A stretch of DNA of 64,000 nucleotides, from assembly GCA_951406725.2 (NCBI GenBank), contig OX597824.1:59210001-59274000 (forward strand). The letters run 5' to 3'. Position 1 is the stretch's first letter. Each line of letters starts with the position of its first letter. The position numbers were made by a program, and so were the translations under genes. This DNA is from Octopus vulgaris (lineage: Eukaryota). Positions 1 through 64,000 of the stretch are shown one piece after another. The notes beneath the pieces were generated by a model. The model ran no database searches and was not told the origin of the DNA. It was given only the letters and a program-made list of their open reading frames with translations.

Positions 1-29
1 ATGCGTTGGGTTGTTAGCCTAGTGTGTTG

Positions 30-300
30 CTTCAAAACAACAGAAAAGTGATATGAACACAAACCAGAATTACAGTAATGACTGGAACACTTGTTTCGGT
101 GACGAGATGCCTTCGGAAACACCTTGATACAATTGAATTCTGTTGCAGCATTACGACTTTGCAAAAGACAACAGTTTTAGGGGTAGAAAATATCATGCGG
201 AGCATACTATCTTTGTTTATACAACTTGATAAGGAGTCAGTTAAACGATCCAGTGTTAACAAGATCACTGTACAAGTGAAGGATAATAATCATGATAATT
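30..300 (+). mobile_element. Degenerate 3' end of an RLE-type (R4/Dong-like) non-LTR retrotransposon
   Basis: Translates EK*YEHKPE then ITVMTGTLVSV...LQKTTVLGVENIMRSIL, resembling the (V)PIVIGALG...LQK..LLGTA.ILR.VL C-terminus also seen at 7911-8050. Confidence 0.6.
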
Positions 301-999
301 GTTTCTAATTTTGGCACAAGGTCAACAATTTCGAAGAGTGGAAGTCGATTACTTTATTCCATCCACTCTGAGCAATAAATGTTACTGTTGACCCATGTGA
401 ATTTTGAATTTAAACCAGAACGGACCGACTATTTAGAGCAGATCTACTGTGTCTCGTTAACTTAATATCTTGGAAAAATTATCATATTTGATGTTGGTGT
501 CAAGTTCGCAGGTCTTACTGCATGCTGAGATGTATAGAATATATATACAGTACATACTGGCGTTCATACTTGCATACGCACATATAATCATATATATTTA
601 GAAACAATTTACATTCAGTACTGTTCCTTTAATCTTGTACCATTTACCCACCGCCAACCACGAGTTGTGTCTCTTAATACAAATCCTTTTGTTTCAAGTT
701 ATGCGATTCAACTTTACCCAAATATATACGTAAATCATTTTCTAACAAGAAAAATGTATTGAGACTGCACTATACGGATAGGTCTATCAGATCAAAACAT
801 ATGAACATAAAGGTACAATGTATGCAACAAAATTCACATAATCCTATCTCTAGTGTCTTAATTTGCTTAAGTATTTAGTGCAATTGTCTCAAGTTCTCTT
901 TGGGAGTCTTTTACGTTTGCCTCTGATTTTTTACTTCTATTCTCCAACCAACAGTCAGATGGGAGTTTGCGAGTATCATTTATGTACAGCTTTATGTAA

Positions 1000-1017
1000 T
1001 ATATATGTATGTATGAA

Positions 1018-1101
<84 letters not shown>

Positions 1102-1109
1102 TATGTATA

Positions 1110-1142
<33 letters not shown>

Positions 1143-1308
1143 GCATGTATGCATGTATGTATATATACATACACACACGCACACGCACATATGTGTATAA
1201 AGTATCTATGTATGCACGCATGTATATGTATCTCTATACATTATACATATATGAATATACATATATATATATATATATATATAGATAGATAGATAGATAG
1301 ATACATAC

Positions 1309-1395
<87 letters not shown>
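1000..1395. repeat. Compound microsatellite (AT)n/(AGAT)n/(ACAT)n, representative of dozens of such tracts across the window
   Basis: Direct reading; source of the YI/CV/HT pseudo-ORFs. Confidence 0.95.
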
Positions 1396-1399
<4 letters not shown>

Positions 1400-1745
1400 T
1401 TCCTTGTTTTTACCTCTCTGCAAAGGAATTTTATTTAATTCTTTCGCAGGAAGGATTAGTTCGAAGAGACGTGTTCTGTCCTCACCTTCGAAACACGCTG
1501 GAGTTGAACTAGGGACGGCTGATGAAGGGGATTTTTCCTTGTGCAGTTGTCTTGTACTCTGTTTTTTCGTTGTTAAAGGAATGGTCCGTTCCATGCTGTT
1601 TTTACGTTTTCGTTTCTCGTTGAGTTCTACGTCTATTTGTGGTGTCCTGTACACACGTATATATACTTATATATGCATGTATATATACATGTAGATGTAG
1701 GTACGTACATATATGTTTGTATGTATGCATATATTTTATTTATTA
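1396..1745 (+). mobile_element. Non-coding repeat family A carrying a reversed-order hammerhead motif
   Basis: Homologous to the reverse complement of about 15380-15745; starts directly after (AT)n. Confidence 0.75.
1470..1530 (+). ncRNA. Reversed-order (NUH-GAAA-CUGAUGA) hammerhead-like motif, family A
   Basis: CGTG-TT-CTGTCC tca CCTTC-GAAA-CACG 15nt GGACGG-CTGATGA-AGGGG; helix III CGTG/CACG, helix I CTGTCC/GGACGG, helix II GGGG/CTTC. Confidence 0.7.
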
Positions 1746-1822
1746 CACTATTCTATGACTGAGCGCCTTCGCGTCGATTCGATTCGTTTGGTTTCGTATC
1801 GCTTCTTCTTCTTCTCTAAGCT

Positions 1823-1857
<35 letters not shown>

Positions 1858-2686
1858 AGACATCATTTAGAATATTCACTGGCTCTGGCTCTGCTTTACT
1901 GGAACAAATGTCCAATTGAGAAGACGGCCACCCAAGTCGTGCGGTCTTGTAGTCATTCCCCATCTCAGAATGAAATGATTTCAACAAGAGATTTCTTCAA
2001 TTCAAATACGCACTTATCTTTCAACACAAATATTCACGTACAAATAAAATGATTACTCACGATTTTGTGCTTAAATACACAATTGAGTAACTCTGCTCGA
2101 TATGTAAATACACAACAGATTATAAATAAATATCAATAGCTGTTGTGTATAAATATATATATACACATACACACACACGCGCACATCCACAAAGTAAAGT
2201 ACAATTACTCCTCACACACACAACCCCTACGTATACACACATACACACACGAACACACATATACATACATACACACACTGCGAACAAAACACCCATACAC
2301 TACATATACATACACGCACACACACATACTTGAAACTACTAGTACTTTCTACTGACCATTCTCCAACGCACATGTATAGGTAGACATACAACAGACAGCC
2401 ACTCCTACCAAAATTCTTATTACAAATTCTTCCTATGACCTTAAACAATAGTTAGCCCAACTGCACACATAGATAAACAGCTACAACCACATACACACAC
2501 ACACACAGACCTGCGCGCACGCACATACCCACACATACACACACATACCGCCTTCTCCTGCATTCTCCTGTCTTTGAAAGAACTTTTCTTCGCCCATTCC
2601 CTACCGGTCATTTCAATATGTGACCGCGTGTGTATCGTTGGCGATTTTCTTTCTCGTCTTCTCTTCCTCGGACCTTTTTTTTCTAA

Positions 2687-2721
2687 GTTTCTGACGAAGA
2701 GCACTGCTCGAAACGTTAAAT
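2687..2721 (+). ncRNA. Minimal type I hammerhead (PLE-type, probably dimeric) in a short repeat at about 2550-2817
   Basis: GTTT-CTGACGA-A-GAGC act GCTC-GAAA-CG-TT-AAAT; palindromic AACGTT helix III. Confidence 0.75.
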
Positions 2722-2831
2722 CCTTCTTTCTTTCCTTTCCTGAGCGTCCAATAAAACAATACTTGTTCCACGCCCTCGCGTTGTTGTGTTTTCTCTTTGT
2801 TCATGTTTGGATTAACTATATATATATATAT

Positions 2832-2868
<37 letters not shown>

Positions 2869-3074
2869 TATATTTTAATACATATATACGTATGGGTAGA
2901 AGTGGATGGATGGATGCAATCATAAAAGATACATCTCGTGAAAAGATACATCTCGTGAAAAGAATAAGATGTAATAACACAGACAGAGACAGAGGGATAA
3001 TACTTTTAAGATTTAGCACAGAGTTAGCAGTTTTTGAGGGACGTCCATAGCATTGATTCAAGTGCTCAGCTAAT

Positions 3075-3186
3075 AACTATCTTATCGACCCGGTAGGATG
3101 AAAGGAAAAGACGATCTCGATGGAATTTGTACGCAGAGTGTACGCATTTTGCTCGGCGTGCAAATATTCTGACAGCTCGTCGCCTG
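3075..3186 (-). mobile_element. SINE family 2 fragment
   Basis: tatcgacccggtaggatgaaagg...gacagctcgtcgcc matches the 43903-44132 copy. Confidence 0.65.
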
Positions 3187-3272
3187 ATAAAAAGAAATAT
3201 CTATAATAGGAAGTTCTATGAACCCTTGTACATAGGAATATACCTATGTATATATAATTTATATAAATAATT

Positions 3273-3430
<158 letters not shown>

Positions 3431-4769
3431 ACAATAAGAAAATGGAGAGGATCAATAGGTGGTTCATCAACTTTTAGATATTATATTATGTCAACTTATT
3501 TATTTATTTACTAAAATGACAATTACAAGAATATACATGCATGTATAACATATGCTTTACATATAAAATATATTAATATATAAAGATACCAGTAATTATT
3601 AAAATATAACATACAGGAATATAAATTGGGAAAAATCGTATACCTGTTTCAGCCAAGAGGCAAAAATAGCTCATTCTACCTTTATTCCTCCAGTGGGCTG
3701 AAGTAATAAGTAGATGAAATAGAGGTACTTGGGTGTTTCTCTAGGCTTCGACAGAGATTTTATAAAGTACATAAGGTAAGTTATAGATAAATATAAATAT
3801 ACGCAAACACGCACGACATATACGCAAACACGCACGAATGTGCAGGTATGCATATATGGATGCATATAAATGTATGTACGTATGTGTATGATTAATACGT
3901 CAGGTCTTTCCAATATTATGCTACACACGGTAGAATATTTGTGCCTTGAACCAATCCCAGTTGTTCATGTACATTTTAGAAGCATTTTTTGATGTTCTTG
4001 TTGTAATATTGTTGGACTCCTATTTTCACAATTAATTTCTTTTGTTTTAAGTGATCACACAATTCATCAAAGTAATTTTCAAAAATGTCGTTGTCATCTA
4101 AATAATATGCGCTCGGAAATATAGAGCATTACTTCTTATAAATACCAAACCGTCCGCATACTGTGATTCTCAGATTGCAATCTCTTGGGGTTTATTAATA
4201 TGTGTGTGTGTATGTATGTATGTGTGTGTGTGTGCATGTAGGTATGTACGTATGTGTGAGTGTGAGTGGTAGAATCGTGTATATGCGTTGGTAGAAATAC
4301 ACGAATGAAGTGGGGGTTGAAAAGAGATTAATGAATATTGGTTACTGATGGGGTATGGGGACATTTTGGAGATTATAGCAAGAAATGGTGAAATAAAATA
4401 GAGAAAGAAAGAGCAAGAATGTAAGAGAAATAAATAAATTAATAAATAATGCACGTCCCTGATAGAATTAGGTCCGCCCAAAAACGAAACATAAAAGTTT
4501 GGTGAAATAGAAATCAATTGGAATGAGAAAAACCATTATTTCATCACACAACTCCAAGCGATTATTACAAGAAGAGAATCATAAAATTCTTGTAGTAGGC
4601 AATAAATAAATAAAAGATGACATTAAACTAGAAATACATAGAAAAGAAAGAGAAATACATTAAAAGAATTAAATTAGGAATTGGCTTCCGATATATTTAT
4701 CAGACAATAGTAGTAATGAAATACAATGTGTATCGTACATATTTCTGTAGGTGTACGTGTGCATGTGAG

Positions 4770-5260
4770 TGTGTATGTATGCATATATATATGCCCCAAT
4801 TTCTCTTTTTCTCTCTTTCGTTGCTCAAACGTGACCATCACCCATCTTTCTTTTCGTCACGTGACGGACTTGTCTTCTATCTGTTTCATCTATTTCTTTT
4901 CATTTTATAAAAAAGAATATTTCTCCAAGCATCCACTATTTCCCCTCGTTCTGGTCTAACGGCACTCCATGTGTATTTTCGTTCGGTTTCTTTATATATC
5001 TCCACTGCTCTGTTTTTGTTCTCAAATTTGACCCACTATAAATCAAAAATTTTATATTGGAAATTATAGGAGCTACTGTTTTCGAAGACTCATATTGTCG
5101 TTGAATGCTCGAAATAAGGAGTAGATAGACAACCGACAACTATTGAAGAATCGTTCTTTGTGTTACTTGTCTTGTTATCCATTTCTTTCTCCCGCTGTCT
5201 GCATATTTAACTCGCTTGTTTTTATACTTCATGTCGTTTAAACTTGGTGACGTCATGTAC
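4770..5260 (+). mobile_element. Non-coding repeat family B1 with degenerate reversed-order hammerhead at 5089-5151
   Basis: Homologous to 36010-36610; CTCA-TA-TTGTCG..GCTC-GAAA-TAAG..CGACAA-CTATTGA-AGAAT. Confidence 0.7.
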
Positions 5261-5287
5261 CAATATATGCACACACATATATAAATA

Positions 5288-5345
<58 letters not shown>

Positions 5346-5355
5346 TGTGTGTGTG

Positions 5356-5407
<52 letters not shown>

Positions 5408-5459
5408 TTATGCATATATACATACATATATGTACATATATATGTATATATATATGCAT

Positions 5460-6339
5460 ACATGGGTACTGGATGTCATAGAACGTAAACAACATGAAAT
5501 ACGAAATACGAAAACATGGAATACGAACTTTGTTGCGAACAATGAAAGAAACAAATTGAAAACAAGACAAGCAATATAAAGACAGACTCTTCACCAGTTG
5601 TCGGCGGCTGTTTTTCTACTCCGTATTTCGAGCAATTCACGACAAGATACGCCTTCGACAACACAGTTTCCCCCGCAAAGCAAATTAAACAAAATTTGGG
5701 ATTTTGTGGAGGTTCAAAGCTGGTAAAAAAAAACAGGACAGTGAAAACAAACATAAACAGTTGCTAAGTCTAATGCGTTTGATCCCTGCAAGAATGCGTT
5801 TGATCCCTGCAGCTGATCGGAAGGAAACAAAGAAACTCAAGTTAGGAAAAGAAAGACGGTAGATGGCAACGTGCAATCCACAAGAGAGAAAAGGAGGAAG
5901 AGTGAGGGAGAGAGAGGATCAGACAGAGAACGGCGCAGGGGAGAGAAAAAGTATTGGAGAAAGTATGAGAGAGAAAATAACGAAAGGGTGAGAAGGGGAG
6001 ATAACAAGAATTAGAGAAAGGAAGAGAGAGGAAACTAAAAGGGAAAGGGAAATAGAAATAGAAATAGAACAATAGGGGTCGTATCGAAATTATTAAGATA
6101 AAGCTTACATGGAAATGAATGCGTGGCGTTCAATCATATAACATAAATAATATATATATATATGAATATATACATACCTATATGTACATACTTACATATG
6201 CATATACACATGCATATATGAATATATGAGCACAGGACGTCCTAGAACGTAAACAACATGAAATACGAAATACGTAAACATGGAATTGAAACTTTTTTGC
6301 GAACAAAGAAAGAAACAAATGTAAAACAAGAAAAGCAAC

Positions 6340-6343
<4 letters not shown>
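5460..6343 (-). mobile_element. Non-coding repeat family B2 with terminal direct repeats (period about 764 bp)
   Basis: 5470-5580 is repeated at about 6235-6343; homologous to 31890-32445; flanked by (AT)n. Confidence 0.75.
5586..5651 (-). ncRNA. Reversed-order hammerhead-like motif, family B2
   Basis: Minus strand CGTA-TC-TTGTCG tgaatt GCTC-GAAA-TACG ... CGACAA-CTGGTGA-AGAGT (one core change). Confidence 0.65.
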
Positions 6344-6392
<49 letters not shown>

Positions 6393-6629
6393 TAAATAAA
6401 TATATATACATACTAAATAAGAACTGAATGCATCAAGATGTAGAGTTAACATATAGGATTATTTAAAACTAGCTTTCATATATATAATTGAATACAATTT
6501 GTTCAAAACTACAAATTTTAATGCATTTGAAATCAGAAAATTGCAAAAGTATTTCAGGAGCGCAAGATGATAGATCTTCCATTTCTCTTTCGAAGCAGAG
6601 TCGATACCAAAGAAATTAAGAAAATTGAG

Positions 6630-6906
6630 AAATACCAAGATTCCTTCTGTCCTGACAAGCTTTCCTCGTCTCATTACCGTCGTAGCACATTTTGAGAGTC
6701 GAAACTCCATCTTAAAATCTGCACAAACTAGACTAAGCTGTCCAGTTGGGCCTCAGTTTTTATGAGAAGCTTTAGGTCCAGTTTTCCCTTACCGCTTTCT
6801 AGATTATACATCAACTTTGTTTTCTGTAGTATTTCACTCAAGGGGATCATTCCCAGCACGAAGGTCAATGGGGATAGACTGTCCCTCTGGAAGATTCCTC
6901 CCTTGA

Positions 6907-6908
<2 letters not shown>
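6630..6908 (-). mobile_element. R4/Dong-like LINE RT fragment (pseudogenised)
   Basis: GIFQRDSLSPLTFVLGMIPLS...LKL...MEFRLSKCA; the catalytic xxDD segment is deleted. Confidence 0.8.
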
Positions 6909-6987
<79 letters not shown>

Positions 6988-7004
6988 TTATCATCATTAT
7001 TATT

Positions 7005-7560
7005 ATCTTTACTTCTTTTTCATCTTTATGAATGAGCACGATCGTCTCGCCTCTATGACTTGGTCGCACTGGATGCTAAAATTCCAGAGTATTTTGTAAT
7101 GTTCGTTTTCCATTACTCCCTCTAGCTTGTGTTCATACTATTTTTCGGCTCTCTCGAGGTTTGTTTTACCGCACAACAACCAGTGGTCAAATCTGGCCAC
7201 ATTGTCGTTTCTACTTTTGCATTCGCGTTGTGCGAGCTTACAGCACTCACTAACAACATGGCTTATACATCCTCCTTTCTCAGAGCACATCCTACATTGT
7301 AGCGAGTTAGTGCTTTTATCAATGTGATATTTAGAGTAGTTTGTTCTGATAGCTTGTTCTTGAGCGCTGTATACTAATGCCTCAGCGGTCCCTTTTAAGT
7401 CTCCTTTATGCAGCCATTGCCAGATTCTATTCCAATCAATCTCGTCTTTATTCTTCAAAAACTTACTGTGTATTTTCTTGTCCTGCCAAATTGTTTTCAT
7501 CTGCTCTCTTTGGTCTTTCTTAAATTATGTTGGATCTACGGCTTCGTTGACTTCATAAGA
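7005..7560 (-). mobile_element. R4/Dong-like LINE C-terminal fragment (CCHC knuckle plus start of RLE)
   Basis: AQEQAIRTNY...CRMC...ISHVVSECCKLAQ...RNDNVA...YEHKLEGVMENEHYKILWNFSIQCD. Confidence 0.85.
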
Positions 7561-7904
7561 TATTGAGGCACGACCAGGTGGTAAAGTTTTACACTGGAAA
7601 CTTTTTCCAGAAATGGGGATTTGAAGCTGGAAACACATGGTACAATCATCGAGTCGAAAGAGTAATGGAGTCGGAAAAATGCAAGAATTTGTGAGACTTT
7701 CCTATTCAAAGGGACAAGAATTTAGAAAATAATAGACTGGACATAACATGTATAGATAAGGAGAAGCGAATTTGCTTACTAATCGACCCATCACGCCCAT
7801 TTGATTCCAGGATCGTAAAGTAATAGGACGAAAAATAAAAAGCAAAAAAGTACTATCCCTTAAAATTTGAACTAGGAAGAATTTAGAGTATGAGACCTGT
7901 AAAG

Positions 7905-8340
<436 letters not shown>

Positions 8341-8379
8341 GACAATGACGATGACAATGACGATGACGATGACGATGAC

Positions 8380-8428
<49 letters not shown>

Positions 8429-8856
8429 GTCGCTCCCGTCTGTGTCGATGTACGAGTGTTTGAAGGAGAGTACTTAACGAGAGTAATAGAAAAACTATGA
8501 AGCTGCATTTATATGCGGTGTATACATGAACGTAATTTGAGTCCAGGTATTGATTTTGCTATGAAGTTGCAACGGTGAGATTGATGATTTTGATTTTGTG
8601 TAATATTGGGCAAGTGTGTCTGTTGGTTGCAAGATATAGTTCTTGTATTGTTCTTTTTCTTCAGCTCAAGTTGTTTGGATGCATCGTGACACATTTTAGG
8701 CCACGCAGATCGTTCTAGGCAATGACTTTCCCAAGATGACAACTTAAGTTGTAGAGATTTTGGTGATTGCTTCAACTTATGCTTATACCTAAGAACAGGT
8801 CTCCCTTTACCACGATATTTCACAACCGTACAGAAGAATTTTTGGAATGCGGTCAT
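8341..8856 (-). mobile_element. RTE-like LINE 3' end with (CAT)n tail
   Basis: GRPVLRYKHKLKQS...WESHCLERSAW...C...KS..GL..H pattern, short UTR, then (CAT)n. Confidence 0.7.
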
Positions 8857-8859
8857 TTT

Positions 8860-11400
8860 TCATTCGAACATGTCATATCTACTAGGGCTAATTCTACATA
8901 CCATGCAGTTATCATTGGTACATATGGTATTCTTAAACGGGTAAGTCCTACATAGTTGTGATCTGACGGAGTTACCTGGCTTTTCAACAATTTTAATGTT
9001 GAGTTTGGTCTCCTTCAGAGCTTTTCTAAATCTACGGGCTAGTTCTCCATGGGCTGTGGTCTCTAAAAAACATCACTCCTTGATATTTGTCGGTTTTATA
9101 CCACGTGTTCGCCCTGTTTGCTTTGTCACAAGCTCTTTGTATTCTATTCCATTCTTTGTTTCTATATCTAGGACAGGTACCATTGGTATCATTACGTATA
9201 ATGTTATCTAATTTCTTTCTAGCCCCTCTGTATACACGAACCTTATCTTTCTGATCATATCCAGAGAACTGCATGAGGTGCATGAAGTTCTGTATGTTTT
9301 TTCATTTCATAGGGTTCGCATAGTGGGGACACATTGTTCATTATTCTAACTAGTTCTGCTATTAGTATGTTAATTTTCATGTTGTGTGACAAAGCTGAGT
9401 TCTTGTGAACAACATATTTTGAAGTTATAGGTTTCATGTAATAAGAGTGGAGGAGTTGCACTCTATTGTTCACAGTCCCTAACCAAAGTTCAGTATCAAG
9501 TACAGGGAGTATATTGTTAGGTTTCTTAGTGGGGTAATCTATAGTTACCTTGATACTTTGGTGAATGGAGTTAGCTATTTGCTGGATGCTCTCCATTACG
9601 TTCTTCTCAGTCTCTACATTACCGTCACTAGAGTTGGTTCTAACTATTATATTAATGTCATCTACATATCTACTGTAGAGTAGAAGAGTTGTGGACTGTT
9701 CTGCTAACATTTGTTTAAATTTTCTGTCCCACCAGGTCATGAAGAGGCCAGCCACATCTCCAGCTATACCTACACCAATGGCTGCACCTTGAACCTGTAT
9801 GTATAGTTTTTTATTAAACTTTACTATGTGGTTTTTCAATGTGGTTTTTACGCTGGCCCAAATTGCATATGCAACCATTTCCCTCACCTGATTGTTGTTC
9901 TCAGGGTTTTGGGTGTGTGCGGTCCAGCCACTCCAGCGCTCTGTGGTGCTTTTCTTCACCGCTGAAGTGATGGTGAGTGGTCTTTCCCTCTGCGACCTGG
10001 TGGGGCAGAATTTACTAAGGTCATGGTCATCAAAATAGTTATTGTCATAGCATAGTCTGAGGAGGAGGCCCAGTTCCCTGGTGTTGGCCTTACGGAATTC
10101 CACTTCACTCTCACAGATTGCTTGAATGCATTTCTCCACTGCAAAATCTATGTCTATAGATGGGTAGAGTGAAATTACATCCATACTACCGACTATACAA
10201 CATGTGAGGTTGTTGGTGTGGTTGCAAGTATTGATTTTACTGAGGAGATCTTCCGTACTCATACAGACATCCGGAGACATCTCTATGATAGGTCGCAATA
10301 CTTCTGAGAGGAAGTAGGACAGTCTACAGTTGCTGGAGATGTTCGCTCCGCAAACTGGTCTGGTTGGGGGCCCTGCGACAGTGTTTATGTAGGGTTTTTG
10401 GTCTTTGCGTAACCCGTATAATGTAGGAACATCATTGTTGGATGCCTGGAAATTGTGTGCTGTCCTTTTTGTAGGTTGGAGTATGTTGCACCACATTCCC
10501 ATGTGTGCAATAAGGAGTTTTTCTACTCTTTCATGTTCTTGTGGTGCAACTTCTCTCATGCTACAGATATGTTGTTGCATGGTCTGGATATAGTTCTGTG
10601 GGCTATCTACTGATAGTCTGCCAGACTTGTCTGTGGGGAGGCACACCAATTCTTTGTTCCTAATTCGCTGTTTTAGTTTTTGTAGGCTTTTGTCAACAGA
10701 TGAGCTGAGTTGGTGGGACCCCTCCTCACTGTTTTTTAGTGGATTTGTTGTATTGATCTGTGTCGGAGTCTATTTCTAGCTAAGGAGATCTTTGCTTCTG
10801 TTTCACTGTCAATTTGGGGTGGGATACATACCTTTTTGTTAAAGGGTAAGTCTGTGGGATAGATCCTCGTCATGTCATAAGATTTGTTGTTAGGGCTATA
10901 GAAGACAGAGTGTAGAGTGTTATTATCGTTGTAGTTGTTGTTATAGTTGCCGGTATTGTTGTTGTTGGTGGTGGTAGTGCTTGTGTTGTGCCTATTGTTA
11001 TTGTTATGGGTGACGTTGGTGGTAGTGGTGTGAATGATGTGGTTGTTGTCGTTATCTGTGTGTCGGATGTTGTTGTTATTGTTGCTGTCGTCATCGTTAT
11101 TGTTGTTGTTATTATTATAGTTGTTTCTGTTTCGTACGCTTGTGTTGTTGCTGTTGTTGTTATAGTTATCTGAGTGAGGAATGTTGTGGGTGTCGTTGTT
11201 GTTGTTGTTATTACCCCTATAGTTGTCATCAACACCGCTATTGTTATTGTTGTTGTTTTGGCTACGTATGTTTGTGTTGTTGTTGTTGTTGTTGTTGTAT
11301 TGTCCTAACCTCCATCTTAACTTTAAGAACGTTTTTTTTCAATTTCACACAGACAATCAATTGTCAAGGCTATTGAAAAGGTTGCAAGACGCAACGAAAA
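8860..11400 (-). mobile_element. Penelope-like element remnant (Neptune-like Cys linker, endonuclease truncated)
   Basis: KLRW and AAC-rich N-terminal region, RT ORF, frameshifted thumb (MQFSGY) and KIVEKPG...PF..C..C..C linker. Confidence 0.85.
9255..10649 (-). pseudogene. Penelope-like reverse transcriptase open frame (464 aa, frameshifted near the C-terminus)
   Basis: PTDKSG, LYGLRKD, PPTRPV, SMDVISLYPSI, YIQVQGAAIG, YSRYVDD, LPVLDT, YMKP motifs. Confidence 0.9.
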
Positions 11401-11591
11401 ATTTAGAAAATAAAAATAAGTGGAAATTTTACCGGTGAGTGTGTAAAATAATAAGGCACTAAAAGAGAACGACTCTCCCCAGACACAACAGAATATGCTT
11501 CAACACACGAACTCATATAAGGAATCTTGCAAACCAAATCCAAAAGCGAAATATATATATACAATGTACAGATATATGAGGAGAGAGAGAG

Positions 11592-11666
<75 letters not shown>

Positions 11667-12486
11667 GCGTGTGTGTATGTTCATGTATGTCGTGTAGGAT
11701 ATATGGTTTCGCGATCAAGAAGCACATAGCACTCGATATATATTTCATTAGCATTTTTCTTATTTCGTTAGCTGAAAACCTTACGAACACACACACACAC
11801 ACACAAACAAACAAACACAACACACACACGTACATATGCGTATACATGTATATATCTATAATTATATATATCTGTGTATATATACATATAAACACATGCA
11901 TATATGTATGTGTGTGTGTAGGTATGTGTATGTGTGTGTATGTGTGTATATATATGTGTGTGTGTATGCGTATATTTGTGTGTGTATATAATTAGAAATA
12001 GAGTAAGGAAGAAAGCAGCTTTGTATAAATCATTTTACGCTTATTTCTTTAATAATAGCTTTAATTCTATGTGCGTATCTATATTTGTACGTTTATGTAT
12101 TAAAAATTGTTTCATATACATTTGTGTGAATGTATGTATGTGTATGTGTACATATTCGCGTATATCATTTCATTTCGTTTACCATTTTAATTATTGCTTT
12201 AAAACAAGGAAATGATGTGTTCTTGCTGGAGGTCATTTTTCCTATATTTCATTGGTCTTATTTTCTCTCCATATATAAATGTTATGTATTATTTTTTTGC
12301 TTCTTGATATTTTTTTTTTGAATGACGTGGATTTAACGCATTTTTTTAACTTCCATCTCATGTCGGTCATAAAAAATGAAAAAAAAAAAAGAAATGGTGT
12401 GACAAAATAGGAAGACATAAATCAATGTCTTGGATACTTTTATATTACCCTGGTCTTGTATATGGTGTGTCAGTGTGTGTGTGAGT

Positions 12487-12624
<138 letters not shown>

Positions 12625-12705
12625 GTCTCTCTGTCTGTATGCCTCTCTATCTATCTATCAATCGATCTATCTACCTAACTAAATATAAATATATATACAT
12701 GATTG

Positions 12706-12750
<45 letters not shown>

Positions 12751-12881
12751 GTGTGTGTGCGTGTGTGTGAGTGTGTATAAATGTTATAGATACTAAAAAG
12801 TTTTGTAGTAGTAATAGTCGTAATATATACATATATACATCTATTACTTATGAGTATACATATATTTACGCATACACACAT

Positions 12882-12925
<44 letters not shown>

Positions 12926-12946
12926 GCACGATGATATATATATTTA

Positions 12947-12989
<43 letters not shown>

Positions 12990-13028
12990 CATAAATGCAT
13001 ATAGATATAATAATAATGCTGCTACGAA

Positions 13029-13072
<44 letters not shown>

Positions 13073-13128
13073 ATATATACATCTATTATTTATGAATATA
13101 CACACATATATACACAAATATATATACA

Positions 13129-13178
<50 letters not shown>

Positions 13179-13215
13179 CTCATACATATATCTGTACACA
13201 CATAAATGGATATAG

Positions 13216-13262
<47 letters not shown>

Positions 13263-13304
13263 TATACATACATACAAGTATTATTTATGAGTATACAGAC
13301 ACAA

Positions 13305-13345
<41 letters not shown>

Positions 13346-13576
13346 TGTATGTGTGAGTCTGTGTGTGTGCGTAGTATAACAATGCGTGTGTGTGTGGATA
13401 GCAATATTATAGTTTGATAGACATATAGATAAGTGGAAAGCAAGAGGGAGAGAGAGAAAGAGAGATTAACAGGGAGATAACTATAGAATATTAGATATAG
13501 ACGATACACATATCTATCTGTTTTTGTGCGTTTGTTTGCGTTTGTTCTTATGTTTTTTTGTGCGTGTGTATATGTG

Positions 13577-13633
<57 letters not shown>

Positions 13634-13961
13634 TAAAACATCATTTAGTACTTTCTGAAGACACGCAAATACACGCACAAACAACCACTAACACATACAG
13701 ACATATAAATGAGAAATTTGGAGAGTAATACACCCTGAAAAACATACACACACACACACACACACATATATACATGTATGTATGTATGTATGTATGTATG
13801 TATATGTTTATATATTTATGTAAGTATGTATATGTATATATGTATAAATATGGGTGGGTGTGAGTGTATGTGTATGTGCATACATACATGGATATATATG
13901 TGTCTGCGTGTGTGTGTATGTCTATGTGAGTAAGGTTGTGCGTGTATGTGTGTGAGCAGGC

Positions 13962-14003
<42 letters not shown>

Positions 14004-14474
14004 ACCCCCACACTTATATATAAGCGCATATATATATATATATATATATAAACAGACATACACGTACACTCACACACATATGCATACATACATACATACA
14101 TACCAAAATATGTTACATTTATATATAACACAACTGACAACTTGTATTTTTTGTGTATGCCTATCAGTGTTTACATATATGCATAAGGAACATGTCATGG
14201 GAGACAGGGCAACCGTCAGTATCAATATGCATGCTTATGTGTATGTGTGCTTGTATATGTATATATAAATATATACATACATGCATACATACGTACATAT
14301 ATATATGCATGTATGTATGTATATATGTTGTGTGTATGTATTTATACTCCCACAGAAAACACGTGTCCTCATACCACATAATTAACAAGAAATATGCCTT
14401 TAATGTTTGACCAATGCACGCAATGAGGATTAATCATCGTGACATTTAAATATGGGCTCCTCTATCCATATACA

Positions 14475-14532
<58 letters not shown>

Positions 14533-14826
14533 TGTGTATAGGCATGAATGCTTACTTTAATATATATCTATGAACGTATCTACATGTGTGTGTATGTGCG
14601 TATGCATGCCTTGCGTGAGTGTCGATGTATGCGTATACACACACACGCATATATGTATATATATACTTACATTTGCTCGCATTTTAAGAATGAATATTTG
14701 TGCTTATGTGTGTATGCATGAGTGAATCCATGTATGTATGAATGCATGTGTACATGCATACATATATATATATATACGATATAAATATATATATATGTGT
14801 GCGTGTGTGTATGTATACATATATAG

Positions 14827-14861
<35 letters not shown>

Positions 14862-15161
14862 TATATATATACGCTTATCTAATTTTGCCGTGTATGTGTA
14901 AATTCGTATGCTGATGTATCAGATCATGCATATCTATATATTTGGTTTACTGAAATCATTAATGCATATTTTAATTTCTCTACACATGTGTTTAAGCTGG
15001 TGTGTATATTTGTGTTTCTGTGTGGTTTAATATAGAAACATGTGTGTTTAATTGTAGATTACAGCTTTAATAGCATCGTATTACTTGATGCCAAAGTATA
15101 TCGCGTACACATGCGGCTTCATTGAAAATGTCACTGAAACATACTCATAAATACTACACGG

Positions 15162-15227
<66 letters not shown>

Positions 15228-15343
15228 ATACACGCCCGCGCACACACGCAAACACGGTCATACACAAAACACGCACACGCACAAACAAGCACGCGCAATC
15301 GCATATGTTTGTATGTCCGTTGTATACGTACATTTATGCGTAA

Positions 15344-15375
<32 letters not shown>

Positions 15376-15381
<6 letters not shown>

Positions 15382-16110
15382 TAATAAATAAAATATATGC
15401 ATACATACAAACATACATGTACGTACCTATATCTACATGTACATATACATGCATATATAAATATATGCGTGAGTACAGGACACCTCAACTAGATGTAGAA
15501 CTCAACGAGAAACGAAAACGGAAGAACAAGCATGGAACAAACCATTTTTTTACAACAGAAAAACAGAGTACAAGACAAACTACACAAGGAAAAATCCCCT
15601 TCATCAGCTGTCTCTAGTTCAACTCTAGCGTGTTTCGAAGGTAAGACAGAACACCACTCGTCGAAACTCGCCCTTCCTGCGAGAGAATTAAAATAAAATT
15701 ACTTCGCAGAGGGGTAAAAACAAGAAAGAAAAAAAATAAAATGTAACACAAACAGGACGTAAAAACGATACAAATGAAAATACAAAATAAATTACAAGAT
15801 AATAATACATGTACAAGAAAATACAATACGAGAAATAAAAATAAACAAGAAAGCAAACGAATGGCCTTTTTCTGGCTTAGACGGAGGAGATTCTGGCAGC
15901 GCAAAGGAAAGAAAATGTGTGTTCACTGTTTGAAGGCCGCATGTAAAAAGGAAGTAGTTTTGGCTAGCAATGACAAAGATGAGGAGGAGTGAGAGAGAGA
16001 GAGATAGAGGAAGACAAGAGGCTGAGAGAGAGATGAGGAAGAGTGAGAGAGAGAGAGAGAGAAGGGAAGATAAAGCAAAGAGATAAAGAATTTCGCGTCA
16101 TAATTAATAT
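15376..16110 (-). mobile_element. Non-coding repeat family A, second copy
   Basis: Reverse-complement homology to 1396-1745 plus a CT-rich 5' part. Confidence 0.75.
15596..15655 (-). ncRNA. Reversed-order hammerhead-like motif, family A
   Basis: Minus strand GTG-TT-CTGTCT ta CCTTC-GAAA-CAC ... AGACAG-CTGATGA-AGGGG; compensatory C-G to T-A change in helix I versus the 1470 copy. Confidence 0.7.
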
Positions 16111-16119
16111 ATAAAACAG

Positions 16120-16207
16120 TACTTCACCAGGTGTCTTGATTTCGAACCTGGGTTCTCATTCCTAATAATAATAATAATAATAACAACATCGAACATACCG
16201 TTCGATG

Positions 16208-16246
<39 letters not shown>

Positions 16247-16318
16247 TCACTGCCTGGAATCGAACTCGGAATCTTAGGGTTAGTAGCCCACGCTCTTAAC
16301 CACAACGCCATATTCCCG
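16120..16318 (-). mobile_element. tRNA-headed short element with internal (AAT)n hairpin
   Basis: A box tggcgttgtggttaag, B box gagttcgattcc; no complete acceptor stem. Confidence 0.6.
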
Positions 16319-17048
16319 TGATTGAGTTGCGTTATTAGACCGCCTGGTCTGGATAAAAACAGTAGCATCAGCTCCGAGCAGTATTTAACCATAAACAAAT
16401 TTTAGCTTAGTTCAAATATTTTTGTGAGATATTCATCTTCTAAAGGTATTTACCGTGAAGAAAAAATTTTTCCTTAAGTAATTTTTTTTTCTTGTGTTAA
16501 AGCTACGAGTTTGAATTTACCCAAGGCTAGCTCTTTTCGGGATATCCCATTGAAGTAGGTTGGAGGGCTAGAAACGCCGCATCTGGGAATCCGGTAGGGG
16601 GAAACCTCTGGGCAGCTGTGTTGGTTTTACACCTTTTACCATAACAGAGAATTTTTCTCCACGGTAACTGCAGTGATCCCAACCACGGATTTGCAGAGTA
16701 GAATTATGATGAAGCGTAACCCTGGACCGTGTCATAAGAATACTGGCAGCTCTTTACTAATCTAAAAAAATATAGTTAGCCTGGTGTGCCAACAGAGAGA
16801 TTATGGAGTATTTTGCCCGGATTGATAATCCCTCACTAGAGAACGATACAAATAGAGACCTCGTTGATACTTCAAAATTTCAGTTGTTTCTACAATTAAA
16901 TATAAATATTATTACCAACATAATTGCATAATTAATTAATTTGAATGAAGTTAATAAACAGCCAGGAAGTGAAATTAAAATATTAAAATAAAAACCCAGT
17001 TGCTGTTTTAATAAAACGTAGGTAAAATTAAATCTCACATGGGCACAC

Positions 17049-17113
<65 letters not shown>

Positions 17114-17290
17114 TGTATGTATTCCTTTATGTATGTAAAGAGAGACGCATAAATGCACGGCTACATAAAGACAAACACTCGGACTCACACACATACATAT
17201 ATATACATCTGTGCATAAATATTTATATACATATATGTATGTGTATATAAATATATATATATATATACAGAGAGATAGAGAGAGACAGAC

Positions 17291-17374
<84 letters not shown>

Positions 17375-17938
17375 GTTTTTTTTGTATAAAAATATATACG
17401 AATACACACATGTTTGCACACCACATGCATGTTTATGTCGTATTGAAACCGTAACGGTGTGTTGGTTTCCATACTTCTATCTTATACCCGGTTAGAGCAG
17501 TTAACTTATACGACTTACATTCATTAATTACATACGCAATGCTCACGAGGATGGAAACGATACTTACAGTACTGTACAATGATGAATTATAGCACAGATA
17601 AAATCTCGTAATTCTAAACAAAAATATACAACCGACTGATGAGTTAAATTTAACAGTCAACACTGTAAATTCCAGCGATAAGGTCTATACCATTCACTTC
17701 AACTCAGTAAAATATAAAGTGGCAGCATTACGTGCCAACGTTCTTTATCCTGAAGATGAAACCGTTGAAGTTTGGAAACGTAAATGATGGAGATGTAGGA
17801 AATTCATTGTTCCAAAAGATCTACGAGGAACTACAAAAAAATTTCGAAAAAATTCATAAAACAATATAATTCTGTAGTCATACTTTTGATGATACATTGA
17901 ATACGAAAATCTGTTATATACATTAAGTACGAAATCTG

Positions 17939-17976
<38 letters not shown>

Positions 17977-18180
17977 TTATTTAGTAGGTGAATGAATTAT
18001 CCTAGTATGGATAATTCGGTTAACCGATACCCGGGTAGCAAATTCACGTCAGAAAACACGGTTGAAGCTGCATGCCAAGGGCAGAAATCCCGTGTTCTCG
18101 AGTGGAAATTTGTGTTTTTTTTTTAACTATAAGTAAATGAAAGAATAGAGTCGAACGACGATTTTAACAAAATTTTTTTA

Positions 18181-18263
18181 CTCTTGACATATGTTTCGAA
18201 GACTGCATATTCTTAATTCCAAATGAATAAAGGGTGTATTATGCCGCCTTCTCATCAGGAAAG
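18181..18263 (-). ncRNA. Type I hammerhead with long helix II
   Basis: cttt c-CTGATGA-GAAGGCGGCATA...TATGCAGTCTTC-GAAA-CATATG-TC-aagag; palindromic helix III; lies in an element at about 17980-18370 between AT tracts. Confidence 0.75.
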
Positions 18264-18419
18264 ACAAGGAACCTATGTCAGCATCATGACGAACAAAAAC
18301 TTTTAGATGACTGCCCACATGGGGTCAACAGTGATAATGTTGACTGTTGACTCATTATCACTGTTGATAATATATATATATATATATGTATGTATATATA
18401 TATATATGTATATAATTCT

Positions 18420-18632
18420 TTCATTCTCTTTCTTGCTTCATTCATTTGCCATGCCGGGGCACCAGGTTGAAGGATTTTCGTCGAATATATCGACCTCAGG
18501 ATATTTTTCTTGAAGCCTAGTACTTATTATATCAGTCTTTTTGCCGAACCGCCAGTGGTACGCAGGCGCAAACACACCTTCACCGGTTGTCAACCACTGT
18601 TGATGGGGACAAACACACTCACACAGAAACAC
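18420..18632 (-). mobile_element. SINE family 1, 3' half
   Basis: Matches the reverse complement of 41595-41809. Confidence 0.7.
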
Positions 18633-18639
18633 TCATATA

Positions 18640-19820
18640 CAGGGTCGTAAGATATTTGAGGACAGATCTATGTTTATAAAAAAATAGATATATAATAAAA
18701 GATAACTTTATTTATTAGAAAATGCTATGACGATAAAAATAAACTTTCTTTTCTGTAATGTTATTCAATAAAGCCACCTTCAGCCTCAAAATCTGCTTCA
18801 ATATGAGAACTAAATCATGTTCATGCTCGAATCAAGTGATCCTCGTTTATTTTGGACATTTCTCTGACTACGGTAGCTTTCAAAGTTTCTTTGCTGTTAC
18901 GGGCATGTTCATTGACCTCTCAACAACGCTCCACATGTAATAGTCCAATGGATTGAGATCTGGGGAATCAGAAGGCCAAATGTTGGTGATTATGTGATCA
19001 CGAAATTTTCAGCCATCCATTTTTGTGTTACTAGAGCCATGTGTGATAGTGCAGATTCTTACTGAAACACATATGTCCTTCTATTGGTTGCACTGCCTAT
19101 CCAAGGCTCAAAATTAATTTCAAGAACCTCGATGTAAGCAGCAGAGTTAACTCCTTGTGGAAAGAAGTAAGGAAGCATCACATGTCCTTCATTGCTGACA
19201 ACCCCTAAAACGATGACAGTTGCAGGAGATTTTGTATGCATAACACTTGGAAATTCAGAAGGGTCTGCACATAATCATCTGTCATTTTTTCTGTTAACCT
19301 TTTGATCTTGGTGGAAGTTTTTCTCGTTTAAGAAAAACCAACTCAAATCTTCTTCTGCAGGTTTTTCAGTTTGTTTAAGAGCCCTTTAAATCTTATGTAG
19401 TGAATTTCTTGTGCTTTTCTAACAGATTGAACTTTCTTCATCATAGGACATTTCTGACTGTTCCTTCTGACATATGGAGATCTCTTGAACTTTCTGGGAT
19501 TGTAAACAATGGTCTGTTGAACTTGTTGGATAAACTCAGGTGCTCTGATGATTTCAGAGCGTTTAGAATGCTTTTTATGCTTTGATACTAGTGATACGTT
19601 TCCATCTTCAGTCTCTTGCTGCTTACAAACTTTGTAGACAAAATATCTGGCAACTTTTAAGAATAAAATTTTTTTTTAATCGCTTTTATAACCACAATAA
19701 CAGCATGTCTCTTAATTTCTTGAGTAAGGTGAGGGTCGGCCATTAATATTTTCTGAAACAAAGATTATACAGAGATAGCAAAAAATGCAGCAATGGCTCA
19801 ATAAACGTATGTCCTCAGGT
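18640..19820 (-). mobile_element. Decayed Tc1/mariner (maT/DD37D-like) DNA transposon
   Basis: WFF.NEKNFHQDQKVNRKNDR, VIVLGVVSNEG, YVFQ, WPSDSPDLNPLDYYMWSVVE; TIR-like cagggtcg...tgaggaca and partial counterpart tgtcctca near 19810. Confidence 0.85.
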
Positions 19821-20282
19821 AGCGATTTTCTTCACTACTTCAGGGAGGGACGACCCTACCTGACACGAGTCCCGGGCTCAGTTGGCTCCGGCTGACAGTA
19901 CCCGGTATGGACCTCTATCCAGGGATACGGAAAGGAGACAACCTTCAAAGAAATCAGGAGTGGAGCCCAGTAGGCGGTTTAGTGTTCGACTCGACACTCT
20001 TCCGGCAGCTCCTGCAACCAAGCTGGTGCCAAACGTAATGCTCTGCACTCCTTTGGACTACGTCAGCAAGGTCGAGAAGGGAATCCTAACGATTGGGCTA
20101 TCCAGGATTTTCTTACATCAAGCCCAGGCCTGCGCAAAACTGGAGAGGAAACTGGAGAGGACATGAAATGTAAAAACCAGACTGGATCAGTTTATGCGCA
20201 ACTCCATTGTCGCCCGAGATAGAAGGATACCAACAACAATATATAGATACATATATGCATATATATATATACATATATATAT

Positions 20283-20430
20283 ACGACGGTCTTCATTCAC
20301 TTTCTGTCTACCAAATCCATTTGTAAGGCTGTGGTCGGCCGAAGGCTGTCGAAGAAGACCCTTGCTCAAGGTGTCACTCAGTGGGACTTAACCCAGAACC
20401 ATATGGTTCGGAAGCATGATTGTTACCATT
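20283..20430 (-). mobile_element. SINE family 1 fragment
   Basis: Matches the reverse complement of 41366-41492. Confidence 0.7.
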
Positions 20431-20617
20431 CATATTTGATAAGCGCCAAAGCACGATACTCTCGAAATTTGAGTCACTCTTTTACTTCTGTCAAATATTG
20501 ATATAACTATACATATACTCATATTTTAATTTCTAATTTTTCTTGTTTATATAAAGGACCTGTATATATATGATATATATATATAAATATGTATGTATGT
20601 ATATGTATGTATATATA

Positions 20618-20875
20618 TTCGGCTCACGATCCTAGGGTCGCGAGTTCGATTACCGGCGACGCTTTGGGACATTGAGTATGAACTATATCTCACGGTACTC
20701 CAGTAGTACCTGTTTTCAAAGGGCCAGCCTTGTCAAACTCTATGTTATGATGATTCTCACTGAGAAGTATTTGAAGGGGTACGCGTGCCCGTGGAGTGCT
20801 CAACCCCTTGCACGTTAATCTCACGAGCAAGCTTTTCCATTGATCGTATCAGTTGGGATGCTCGTCATTGGGACA
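20618..20875 (+). mobile_element. tRNA-derived SINE fragment (separate family)
   Basis: B-box-like gcgagttcgattacc followed by SINE-like body, between microsatellites. Confidence 0.5.
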
Positions 20876-20887
20876 CAAATATATATA

Positions 20888-20932
<45 letters not shown>

Positions 20933-21815
20933 CTTTATATATATATATATACATATGTATATATACGTATGTATATATACATATATGTAATTATATATAT
21001 ATACGTATATATGTATATGCATGTATGTATGTATGTATGTATATATGTATGTATGTATCTATGTATATATGTCACAAAAACTAATAGGAAAATGCGAAAA
21101 GTAGAGGCTAAAACTTGAACTTAGTTGTCTGTATAATGAAGCACACACGGACACACACCCAAGTACGAACACATACAAACATACACGACCGTGTCTAAGT
21201 TTTATCTTATTGATTGTAGATTCTTTGAATTTTCTTCGTAGATTTTAACACGCGCGCACGTGCATATTTACGCATTCATACATATCTACGTACATATATA
21301 CATACATACACACATGTATACACACACACACACACACTCATTAAGACACATATACACACAAGCTCACACACACACACACACACACATACACATATTGACC
21401 TCCAAAATATAGAGCTTTTGTGTCTAGTCGGAGAGAAAAAAATGGAAGTTCCTGTACGAAGAAGGAGCGTTTGTCTTAGTACAACTGTTGTTTGTCATAT
21501 AGTAAGGAGCGGTAAAGGGGAAGTGTGGTAGTAAAAAACATTTAGATGTTACTAGTGTAGATACGAAGACGTTAGAACTAGCGGGCATTTTCTTTCTTTT
21601 CATGTAGAATTTTAAGATAAGCAAAAAGTAAAATAAATAAATTCTACATCGAATTGAGGCAAAAAAAGAAATATGTCTGCGTCCACACATCAAAAGAATA
21701 CCACTTGAAGGCGTGTGTGAGACGATAAGATGTTGAGGGACATGAGGCCGCGTAAGTACACGCCCGATCAGATGTGTGTATAACACGGATATAAATATAT
21801 ATATATAAATGTGTG

Positions 21816-21919
<104 letters not shown>

Positions 21920-22125
21920 TGCTTGGAAATGTATTGGTTATCTGAAAATCTTTAATATTCCACGTGCAGCTTACATAAAGAGTTAAATAAGAATAAAGTC
22001 TCTTAGTCGTACAATGTTATGTTTGTTTGTGTTTGTCCCTAAGTGTGTATTTCTGTGTTGTTCTAGTTTGGGGCATTATGTCCATATGTTAGTCTCTATG
22101 CTAAAAGTATGTATGTATGTATGTA

Positions 22126-22183
<58 letters not shown>

Positions 22184-22325
22184 CAGATAGATTTAAAACA
22201 GAAAGAGGCAAGCCTTAACAGGTCGCCATACATACTAGAAGGAACAGTCAAAAAGTCCAAACCACAGTTAAGAGCAATTTCAAAGGGAATCAAAAATAAA
22301 AACATTTACCATGCTTTACGTACAG

Positions 22326-22393
22326 TCGGACCTTAGGTTTCGAACTTTAATTAGTAAATAAAATAATTTGCAAGGCGAAGTTCTCATCAGCGG
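22326..22393 (-). ncRNA. Type I hammerhead with long helix II
   Basis: cg-CTGATGA-GAACTT...AAGTTC-GAAA-CCTAAGG-TC-cg; helix I short. Confidence 0.65.
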
Positions 22394-22560
22394 ATACGCC
22401 GAAACATTAACATTTAAATTAGAGATAAAATAACATGTGTCTCATTCTTATGTGTACTCTAATTTTTATATGAAAAATATGTCTAATGATGCCTATTGAC
22501 TTTGTATACATGCTAGGCCACTGGCAGAAAAAAAATTTCTGTAATTATTCCTACTCTATA

Positions 22561-22625
<65 letters not shown>

Positions 22626-22669
22626 TGTATGTATGTATGTATGTATGTATGTATGTATGTATGTATACA

Positions 22670-22728
<59 letters not shown>

Positions 22729-22786
22729 TTATGTATATACATATACACACACACACACACATATATACACATATATATGTATATAC

Positions 22787-22818
<32 letters not shown>

Positions 22819-23157
22819 TAGCAATGCATCCCGGCGTTTCCCGGTTGTTATGTCCTACAAGTACATTGTATTAAATGATCCTTTCTTATGGGCAGAATCG
22901 GCACAGCTGAGACATAGTTAATGGAATAATGGGAGTTATCGTTTGTTTAATGCTGAAGGGCATGGGTACAATTTGCAGTAATGTGCTTTCTGGTCTTAAG
23001 AAGGATCAGAAACTATGTATTGTTTCATCGATTTTGTCCACAAATCACGTTTTAAATATTTAAATTTCCCCCCTATCCCCAACGCAATTTCTTAATTGTT
23101 AACTTTTTTAACGAATTTTTTGTTATCTACGTAGAAAAATACAGAGATTACGAATCT

Positions 23158-24010
23158 TATAGAAATTAAATATAAAATTAAATATAAAATATAAATTACA
23201 AAGTGGGACAAGAACGCAAAATCACACAAAGAGACGACACAAAAAAACAGACGGGTCACTCGAAGCCTCTAATCTTCAGTCGGGAACCGGATTATCTTAG
23301 TAATTTCGGCTGTTTAATCTCGATATTAATCCGAACCGGCCAGCCCCAAGGAAAAACCAAGCCACAGGCATTGGATTTCTTAGAAAGAGGATCGAATGTA
23401 TACGAAACAAAGACAGGATGCCACACGAAACAAAAATAGAAATAAAAAACAGAAATAAAAAACACGAATGGTGGACAGTACAAGGACAGGGGCGTCTTAC
23501 GACTTTAGACAATTTTTAACTTATCTTGGCTGGCGTATATGAAAAAAGCCTTTACGGCAAAAACGAAAACAACGTTAACGTGGCCGCGGTCAAGCCGAAA
23601 AGACCAGTTTGAACGCGGTCACGTGAGAGCACGGAAGAAAGAGAAAGAAAAAGAAAGGCAGGGAGCAAGGAGTTAAAGAGAGAGGGAAAGAAAGGGACGA
23701 AGGCACCGGGGGAGAGAGAGAGAGAGAGAGAAAGAAGGGAGTAATCAGAGAGGGGAGAAGAAACAGGATTGGCACAGCAATAGAAATGAAGGTGCAAATG
23801 AGAATGGGGGAAGAATCAGAGGCAAGGAAAGAGAAAGACACATACTGTAGAGAGAGTGTGTGTAAAGACGTCGTACAAGGTAAAAATGTGTGTATACATA
23901 GGAGACAGGGGTACGTTACGCCGCAATAATATATGTATAGAAATTAAATATAAAATATAAATTACAAAGTGGGACAAGAACGCAAAAACACACAAAGAGA
24001 CGACACAAAA
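23158..24010 (-). mobile_element. Non-coding repeat family D with terminal direct repeats (period about 766 bp)
   Basis: About 23180-23244 is repeated at about 23946-24010; homologous to 37640-38445. Confidence 0.75.
23264..23328 (-). ncRNA. Reversed-order hammerhead-like motif, family D
   Basis: Minus strand TAA-TA-TCGAGA..AGCC-GAAA-TTA ... TCCCGA-CTGAAGA-ttaga-GGCT. Confidence 0.6.
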
Positions 24011-24027
24011 TATATATATAGATATAT

Positions 24028-24076
24028 ACTAGCATTAAAGACCCGTCGTTGCCGGGTCATAGTGCTAGTGCATGTA

Positions 24077-24137
<61 letters not shown>

Positions 24138-24800
24138 ACATATTACATGTACATCTATATATATACATTTACACATAAAATGCAAAATACGAAATTATAT
24201 CTTGATATCGCTAGTGATAACAATACTCAAAATATATAACAGACTGGAATTGTTAGCTCTTCTCTTTTCTCTACATTGTATACTTTATAGACAATAGTCT
24301 TTTCTTTAATTTAATTTTTTATTATCCATCTGGACTATTCCATTTCTGCACGCTAATTTTATTTTTTAATTTATTCCCATTCATGTGAAACCACTTATTC
24401 AAGTTCAAGTCATTGATGCAATTTTATACTAATTGCTATTTTTACTTTTGTACGTTACAATTATATTATACTTTAGTTTGATTTTAATTATTACTTACTA
24501 TATATAATTCAATTGTTATTATTATTTTTATTGTTAAAGTGAAAGCATCTGACATAAAATAGAGAAATATTTTTGTTTCACTTTTAACACGTAATACTGA
24601 AATAGTGAAGATATGATATTGCTATAGGCTTGCTCTAGGAAAGAAGTTGAACATTTTTTGCCCATGTAACTACATGGACCCTAAGTAAGGTATGTGTAAA
24701 ATTTGAATGAAATTGGTTGTGTAGTTCTCAAGTTTTAGGGAAACACACAGACGGACAGACAGACAGACACACATTCTCAGTTTTATATATATAAAGATAT
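24028..24800 (+). mobile_element. Possible non-autonomous Helentron/DINE-like element
   Basis: Hairpin actagcatt..gacccg/cgggtc..agtgctagt at the 5' end and (GACA)n...ttttatatatat 3' end; similar start at about 22818. Confidence 0.4.
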
Positions 24801-24985
24801 ATATATATATATGCAAAATTTATATTTTTATATGATATATTTATATATTATTAAATTTTTAAATTTTTAAATGTCGGGCTTTATAGATATAAATGAGTAT
24901 ATGAAGATTTGTATGTGTTTGATCATCCTGTGGATTTTCTGATGTTCCTGTGATTGTTGCTCACATTGCCTCCCCTCGGATAAAA

Positions 24986-25035
<50 letters not shown>

Positions 25036-26439
25036 GTATGTATGCATGTATGTATGTATGTATATGTATATATATGTATGTATATATATGCTCATTTTTT
25101 ATAGTTTAATTTTTCTTAAAGAAAGACTCAATGCCCTTTCCTCCATCTAGCCCACCCATCACCTACCAGCTTTCAAAAAGCTAAAATCTCCCAATCTTTC
25201 ACTTTTGGCTGATGTTTCTCCGCATGCGTAGAATTCTACTGAAATAGCAGACTTAAAAAATACCAGACCACCATCAGACATGCTAGAATCAACAGGTAAA
25301 CAACATTATCTATGAACAAACTTCCCCGTTTTCCAAACAGCTGAAAGTGAAACATTGGGAGTATCTAGCTTTTTGAAAGTGGTGAGATGATGGATAAATT
25401 TCTTTAAAATTCGTACTTTCTATGTATTAGCAAGAATAAAAATTTGAAAAAAGTCGAAAATGAATTTGGTGTGGAGAGGGAGAAAATTAGAATATTGCGA
25501 ACGTATTTTATGGGTGAAATCGTAATCACCTGTATCGCAAGCATAATAATCGGAAGAAATTTAGGAAAAAAATAATAAGATAGGAGAGACGGAAATGTCA
25601 CCTCGGACATGCTAGAAAGAAGAGGTAAAGGACAGAATTCTGGGGAAACTTCCTTTTAAGTTTATATCGAAGATCAGGTTTTTAAATATGCTCATCACAA
25701 ACACAAATTACACAATAGACAAAGATGAAACGATACTCATCTTGTCCATTCCATAGAATAAGAATATACCGGAGAGCTTGATAAGAGGAATGAGTCTGTG
25801 AAACACTTTTATTGTTGTTGTATCGAACACGAATGATAATATTATGATTTTCATGGGGATCACAACCATAAAGATGGCTACTTCATTAGATGTGAGCTCA
25901 TTAAAACAGCGTAAAATGTTCTTAACTATAGTTTACTATAGACGTATGGAACGCAGAAACACACTCATAGAATTGATAATATTGAATACAGCCAAATGTA
26001 CACATACGAAGTTCAAGCGAAACGAAATGTAGTCACTATAGGTGCAAAACATACTTTCTGTAGCATAGTTATTCTATAAAAAATGGAAAATCACCAATTT
26101 AGCAAAAGTTACTATGCGTCACCAATGTAACAAAGTACAGAAAGTCAACATTTATTTGGAAAACGTACTAAATGTTATAAAATTTACGATTGAATGTCAC
26201 AGTGAAGAAAGTGAAAGTCCAAGAAAATTCAGAAGGCATAATTCAATTTTTCATACAAAAATAATTTATTTTACAATTTTGAAATACGCTGAACCAAGTG
26301 TATAAAAAGGAAGATGCTGTTGTTGTGAATGTTAATTTAAAATATTTGCTGAAGGATTTGTGTAGCAAGATATAAATTAATTTGACATTACTATATATTT
26401 TTGAAGTGTGTAATGTTATAGGCTGTAGAATAAACACTG

Positions 26440-27310
26440 ACTAACGCAGTAAAAAGGCTAAAACGAAGAAGGGTAAGGTCCAGATACTTCACTCTCATTA
26501 TGCCAAACCCATGGCCTCTAAGTACCTTGTTCAACATTCTGATAGCTGACTTGGTGAGGGTGATGGGGAATGTGTCTCGCATGTACGGCCTTATGGAATT
26601 GGAAAGACACATACAACCTTTTATCCACCGCATGCAGTTCCCTGGCTATAACCGAAGGGACAGGATTAAGGTGTAAAAATAAGTCAGGATTAATTGCAAC
26701 ACCATCATAGAGAGTGTTGCTAAGGGGATCTTCCCGCTGTACAGGAGTAGATCTTGGAACAGCACGGAAAGGAACAGTAATAAGATAAATAAGCTCAACA
26801 TTTATCAGTGTCATGTTCGTTGATGTTACCCCGGCGGCGAATTATCACACCTTTTTAGAAAAACCATTATGGCTTATCTACGAAATAAAGTAGTAGAGAG
26901 GCCTGGTGCCCCTTTAAAATCCCCGATCTGCAATACCTATCCCTTTGGTAAGTCTCCCTGTACGGAGTACAATTGTGTTGTAGGTAGGACGAACCCACCG
27001 GTTAACTGTAAGGTTAGGAATGTAGTGTATAGCTTACGATGTACTGAGGGACGGCACAGAAACATGACAGCTACCTACATTGGAGAGACTGCACGCAGCA
27101 TAGGAGAGCGTATAGGTGTCCATTCGCTAGAGCTCAAACAAGGGAAAAGTTCGTCAATGCTCTACCAACATGCTCGATTAATAGCATAAAGGTTAAAGTA
27201 CTATCGACACATAGAACTGACACGATACTTAGGTTACAGAAGCTACACACATAACAGTAGACAGACCGATCCTCAATAGAAAATACGAATGGAACAGTAA
27301 CACCCACCAC
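26440..27310 (+). mobile_element. Penelope-like element 3' remnant (thumb, Cys linker, GIY-YIG endonuclease)
   Basis: FNILIADLVRVMGNVS, HRMQFPGY, KVVERPG, CKVRNVVYSLRC...TYIGETARSIGERIGVH; homologous to the 8860-9450 region. Confidence 0.88.
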
Positions 27311-28542
27311 TACACTACACCACACCACATGACTAAAGACAGTAGGGATGAGAAGAAAGAAAGAAAAGGGAAAGAAGCGTAGATAATACACAGAAACATA
27401 CAGTGTAATACACGCACAATGAACATATATGCACTTACCTGTGATACTTGTGAAAAATAGAGATAGATGTATAAAATAAAGAAATAAAGAAATATATAAC
27501 TAGATAAATAAATATATCTGTCACATACCTGTGATAAATTTAAAACAGAAATAAAAATTATATAAAAGGCCACATACGAAGCGAACCCATACACACCCAT
27601 GAAAATTCATGGACGGCCATAACAATGTCAACAACTCAACTAACACGGTCAGCAGCAGCGGCGGTGCCAACAATGGCAATAACAACAACAACGACTACCG
27701 CGATGGTAGCGCCATAGACGAACAGTATACAGGAATACGCAGAGGGATACAGGAACTGTATCATATTTATTTTCGGGTCTTAGGACAGTGGCGGCACAAT
27801 GAGGTGAGAGGATGTGGCTGAGGAGAAGGCCACACTGCTGCTAAAAAACTATGACACACACACATGCACTCAAACAAGGACACAAATGCATGTGCACAGA
27901 AGGTTAAACATCTTAGAAGAACAGAATAGAGTATGTGGAGCAAGAACACACAAGAAAACGAAAAGTGTCTCTAAAGAGGTCACAGATGTGCGACGACAGA
28001 TTTCCGGACAATGGACATGAGTTAGAATAATAAAATAAGAACAGTAATAAACGAGTGAGGAGAAAAATATATAGTGCGTGTGTTTATTTGGCAAAAAAAA
28101 ATTTAAATTACCATCCCCCGAAATACAACAATATATATATCAAGGAAGAGAGGAAAATACATATTCACATGCATATTCTGTGTGATTTTGTGGTCAAGCT
28201 GTACGACACGATTACATTTCTTTGAATAACACACTTCATTTCAGGGTGCTTCAATTTAATCAACTTTAAATGAGGACCAGCTAGCGAAGTGGTTCATACT
28301 TCTTTTCCTCCAGCAGTCAGATCCTGAATGATACGCAGTGTTAAGACTTGGAGAGCAGGAAAAAGTGTTTATTTCTGTTTGCTATTGATGGACACCTAAA
28401 CATCTAAAACAATTGACGAAAGTGTGGAACCCTACCGTAAGGAAACCGGTCGTACTCACTTATGAGTAACGACAGTTATACATTTTTACACACACTCACA
28501 CTAACACGTACACTCATATTTGCATTATTTAATAACCGCTTA

Positions 28543-28760
28543 AGGCAGTGAGCTTGCAGAATCGTTAACACGCTGTGCAGAAATGCTTAAGGGCATTTAG
28601 TTTACCTTTACATTCTGAATTCAAATTCTGCCGAGACCGACTTTGCTTTTCATGGTTTTGGACGCGATGAAATAAGTTCCAGTCAAACAATGGGGACGAT
28701 GTAATCGACTAATCCCCCTCCACACAATTTCTGGCCTTATGTCTATAATGGAAAGGATTA
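28543..28760 (+). mobile_element. SINE family 2
   Basis: ggcagtgagcttgcagaatcgttaa...ttcaaattctgccgagaccgactttgcttttcat. Confidence 0.75.
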
Positions 28761-29285
28761 TTTAATAACCATTTGAATCAGCTCTATATGACCTAAAATT
28801 GTGTGGGCTCAGAGGAGAGTACATCAGGTATTTTAGTGAAGAGTTATTGAATCCGAAACAAATTTGAGATGTTAGGCTTCAATTGGTCGATTCAGATCAC
28901 GCGCTGCGAAAGCGACATCAGTTTTTTTTTTATAATAAAGCCTACGTGCTCGGACAAGTTGAGAGCAGGTAGCTGTTGCCACTGTGTCTGTCTGGTGCGA
29001 TATTGTATGTATTTCGCGATATTAGTTCAAAGCATTTCAAGCCCACAAATGGTAAGGTGGAGTTGTGGCGGTGATGATAGTTCATGGAGAATTAACACAT
29101 TAGCGGCAGCAGTCTTTACGTGCTAGGGCTAAGTACTACTGAGTACTAAGTACCATTTACTTTCTTTTGTTTGTTCACTCACTCGCATGTGCTTGTGCGT
29201 GCTTGCGTGTGTGTGTGTGTGTGTGTGTGTTTGTGTGTGTTTGTGTGTGTGTGTGTGCGTGTGTGTGAGTGTGTATGTGTGTGTT

Positions 29286-29322
<37 letters not shown>

Positions 29323-29339
29323 GAGCGTGCGTGTGCGTA

Positions 29340-29541
29340 TATAATGTTAAATAAAAACAATTCCTGCTAAATACAGTTTACTAGGAGTTCCGTAATCGAA
29401 ACATTAATTTATTTTGCCATTTTTCAAACTGTGGACAGACCTATACTCAGCTTGAAAAATGGCAAAATAAATTAATGTTTCAACCAGAAAATGCTGGGTA
29501 GCTATATTTAAGAAGAATTGCGGTTTTTATTACAACATTAT
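29340..29541. repeat. Foldback/palindrome
   Basis: Perfect 30-bp arms gaaacattaatttattttgccatttttcaa / ttgaaaaatggcaaaataaattaatgtttc with weaker outer arms. Confidence 0.85.
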
Positions 29542-29647
29542 CTTTACTCTCTTAGTTAATTGAATGCTATTCTACTTGTTGAAATCTTACCACATAAAAA
29601 ATTAGGTATGTATGTATGAACGTATGTTTGGACTTCCCTGTGTTTTC

Positions 29648-29684
29648 TGTTTCCGAAGAAGAACTATGCTCAAAATGTAAAACA
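29648..29684 (+). ncRNA. Degenerate minimal type I hammerhead
   Basis: TGTTT-CCGAAGA-AGAAC tat GCTC-AAAA-TG-TA-AAACA; same family as 2687 and 53994. Confidence 0.5.
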
Positions 29685-29789
29685 ACTACTCTTTTCCTTC
29701 TCCGAGCGTCATATAAATACATTGCATGTGCTACCCCATCTTTTTGTTTCTTGTTTTTTCTTTTTTCTTTTTTCCCTGCTTTTTTTAAT

Positions 29790-29909
<120 letters not shown>

Positions 29910-30413
29910 CTGTTGTCTACATCCCCTATCTTCTTTTGTTGCTTTTTGTGAATATATATGTATGTATGTATACACATATACATATATATTCTAGCCTTTC
30001 TATTTACTACCTTTCTTTTTCCTCCTTTTGTATTCTTGCCTTTCTTCCTCCCCTTCATCCACTTGCCACTTTTTCTCTGTCGCTCCCTCTTCCTACTGTC
30101 TTTTCCCTCTGCCTGCTGCTGTCACGTGGCAAGCGACCAGTTACTCATTTCTTTCCTTTCTTAGACTGGTCCCTTAGTTGACCAGTCGCAAATTCTGCCT
30201 CTCTGTTCTCCATCCTTCAAAACATTTTCGAAACGTTACCCACTATTCTCGTCTCCTTGGCCCTTAGGTCGTATTTTGTTCGACTGTTTGTCCTCGTGCA
30301 CTGTCCTCAATCACACTCTGTTGCGTTTTGCTTGTTTTGTTTCGTTTTGTTTGCTCTTGTCCTTAATTCTACGCAAGAAAACTTTTTTGCGGGCACCACC
30401 AATAGGGAAGCAC

Positions 30414-30476
30414 TTAGTCTTATCGTTGAAGGTGTGAAACTAAACAGTACTATTGATCGATAACTGATGAAGAATT
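30414..30476 (+). ncRNA. Reversed-order hammerhead-like motif, family C (element about 29990-30580)
   Basis: TTAG-TC-TTATCG..GAAA-CTAA ... CGATAA-CTGATGA; helices I and III perfect, helix II poor. Confidence 0.6.
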
Positions 30477-30627
30477 ATGAACTTTCTGTTTGTCGCCTGT
30501 TCGTTTTTACATTCAGTATACCTTACTTCGTTTGTTTATACATCTTTCATTTATCAAATACTGGAACGCAACACTACCGAATTTATGTATATGTATATGT
30601 ATGTATGTATATGTGCTTGTGTGTGTG

Positions 30628-30660
<33 letters not shown>

Positions 30661-30787
30661 TTGTGTGTGTTTGTGATGTTTCGCGACATCCATAAAGCGA
30701 GGAACTTTTTAGCATCCTCTCGTATATATATATATATATATACATTTTTTTCTCTCCTTATTTCTCTCTTTTTTTCTTTCTGTGATC

Positions 30788-30823
30788 CTTTCTGTGGAAG
30801 GTTGTAGGCTCGAAACGTTAAAG
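30788..30823 (+). ncRNA. Degenerate minimal type I hammerhead
   Basis: CTTT-CTGTGGA-aggttgtag-GCTC-GAAA-CG-TT-AAAG. Confidence 0.5.
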
Positions 30824-30915
30824 ACTTTTTCAATTCCCGAGCGTTATACTAATACATCTGTTTGTTTTCTACACTACCTATCTTCGTCTTTTGATTTTTG
30901 TGAATTGTCTCCCCC

Positions 30916-30986
<71 letters not shown>

Positions 30987-31028
30987 CATTCTTATATACA
31001 TGCACACACATACATACAGACATATATA

Positions 31029-31661
31029 TCAGGTTGAGTAAAAAGTAAGCAGCGTTTTGAGCAATGAAGAATATGTACCGGGTTTTTGAAGAGTTTTGAA
31101 TCTTTTAAATATTTTTTTGCAATTTTTTGATAATACAGACAAAGACTAGCCCAAATGCTTCAATAAAATAGCATAGGTATTTTTTTCACCGTTGTTACAA
31201 TAATCTGAAATGGAACAGTCAAAGCGCGATATTCGAGAAATTTTGTTGTTCAACTTCAAAAAAGGACGTAAAGCAGCTGAAACTGCTAGCAATATCAATG
31301 AAACGTTTGGTGAGGAAATGACTAGTGAGTGGTCAGCTCGAAAGTGCTTTGAGCGATTTTGCAGTGGAGACCTGAGTCTTGAAGATCGTGAGCATAGTGA
31401 ATGCCCATCTGTAATCGATGAAGGTCAATTAAAGACCGTCATTAAGAAAGATCCATGTAAAACCACACGAGAACTGGCAAAAGAACTTCCAGTTAACCAG
31501 AAAACTGCTTGCAACCATTTGCAATAAACAAACTTGTAACTCGTTGCAAATTGCGTTGATTTTAATGGTACTTACTTTGATGAATAAAATTTCCGCATTG
31601 TTGAAATATACTGTGATGAGATTCATGTTTCAAAACGTTGCTTACTGTTTAATCAGCATGA
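31029..31661 (+). mobile_element. Internally deleted mariner element with TIRs and TA flanks
   Basis: TIR tcaggttgagtaaaaagtaagcagcgttttga and its imperfect inverse at the right end; ORF 31210-31527 encodes a mariner N-terminal HTH (IREILLFNFKKG...F.SGDLSLED). Confidence 0.88.
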
Positions 31662-31756
31662 TATAAACAACAGAACCTCGGTTTTCGAACAACTCTGATC
31701 ACGAATAAATCGTGCTTTATATATATATATCTATATCTATCTATCTATTTATTTAT

Positions 31757-31885
<129 letters not shown>

Positions 31886-31889
31886 AAGT

Positions 31890-32445
31890 ACGATTTATTC
31901 GTGATTAGAGTTGTTCAAAAACCGAGGTACTACTGTATACATATTCTCTCTCTCACTCTTCCTCCTTTGCTCTCTCGTGGCTCCCACGCGAGCGTCGGCC
32001 ATGTTTCTGTCTTTCCTTAACTTATGTTTCTTTCCTTCTGATTCACATGGACGAGTCAGGCGCATCCTTGTCTGTCTCATATTCAAGCCTGCTTCTCCGC
32101 GTTCGCCACCTCATCTCGTTTAGGCTTAGCAGCCCTTCCTGTTTATTTCACTCTCTTGTTTTGGTTACCAAATTTGGCCCTCCGCAAAAAAACAAATTTT
32201 ATTGAATTTGCTTTGCAGGAGCAACTGTTTACCGAAGGCGTATCTTGTCGTTGAATTGCTCGAAATACAGATTAAGAAAACAGCCGACAACTAATGAAGA
32301 GTCGTTCGTTATGTTGCTTGTCTTGGTTTCCATTTGTTTCTTTGGTTGCACGCAAAAAAGTTCATATTCCATGTATTCGTATTTTTTATTTCATATTTAC
32401 GTATTTTATGTTGTCTATGTTCTGTGACGTCCTGAACGCACATAT
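31890..32445 (+). mobile_element. Non-coding repeat family B2 with reversed-order hammerhead at 32239-32302
   Basis: CGTA-TC-TTGTCG ttgaatt GCTC-GAAA-TACA ... CGACAA-CTAATGA-AGAGT; homologous to 5460-5720. Confidence 0.7.
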
Positions 32446-32482
32446 GCATATGTATATACGTATATATGTATGTACATATACG

Positions 32483-32555
<73 letters not shown>

Positions 32556-32557
32556 AG

Positions 32558-32820
32558 GTGCAGGAGTGGCTGTGTGGTAAGTAGCTTGCTTCCCAACCAC
32601 ATGGTTCTGGGTTCAGTCCCTCTGCGTGGTACGTCGGGCAAGTGTCTTCTACTATAGCTTCGGGCCGACCAAAGCCTTGTGAGTGAATTTGGAAGACGGA
32701 AAATGAAAGAAGCCTGTCGTATATATATATATATAATGTATGTGTGTATATGTTTGTGTGTCTGTGTTTGTCCCCACAACATCGTTTGACAACCGATGGT
32801 GGTGTGTAACGTAGCGGTTC
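32558..32820 (+). mobile_element. tRNA-derived SINE family 1 (3' truncated)
   Basis: ggtgcaggagtggctgtgtggtaagtagcttgc...ggttcagtccc A/B boxes. Confidence 0.85.
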
Positions 32821-33356
32821 ACTCTCGATAAATCTATCCCCTTTTTGTGTCCCCAGCACTTGGCATCCTTATTTAGGAGCCCTTAATTATACTTCTACAT
32901 GCATAATATTCTTCTATATGAATAATATTCTTCTATATGAATAATATTTTGTCTAATGACTAATTCGTCTTTTGTGCTGAGCCACTGGTAGTAATCTATA
33001 TTATTACCCTTTTGTTTATATTCGCATATTACTTGATGGATTTATTCGTAAATTTTTTTCCCGGCATGCCCTATATCGCCGGGTATATTTTGCGTCTGCG
33101 CAGAGATTTGAAAAGTTAAGATCTGCAAGTTGTTGAGATCAACACATGGTCTAACGCGCTGCGTATCTCGATTCAATTTAGGCGTCTCGCTGATGAAACC
33201 AGCCTTAGCAAACATATTCTGTGTTTTGCTAGAAAGAGGTAGAAACTGATATCAGTCCGAGATGTAAAGTTATCGGTAAATGTTTATGATTTTCACTCTC
33301 GATAAATCTATCCCCTTTTTGTGTCCCCAGCACTTGGCATCCTTATTTAGGAGCCC

Positions 33357-33365
<9 letters not shown>
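32818..33365 (+). mobile_element. Retrozyme/PLE-pLTR-like element with 74-bp identical direct repeats (period 474 bp)
   Basis: 32818-32891 equals 33292-33365; contains the HHR; ends in (AT)n. Confidence 0.8.
33182..33265 (+). ncRNA. Type I hammerhead ribozyme, intact core
   Basis: GCGTCTCG-CTGATGA-aACC...GGTa-GAAA-CTGATATCAG-TC-CGAGATGT. Confidence 0.85.
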
Positions 33366-33423
<58 letters not shown>

Positions 33424-33427
<4 letters not shown>

Positions 33428-33945
33428 TAGTTATCGCCAAGCTAACATGGCAGTCCAGTAAAATAGGACGAATGCTGCCGTTGATTATCTCCGAGAGGCC
33501 ATCGCTTCTAGCCAGCTATGTGACACATGAACCTGTGTCCATTATAACCTTCGAACAGAGGAGGTCAGCCGCTTCCCCTTGCTTGTCAGGCCACCACAGT
33601 CTAGTTTTGGGGTATATGCTACTTATCAATGTAGAGCAGCCGAATCGTCTGTTCGAAGGATTATTTATCTAAATTCAATGGAATACATCCTCTGGAATAC
33701 ATCCACTAGTAGATGCCTGATCAGTAAGGGAAAGCGGCTGACCTCCCTGTTCGAAGGTTATAATGGACATAGGTTCGTGAGTCACGTAGCTAGCTAGAGG
33801 CGATGGCCTCTTAGAGCTAATCAACGGCAGCATTCGTCCTATTTTCCTGGACTGCAATGTTAGCTTGGCGATGACTATTAAATATCCAGTACCGCTGCCG
33901 TAGTCTCCTTCAGAGAGACTTAGAAATATTAGTATTTCTATTATT
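33424..33945. mobile_element. Foldback copy of the U3-A8 hammerhead element family
   Basis: Arms about 33424-33590 and about 33710-33882; homologous to the 52593 unit; decayed HHR on the minus strand at about 33594-33634 (TTGATAA core). Confidence 0.8.
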
Positions 33946-33965
33946 TATATATATATATAAATATT

Positions 33966-34081
33966 TCTTCTGTTGGCCTGCTCGCTTAGCCAGCGGGGTG
34001 GCGTCATTTGAAGGCTAAAACAATGCGAAGCGCATTGTGACCAGCGATGTGTAGCAACAACTGATAGCCTGGTCGGTCACA

Positions 34082-34177
<96 letters not shown>

Positions 34178-34191
34178 ATATAATAAATAAA

Positions 34192-34250
<59 letters not shown>

Positions 34251-34833
34251 TGTGACCGACCAGGCTATCAGATGTTGCTAGACATCGCTGGTCATAATGC
34301 GCTCCGCATTGTTTTAGCCTTCAGATGACGCCATCCCGCTGGCTAAGCGAGCAGGCCAACAGAAGAAAGAGTGAGAGAAAGTTGTGGCGAAAGAGTACAG
34401 CAGGGACCGCCACAACCCCATGCCAGAGCCTCGTGGGGCTTTTAGGCATTTTCGCTCAATAAACACTCACAACGCCCGGTCTGGGAATCGAAATCACGAT
34501 CTTACGACCGCGAGTCCGCTGCTCTAACCACTGGGCCATTGTGCCTCCACCGTGATCACGTGACCGACCAGACCATCAGACGCTGTTACACATCGCTGGT
34601 CACAATGCATTCGCATTGTTTTAGCCTTCGAGTGACGCCACCCCGCTGGCTAAGCGAGCAGGCCAACAGAAGAAAGAGTGGGAGAAAGAGTGGTGAAAGA
34701 GTACAGCAGGGATCACCACCTCCTACCGGAGCCTTGTGGAGCTTTTAGGTGTTTTCGCTCAATAAACACTCACAACGCCCGGTCTGGGAATCGAAACCGC
34801 GATACATACAAGTATGCATGTATGTATGTGTAT

Positions 34834-34918
<85 letters not shown>

Positions 34919-35045
34919 TACATGCATTCATACATACATACATACATACATACATACATACATACATACATACATACATACATAGAAACCGCGATCCTAC
35001 GACCGCGAGTCCGCTGCCCTAACCACTGGGCAATTGCGCCTCCAC
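33966..35045 (-). mobile_element. tRNA-derived SINE family 3: two tandem copies (34247-34550, 34554-35045) plus an inverted 3' fragment (33966-34084)
   Basis: Minus-strand head gtggaggcgcaatggcccagtggttag...gtttcgattccc; copies align to each other. Confidence 0.85.
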
Positions 35046-35061
35046 ACACACACACACGCAC

Positions 35062-35095
<34 letters not shown>

Positions 35096-35658
35096 ATACA
35101 CATACACACATGCATACATGCATACATACATACATACATACATACATACATACATACATACATACATACATACATACATACATACACACACGTCTACAAG
35201 ATTAAACAATGAAATCTTCAAATGTCAGATCTTATATTTATATACGAAAATTGACTCTCCTTGAACAATATAGATATATGTAAACAAAATCGTCTTTTTA
35301 TTGGCTGAAAGGACTTACAATAATATAAACATCATCAGTTTAGGATACAAAAGTCGGCAGTTATAAATATTTCAGCAAAAATTTGTATATTAACGATGTA
35401 ATAGGCGAAAATTTTCAAGTATGATACTATCAGAAAAATTGCAATATACTGTGAAAAGTTTGGAATGTTTTGATATATTTCAAATTATTTTCATGTTTCC
35501 GATGTGAATATAGGCCTATTCAAAAATATAAAGTCATATATTTCTATTGGATTTTCTTTCAGGATATCTAACAGTATGACTATGTTGATTACTACAGGGT
35601 TTGAAAAGACTTGCAGGCAAATCCATTAGAAATTTAGTTATTAGAGTTCGCCCAAAAT

Positions 35659-35696
<38 letters not shown>

Positions 35697-35958
35697 ATAC
35701 ATACATACACACACACACACATATATGTATGTATCTAAGTATGTATGTATGTATGTATGTATGTATGTACGCCATCTCGCTTGTCGTAGAGAGGGAGCCT
35801 ATCTCCCTTCTCAGCCGTTAGAAAAATGTTCTCCCGTAGCTAAGAGTTGTTTTGACTCTTATTTCTAGCAATGCTGGTGCTTACTTGTACCCTTTGTCAC
35901 TTTAGTAACAACTGTACTTGGTACCTAGCGGTTCTAAATTGCGGATAGCCACATAAAT

Positions 35959-36009
<51 letters not shown>

Positions 36010-36010
<1 letters not shown>

Positions 36011-36093
36011 GATTCTATACTGTTTTCTTTCAAATCGTTTACACTCTCATCCTTTTTTCTAGTTCCCTTTGTTTTTCTAGTTCCCTTCACCGT

Positions 36094-36127
<34 letters not shown>

Positions 36128-36610
36128 CCTCTCTTTCGTTGCTCACACGTAATCATCGTCCGTCTTTCTTTTGCTCACGTGATCATCTTTCTTTTTTTCA
36201 GGACAATCCTGAGGACTGACCTTATCCTATCTCTCTCTTCTATCTTTTCTCTTGTCAAAGAAAATATTTCTTCAACGTTCGCTATTTTACCCTCGTTCTG
36301 TTCTAACAACCCTCCATGTTTGCTTTCGTTCGATTTCCTTGTATGTCTCCACTGTCCTGTTTTTGAACCCAACTTTGACCCTCCATAAATCCTAAATTTT
36401 ATTTTGGTACTTATGGGAGCAACTGTCTTCGAAAATTCATTTCGTCGTTGAATGCTCGAAATGAGGAGCAGATAGACAGCCGACAACTGATGGAGGGTCG
36501 TTCTTTGTGTTACTTGTCCTGCTTACCGTTTTTTCACCCGTTGTTTGCGTATTGCACTTATTTGTTTTTGTATTTCCTGTTGTTTACCATTGGTGAGGTC
36601 CTGTACCCAT
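36010..36610 (+). mobile_element. Non-coding repeat family B1 with reversed-order hammerhead at 36436-36498
   Basis: TTCA-TT-TCGTCG..GCTC-GAAA-TGAG ... CGACAA-CTGATGG-AGGGT; homologous to 4770-5260. Confidence 0.7.
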
Positions 36611-36785
36611 ATATGCATATATATACAAGTAGTGTTTAATAGAATGCCTTGCAACTGTTGATGGCATACCTCGGTATTGGACGAGTGCCCAGTAAATGAT
36701 ACCGTCATGGAATATAATATAGTAAACGTACATACTCATATATAAATATATGTGTGTTTATGTATATATGTCTATAAGTTGCACG

Positions 36786-36821
<36 letters not shown>

Positions 36822-36823
36822 CT

Positions 36824-37622
36824 AAATCCATTTGCAATAGAAGACACCTGCCCAAAGTGCCATGCAGTGGGACTGAATCTGGAATGTTGTGGTTGGGAAG
36901 CAAGCGTCTTACCACACAGCCACACCTGATATATGCGTTTACCTTTTATCTTTCGTCTTGTTTCAGTCATTTAAATGGGGCTATTTGACTGAGGCATCGT
37001 CTTGAATGGTTTTAGTCGAAAAAATCGACTCCAGGAATATTTCTTATAGCCTGGGATATATTCTATTGGTCTGTTTTGCCGAACTGCTAAGTTACTGGAA
37101 CATGAACATACTAGAACCGGTTGTCAAGCGGTAGTGGGGACGAGACTAAAAGACACACGTATAAGAACGAGCTTCTTTCAATTGCCGTCCACTCAATCCA
37201 CTCACAGGGCTTTGCTCGGCTCGAGGTTATAGTAGAAGACATTTGTCCAAGAGTCACACAGTGGGACTCATCACGCCATCATGTGGTTGGGAAGTAAGCT
37301 TCTTACCACATAGCCATACCTGTCTCTCTCCCCCTCTCTCTCTCTCTTTTTCTCTTTTTGTCTTTCTCTCTCTCTATGTATATATGTATACATAGAGAGA
37401 GGGCAAGAGAGAATGGAATTAACGATATTTTTTGTAGTGATTTTGAATGAAGAATCCAGTTGATTCCACTTTCTGTCTTTGACCTATTTGTATAAACTGT
37501 AGCTGTGCGGAGTTTAGTCCCACTGCGTGGCACCTTGGGCAAGTGTCTTCTACGATAGCCCCGGGCCGACCAAAGCCTTGTGAGTGGATTTGATAGACGG
37601 AAACTGAAAGAAGCTCGTCGCA
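36824..37622. mobile_element. Cluster of SINE family 1 copies (36824-36927 -, 36950-37322 -, 37514-37622 +)
   Basis: Homology to 32558-32820 and 41366-41809. Confidence 0.8.
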
Positions 37623-37639
37623 TATATATATATATATAT

Positions 37640-38440
37640 AAAATTCAAAACGGGACAAGAAGGCAAAACATCCGGATAACAAGGTGATACAAAAAGGGAC
37701 AACAAAACATCCAGATAGAAGACACAAAAAACAAGGACGGGTCATTCGAAGCCTTTTATCCTCAGTCAAGAACCGGAACATCCTCACAATTTCGCCTGAC
37801 TAATTTTGAGATTGCTCCAATCTGGCCAGCCCCAAGGAAAAACTAAGCTAAGAGTATTAGATTCCTTGGAAAAAAGCATCGAATGTATACAAAAACAAGG
37901 ACGGCAAAACACACGATGTTACACGAATATAAATACAAAAATACATTAAATACAAAAATACAATAAAAATAATAATAATAATAATAACAGGACCTTAACA
38001 ATAGGCGTCTTTCGACTGGGGATGAATTGAATTCAGCTGGCGTGTGTGGAAATGAAGCCTTACGGCAGAGATACAGGACTTTCACGAACACAGTGAAGAA
38101 TATCGATGAAGCAGTGACCGCAGTCAGATGCAAAAAAGACTAGCAGTCTGGCCACTCGGTCACGTGAGAAGAGAAGAGAGAAAAAAGAGGAACAAAAGAA
38201 TTAAGGGGGAGAGGAGAGAGAGAGAGAGCGAGAGAGAATTGTCGAAGCAGATAGACAGAAGAATTAAGGAGTGGCGAGAAAAAAAGAGAGACAGCGAAGT
38301 GAAAAGTGAGTAAGAAAGGCAAAGAAATGTGAGAGAGCGGTGGGGGAGGAAAGAACGAAGCGTGAAAAGATTGAAAAAGTCGTACAAAATTTAGTGAAAT
38401 GTGTACTTACATATAAGAGAACAAGGTGTACGTACGCTGC

Positions 38441-38445
<5 letters not shown>
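37640..38445 (-). mobile_element. Non-coding repeat family D with reversed-order hammerhead at 37750-37815
   Basis: Minus strand GCAA-TC-TCAA..aggc-GAAA-TTGT ... TTGA-CTGAGGA-taaaa-GGCT. Confidence 0.7.
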
Positions 38446-38484
<39 letters not shown>

Positions 38485-38696
38485 AATATAGGATAAAATT
38501 TTTCGAAAACAATTTTATCAATGGCCAGCATATTAAAAAATACCTTTAACGGTTAAATTTATAAACGAGGGCAAAAGAAAAAATTTCTAATGCCAAATAT
38601 GCCAAAATTAGACACATCGTCCATAACCATATAATTCATCACTATAAGCACGCGTCTCGAAGAAAGCCGACAGAAGTTTCTTAAAAAATTCCGTTA

Positions 38697-38757
38697 TTAC
38701 CATATCGGACCCGATTTCAGAGTTAATTCTTAAGAACCTTCTCTTCGTCAGTGATAA
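38697..38757 (-). ncRNA. Type I hammerhead ribozyme, intact core
   Basis: TTATCA-CTGACGA-AGAG...CTCT-GAAA-TCGGgtCCGA-TA-TGGTAA. Confidence 0.82.
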
Positions 38758-39020
38758 ATGCGGCAAAGAAATAAATGAAATACTCACTTATAGCCATGGA
38801 AGAAGCAAATAATAACGGTAATAACGGAATTCTTTTGAAATTCTGTCGGCTTTCTTCGAGACGCGTGCTTATAGTGATGAATTATATGGTTATGGACGAT
38901 GTGTCTAGCTTCGGCATATTTGGAATTAATTTTTTTTTTCTTTTGCCCTTGTTTATAAGTTGTTTATAAATTTAACCTTTAAAGGCGCAGGAGTGGCTGT
39001 GTGGTAAGTAGCTTGCTAAC

Positions 39021-41350
39021 ACACATGCGCAATTAGTCAGTTGCTTCCTGTTGAGCCAGAGTGGACGTGAGTCAAACAGCTCCGTCCAATTATAGAAAAA
39101 AGACCACAAACAGAGGGTTGTCGAGGTGAGTGATTTTGTTTATTGTGAGTTGGGCACAATTTATTGCGTGCTAATTATTATTTCAGTAAGTTGTGTCCAA
39201 CTCTGAGACAATTTCGCCTGCTCTCGGCGGCTGCTTTGTTTTTGTGTTTATTGGGAAAAAAAAACAGTTGAGGGGCGTATCCTCGGAACCCAATACAGTT
39301 ACTGTTAAAATTACCGTTGGCGGTAGCCAGTGCTGTGTTTGGGTTTGTTGAATTTATTCCCTTGTCAGAGTACTTCGCAAGAAAATTATAAAAATAAGCC
39401 ACTTTTGTATTACCTTTCGGATCCATTTTTGTGGAGGTTGTGTTACAGTTGCGGCGTTCCAGGTTCAACTCAGGTCGGGAGTACCGTAAGGCCAGAAGAT
39501 TTTTGCTGTGTTTTTTCTGTTTATTAACTTTCTTTTGAACTTCATTTAACTCCCCCTTTTGTTTTTTTGTTTATTGCGACTTTCCGTTGATTTCTTCCCT
39601 TCTATTGTGCTTTCTTCTTTTTGTTTTTTCAAAAATCTATCAAATTTTATTTGAACTTTTGAACTTTTTTCTTCTCGCTTTTTAAGTTTAATTTGAATAT
39701 ATTTAAAAAAAAAAAAAAAAAAAAAAAAACATGGCAATGAAAAATGACAAAATTTTGGAATGGGAGATCATACCGCCTAAAAAGTGGTTAAAAGACCGTG
39801 AAGATAGGACGGTGGTGTTGAGAACCTACTCCAAGGCACTCGACACCATCGCCCTATTCGAAAAGACGGCAATTGAAAAGGAGTTGGCAGAGTATTTGCC
39901 AACAATTAAATTCATTTCCAGGGGTGTCAAATATGCAACGGTGTGGTTGCTATTTGACACCCCTGAAGAGGCTTGCAAATTTGCTAGCAAACCCCTGGAG
40001 GGTAAGGAAATTTTATTCCTGCCCACGTACCAAAAAAAGAGACTGACGAAAGCTTGGATTTGCGGGCTGCCACCCGGGATAGAACCCGAGTGGATAGAGG
40101 AGACTATCCGCCGGGGTCTGGGTAGCAGCGAAACTAAGCTCCTTAATGTAAAAGTTCTTCCTGCGGCTGCTTGGGTTGGGTCAAAAGCAATTTTGATCCT
40201 TTGGACCCAATCAGCCAATCTGGTTCTTCCAGATTTTTTGAAAATGGCCGGGTGCAGGTACCCGGTGATGCTTGAGGGTCGCCCCCCTAAGTGTCATCGG
40301 TGCTTGGAGTCCGGCCATATAAAGAAGAACTGTCCCGGGGAACAAAATAGGATCCCGGAACAGCTAAGTGAAACCCCTGTAGAAGAGGGAATGATAACGG
40401 CCGAGGAAGCAGAGGACTCCTCAAACAGAGGCCGAAAGAGGAAGGTGAGCAACAATGGGTGCTCACCAAAGGATACTAGGGATGAGGAGGGAAAGGCGAA
40501 TCTTCCGGCCACGGAGGAGACGCACCCTCCCTCAGTTGAAAAGAAAAAAAAGAAAAAGAGGAAGAGGAAGAGAAACGGGACATTACCGGCTGTCGGTGAC
40601 ATAGCACCGGAATGTCCCGGAACTACGTCGGTTGGGGTTGTGCCACCGACAGGAGAAGAAATACCGTTGGCGGGAACTGTGCCGCCAACGAAAGAATTGA
40701 ATATCCCGCACCCGAACAAAAACGAGGTATTGATCCTCTTCTATAGAGGCGGAGAGATTGAAAAGGTGATAGAAAAGCACCACAAGGGAGCACCTTTAGC
40801 CTTCACACAGGACCCCAAATGGCCTCCGCAGGTAGCTGTGGAGGCCGTGGCGTTCGACGTGACGCTTGGGCTGAAGGAGCTCAATGAGGATTATAGCTTG
40901 GTCCCGGGCGACGCTAACTCGGAACTCGATTACGTTCTGAGGGAGGCGTGGTGGATGGTGGAGGGCGCGGACACAAGTTATTTCGAGGACGAGTCAAATT
41001 GTGATACGACTTGAGGGGCCCCGACCTAGAGCTGGCGCATTCCTAAGGAAAGTATAAGCCAGGTCTGGGAGGAGGGGCTTTGTGTATTGTATTTATATAT
41101 GTAATTATTGAACTATGTTGTTATTAGTAATGGACTGCTAAGTCCAAAAATTGAAAAAATTGTAATACCTCGTTTTGTGTTTGTTTTTAAAAGAACAATG
41201 TTTTAGAGAAACAGAAGTCGGCGGGCGCTTTTTGTCTTCTCCCATCCCCATCATCTTTCTTTCATTATCATTCACTTCATTAATGTCCTCGTCCAGCCCG
41301 CAAAGCTAACTTACTCTATGTACTGCCTTTATGGCAAATGTTATGAAATA
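39021..41350 (+). mobile_element. ORF1-only non-autonomous L1/Tx1-like retroelement with 15-bp TSD
   Basis: aagtagcttgctaac at 39006-39020 and 41351-41365; about 710-bp 5' UTR, single ORF, 3' UTR ending in AATAAA; no RT or endonuclease. Confidence 0.85.
39731..41014 (+). CDS. Gag-like/ORF1 nucleic-acid-binding protein with CCHC zinc knuckle, 427 aa
   Basis: Intact ATG-to-stop ORF; GRPPKCHRCLESGHIKKNCP (CX2CX4HX4C); RRM-like N-terminal half; basic KKKKKKRKRKR stretch. Confidence 0.85.
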   Translation: MAMKNDKILEWEIIPPKKWLKDREDRTVVLRTYSKALDTIALFEKTAIEKELAEYLPTIKFISRGVKYATVWLLFDTPEEACKFASKPLEGKEILFLPTYQKKRLTKAWICGLPPGIEPEWIEETIRRGLGSSETKLLNVKVLPAAAWVGSKAILILWTQSANLVLPDFLKMAGCRYPVMLEGRPPKCHRCLESGHIKKNCPGEQNRIPEQLSETPVEEGMITAEEAEDSSNRGRKRKVSNNGCSPKDTRDEEGKANLPATEETHPPSVEKKKKKKRKRKRNGTLPAVGDIAPECPGTTSVGVVPPTGEEIPLAGTVPPTKELNIPHPNKNEVLILFYRGGEIEKVIEKHHKGAPLAFTQDPKWPPQVAVEAVAFDVTLGLKELNEDYSLVPGDANSELDYVLREAWWMVEGADTSYFEDESNCDTT

Positions 41351-41503
41351 AAGTAGCTTGCTAACCAACCACATGGTTCAGGGTTCAGTCCCACTGCGTG
41401 GCATCTTGGTCAAGTGTCTTCTGCTATAGCCCCGGGCCGACCAATGCCTTGTGAGTGGATTTGGTAGACGGAAACTGAAAGAAGCCTGTCGTATATATGT
41501 ATA

Positions 41504-41597
<94 letters not shown>

Positions 41598-41921
41598 TGT
41601 GTTTGTCCCCCTAGCATTGCTTGACAACCGATGCTGTTGTGTTTATGTCCCCGTTACTTAGCGGTTCGGCAAAAGAGGCCGATAGAATAAGTACTGGGCT
41701 TACAAAAGAATAAGTCCCGGGTCGATTTGCTCGATTAAAGGCGGTGCTCCAGCATGGCCACAGTCAAATGACTGAAACAAGTAAAAGAGTAAAAGAGTAA
41801 AAGAGTAAAGGTACTTTTTAATATGCTGGCCATTGATAAAAATTTTTTCGAAAACTTTTATCCTATATTAGATGTAAATTTAATAGTTTTCACTTCCGTA
41901 CTCTCTCCCTCTCCAACATTG

Positions 41922-42080
41922 CTTGACAACCGATGGTGGTTCGGCAAAAGATACCGATAGTATGAGTAATAGGTTTACCATGATTAAGTCCTGGGGTCTA
42001 TTTGCTCGAGTAAGGAGCAGGGTGCTCCAGAATGGCAGCAGTCAAATGACTGAAACAAATAAAAGAAAAAAGAATAAAAG
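41922..42080 (+). mobile_element. SINE family 1, 3' fragment
   Basis: Aligns with 41615-41790. Confidence 0.75.
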
Positions 42081-42288
42081 GCTATGCATGTACGTATACA
42101 TCTGTGTCTATATGTATATATACACATATATATGCATCAGTGTATACGTATGTGTGTGTATGTATCTGTCGGTGTGCCTGTGCGGCTGTGTGTAAGTCTG
42201 TCTGTAACTGTTTCCGTTTATCTGTCTTTTGGATTTTCTATCTGTCCTTGTCGCTCTCACTCTCTTTCTTTGTCTATCTGTCTGTCTG

Positions 42289-42377
<89 letters not shown>

Positions 42378-42463
42378 GAGGTCAGTACTTTCTGTCACTT
42401 TTGTGACCTCTATAAATTTTGCCTTTAGGTTTTAATTGCTTATAAGCGACACTTTTTAATTTG

Positions 42464-42528
<65 letters not shown>

Positions 42529-43394
42529 CACGTACATATTCTTTTATTCGTTTCAGCCATGCATATTTATATGTAAATGAATACATACATACATGCATAT
42601 ATATATATGATATACATCCACATATAAACTTAGCTATATATATACACACACACACGCATCACACACACAAACTCACGCACACACACACATAAACTCACAC
42701 ACACACATCTATATATATACATACATATGTATATATGTATGTATTATATATATATATGTATGTATGTATGCATGCATGTATGTAGGTATGAATGTATGTA
42801 TGTATGTATACATGTATATATGTATGTATGTATGTATGTGTGTATGTATGTATGTATGTATGTATGTATGTGTGTATGTATGTATGTATATGTATGTATG
42901 TATGTATGTATGTATGAATGTATGTATGTAACAGCTAAACAATAATACATACATAAATAAATATATGTCTGATGAAAGGAAACATCTGCGAACCATTTGG
43001 CGAAAGTATAACTTCATGCAGCAATAGAAATGTGAAAATTCTTCACTTTCGTTGAAAATATTCGAAGGGAAATTGCTCTGCTTTCAACGAAAAAGGACTA
43101 AAGTTGACAGATATTCGTTTACAGACTTACAGACTGGTTACACGCTCGGTTGCTCTTGAAATGGAGGACACGCAAATACATAAACAGTCGCACATATTAT
43201 ACACACGTATACATAAGCGCTCGCACACATATATACATGTATATATGTATGTATATATATATGATCTATATTATAACTATAAAATATATATTCTGATTAT
43301 AAATATATATATATATATATATATACATACATATATATATATATATACACTCATATGTATGTAAATATATATGTCTGTACATATGTAGTATATA

Positions 43395-43448
<54 letters not shown>

Positions 43449-43516
43449 CATATAAGCTTACATGTACACATATATAAATATATATTCATAGATACAAATA
43501 TGTTTGCACATAATTA

Positions 43517-43559
<43 letters not shown>

Positions 43560-43902
43560 GAATATATATCTGTATATGTATACATACACATTATTATATA
43601 TATATGCATATATGAATACACTCATTGTGTACTACCTCTGTGTGTATGTTTAAGTATGCAAGTGTACGCGTTATTACTAAGAGCACAGACTATTTATTAC
43701 AGTGCATATTAGGTTTAATGTTGACCCTGTTAACCTTTGACCCATAAATACAGGAATTCACAATGTATCTTTTTTAATAAAGGTCTTTTTAAATATGCAC
43801 AACACTAACAAAGTATATTTCAATGCTACTGCAGTGTAAAAACTGTTCCTTCAATTGCGCAGTTATTCTTCCGTACATACACACATATATATATATATAT
43901 AT

Positions 43903-44132
43903 ATTTCTTTACTGCCCACAAGGGGCTAAACATAGAGGGGACAAACAAGGACAGACAATGGTATTAAGTCGATTACATCGACCCCAGTTGGAAACTGGTA
44001 CTTTATTTATCGACCCCGAAAGGATGAAAGGCAAAGTCGACCTCGGCGGAATTTGAACTCAGAACGTAACGACAGACGAAATACGGCTACGCATTTCGCC
44101 CGGCGTGCTAACGTTTCTGCCAGCTCGCCGCC
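43903..44132 (-). mobile_element. tRNA-derived SINE family 2, near full length
   Basis: ggcggcgagctggcagaaacgttag...gagttcaaattccgccgaggtcgactttgcctttcatcctttcggggtcgataaa. Confidence 0.85.
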
Positions 44133-44259
44133 TTATATATATATACAGTCAAACACATGCATACATGCACACTTACATACATGAACTCATCCTTTCAATT
44201 CATAGTTTCATTACTTCGTATACGCACACATACATATATGCACATACATACATATACAA

Positions 44260-45112
44260 GCGCAGGCGTGGTTGTGTGGTAAGAATTTTGCTTCCCAATC
44301 AAATCGTTCTGGGTTCTCCCACTGCGTGCTAACTTCGGCAAGCGTCTTCTACTAAAGCCACGGGCCAACCAAAATTTTGTGAGTGGATTTGGTAAACGAA
44401 AACTGAAAGATGTCCGTCTTGTGTGTGCGCGTGTGTGTGTGTTTGTTGTTGTGTGCGTGTCTGTGTGTCTATGTTTGCCCCCACTTAACACTTGGCAGCC
44501 GCAAAAGAGAACGATGGATTATGTACCAGGCTTTAGAAAGTACTGGTGTCGAAATTTATTTCCCAGCCAACGGTTTTGGTCTCAGTGTCACAGTTCAGCA
44601 CCGTAGATATGCATCTTCTACTATAGCCTCAGGACGACCAAGCCTTATGAGTGGAATTGGTGGACGGAAACTTTCAGGCTTCTATTAGAAACCTGCGAAA
44701 CTTTAAGTCGCATGGATCCACATATAACTGTTTTAAACAACTGCCACAAAATGTGTTGAGTGCCCTTTCTTTTTATTTCCCTACTCACCAATGTGTGTGT
44801 GAGTGTGTGCGCCCGCGCGCGTGTGTGTTCATGTGCGCACGTGCATGTGTGGATGCGTTGGTGGGTGTGTGCATGCGTGTATGTGGGTGGGTGTCTTTGT
44901 GTTTGCGTATGTCCTCGACCATTCTTTGACAGCCGGTCATGGTTTGTTACGTCCTTGTAACTTAGCGGTTTCAGCAAAAGAGACCTATCGAATAAGTCCA
45001 GGCTTTAAAAAGATAAGTAATGACATCAATTTTCTCAGCTTAACATTCTTCGTGTTAATGCCCCGGTATGGCCGCAGTCTAATGATTGACGCATATAAGA
45101 GAATAAAAGAAT
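44260..45112 (+). mobile_element. Two decayed SINE family 1 copies
   Basis: Head at 44260, body at 44610-44680, tail at 44930-45112. Confidence 0.7.
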
Positions 45113-45214
45113 CTATATACTCTACATTTTAAATGTGTTGAATCTTTGTTAGAATGCTGGAAAATTTAATCATATGACCATGTATAACTGATGATATGCT
45201 TGTGTTTGGGTACG

Positions 45215-45418
45215 TACGAGGGGTGCTAAAAATTCCTGGCTTTGGGCAGCAGACAATACAGAAGGTTCAGTTAATTATAATATTATTGAACATATTTCCC
45301 TCTCAGATTTACACACTTATTGCAACAGTCCTTTAGTTTTTCTAAGCCCTGTGAAAGAACTCGGAAGACTTCAGCCAGGTGGCGACACCCTTGAAACCAG
45401 GAACTTTTCAGCACCCCA
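45215..45418. mobile_element. Mariner-type MITE
   Basis: TIRs ggggtgctaaaaattcctgg / ccaggaacttttcagcacccc. Confidence 0.7.
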
Positions 45419-45946
45419 TCCCCATATGTAACTACGTTTACCTTTCAGTAATGCCTTTTGACGATAGTTGTAAATATTTATCGAGAAAAACAATAATAAG
45501 TGTTTTGTTATATTTGTTCCATCCGAGTTGAACACACTCGCTTGTGGAAAGATAGTGATCTAGTGGCAACTAGTAATCAACGACGCTACTTTTCACAATA
45601 TGTGACAGTTAATTAATGAATACAGTTATTAACGGGTAATTTATTGTAGTTTTAAGAAAGGATAGGCTAGTTGGTGCCATTGTTGTTTAACTCCGGAACA
45701 AACCTAAAAGATCAGCCACAAGTGTTTATGCATTCCATCCACGACCAACCCTGTTTTCTTTTTACATAGCATAGTATTCATGTTCATAGAAAACAATTTG
45801 TCCCTTTGTAGTGATAGTAATGTGTAATCTAAGAGATATTTTGGCTGCTATTTCTACCAGATATAATGACATCTTTATGACTCCTTGTTGGCTCAAGAAA
45901 GACGGGAATGTTTATACAGAGGAATAGTTTCTCTGTTGTTGTTGTT

Positions 45947-45984
<38 letters not shown>

Positions 45985-46769
45985 TGTTGTTGTTTAGTCT
46001 ACCATAAATGCTGGTCCAGCAGTGACTGTTCTGATTTCTGTATTTCAAAGACTACATTGTCAAATGTTGCCTCAGAAAGACGGCAGTGACCGATTTCCGG
46101 GAAATTTAACGCCATTGTTAGATTCAGTATATTTCTTAGAGCAGAAACAAATGGCGAACTTCAATTTTATGAATTGAAATGCACTGATATAACATGGAAA
46201 AAACCTTTATGTTGTTATTGTTGTTGTTGTGTGTATATGAGTATATGTGTTTAGTCGGTACATAAGAAGCGTTATTAAGTACATTTCTAATTAACCATCA
46301 TGCAGCGTCTCTTCCTTTCGAAATAAAGGCCATTTCCTTAGAGAGCACGGCAGTCACTACTTGAATATAAATTAAAGTAAGTCTTCACAAATTATTTTAA
46401 TTATATAAAGAAAACATAACTCAATATTGAATTAATATATATATATTCCTATAATTATTTTACATCGTGTTGTTGCTGTTGTTGCTGCTGTCATTATTAA
46501 TTCTTATTATTGTTTTGTTGTTTACTTGGTTATCTATACTGCACTTGTTCTCGTCTGGAAATTACCAATGTTATCGTTTTCTTCATATATTTTTTCTGTT
46601 ATTTCTTTTCAGATATATATTCAATTTTGATTTCCTCTTACGTCACAGCATGGATACAGGAAGGGTGTATAAATAAATAAATGAAAAAACCCAGTTTGGT
46701 CGTTTTGTATAATACTTTCAACACACGACAATAAAGTAGAGCGCAATCAACTCTGAACTACACCCTTTG

Positions 46770-47162
46770 TACTATTGGCACAAACCCTCAAATTTTGTTG
46801 GGAATGGGCACGCAGATTACATCGACCCTAGTGCTTAACTGGTACCTATTTTATCGACCCAAAAAGGATGACAGGTAAAGTCGACCTGGGCGGAATTTGA
46901 ACTCAGATCGTATAGACGGACGAAATACCTATTTCTTTACTACCCACAAAGGGCTAAACACAGAGAGGACAAACAAGAACAGACAAACGGATTAAGTCGA
47001 TTATATCGACCCCAGTGCGTAACTGGTACTTATTTAATCGACCCCGAAAGGATGAAAGGCAAAGTCGACCTCGGCGGAATTTGAACTCAGAACGTAGCGG
47101 CAGACGAAATATCGCTAAACATTTTGTCCGACGTGATAACTACTCCTCGAGCATGCTGCCTT
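46770..47162 (-). mobile_element. SINE family 2, two nested or tandem copies
   Basis: atcgaccc...ggcggaatttgaactcaga occurs at about 46820-46928 and 47004-47110. Confidence 0.85.
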
Positions 47163-47452
47163 AACCACACCTACATTCAAAACTGTTCAAACCATAACCA
47201 TTCCGTCTTTCATATTTAGGTGTCACTAGAAGATTTGACTACTACCTCTAGCTGTTGGACCGTCGAAATTGAGTCTTTTTTGTTAGTTCCATGATATAAA
47301 ACTTATAATCAAAATGAAAATGAAATTATCCTAGATTTTGAAACAAATCAAAGTAAAACTTATAATGTGTGTCTGTATGTGTGTATGAATGTGTGTATGT
47401 GTGTTTATCTGTCTGTGTCTGTTTGTGTGTATGTGTGTTTTTGTCTGTCTGT

Positions 47453-47494
<42 letters not shown>

Positions 47495-48049
47495 TGGCGC
47501 TACGTGCGTGTGTGTGGATTATTCAGTATCGCTACAATCGCTTCATTAAGAGATTTTATTACACTGTAACATCTTACAGGTATATCTGCATGAAGTGCAA
47601 CATCTATAAATAATGCAAAACACAATAGAAAGCCGTTAAAATCATAAGGGTGCACTACGTTGCACAGGAGTAAACATTGACGTGCAGCTGGACAGCGTAA
47701 CCCAAAGGCGTTCGCTGATCAAGAAAACCAACTGTTTAGTTATGGAAGGAGGCTGGAATGTAAGAGTTTAATCGGAAGTGTAGGTCGCTCAATTAGGTTG
47801 TCTGAGGAAATAGACATAAGGAAAGGAATAACCAGTCATTTAATATAATTGATCAGAATAAAATAAAAGCACATAATAGAGAAAAGATAAATAGTAATTC
47901 TTAACCCAGTGTATGTGGCCTTGTGGTTGGAGTGTAAGGCTCATGGGGAGTTGGTTTCGATTCCTGGACCAGAGAGAAAGTGTCTCTGTCCGCTCGCGAC
48001 AAGACATAAACACCGTCTCGCTACTCCGCACCGTTGACCAAGTTGAATA

Positions 48050-48735
48050 TCCAGGTTATGAACTTCCTTCATGTGAATGTCCAATTTGCGTAGATGATGA
48101 GGAAATCACATTGGAGGAAGTTGAGATAGAATTGAAATTATTGAAAAATAACAAAACTGCAGATATTGTTGGAATCCCTGGTGAGATTGTTAAATATGGA
48201 GAGGAAGCCATGGAGACAGCCTTACTTAACCTACTTAACGTAATATGGACTGATAAGAAAATAGAGAAATGGAAAACAGCAATCATTGAGAAACTTGAAG
48301 TAATGGTGATATTTGTGGTTGTTGAATGTGGAAGGGAAAGTGTTCGCGGTGATCATTACTCTGGGTTTAGTGACTGGGTTAAACAGGTTGTAAGGCACTT
48401 TTGTAACTGTAAGAGACCAACTATGTGGATTTTATGGAAAGAGATCTACGCTAATATATTTCATACATTGCAAGACATTACTGGAAACACTATCCAATAA
48501 AAATCACCGCCATTATTTAAATTTGTCGTTTTCCAGAAGGTCTTAATTAATGAAAGCAAAAATGTTTTGTAGAAAATCGCCAAAAGTTACAGAATGCCTG
48601 AAAAAAATTTGATTAACATAATTAAGGCAATGTAATACGTTTCTAATAGTTGTGTCCATGTTGATGAGGGAATGACACAGTGTTTCCCTGTTAAAATTGG
48701 CGTTAGACAAGGTCGCGTTTTGCGTTCAGTTCTCT
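48050..48735 (+). mobile_element. RTE-like LINE RT fragment (decayed)
   Basis: ITLEEVEIELKLLKNNKTADIVGIPGEIVKYG...IW...WKTAII and FPVKIGVRQG. Confidence 0.8.
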
Positions 48736-50522
48736 CAGCTAATCAAAAACATTTGTTGTTTGTAACAGCATTACAGACGTATTTTTCATGAGTTATATTT
48801 AGATATGTGTTACAATCATTCGAACTGATAACAGCCTGTTACTGGTCTTTGTTTTATTTGCCACAGAAGAAATATTGAGATGTAGTTACACTTGCTGTAT
48901 TTGTCAATATATGGTCTAACAATGCAGTTACAGTCACTTATATACAGTAATCAACTGACACGTGATTACTATCCTTCAATCACTTTGGGAACCCGTAACA
49001 GCCGTGAAACCACATATGCATCAACTACATACTACATGGAATCTGATAATGTAGTGGCATCTAATACCTTTCAGTCGTTCTGGACCTCGCAGATTGTACC
49101 TCAGATTTATCCATATCGCACTCATTCGGCTGGGAGACTACCTGATGTACAACCAGACCTTGTATTTCGCGTGAGATGAGAAAGTCTAAGAAAAATTAAG
49201 GTAAATTCATTTCAATATAGAGTGGAATTGCATGGAACCAAGAGCGATAACTCTCTAAGATATTTAACTAAAATCACTACCCTTGTACTGTGCTTGATAA
49301 ATAAACCAAATATCGAAATTGATCCAAAAATTCTTCTAAACGATGTACTAACTATATCGTTCAGACTGCGCACATAAACTCATAGTCAGAGTGCAAGCGC
49401 CGATAATAATAGAGTGGCAGTATCGTGGTTCTGCGTCACAAGTGTAATGATCTACAGATGAAGGAGGATAATGGGAGAACTAGAGAGGGCAGAAGATAGG
49501 AGGGAGTGGGTATTAAAATAGAATTGCATGGAAGAAGAAAAATAGTTTAGAGTAAGGGGTTGTTTAGAGGAGAAAAAGAAGAGAGTAAATAAAAATAGAA
49601 CGAAGAATGGAACGTATGAGTTGAAACTGTCCGCATTAACGTTGTTTCTGTCTCATTAAAATGGTTCTCAGTTCAAAAACTAACCTTTAAAGTTAGCTGT
49701 TATCAACAGGGCTATGAAAGAGCATTTTGGGAGACTTCGTTTTTTTTTTAATTCAGGCATATGTTAGCATATTTGAGATCTTAAAATATTTGTGCTCTCT
49801 TTTTGTCTGTTGAATAGTGTTGACACTGCTTGGTTCCGTTAATCAACGCATTTGGGCTCACAAGCAAACTCTATTTAAGGATACACTTGAAGTAATACTT
49901 CCTCTTCCCTTTATATTTCATTTATATCCTTTCAATAACTTCCATACTTTCCTTTATAATTCTTTCCCCTCTCTCCTTACTTGGGTTACTGAATGAAATT
50001 AATATTGAAAAAATGACGAAATTAACTTCAACAATTCTAAATATATAACTAGTAAGTGTTTATATATTTCATTTTATAACACACAGAAGAAATATATATT
50101 AACCTCTGCCTTTCCCCTTTATTGAATACTAACGTCTGAAACTAAATACTTTTACGACATTTAGATCGACGCCCTTTCATGTTTGCTCTTACTAATCGGT
50201 CTCATTCCAATTTATTATTGGTATTAACTCCAAAATTAATTTTGATTAATATTTGGTTTCACTAATATAATATTTAAACAGCTTACATTTGAAATGATTA
50301 TAATTATATATGAAGTTGACACCCAACTAGATATGCATGTCTTAAATGTGCACGTGAATATAAAACGTATACTATCGTGTAAAGCCCAATGCTAGATTTC
50401 TGTATACGTCTGCATTAAATATTTTGCATATTTGAGCAATTTACAAGCTCATATGAGAAACGCCTAGAAATATATATATATAGATATATGTATGTGTATG
50501 TGTGTGTATGGATGGATGGATC

Positions 50523-50569
<47 letters not shown>

Positions 50570-50602
50570 TTATATACATGCTTATATGTATGTATGAGTG
50601 TG

Positions 50603-50645
<43 letters not shown>

Positions 50646-51519
50646 TTTCTTGAGAATCTCAACTTCGTCAAAATGTTGCCCAAGTAATATATTATTTTCA
50701 GAATCATATTTCAGCCACAAACGGGAATCGTGAAAGACAATAAAATTGAAAATTCTCCAGAATTTAAAATTATTCTTTTATGACTAAGGATTTCAGGGAA
50801 AACAAAAACAGCAGTAAAGACTTGCAAATTAGTGTTACAAATGTGGAGAGCCATTGTGATATATGGTACCTTTTTACAAGTCGATAGCCTAAGCCTCAAA
50901 ATATAACGAATTTTGGTAAACTCGAAATTACATAGGTGTCATCAACTAATTAACAAGCCTCAACTCTGATTTGTGTCGCATTGTAATGAACAGTTTTATT
51001 TTGTTTTAAGGGAATAAACCGAAAATATCAAGACTAGTGTTGATACGTTTAAGCAATTCAACCAATCAGAAGTCTCATGATTTCCATTACCATGAAACAA
51101 GAAATCGAACGCTCAGCAGCTGGGCATGGCGCAGATATGTCTGTGAAATCAAGGCATTCACTACACAACAACGCGTTCTGAGTTAAATTCCACTGTACAG
51201 TATCTGACCATAGCCTCGATTTGATCAAAGCATTATAAGAAAATTAAGGGTATCCGAAACCGTGCAAAAGTGGTGCTATGAAATGTATCAATTCTTGGAT
51301 TGTAGTCATCCTTTAATGCCCATTCATCACATAACCATTTGGTTCTCTGGTGGCTTTACCGGAGTCACCTACAGTGTAAATATTTAGATCCATGTTTTCT
51401 CTTTCTCTAGTCAGCATAAACGTACCCACAAAGGCATATGGAGACACTTCCTTCTGTGACTAATACACGAAACGCTATGTTTCAAACCAGCGGTAAAGTA
51501 GAAACAGCGCTTCAAACTA

Positions 51520-51980
51520 TAGACCTACATTTATTTTATTTCTTAGATTTAGACTGGGGAGGAACAATCACTCTGTAGCAGATATATTAAAAACCTATAG
51601 ACCTATATTTATCATTTATTACATTCCTGGTGTATCACTTGGAAAGAAGCAACCAATTTGTAGCAGATATACTAGGAAATTACAAACTTACAGACATTTC
51701 ATTTCCTGGCTCAGAATAGTGAATATCAAGCTATAACAAGTAAACTAGGAACCCACAGGCCTATATTCAACTTAATTCTTGAGTATGGGATTAGTGAGGG
51801 AAGGCCATTCGATAGCAAATAGACAAGGAGCTGATAAATTTACAGCAAATTGAATTCTTGGGTGCAGATTAGAGTGAGATGACCAAACCATGACAGGAAG
51901 ATTAGGAGCTTAAAGACTTACATTCAAATAGATTCTTGGGTGTAGATCAGAGTCGGACGATTATCTACGGTGAGCAGACT
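51520..51980. repeat. Degenerate tandem repeat, about 6 units of about 78 bp
   Basis: Anchor ttc(c/t)t(g/a)(g/a) at 51540, 51624, 51703, 51776, 51855, 51933, with recurring tagcaga/taggaa/gacctac motifs. Confidence 0.6.
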
Positions 51981-52758
51981 AGTAACGATAAATGAAGAAA
52001 ATATTTCCAATTATAATTAAAAAGATTACACTCATAAGGAACGTACATCCAGCCATTTCATCTGCATATATCCATTGCACCCATTCAGAGATATCAACAA
52101 TATAAATCTCAAAGAAATAATTTGCAACGTTCCAGCTTATAGAGATGTGGCTTCGATGACCTTCTAGACAAAACTTCAACAACGAAAGAAGTAAATGTAT
52201 AAACATAAAAAGAAAATTAAGCTCATTTCGGATATTAAGCAAAAACGCCATGCTTGACTAGTAAAAATTGCCCCCTGGCGAGTTAACGCCATCATATACT
52301 TAACCTAAATATCAACTCTGAAATCGTACATTTATGTTTAAAACTAATAATGCTGAAATTTATAGAAATACGCACGCACACACACACACACACGCGCGCA
52401 CTCAAACGTACACAAGCAAATGCACACTCAGATAAAAATACATTTATGCGTATTTGAACCTGTATATTGTATGCTATGTATACACAAACATGTGTGTTCG
52501 TATATGTGTGTGCGCGTATGTGTAAATCATCCATCAATATATATATGTATATATATATACACACACATATACATATATATACATATATATATATAGTTAT
52601 CGCCATACTAATATGGCATTCTTATAAAAATAAGAATAAAGCTGTCCGCTTATTAGCTCCATGAGGCCATCGCTTTAAGTTAGCTATTTGATACACAAAC
52701 TGTATCCATATAACCTTCGAACAAGGGAGGTCAGTCGCTCCACACTACTTGATCGACA

Positions 52759-52800
52759 GCTACAGACGCGTTTCGGGGTATTGCCCCTTTTCAATGTAGC
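52759..52800 (-). ncRNA. Type I hammerhead, U3-A8 core variant
   Basis: GCTACA-TTGAAAA-GGGG caata CCCC-GAAA-CGCG-TC-TGTAGC. Confidence 0.8.
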
Positions 52801-53120
52801 GTAGTCAGACCAGTAGGTGTCGCTTCTGACAATCTCTGTTCGAAGGTTTTATTTACCTAGTTTCAGTGGAATACATCCACTTGTTTTCAATAATAGAAAT
52901 ATTAAAATTACTAAGTCTCTCTAAAAGAGATCACGGCAGCGTTCCTGGAAAATAATAGTTATCGCCATACTAATATGGCATTCTTATAAAAATAAGAATA
53001 AAGCTGTCCGCTTATTAGCTCCATGAGGCCATCGCCTTAAGTTAGCTATTTGATACACAAACTGTATCCATATAATCTTCGAACAAGGGAGGTCAGTCGC
53101 TCCACACTACTTGATCGACA

Positions 53121-53161
53121 GCTACAGACGCGTTTCGGGGTATTGCCCCTTTTCAATGTAG
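53121..53161 (-). ncRNA. Type I hammerhead, U3-A8 core variant (second copy)
   Basis: Same motif 362 bp away; adjacent 10-bp deletion. Confidence 0.78.
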
Positions 53162-53536
53162 ACCAGTAGGTGTCGCTTCTGACAATCTCTGTTCGAAGGT
53201 TTTATTTACCTGTAGCTGTCGATCAAGTAGTGTGGAGCGACTGACCTCCCTTGTTCGAAGGTTATATGGATACAGTTTGTGTATCAAATAGCTAACTTAA
53301 GGCGATGGCCTCATGGAGCTAATAAGCGGACAGCTTTATTCTTATTTTTATAAGAATGCCATATTAGTATGGTGATAACTATTATTTTCCAGGAACGCTG
53401 CCGTGATCTCTTTTAGAGAGACTTAGTAATTTTAATATTTCTATTATTGAAAACAAGTGGATGTATTCCACTGAAACTAGGTAAATAAAACCTTCGAACA
53501 GAGATTGTCAGAAGCGACACCTACTGGTCTGACTAC

Positions 53537-53578
53537 GCTACATTGAAAAGAGGCAATACCCCGAAACGCGTCTGTAGC
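53537..53578 (+). ncRNA. Type I hammerhead, U3-A8 core variant (third copy)
   Basis: GCTACA-TTGAAAA-GAGG caata CCCC-GAAA-CGCG-TC-TGTAGC; predicted cleavage after 53572. Confidence 0.78.
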
Positions 53579-53790
53579 TGTCGATCAAGTAGTGTGGAGC
53601 GACTGACCTCCCTTGTTCGAAGGTTATATGGATACAGTTTGTGTATCAAATAGCTAACTTAAGGCGATGGCCTCATGGAGCTAATAAGCGGACAGCTTTA
53701 TTCTTATTTTTATAAGAATGCCATATTAGTATGGCGATAACTATTATTTTCCAGGAACGCTGCCGTGATCTCTTTTAGAGAGACTTAGTA

Positions 53791-53877
<87 letters not shown>

Positions 53878-53897
53878 CATTTATTTATTTCTATATT

Positions 53898-53930
<33 letters not shown>

Positions 53931-53993
53931 ATATATATATATATGGTTAGCAATTTTTTTCCGCTGTCTTCCTTTTCTATTGGATTTTCCTCT

Positions 53994-54028
53994 GTTTCTG
54001 AAGAAGAGCTTTGCTCGAAACGTTAAGC
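53994..54028 (+). ncRNA. Minimal type I hammerhead (PLE-type)
   Basis: GTTT-CTGAAGA-A-GAGC ttt GCTC-GAAA-CG-TT-AAGC. Confidence 0.75.
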
Positions 54029-54139
54029 CATCTTTCTTCCCTACCCTGAGAGTCTGCGTTGTTTTTTTGTTTGTTCTTCGATTTTTAGGATTTACTATAT
54101 ACATATGTATATGTATATATATATATATGAACATGTATA

Positions 54140-54288
<149 letters not shown>

Positions 54289-55033
54289 GCCCACATATGT
54301 ATGTATGTAATATGTATGTATGCACACATATATGTGTGTGCGTGTCAACGTGTGTAGTAGTGTCTGTATTTCTGCCAACATAAATTTATCTGAAGACGTC
54401 ACATGTTGGTACCATTTACCTAAGTACTGCGCAAAAGACGAAAAAAAAAACGGATTAAGAAGGCTTTGCTTTGCACTAAATGTTCGTCAAGCGTTAAATC
54501 GCTACTTGATGTATACAGTTCTTCAAACTGGGATTAATAAGTACGTCTCGCTAGAGAATGTAATATAGTGGCACCTAAAGAACTAAAAACATGTATTCTA
54601 GGCATAATTTCAGATATAAAATGATGTAAAGGAAAGAACTCAAATACACCATTGTCCTTATTTTTAGATAAATAATTTAAGGGACTATATGCTAATCCTG
54701 GTGTTGACGTCATATCTGCGAAGGAATGCAGAAGCTTAAATCTCTAAATAAAGGGAGACAACAACAACAATTATCACCCAGAGGCAATTTACATACTTTC
54801 AGTGAAGAATTAATGATAATTTTTCGACAAAGGAGACAACCGCAGGCTTTTGCTGTTCACGTACAAAGATTAATTATTAATAGTTTCTAACGTACAGCAA
54901 ATATAATACAGTTTATAACATCATATCTCTCTCTCTATCTATCTATCTATTTATCTATCTGTCCATCTGTTTGTCTGTCTGCCGGTCCGTCTATCTGTCA
55001 GTCTGCCTGCCTCTCTGTTCGCCTGCCTGTTTG

Positions 55034-55094
<61 letters not shown>

Positions 55095-55592
55095 ATCTTC
55101 CTACCTGTCTCTCTCCCTTTCTCTTTCTCTCCTGTAATATATGAATATATGTATGCACCTATGTCTGGTTGCATGTACTATGTGCGTATATGTTATAAGT
55201 GTGGATGTCATCTCATGGGCTATTTAAGACCTTACCAAAAGGTACTAACATAACATGTATAATATAGCAAATCTTCAGATGTGCCTGTTGAGGTGAGTGT
55301 TACGATGCAAAATGCACTGAAAGAACTGTAAACCATAAACTCATGGCATATTGATATTTCCACCTCTATCTTTGTCATGAAGACACACACTCACACACAC
55401 ACATACGCACACACACACACACACATACGCACACACACAAATAAGTAATATGGGTGGTCAATTCGCCATTTCACAACATAAAGGCAAAAATCTATACGTC
55501 ACAAAGGTGAACAAGGGCACTAATCAGCACAAGTGTTGCTAGATATATGAATCAAAAGAGTTGTTTTGACTCTTTGCAATACTGGCAATTGG

Positions 55593-55641
<49 letters not shown>

Positions 55642-55696
55642 TATACATAAGCAAAAATATATAAGGTGCTACTGCCATCTCTAGCAGACGAGAGGT

Positions 55697-55746
55697 CCAG
55701 TACTGAAGAGACGCAGAAACAGCCCGAAACCAGGCTGATCTGCTGG
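55697..55746 (+). ncRNA. Type I hammerhead with extended helix I (outer hairpin about 55668-55770)
   Basis: CCAGTA-CTGAAGA-gacgc..GCCC-GAAA-cCAGgCTGa-TC-TGCTGG; helix II eroded. Confidence 0.65.
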
Positions 55747-57689
55747 TCCCGTTGCTAGAAGGTGGTACTGACATCAACTTGTTCTGCTATGTCAGAGGCC
55801 TGACAACTTGGATTATCCTCCACACTTCTCTTAACAAAAAGAAGGGTCCTGTTAGAGGGCCCTGGTTGATCTGGGCGAGGCTATGTGGAATCCTTCCTTT
55901 CTCTGGTGAATTGCACAATCGCACTATTTACTGTAGAAAGTGGGATCCCAAAGTTTTCTGCGATTTTACGCTGACTACGTCTACCTTCAGAATGACCCAC
56001 AATACGGCCTTTGAAATTCAGACACTTCCAAGGCTTCTTTTGTATGTTTCATAATTAAGCACATACAGAACCTGAAACATAAAACATGTCAATAATAAAA
56101 AAATGTGAAACTTTAAAAGATAGAATAAACATAAAATGATGTTTTATGGTGTCTATTTACTTCTGTTATATCTATATCTATATATATATATATATATTTA
56201 TGTATACACACACACACTCACACGCACACACACACACGCACGCACGCACGCATGCATACATACATACATAAAATCTTTCTTTTCGCACAAAAGCGCACAT
56301 TGCTCTGTCCATCTATGTGTAAACAAGAACCTTTACTGATTCCAACAAATTTCCTACAGTTTCTCATAGTCGACGGCACTCACCATTGGGTGCACTGTAT
56401 TGCAATCATTCTATCTCTCTATTGTGAGGACAATTTCTTTCTGAAATACCTCCCAACTGTCCCAAACACCTTGCAAAGCAACAAGGTCACCTGCCTTTCT
56501 ACTCTTTTTATATTCCACCCCTTTGTATCCCATACAACTATACTCCATCCCTTTATATGTCATTCCCTTATATCGCGCCCATTTTTAAATAAAAGGTTAC
56601 GAGTGTAAAATAACTGATAGAGACTTTGAGTCTGGAAAATCCGCTGAGATATCGCTTCTTCCCAACTCATTCCGCTCCATCTTAGTTCTATACCACTTCC
56701 TATCATTACTACCAACAACCACCTACGTCGCGACCCATGCGTATTACGGTCTGCAGACCTATCACCACTACCACCAACACTACCACGACCACTACGACCA
56801 CTGATTCCCACGTTCCTATCATCACAGTGAATTTGGGCTTTGTCTAGAATTACAAAAGCGATTCTTTCTCACACTTACTTTTGTTGTGTTTAAGAAGCTA
56901 AATTAGCAGATGCAAGGTAAACCACCGGACTAGATGCCTTGCAATGTTTAGATTTATTCCTTAAAGTTTCATCTCAAACACCGCCAGAAAATATTCATGC
57001 ATACATACATACATACATACATACATACATACATACAAACATACATGCATACAAACTGTATATATGCGCACGCACAGACACGCACACGCACGCGCGCGTG
57101 TGTGTACTTCATAGAATGTGGAATATTGCTTTCCTCGTTTTCTCTATTGTAACTTCTTGCACCCCTCGCCGAATCTAACAACAACATCCGCTCATGCGTA
57201 ATGACATTTCCTGCAAAACATCATCCCCAACATCGCATAGCAGCAACAGCGGAGTGCAGGTTTGTTTGGATAAGTTAACAAAGCAATGTCTCATACCTCA
57301 TTTTTTTATTGTTACAGCAGCAGTAACAGCAACAGTAGCAGCAACAGTAGCAGTAGAAGCAGCAGCAGTAACAGTGGTAAGTCTTCTTCTTCTTCTTCTT
57401 CTTCTTCTTCTTCTTCTTCTTCTTCTTCTTCTTCTTCTTCTTCTTCTTCTTCTTCTTTCTGTCCTTCAATTCTTTACTAAACAAAGTCTACTTCGAGCTA
57501 CTTTATCAAATACTTTTCGCATTATATAGATCTGAGGGAGTCTTCACTGAGTTTTCTATCATGTCGAATGACTAAATCGTGGATCCCAGGTTGTGCTAGT
57601 GGCTGGGAAATAAAATAGCAAGAAAGCAATGGAGTTCATTGAATCGACAGCTACCCAAACGTTATTGTTGTTATTGTCGTCGTCATTGA

Positions 57690-57894
57690 GGTGGAGAGCT
57701 GGCAGAATTGTTATCACGCCACGCACAATGCTTAGCGGCATTTCTGTCGGCTCTTTACGTTTTGAGTTCAAGTTTCGTCGAGGTTGGCTTTGTCTTTTAT
57801 CCATTCCGGGATCGATAAAATAAGTACCAGTCAAGTACTGGGGTCAATAGCATCGTCTGACCCGCTCCACCGAAATACCTGGTCCTGTGCCAAA

Positions 57895-57895
<1 letters not shown>
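57690..57895 (+). mobile_element. SINE family 2
   Basis: ggtggagagctggcagaattgtt...gagttcaagtttcgtcgaggttggctttg. Confidence 0.8.
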
Positions 57896-57959
<64 letters not shown>

Positions 57960-58463
57960 CATTATGTTATTACATGCTAATTTAGTTAACACTGATATTA
58001 TCTGGAGGTTTGGTAACAAAGAAAATTTCCTCAGGTCTTAAGAATCTTTCTTCGGATTCTTGTAGAATACAGAATACAGATAGCGACAGTTAAAATTTTG
58101 ACGATATTGGTAGCAGTTGGATGTTGTGCCAAGTACACCAATTACCACAAGAAATAGTGTCACCTTTGTCTTCCACAATATCTTCATTTATCTGGTTAGG
58201 TCCTTACATTTCTCAATTTCTCTTTTTTTTTTTTGGTATTCATTCTATGGTATTGCACAGTCTATATCGTTCCTTTTCTTTTTCTTGTCCACTACGATAT
58301 TTGGTCTACATGCTTCTTTTGATTCAATAGTATGGTTAGTCATTATGAAGAAATCACACAAAATCTTGTAATTATCATTCTTCATCACACCCGCTGGTTC
58401 GTGTTCATATCACTTTTTCTGCTACTTTGAATGACCATACTTAGTTAACATCTCAATGCATTT

Positions 58464-58525
<62 letters not shown>

Positions 58526-58680
58526 GCATACTCACACACACTCATGCCTGCGTTTATAATCTTTCCGAGCTAACTTCTTGTACTCGCTTAAAAGATGGTT
58601 AATACTTTTGTTCCCTTTTCCACAGATTTATTAATCTGTCTTTAGCAAGTTCTTTCTAATATCCTGTTCTTGAGTGACTA
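57896..58680 (-). mobile_element. R4/Dong-like LINE 3' fragment ending in (AAT)n
   Basis: CGKGNKSINHLLSEYKKLARKDYKRRH...YEHEPAGVMKNDNYKILCDF...RPNIVV. Confidence 0.75.
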
Positions 58681-59429
58681 TAATTAGTGATTCAGCATTT
58701 CATTTCAAATTTCCTTATGTCACCCAAAAACCGGCGTTCTTCAGTTCCAATATGCGTGTATTAACAAAACACCTCCTTCTCTTTCCAGCTAGTCATCCTG
58801 CCGATCTATTTGCTGATTTCGACTTTAAGATTAAACCAGTGGATTACTTAATACTTTCAATAGAGTGCAAGTTTAGTAACATTTTACAAGGAAAATATGA
58901 TTGTCTTCGAATCTACTGCTGGCTTGACTATCTGTTTTTCTCTGTTTTCTCTCTCGATGTCAAGCGAAGTTCGAAAGCAAGGGTAGATGTCAAATAATAA
59001 TGAAAGAAGATAATAATAAAATATTGTTGTTGAGTAACCTCGGCCGAATTTATCTTTCATTAGGCTGACACTGACTCTTCATCTATTTAATCATGCTGTT
59101 TATCGGTTAAAAGGTTATACGTGTGTGTGTGTGTGTGTGTATGTATGTGTAAGTATATATATACATACACGCATACGCGCGCGCATGCTTACATAAGGCA
59201 GAAGAGAAAACAAGAGTGCAAAAAAATACAAAAACAAAAAATATTTATTTGAAATAAAAAATGTAATTAAAATAGCCCGAAGCTAGTAAAAATGTCGACT
59301 TTTGCAATCTGGTGCTTAAATGTGTGAAATGAAAGTTGTTGAAGATAGTTATTTTTTGCAACACTCCAGAGAATACAATCTGATGGAACAGTAACAAAAC
59401 GAGACGGAACACGAGATAATATAATAATT

Positions 59430-59647
59430 ATAATAATCCTTTCTACTGAAGGCACAAGATCTGAAATTTGGGAGGAGGGGACTAATCGATTGCATCGACG
59501 CGAGTGTTCCACTGGCACTTAATTTATCGAGCCCGAAAGGATGAAAGGCAAAGTCGACCTCGATGAAATTTGAACTCAGAACCTAGTGGCAGATCAAATA
59601 TCGCTAAGCATTTAACCCGCCGTGCTAACGATTCAGGAAACTCACCG
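59430..59647 (-). mobile_element. SINE family 2
   Basis: cccgaaaggatgaaaggcaaagtcgacctcg match. Confidence 0.8.
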
Positions 59648-61110
<1,463 letters not shown>

Positions 61111-62300
61111 CACAGTTGAATAAGATAGGTAGACTGCCGATGACTCAAATTTATTACTTTGGGGAACCAGGATACATGAATTAATGGCGCTCGTGAATTT
61201 TTACAAGTGTAATAAATGACGAATGAACTGTAATTGATGACCTCTTAAGGGCATATTAAATCTAACTGAAGCCTTGCTTTGAAGGGATTGTAACACCTTG
61301 CTCATTGTGACAAGCTACAAGCCTAGAGAATTGTTCAAACATATATCATTTGGAAACCCTTTACTTAATAAATTACTGCTACCTTTAGTTATCAGTCGCA
61401 TTACGTGCTAAGAATGCGTTTTATTATGCAAATAGATTTAGCAGACTTCCTTAAGCCATAGGTATACCTCTGTGAACAGTTAAAGCTGGTACCCAGTCAT
61501 CTATGAAATCCTTTATAGGAGAGAGATTAGTCTTCTTGAAACTCTAACCAGGTTGGTATTGTACATAAATACATGATGTTTATATTGATCTCTCACAGTT
61601 GTTGGCTAATACTCTATAGTTTGCAGCTCTTCAGTACAAAGTAGCATAGATGTATTTCATTTCAAAAAATTCTATTTTGTTTACTGAATAACACAAAAAG
61701 CATTGGATCAAAAAAATATTTTAATTGATAAATTGATAATTATCTTGTTTTGATCGTTTCCTTGCGATGGGTTAAGATCAATGTAGAGATTTACTGGCAC
61801 ATTCTACCCAAAACTACTTTTGTTGATCGAAATAGGGTAAGCTTTGCTGGCCAATGCTATCGTGCTGAACAGCAAAACCTTGTTACATGTTATATTCTGG
61901 AGGCTTCTGTACACTAACAGAAGACGAAAGCTATTCAGTTGTATCGATATTCATTGGCAGATACACGCAACATGAAACTGAAGACCAAACCTAATGTGAG
62001 GTGGGGACAGGGATTCTTAGTGCAGCGTGGTTAAACACATGAAGGTTGCTGCCAACATAGATGAATTTAAAGAGGAAACTTTTAATGAATTGACCTGTGA
62101 TCAAAAGTACCCCGACCTTGCCCATCTGTCATATTATGTATCAAATTTTTCAATATTTCCAATATACATTTCCAATATATATTTCCATTACATTTTCCAG
62201 TATTTCCTTCACTTGGTAAGAGTATGATTTGATGGAAATTAGCGGCTATTTATAGTAGATAAAACGATCTGGTATAGGCATCACCTGTGGCTCGTCAACA

Positions 62301-62363
<63 letters not shown>

Positions 62364-62367
<4 letters not shown>

Positions 62368-62525
62368 AATATAATATGTGACAATTATTCGGTAGCTATG
62401 ATAAAACTCCGAGTTTTGGATACCGAGGTGGAAATCCACGCTGCCATCTCTTCAGTTATCTCTTCCACCTCGGCATCCGGAGTTTTATCATGGCTACCGA
62501 ATAATTCTCACGTATTATATTTACA
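62364..62525. repeat. Foldback with a decayed minus-strand type I hammerhead at 62400-62460
   Basis: Arms tgtaaatataatatgtgacaattattcggtagctatgataaaactcc and inverse; GATAA-CTGAAGA...AAAA-CTCgGAG-TT-TTATC. Confidence 0.7.
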
Positions 62526-63224
62526 GATAAATTCCTCTATTTACATAATATCGGGGTCACTTTTATTTTCTTGGAGAGACACCTCACTCGGACCATTTCT
62601 GATGATTAAGGCTGTTCATATTTTCAATCTAGTGAGACATAGATGAACTTGACAAGTTTTTATTAAACGGTTGAATAATGAGTAAATAAGGAAGACTTTT
62701 GTGTTTACGTGCACCCGTATGTAGATCATTGGTTTGGCATTTGACAAACTTGTGATATTTAATTCACGAATTTATTTACGATTCTCTAACTTTCCCCTAT
62801 GTCAGATGGAGTGGCATCAACTGGCAAGTGAGAGCTCAGGCGTGGTTAACGTACTTAGTAAATGCGAACAAAAAAAAAACACATTTGTAAGCATATTGGG
62901 GAACAACATTGGATAGTCAGTGATCCTGGATCTGTGAGGCCCATTCACTGGCCGATGTTGAAGTCTTTCCTGTATAAGATCGTTGAAACATTTCCTGGAA
63001 GAATCGTCAGTGCGCATGGAAAAGTGCCTAGCAATATTTCGACCATGATCACGTTTGAACTCAGCCTGTAAAATGAGCTGGTTTTAAATGCTGTCGTGGT
63101 TGGCTCTGAATTTTACCCTTCCGGGGTTGATAAAATAAATACCAATCGAGTACTGGGATCGATTAATCCACTAAGCACCGCCCTTAGAAAATTTCCCGCC
63201 TCTTTCCTAAAGCAGAAAGAATTA

Positions 63225-63709
63225 TGATAATGATAATAACTATTATCATGGTTATTATTATTATCATTCTTCTTCTTCTTCTTCTTCTTCTTCTTCTTCT
63301 TCTTCTTCTTCTTCTTCTTCTTCTTCTTCTTCTTCTCATTATTATCATTATTATTATTATTATTATTATGAAGAAGAAGAAGAAGAAGAAGAAGAAGAAG
63401 AAGAAGAAGAAGAAGAAGAAGAAGAAGAAGAAGAAGAAGGAGAAGAAGAAGAAGGAGAAGGAGAAGGTAAAGAAGGAGAAGGAGAAGGTAAAGAAGAAGA
63501 AGAAGAAGAAGAAGAAGAAGAAGAAGAAGAAGAAGACGAAGAAGGAGAAGAAGAAGAAGAAGAAGAAGAAGAAGAAGAAGAAGAAGAAGAAGAAGAAGAA
63601 GGAGAAGGAGAAGGTAAAGAAGGAGAAGGAGAAGGTAAAGAAGAAGAAGAAGAAGAAGAAGAAGAAGAAGAAGAAGAAGAAGAAGAAGAAGAAGAAGAAG
63701 AAGAAGAAA
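63225..63709. repeat. Head-to-head (TTC)n and (AAG)n tracts with higher-order variant units
   Basis: Direct reading. Confidence 0.9.
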
Positions 63710-64000
63710 TCTGTCAGAAATATTGATCATCTGCCCATTGTCAAAGAAGGTTACCTGCGAATAATCTTCATTATATAAGTGTTTACAGTTCTTTTATCTT
63801 TGCGTTATCTCCAAATGTACACACACGTACCCACTTACTTGTGTGAGTACAAATGTCATTACCTATTATTATATTTATACAAAATGACACACAAATACAC
63901 ACATACAGATGTTCAATTAAAGCATTGCCTTAACCGTGTATGTGTGTATATGTGCACGTCTCTGTATAGAAAAAAAGATAGATAGATGGATAGATATATG

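What the first reader, a model, noticed from the sequence alone, without database searches (positions are those of the whole stretch)
38482..38985. Independent foldback whose second arm also starts at its HHR cleavage site
The minus-strand HHR (38697-38757) would cleave before TGGTAATAACGGAATT, and the inverted arm begins at about 38816 with cGGTAATAACGGAATT. An unrelated sequence family thus follows the same rule as the 52593 array, suggesting a general mechanism that makes genomic palindromes from self-cleaved RNAs.
Basis: partly seen in the sequence, partly recalled or inferred. Interest (0 to 1): 0.7.

Follow-up and report, generated by a model that had tools for sequence, protein, structure and literature searches.

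The report
Ribozyme-cut junction in Penelope retroelement palindrome
A roughly 560-base genomic palindrome is likely a head-to-head pair of Penelope-like retroelement fragments, and its second arm begins within 1-3 bases of a predicted hammerhead-ribozyme cut site, which would be a DNA record that these ribozymes cut the RNA that gets copied into the genome.

Summary
Observation confirmed. A minus-strand type I hammerhead motif lies at 38697-38757 (the only strict hit in 64 kb), with predicted cut before 38702. The inverted arm starts at 38817, one base past the cut (three if a 9-nt junction duplication arose later). The arm is longer than reported: nested insertions split it and it ends at 41872, flush with the other arm. 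The layout (3' end on (TA)n, head-to-head 5'-truncated copies, palindromic stem III) is the known inverted arrangement of Penelope-like elements (PLEs); two PLE RT/endonuclease remnants lie in the window, and the host looks octopus-like. So this is not a new palindrome-making mechanism. What I found in no paper I could search is the junction sitting at the cut site. It holds in 3 of 4 hammerhead-bearing foldbacks here (38.5k, 52.6k, newly 33.4k; fails at 62.4k; a doubtful fifth also fails), 2 of 3 families; chance about 0.002-0.003, but only 1 of 2 out-of-sample. Best model: two cDNAs primed on opposite strands, one running off a ribozyme-cleaved RNA, joined by microhomology. Cleavage is untested; no genome-wide test was possible.

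The parts
38444..38481 (.). (TA)n microsatellite, likely insertion target, abutting the 3' end of the left copy
   Evidence: sequence; TRF
38482..38816 (-). Left copy: about 335 nt, runs through the hammerhead and ends 114 nt upstream of the cut; that 38758-38816 is element sequence is inferred (no second copy to check)
38697..38757 (-). Type I hammerhead motif; predicted cut between 38703 and 38702; stem III near-palindromic, predicted to favour a dimer (-15.0 kcal/mol intermolecular against -1.3 as a hairpin)
38810..38827 (+). Junction with a tandem 9-nt duplication; uses only sequence from the first 12 nt after the cut
38817..38985 (+). Right copy, proximal part; starts at +2 after the predicted cut; carries an 11-nt tandem duplication at 38949-38969
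38986..41805 (+). Later nested insertions that split the right copy: SINE-like repeat (38986-39020 and 41351 onward, followed by microsatellite and a second repeat to 41805; flanking 6-nt duplication 38980-38985 / 41806-41811), itself split by a 2.3-kb piece (39021-41350, 15-nt duplication 39006-39020 / 41351-41365) with a 427-aa ORF
41806..41872 (+). Right copy, distal part; ends at the same base as the left copy
52593..53794 (.). Comparison locus: head-to-head tandem 362-nt monomers with U3-A8 hammerheads; arm 2 starts at the cut (53211, inside a 2-nt microhomology) and has a 50-nt longer 3' end; arms 527 of 531 identical
33419..33945 (.). Comparison locus found here: older member of the 52.6k family with its own junction; degenerate hammerhead (core 33629, cut before 33598); arm 2 identity starts at +2 (33709); about 64-nt longer 3' end
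62364..62525 (.). Counter-example: foldback with degenerate hammerhead (core 62455, cut before 62404); arm 2 starts in stem II, about 29 nt upstream of the cut

Best explanation
The locus is a pair of inverted copies joined head to head next to a (TA)n repeat, likely a non-autonomous Penelope-like (PLE) retroelement insertion, in which one copy was likely reverse-transcribed from an RNA already cut by its own predicted hammerhead ribozyme. Steps: (1, inferred) element RNA exists in uncut and cut forms, cutting probably needing a dimer or protein help; (2, inferred from PLE biochemistry) a PLE RT-endonuclease supplied in trans nicks both strands of an AT-rich target and primes a cDNA on each, starting about 220 nt downstream of the ribozyme; (3, inferred) one cDNA reads through an uncut ribozyme and stops 114 nt beyond it, the other runs off the 5' end of a cut RNA; (4, inferred) the two cDNA ends are joined through 1-3 nt of microhomology or a template jump, losing the first base and here leaving a 9-nt duplication; (5, shown by flanking duplications) SINE-like and other insertions later split the right arm. 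Shown: geometry, motif, offsets, nested insertions.
For: Arm 2 begins at +2 or +4 (38.5k), -1 to +2 (52.6k) and about +2 (33.4k) relative to the predicted cut. Under uniform truncation, 2 or more hits in 3 families has probability 0.0016 (5-nt window) to 0.0032 (7-nt window); 3 or more of 4 loci 4e-5 to 1e-4. 33.4k and 52.6k have different left-arm end points, so are separate events. In both, arm 2 is 50-64 nt longer at its 3' end than arm 1, so arm 2 is not a plain copy of arm 1 and matches the PLE 'tail'. Two PLE RT/GIY-YIG remnants are in the window (8878-10912 minus, 26478-27355 plus). Literature: inverted 5'-truncated copy, tail and (TA)n bias (PMC8557442 passages); palindromic stem III, U3-A8 core and opposite-strand motif pairs 100-700 bp apart in PLEs (PMC4209133); a PLE protein cleaves and extends both strands, is predicted dimeric and has two internal RT starts (PMC11167929).
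Against: 62.4k fails, and 29.4k fails if its motif is real. Two of the three hits were used to frame the rule; out of sample it is 1 of 2 (chance 0.07-0.09). At 38.5k itself the arms end flush, so a single folded-back cDNA is not excluded there. No ORF or second copy ties the 38.5k sequence to a PLE. Rfam does not recognise the motif; the ribozyme fold is 1.2 kcal/mol above the local minimum and absent from the minimum-energy fold of the whole copy. PMC11167929 found cleavage unnecessary for insertion in vitro and no RNA-seq ends at the cut. The uniform-truncation null is an assumption.
Confidence: 0.6

Rival explanations
1. Same element and two-cDNA geometry, but the cDNA ends there because RT stalls at the folded, dimerised or protein-bound hammerhead (or at the ligation scar of a circular RNA), without a free cut end.
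For: The stem III palindrome begins 2 nt upstream of the cut and is predicted to form a -15 kcal/mol intermolecular duplex; the PAc ribozyme is protein-assisted and uncut RNA was the dominant substrate in vitro.
Against: RT would already have read through stem I (and, in the 52.6k monomer, a long predicted rod) before stopping; 52.6k arm 2 passes one ribozyme cleanly and stops only at the second. Starts lie at or just downstream of the cut, as a free end predicts.
Confidence: 0.15
2. One nucleic acid strand folded back and primed on itself (the self-priming model of PMC3846280), guided at 38.5k by the 9-nt match between 38810-38818 and 38691-38699; nearness to the cut is incidental or due to stem I.
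For: The 9-nt inverted match exists; 38.5k arms end flush; the 62.4k junction has this palindromic look; PMC3846280 argues for self-priming from palindromic junctions.
Against: At 33.4k and 52.6k arm 2 is longer than arm 1, which needs extra trimming; spacers of 83-115 nt run well past stem I, so stem I is not the priming hairpin; 52.6k has only a 2-nt microhomology.
Confidence: 0.14
3. Ordinary random 5' truncation of PLE copies; the coincidence is chance plus selection by the reader.
For: Only four testable loci, three families; 1 of 2 out of sample; two of the four ribozymes are degenerate and were placed by eye and by alignment.
Against: 0.002-0.003 for 2 of 3 families; 52.6k is exact and 99% identical between arms, so not blurred by decay.
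Confidence: 0.08
4. A MITE or other DNA transposon with long terminal inverted repeats that happens to contain a hammerhead-like string.
For: The two arms end at the same base at 38.5k.
Against: Motif is the top hit in 64 kb; comparable loci have unequal ends and tandem monomers; no target duplication seen at the outer ends.
Confidence: 0.03

Closest known systems
Penelope-like elements with inverted pLTR (Penelope/Poseidon, Neptune; PMC8557442 Fig. 2 legend, PMC3846280)
   Same: Head-to-head 5'-truncated copy, type I hammerhead with palindromic stem III near the 3' end of the insertion, microsatellite target, one-sided tail at the two comparison loci.
   Different: No RT-endonuclease ORF at this locus; the papers seen do not place the inverted junction at the ribozyme cut; no tail demonstrable at 38.5k.
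Metazoan non-LTR retrozymes (PMC7229834; bioRxiv 10.64898/2026.07.22.740005)
   Same: Non-coding, type I hammerhead, AT-rich, proposed PLE-mobilised; the 52.6k locus has 362-nt tandem monomers, within the 350-390 bp reported for mussel.
   Different: 38.5k has no tandem repeat; in term searches 'inverted' did not occur in the main text of PMC7229834 and only in a reference title of the preprint; circular RNA not testable here.
R2/L1Tc 5' ribozymes (HDV-like; PMC6765202, PMC7761336 passages) and L1 twin priming (recalled, no call)
   Same: Ribozyme cut sets the 5' end of a copied RNA; two target-primed cDNAs joined by microhomology give an inversion.
   Different: Different ribozyme and enzyme; L1 twin priming inverts part of one RNA without making a palindrome, whereas here the same segment is copied twice, implying two templates or two passes.

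Membership tests
Type I hammerhead ribozyme | Core CUGANGA / GAAA / NUH with stems I-III | tested here: met
   intact core, 6-bp stem I, 4-bp stem II, stem III, AUA triplet
Type I hammerhead ribozyme | Match to an Rfam hammerhead model | tested here: not met
   no hammerhead among 3 matches at E<=10; likewise none at 52600-53790
Type I hammerhead ribozyme | Self-cleavage at the predicted site | not testable with these tools
   needs an assay
Autonomous Penelope-like element | ORF with PLE RT and GIY-YIG endonuclease | tested here: not met
   tblastn of 120 PLE-type proteins hits only 8878-10912 and 26478-27355, not this locus
PLE-derived non-autonomous insertion (pLTR fragment) | Type I hammerhead with palindromic helix III near the 3' end | tested here: met
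   definition from PMC4209133
PLE-derived non-autonomous insertion (pLTR fragment) | Inverted 5'-truncated copy joined at the 5' end | tested here: met
PLE-derived non-autonomous insertion (pLTR fragment) | Microsatellite / AT-rich target | tested here: inconclusive
   (TA)n on the left; right end is followed by about 30 nt unassigned sequence and another repeat
PLE-derived non-autonomous insertion (pLTR fragment) | One-sided 30-40 nt tail | tested here: inconclusive
   arms flush at 38.5k; 50 and about 64 nt extensions at 52.6k and 33.4k
PLE-derived non-autonomous insertion (pLTR fragment) | Sequence homology to the pLTR of an ORF-bearing PLE | not testable with these tools
   no eukaryotic genome collection on hand; none within the window
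Non-LTR retrozyme | Tandem monomers each with a type I hammerhead | tested here: not met
   38.5k is a single partial unit; met at 52.6k
Non-LTR retrozyme | Expressed as circular RNA | not testable with these tools
   no expression data

The most novel reading that the evidence does not exclude
Across unrelated PLE and retrozyme families in this octopus-like genome, the inverted copy is routinely a run-off cDNA from ribozyme-cleaved RNA, joined to a second cDNA primed on the opposite strand. Genomic palindromes would then be a base-precise fossil record of in vivo hammerhead cleavage and of two-template, sense-strand integration, answering what PLE hammerheads do and letting cut sites of unknown ribozymes be read from DNA.
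Probability: 0.45. Interest if true: 0.72.

Novelty: new variant of a known kind. Interest (0 to 1): 0.5.

Why it matters
The role of hammerheads in Penelope-like elements is called unclear (PMC8557442) and a mystery (PMC7761336), and the one reconstituted PLE did not need cleavage in vitro (PMC11167929). How the head-to-head copies form is also open, with antisense self-priming proposed (PMC3846280). A junction at the sense-strand cut gives a cheap genome-wide test of both questions, with dead-core subfamilies as a built-in control.

Tried and rejected
Rfam scans: no hammerhead at 38.5k or 52.6k; only a weak HH9 match at 22310-22404 (13.5 bits, E 2.1); the listed part of the whole-window scan (150 of 328 rows shown) was microsatellite noise. 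Folding z-scores were not discriminating (6 of 7 folds with z between -0.7 and +0.5). A MAFFT alignment of 10 motif candidates was uninformative. Stem I self-priming rejected because spacers run past stem I. Microsatellite-centred inverted repeats (5077/5663, 31661/31942, 33964/34368) and SINE pairs (37167/37618, 57705/59634) were left out of the count because the arms flank a repeat or are far apart. Foldbacks at 16163-16231 and 25156-25393 have no motif in any scan and are untestable. Solo motifs 2691, 11373, 17750, 22390, 53998 show no inverted partner. No search for homologous DNA elsewhere: the open collections are prokaryotic, phage or plasmid; metagenome and viral contigs were closed, so other copies of the family stayed unchecked. 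Arkhipova 2017 (Terminons) and Lunse 2017 were not held; older PLE papers (2005, 2006) were not read.

Full report
CHECK OF THE OBSERVATION. The minus strand at 38697-38757 carries a complete type I hammerhead motif: 6-bp stem I (38757-38752 with 38702-38697), core CUGACGA, a stem II with an inner hairpin, GAAA, a near-palindromic stem III and an AUA triplet, with the predicted cut before 38702. A strict descriptor found 1 such motif in the 64 kb and 3 in 30 shuffled windows. With the U3-A8 core allowed, 5 cores were found against 7 in 30 shuffles, and the 38751 motif scored highest, 36 against a best shuffled score of 31 in 10 shuffles. Results against: Rfam returns no hammerhead here, the folding z-score is -0.68, the ribozyme fold is -9.2 against -10.4 kcal/mol for the local minimum, and it is absent from the minimum-energy fold of the whole copy. 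Stem III is predicted far more stable as an intermolecular duplex (-15.0) than as a hairpin (-1.3). The inverted repeat pairs 38543-38701 with 38817-38985 (145 of 157 aligned positions). In register, identity begins at the second base after the cut. A 9-nt tandem duplication spans the junction (38810-38827), so the original start was +2 or +4.

TRUE EXTENT. The right arm does not end at 38985. It resumes at 41806-41872, 63 of 67 identical to 38482-38548, and ends at the same base as the left arm. Between lie a SINE-like repeat with many copies in the window, flanked by a 6-nt duplication, and within it a 2.3-kb piece flanked by a 15-nt duplication that holds a 427-aa ORF with a weak zinc-knuckle match (E 0.0073, below cut-off). 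The original insertion was therefore about 335 nt (minus) plus about 220 nt (plus), 5' ends joined, 3' ends facing out, the left one on (TA)n. No other copy of this family is in the window, and it has no similarity to the 52.6k family.

CONTEXT. The window is rich in microsatellites and repeats. The ORF at 9255-10769 (minus) is a reverse transcriptase with a DKSG motif, followed after frameshifts by a CxxxxCxxC linker; 26478-27355 is a second remnant with a GIY-YIG-like end. The best of 125 homologues is a named Octopus vulgaris protein at 61% identity. These features fit Neptune-type Penelope-like elements as described in PMC8557442 (passages) and PMC3846280; I built no tree. The host is inferred to be octopus-like; PLEs are a recognised, recently active class in O. 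vulgaris (PMC13282606 passages). A tblastn of 120 of the homologues hits only those two places, not the foldback.

TEST OF THE RULE. Self-BLAST gives seven short-range foldbacks that are not centred on a microsatellite and are not SINE pairs: 16163, 25156, 29341, 33419, 38482, 52593, 62364. Four have a readable hammerhead. 52.6k: 362-nt tandem monomers with a U3-A8 core, a variant reported in Schistosoma PLEs (PMC4209133); arm 2 starts at the cut inside a 2-nt microhomology. 38.5k: +2 or +4. 62.4k: degenerate ribozyme placed by eye; arm 2 starts about 29 nt upstream of the cut, in stem II, then has a 7-nt deletion; a miss. 29.4k has a motif without a valid cleavage triplet (loose pattern, 0.13 expected per shuffled window); if real it is a second miss, by about 40 nt. 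16.2k and 25.2k have no motif. So 3 of 4 (3 of 5 with the doubtful one), 2 of 3 families. Assuming uniform truncation, 2 or more of 3 families has probability 0.0016-0.0032, but the out-of-sample result is 1 of 2 with chance 0.07-0.09. That both misses have broken cores fits the model but is after the fact, and 33.4k also has a broken core today.

MECHANISM. At 33.4k and 52.6k the left arms end at nearly the same point and the arm that starts at the cut is about 64 and 50 nt longer. A copy of arm 1 cannot be longer than arm 1, so two separately primed cDNAs are favoured, unless arm 1 was trimmed during integration, as PMC8557442 suggests for tails. The anole PLE protein cleaves and extends both target strands, is predicted to be a dimer, and starts RT at two internal sites that bound the tail (PMC11167929, parts 1-2 of 4). 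I therefore commit to two target-primed cDNAs, one from uncut RNA and one running off a cut RNA, joined through short microhomology or a template jump (0.6). All enzymatic steps are inferred. At 38.5k alone the arms are flush and a 9-nt inverted match exists, so foldback self-priming (PMC3846280, parts 2-4 of 5) remains open; RT stalling at the folded ribozyme cannot be told from cleavage by sequence. PMC11167929 reports that cleavage was not needed in vitro and that no RNA-seq reads ended at the cut, which counts against a required role.

WHAT IS KNOWN. [quoted passage not shown] Retrozymes are proposed non-autonomous PLE derivatives (bioRxiv 10.64898/2026.07.22.740005, part 1 of 5 and passages; PMC7229834 passages). 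The ribozyme's role is described as unknown (PMC7761336 passages). In ten full-text searches and the texts above, plus passages of PMC6431247, PMC8969392, PMC6765202 and PMC8490949, I found no statement that the inverted junction falls at the cut. This is limited: Arkhipova 2017 and Lunse 2017 were not held, subscription papers are missing, the three text supplements of PMC11167929 gave no hit but its supplementary figures were not seen, and preprint supplements were closed. L1 twin priming is recalled, not read.

VERDICT. Real feature; works like a PLE head-to-head insertion; not an autonomous PLE and not by itself a tandem retrozyme; PLE ancestry of this sequence is likely but not shown by homology. 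New variant of a known kind; interest 0.5, because it makes an open question testable on few loci.

Noticed in passing
window 8878-10912 (-) and 26478-27355 (+): Two broken Penelope-like RT / GIY-YIG remnants with a Neptune-type cysteine linker; the first has an (AAC)n-rich, Asn-rich N-terminal region like the N-rich inserts described in rotifer PLEs.
   Followed up: partly
window 11373 (+): U3-A8 hammerhead-like motif with a 5-bp stem II, lying head to head with the PLE ORF remnant and ending on (TA)n at about 11551; may be its inverted pLTR.
   Followed up: partly
window 52890 (-) / 53447 (+): A second hammerhead-like module (U3-A8 core, 6-bp stem II, poor stems I and III) inside the 362-nt monomer; the left arm of the 52.6k foldback has its 5' end 2-4 nt from this module's notional cut.
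   Followed up: partly
window 2691 (+), 53998 (+), 17750 (+), 22390 (-): Solo minimal or HH9-like hammerhead motifs, each about 70-160 nt upstream of a microsatellite, with no inverted partner.
   Followed up: partly
window 39021-41350 (+): 2.3-kb insertion with a 15-nt target duplication and one intact 427-aa ORF (39731-41014, weak zinc knuckle, no RT): possibly an ORF1-only retroelement.
   Followed up: no
window 5077-5663, 31661-31942, 33964-34368: Inverted repeat pairs flanking a central microsatellite, a different geometry from the foldback studied; the 5077 family has further copies at 6166, 32120 and 36118 with a possible decayed hammerhead.
   Followed up: no
window 29341-29541: Foldback whose plus arm holds a U3-A8 core, 3-bp stem II and 6-bp stem I but no valid cleavage triplet.
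   Followed up: partly
window 16163-16231 and 63268-63440: Tiny palindromes made largely of triplet microsatellites that switch strand at the centre, (TAA)n...(TTA)n and (TTC)n...(GAA)n.
   Followed up: no
window 33680-33708: A 12-nt near-tandem duplication next to the 33.4k junction, echoing the 9-nt duplication at the 38.5k junction.
   Followed up: partly

Follow-up and report, generated by a model that had tools for sequence, protein, structure and literature searches.

Head-to-head pairs of a 362-bp repeat in the genome of Octopus vulgaris are probably insertions of a young non-LTR retrozyme into (TA)n microsatellites, made by a Penelope-like RT/GIY-YIG enzyme which would prime twice and leave two cDNAs joined head to head. 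The locus we have studied is one young, ordinary copy of this common 362-base repeat. Its two arms do meet at the predicted cleavage site of a hammerhead motif; in the family such a junction is a minority event.

The focal locus is found in a window of 64,000 nucleotides, rich in microsatellites (contig C11, positions 59210001-59274000, of an assembly of 2.8 Gb with 227 contigs). We have numbered the unit q1-q362 after positions 53211-53572, so that q1 is the first base 3' of GTC, the predicted GUC cut. The features of the locus are given in Table 1. The arms meet at 53210/53211, the repeat spacing is 362 and the units are 99-100% identical, in agreement with the head-to-head array and the recent activity described in an earlier note on this DNA. 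The sequence TGTAGCTGTCG is found at 53211 and 53573 on the plus strand and at 53126 and 52764 on the minus strand, while GAAACGCGTC is found at 53563 (plus) and at 53136 and 52774 (minus). The arms are short, with 1.7 units in the minus arm and 1.6 units in the plus arm, and do not form a long array. Both of them terminate in (TA)n and there is no microsatellite between them. They have 2 nt in common (CT), so that the plus arm may start at q362, q1 or q2. Its start thus coincides with the predicted cleavage site within ±1 nt, as had been claimed, and the arm runs through the next predicted site, which was correctly placed 362 nt further on. The stem II mismatch of the plus-arm hammerhead is an A, present in 2 of 211 aligned passes; we considered it as an escape from cleavage, but the locus has several single-copy changes, and the mismatch is more probably another of these. 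An older relative of the unit, with 77-85% identity, is found in the same window at 33425-33945. It is also head-to-head, with one short and one long end and (TA)n flanks.

Table 1. Features of the focal locus, with positions in the window
Feature	Positions	Strand	Remarks
Left (TA)n target microsatellite	52537..52595		
Minus arm, 619 nt	52593..53211	-	From q269 (5', at junction) to q172 (3', the short tail-less 'A' end)
Intact type I hammerhead motif	52741..52816	-	Core U3-A8, stem II of four pairs, loop III a palindrome; cut predicted at 52765/52764
Hammerhead motif with 9-nt deletion in distal stem I	53105..53170	-	Predicted cut 53127/53126; first hammerhead of minus arm
Head-to-head junction, q269 / q362-q2, 2-nt overlap	53210..53211		
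Plus arm, 584 nt	53211..53794	+	q1 to q222; 3' end is a shortened form of the long tailed 'B' end
q39-48, main hotspot of 5' truncations and junctions in the family	53249..53258	+	3' strand of long stem, self-complementary TTCGAA
Tail segment between family 3' end sites (q172-175, q234-237)	53382..53447	+	Both sites end CTAT(TAT)
Hammerhead motif crossed by plus arm	53521..53596	+	Predicted cut 53572/53573; stem II has a rare mismatch, 53551
Right (TA)n target microsatellite	53794..53874		

Each unit has one predicted type I hammerhead motif, a U3-A8 variant. Its parts are stem I, the core U3-U-G-A-N-A8-A, a stem II of four pairs with GAAA after it, a minimal stem III whose loop is palindromic, and finally GUC. 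An Rfam search did not detect a hammerhead either at the gathering score or at E<=5, so that the assignment rests on the motif and on covariation. For the latter we chose 16 copies, taken from both young and older subfamilies, in which 93% of the cells in the stems are paired, and eight of the 19 pairs have compensatory changes with both sides altered, a value which none of 500 shuffles reached. Slid controls have 25-53% of paired cells, in a comparison which favours the structure drawn from the window copy. Loop III appears as three different palindromic hexamers and all four bases are seen at position 7. The motif and the compensatory pairs support a retrozyme-like unit with a conserved hammerhead, which had been recognized from the letters of the window. 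The predicted fold of the 362-nt unit has z = -9.0. A U3-A8 pair can stand in for C3-G8 in the hammerhead core. Partial rescue has been reported for a C3G/G8C swap (PMC11167929); a literature search for natural U3-A8 hammerheads gave nothing relevant. The minimal stem III with its palindromic loop resembles HHR_Amex1 of the axolotl, as described in the available part of PMC7229834, and by this analogy would fit cleavage as a dimer. The presence of a motif is no guarantee of activity, since in the available part of a 2026 preprint only one of nine predicted elements self-cleaved (10.64898/2026.07.22.740005). The unit is covered by contigs of four runs, whose RNA nature is a guess; these contigs are uninformative on ends, strand and circles. 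Several older subfamilies (L066:311-386 on the minus strand, L107, L111, L120, L128 and L186) have kept the hammerhead with compensatory changes and a swapped loop III hexamer.

The size of the family is apparent from 2,489 exact matches to a 21-mer and 1,253 to the post-cleavage 17-mer. Our census contains 147 distinct loci, after removal of the focal locus, duplicates and 25 loci selected with targeted patterns; arms with less than 93% identity or cut by the edge of a locus were also removed. The loci come from a positional sample on contig C1, copies with one random variant base, copies with q1-17 or q1-25, and the best BLAST matches. The first two sources form the subset which we call unbiased. 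A multi-unit reference was used, because a BLAST query starting at q1 creates false starts at this position. There are 279 arms in the 147 loci, and most of them finish in one of two places: 120 have a short A end (q165-181) and 110 a long B end (q228-240), while 49 finish elsewhere. The two fixed sites, q172-175 and q234-237, are 62 nt apart and both finish in CTAT(TAT). With targeted loci included, (TA)n adjoins 202 of 228 such ends: a (TA)3 lies no more than 14 nt away from the end in 104 of 117 A arms and in 98 of 111 B arms. Arms longer than 362 nt are frequent (103 of 230), with a maximum of 2,733 nt, about 7.5 units.

Head-to-head arrangement is found in 101 of the 147 loci; the other 46 have a single arm or other arrangements. 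In 14 of the 101 one end is unclassed. The remaining 87 demonstrate a strict pairing of ends: 84 have one A and one B end, three have two A ends and none has two B ends (P 7e-22). In one locus (L068) the whole inverted insertion has been locally duplicated, with the copies about 1.1 kb apart. The sense strand of a unit dimer has no long frame. A PLE-type ORF (RT + GIY-YIG) joined to the unit was not found in any of the 195 loci scanned, where neighbouring PLE ORFs are set apart by (TA)n. Many independent elements accumulate in (TA)n tracts, and a comparison of flanks with one another gave no recognisable shared element body, simple repeats being dominant.

Two young autonomous Penelope families with many open frames, F1 and F2, were compared with the unit. 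F1 (L276, G000:C1:27839500-27849400) is very young and has a 4,271-bp tandem unit, many copies with 99-100% identity, and a protein of 775 aa with GIY-YIG and an RVT_1 match slightly below the Pfam cut-off. It has two 3' ends 46 nt apart and (TA)n targets. Among 17 complete inverted loci of F1, chosen from the match list, 14 have one end of each type and three have two long ends. F2 (L277, G000:C6:117394500-117404400) has a unit of about 4.48 kb in which only RVT_1 is found in Pfam. In contrast to F1 it has essentially a single 3' end (31 of 33) and no inverted pairs in 33 short loci. A strict hammerhead scan of F1 and F2 found none; a relaxed scan found none in F2 and five loose candidate matches in F1. 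The 362-bp unit has no DNA similarity to either of these two families, nor a shared pLTR. F1 shows that the same architecture occurs without a recognisable ribozyme, a point which concerns the architecture and not the identity of the mobiliser.

The two arms of a locus are closely related to each other. In 101 loci, targeted ones included, the arms agree in 616 of 633 comparisons at polymorphic sites (97%), whereas shuffled partners agree in 59% on average and 69% at most. Inside the two main subfamilies the agreement is 50/52 and 123/127 (96-97%), against 58% and 50% after shuffling. Discordant arms are found in eight loci, and three haplotypes account for 60 of 113 loci. Such sharing of alleles might also come from successive master elements, which is possible, or from conversion between arms, which could contribute. 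Heavy ongoing conversion is argued against by private variants, since 150 of them are found on one arm and only 10 on both.

At 60 of 103 junctions the overlap is 1-4 nt, and longer ones of 6-12 nt recur at self-complementary sites (q9/q40, q279/q42, q44/q44 and q327/q1). Identical junctions recur at unrelated places, which indicates independent joins by microhomology. This is the case for q9/q40 (L044, L070, L094 and L165), q279/q42 (L039, L182 and L257) and q1/q102 (L135 and L136); the A and B ends are exchanged in some of these cases. The recurrent self-complementary sites, as well as the alleles common to both arms, would also be explained if a single target-primed cDNA folded back or self-primed, or if an antisense template self-primed as proposed for Penelope in the available part of PMC3846280. 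Nevertheless we consider this origin of the inverted arm improbable. A copy of the short-ended arm cannot gain an additional tail of 62 nt without a second template, and either arm may be the longer one. Each of the outer ends is a sense 3' end, and they lie at different fixed sites, both of which adjoin (TA)n; the majority of junction pairs join positions which are not complementary.

According to the earlier note, cDNA copied to the 5' end of a self-cleaved RNA fixes the inversion junction. For this reading we have the focal junction itself, and in the census q362-q4 is the start of 10 of the 230 classed arms, where the mean stop rate predicts 2.9, a 3.5-fold excess (P 8e-4). The bin at the cleavage site was fixed by that note, while the other bins were picked after viewing the data. 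The main hotspot is q39-48, with 31 of 230 starts against 6.8 expected, and further peaks are found at q258-279 and q323-327. Of the 93 arms in the unbiased subset, 2 start at the cleavage site (P 0.28, not significant) and 15 at q39-48 (P 2e-7). The cleavage site is crossed in 220 of 230 passes, a read-through of about 96%. We also searched the whole genome with start patterns in which the upstream bases are forbidden, so that about two matches are expected per position. The q1 pattern gave 10 matches, all of them real starts (one is a 37-nt internal piece). Enrichment is similar at q7, a control placed 6 nt downstream, which gave nine matches, namely seven long arms, a 17-nt match to a CAT repeat and a 22-nt piece. 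The upstream control q354 gave six matches, of which three belong to an older subfamily, two are internal changes and one is a 30-nt piece, so that at most two are matches of the young subfamily. One of the q1 starts, that of L026, was formed through a 6-nt microhomology overlap in stem I.

As a rule for inversion junctions cleavage is refuted, and the reading that it sets the junction in the family is very improbable in view of the read-through, the q39-48 hotspot, the q7 control and F1, which inverts and in which a hammerhead was not found. The scatter of breakpoints which the earlier note had named as evidence against itself is largely present among the family copies. What stands of its proposal is the modest excess of starts at the cut. 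Stops just 3' of the cut are 3-5 times commoner than just 5' of it, with a rate at q1 of about 1.4% per pass. Such a pattern is what a small pool of cut templates would give, although the structure of stem I or microhomology could yield it as well, as the peaks at q7 and q323-327 show. Since only about 4% of the other arms begin at the cleavage site, the contribution of the ribozyme is minor at most. For the focal locus the 3-5-fold excess, together with the 2-nt ambiguity of the start, leads us to favour somewhat a plus-arm cDNA which ran off the self-cleaved 5' end. The best single case of run-off is L133, in which both arms begin at q1/q2 with about 44 nt of other sequence between them.

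No contig bridging the focal junction was found among the 32 pieces listed (there are 4,007 further pieces), and the assembly of this locus is therefore backed indirectly. That gap, and the tendency of (TA)n tracts to gather independent elements, might suggest an assembly artefact, a rearrangement of satellite DNA or two separate insertions in one microsatellite, but all of this is scarcely credible, because 101 of 147 dispersed loci are also head-to-head, with non-random pairing of ends and matched alleles, because no microsatellite separates the focal arms, and because the older subfamily copy of the window has the same plan.

We thus return to two primings by a Penelope-like enzyme. The enzyme would nick both strands of a (TA)n target; one target 3' end would prime at the short site (A), the second at the long site (B), either both on one RNA or on RNAs with a common source. 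The template would be a circular or an uncut multimer RNA, which would explain that copying usually passes the ribozyme. Each cDNA would stop at a variable place, more often at the edges of helices (q39-48, q258-279 and q323-327), and in a few percent of the passes at the cleavage site. The truncated cDNA ends would then anneal head to head by microhomology. Run-off from cut RNA is a minority path and not the source of the inversion. Against twin priming we must count that target-site duplications are unreadable inside (TA)n and that 46 of the 147 loci have no inverted partner. A more specific version is a tentative possibility: one circular retrozyme RNA would serve a dimer of the Penelope enzyme as template for the priming of both strands, with one start invariably at the short site and one at the long site. 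The enzyme would roll past the ribozyme, and a few percent of the templates would be linear RNAs opened by the ribozyme, from which come the arms that begin at the cleavage site. If this single-molecule twin priming is true, the inversion and the one-sided tail of Penelope are its direct footprint. LINE-1 elements also undergo twin priming: both target strands prime cDNA and the products are joined head to head by microhomology, with segments which are adjacent and non-overlapping and a second site which is variable. The octopus family differs in that neither of its sites varies and in that the sequences copied into its two arms overlap.

The unit has many features of the metazoan non-LTR retrozymes, as these are presented in the available parts of PMC7229834 and 10.64898/2026.07.22.740005. 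They are non-coding tandems of 150-450 bp, without LTRs and low in GC (<50%), with one type I hammerhead per unit and strong self-pairing; they are dispersed in high copy number alongside autonomous PLEs. The octopus unit differs from those described there by its U3-A8 core instead of C3-G8. It also differs by its head-to-head insertions and two fixed 3' ends; the word "inverted" is absent from the available part of PMC7229834. A further difference is that no pLTR homology between the unit and F1 or F2 was found, and the octopus unit is known from sequence alone.

The insertions also resemble those of EN+ Penelope-like elements, as described in the available parts of PMC3846280 and 10.1101/2021.04.23.441226: their tandems are partial, a 5'-truncated copy lies alongside in inverted orientation, only one of the ends has a tail, the targets are (TA)n and the 5' junctions have microhomology. 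The octopus family is different from them in having no ORF and a tail of about 62 nt instead of 30-40, and in that the whole unit is non-coding and bears a predicted ribozyme. From its sequence features the family is likely a non-LTR retrozyme with the known Penelope architecture of inverted copy and one-sided tail, produced by two primings at a double-strand cut.

A purified Poseidon element enzyme, PAc, has been studied in vitro: it cuts and extends both strands and uses two internal start sites, and cleavage by the ribozyme is not required (PMC11167929). The two internal initiation sites downstream of the hammerhead, which match the tail, the AT-rich target, the cutting and extension of both strands and the use of uncut RNA as main substrate agree with the model proposed here. 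Initiation by PAc is not based on homology, unlike the octopus family, in which both end sites share TAT with the (TA)n target. The two strands did not differ in the start site used by PAc, so that the strict pairing of A and B ends is not explained by that work (PMC11167929).

The qualitative architecture had been described previously. The inverted ends and one-sided tail of Penelope, as well as the mobilisation of animal retrozymes, are stated as open in the available parts of the literature cited. The octopus family supplies counts for them, namely A ends paired with B ends in 84/87 loci, agreement of alleles between the arms of 97% and a ribozyme site crossed in about 96% of the passes, and it supports mobilisation by Penelope from the anatomy of insertions instead of co-occurrence. 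The available main text of a paper on octopus repeats does not mention hammerhead, retrozyme or ribozyme, and its supplements or repeat library may contain the family (PMC13282606). No title or abstract beginning on retrozymes in octopus or other cephalopods, or with inverted Penelope insertions in microsatellites, describes it, in a search with most subscription journals outside its range.

Two other regions of the window contain open frames. On the minus strand, at 9258-10769, there is an open stretch of 504 aa with a weak similarity to RT (Pfam RVT_1 E 0.0065) and to an F2-type fragment (BLASTP E 3e-6); it is probably another Penelope-like element. On the plus strand, at 39707-41011, a frame of 435 aa has a weak match to a zinc knuckle (E 0.0075) and is gag-like or LINE ORF1-like.
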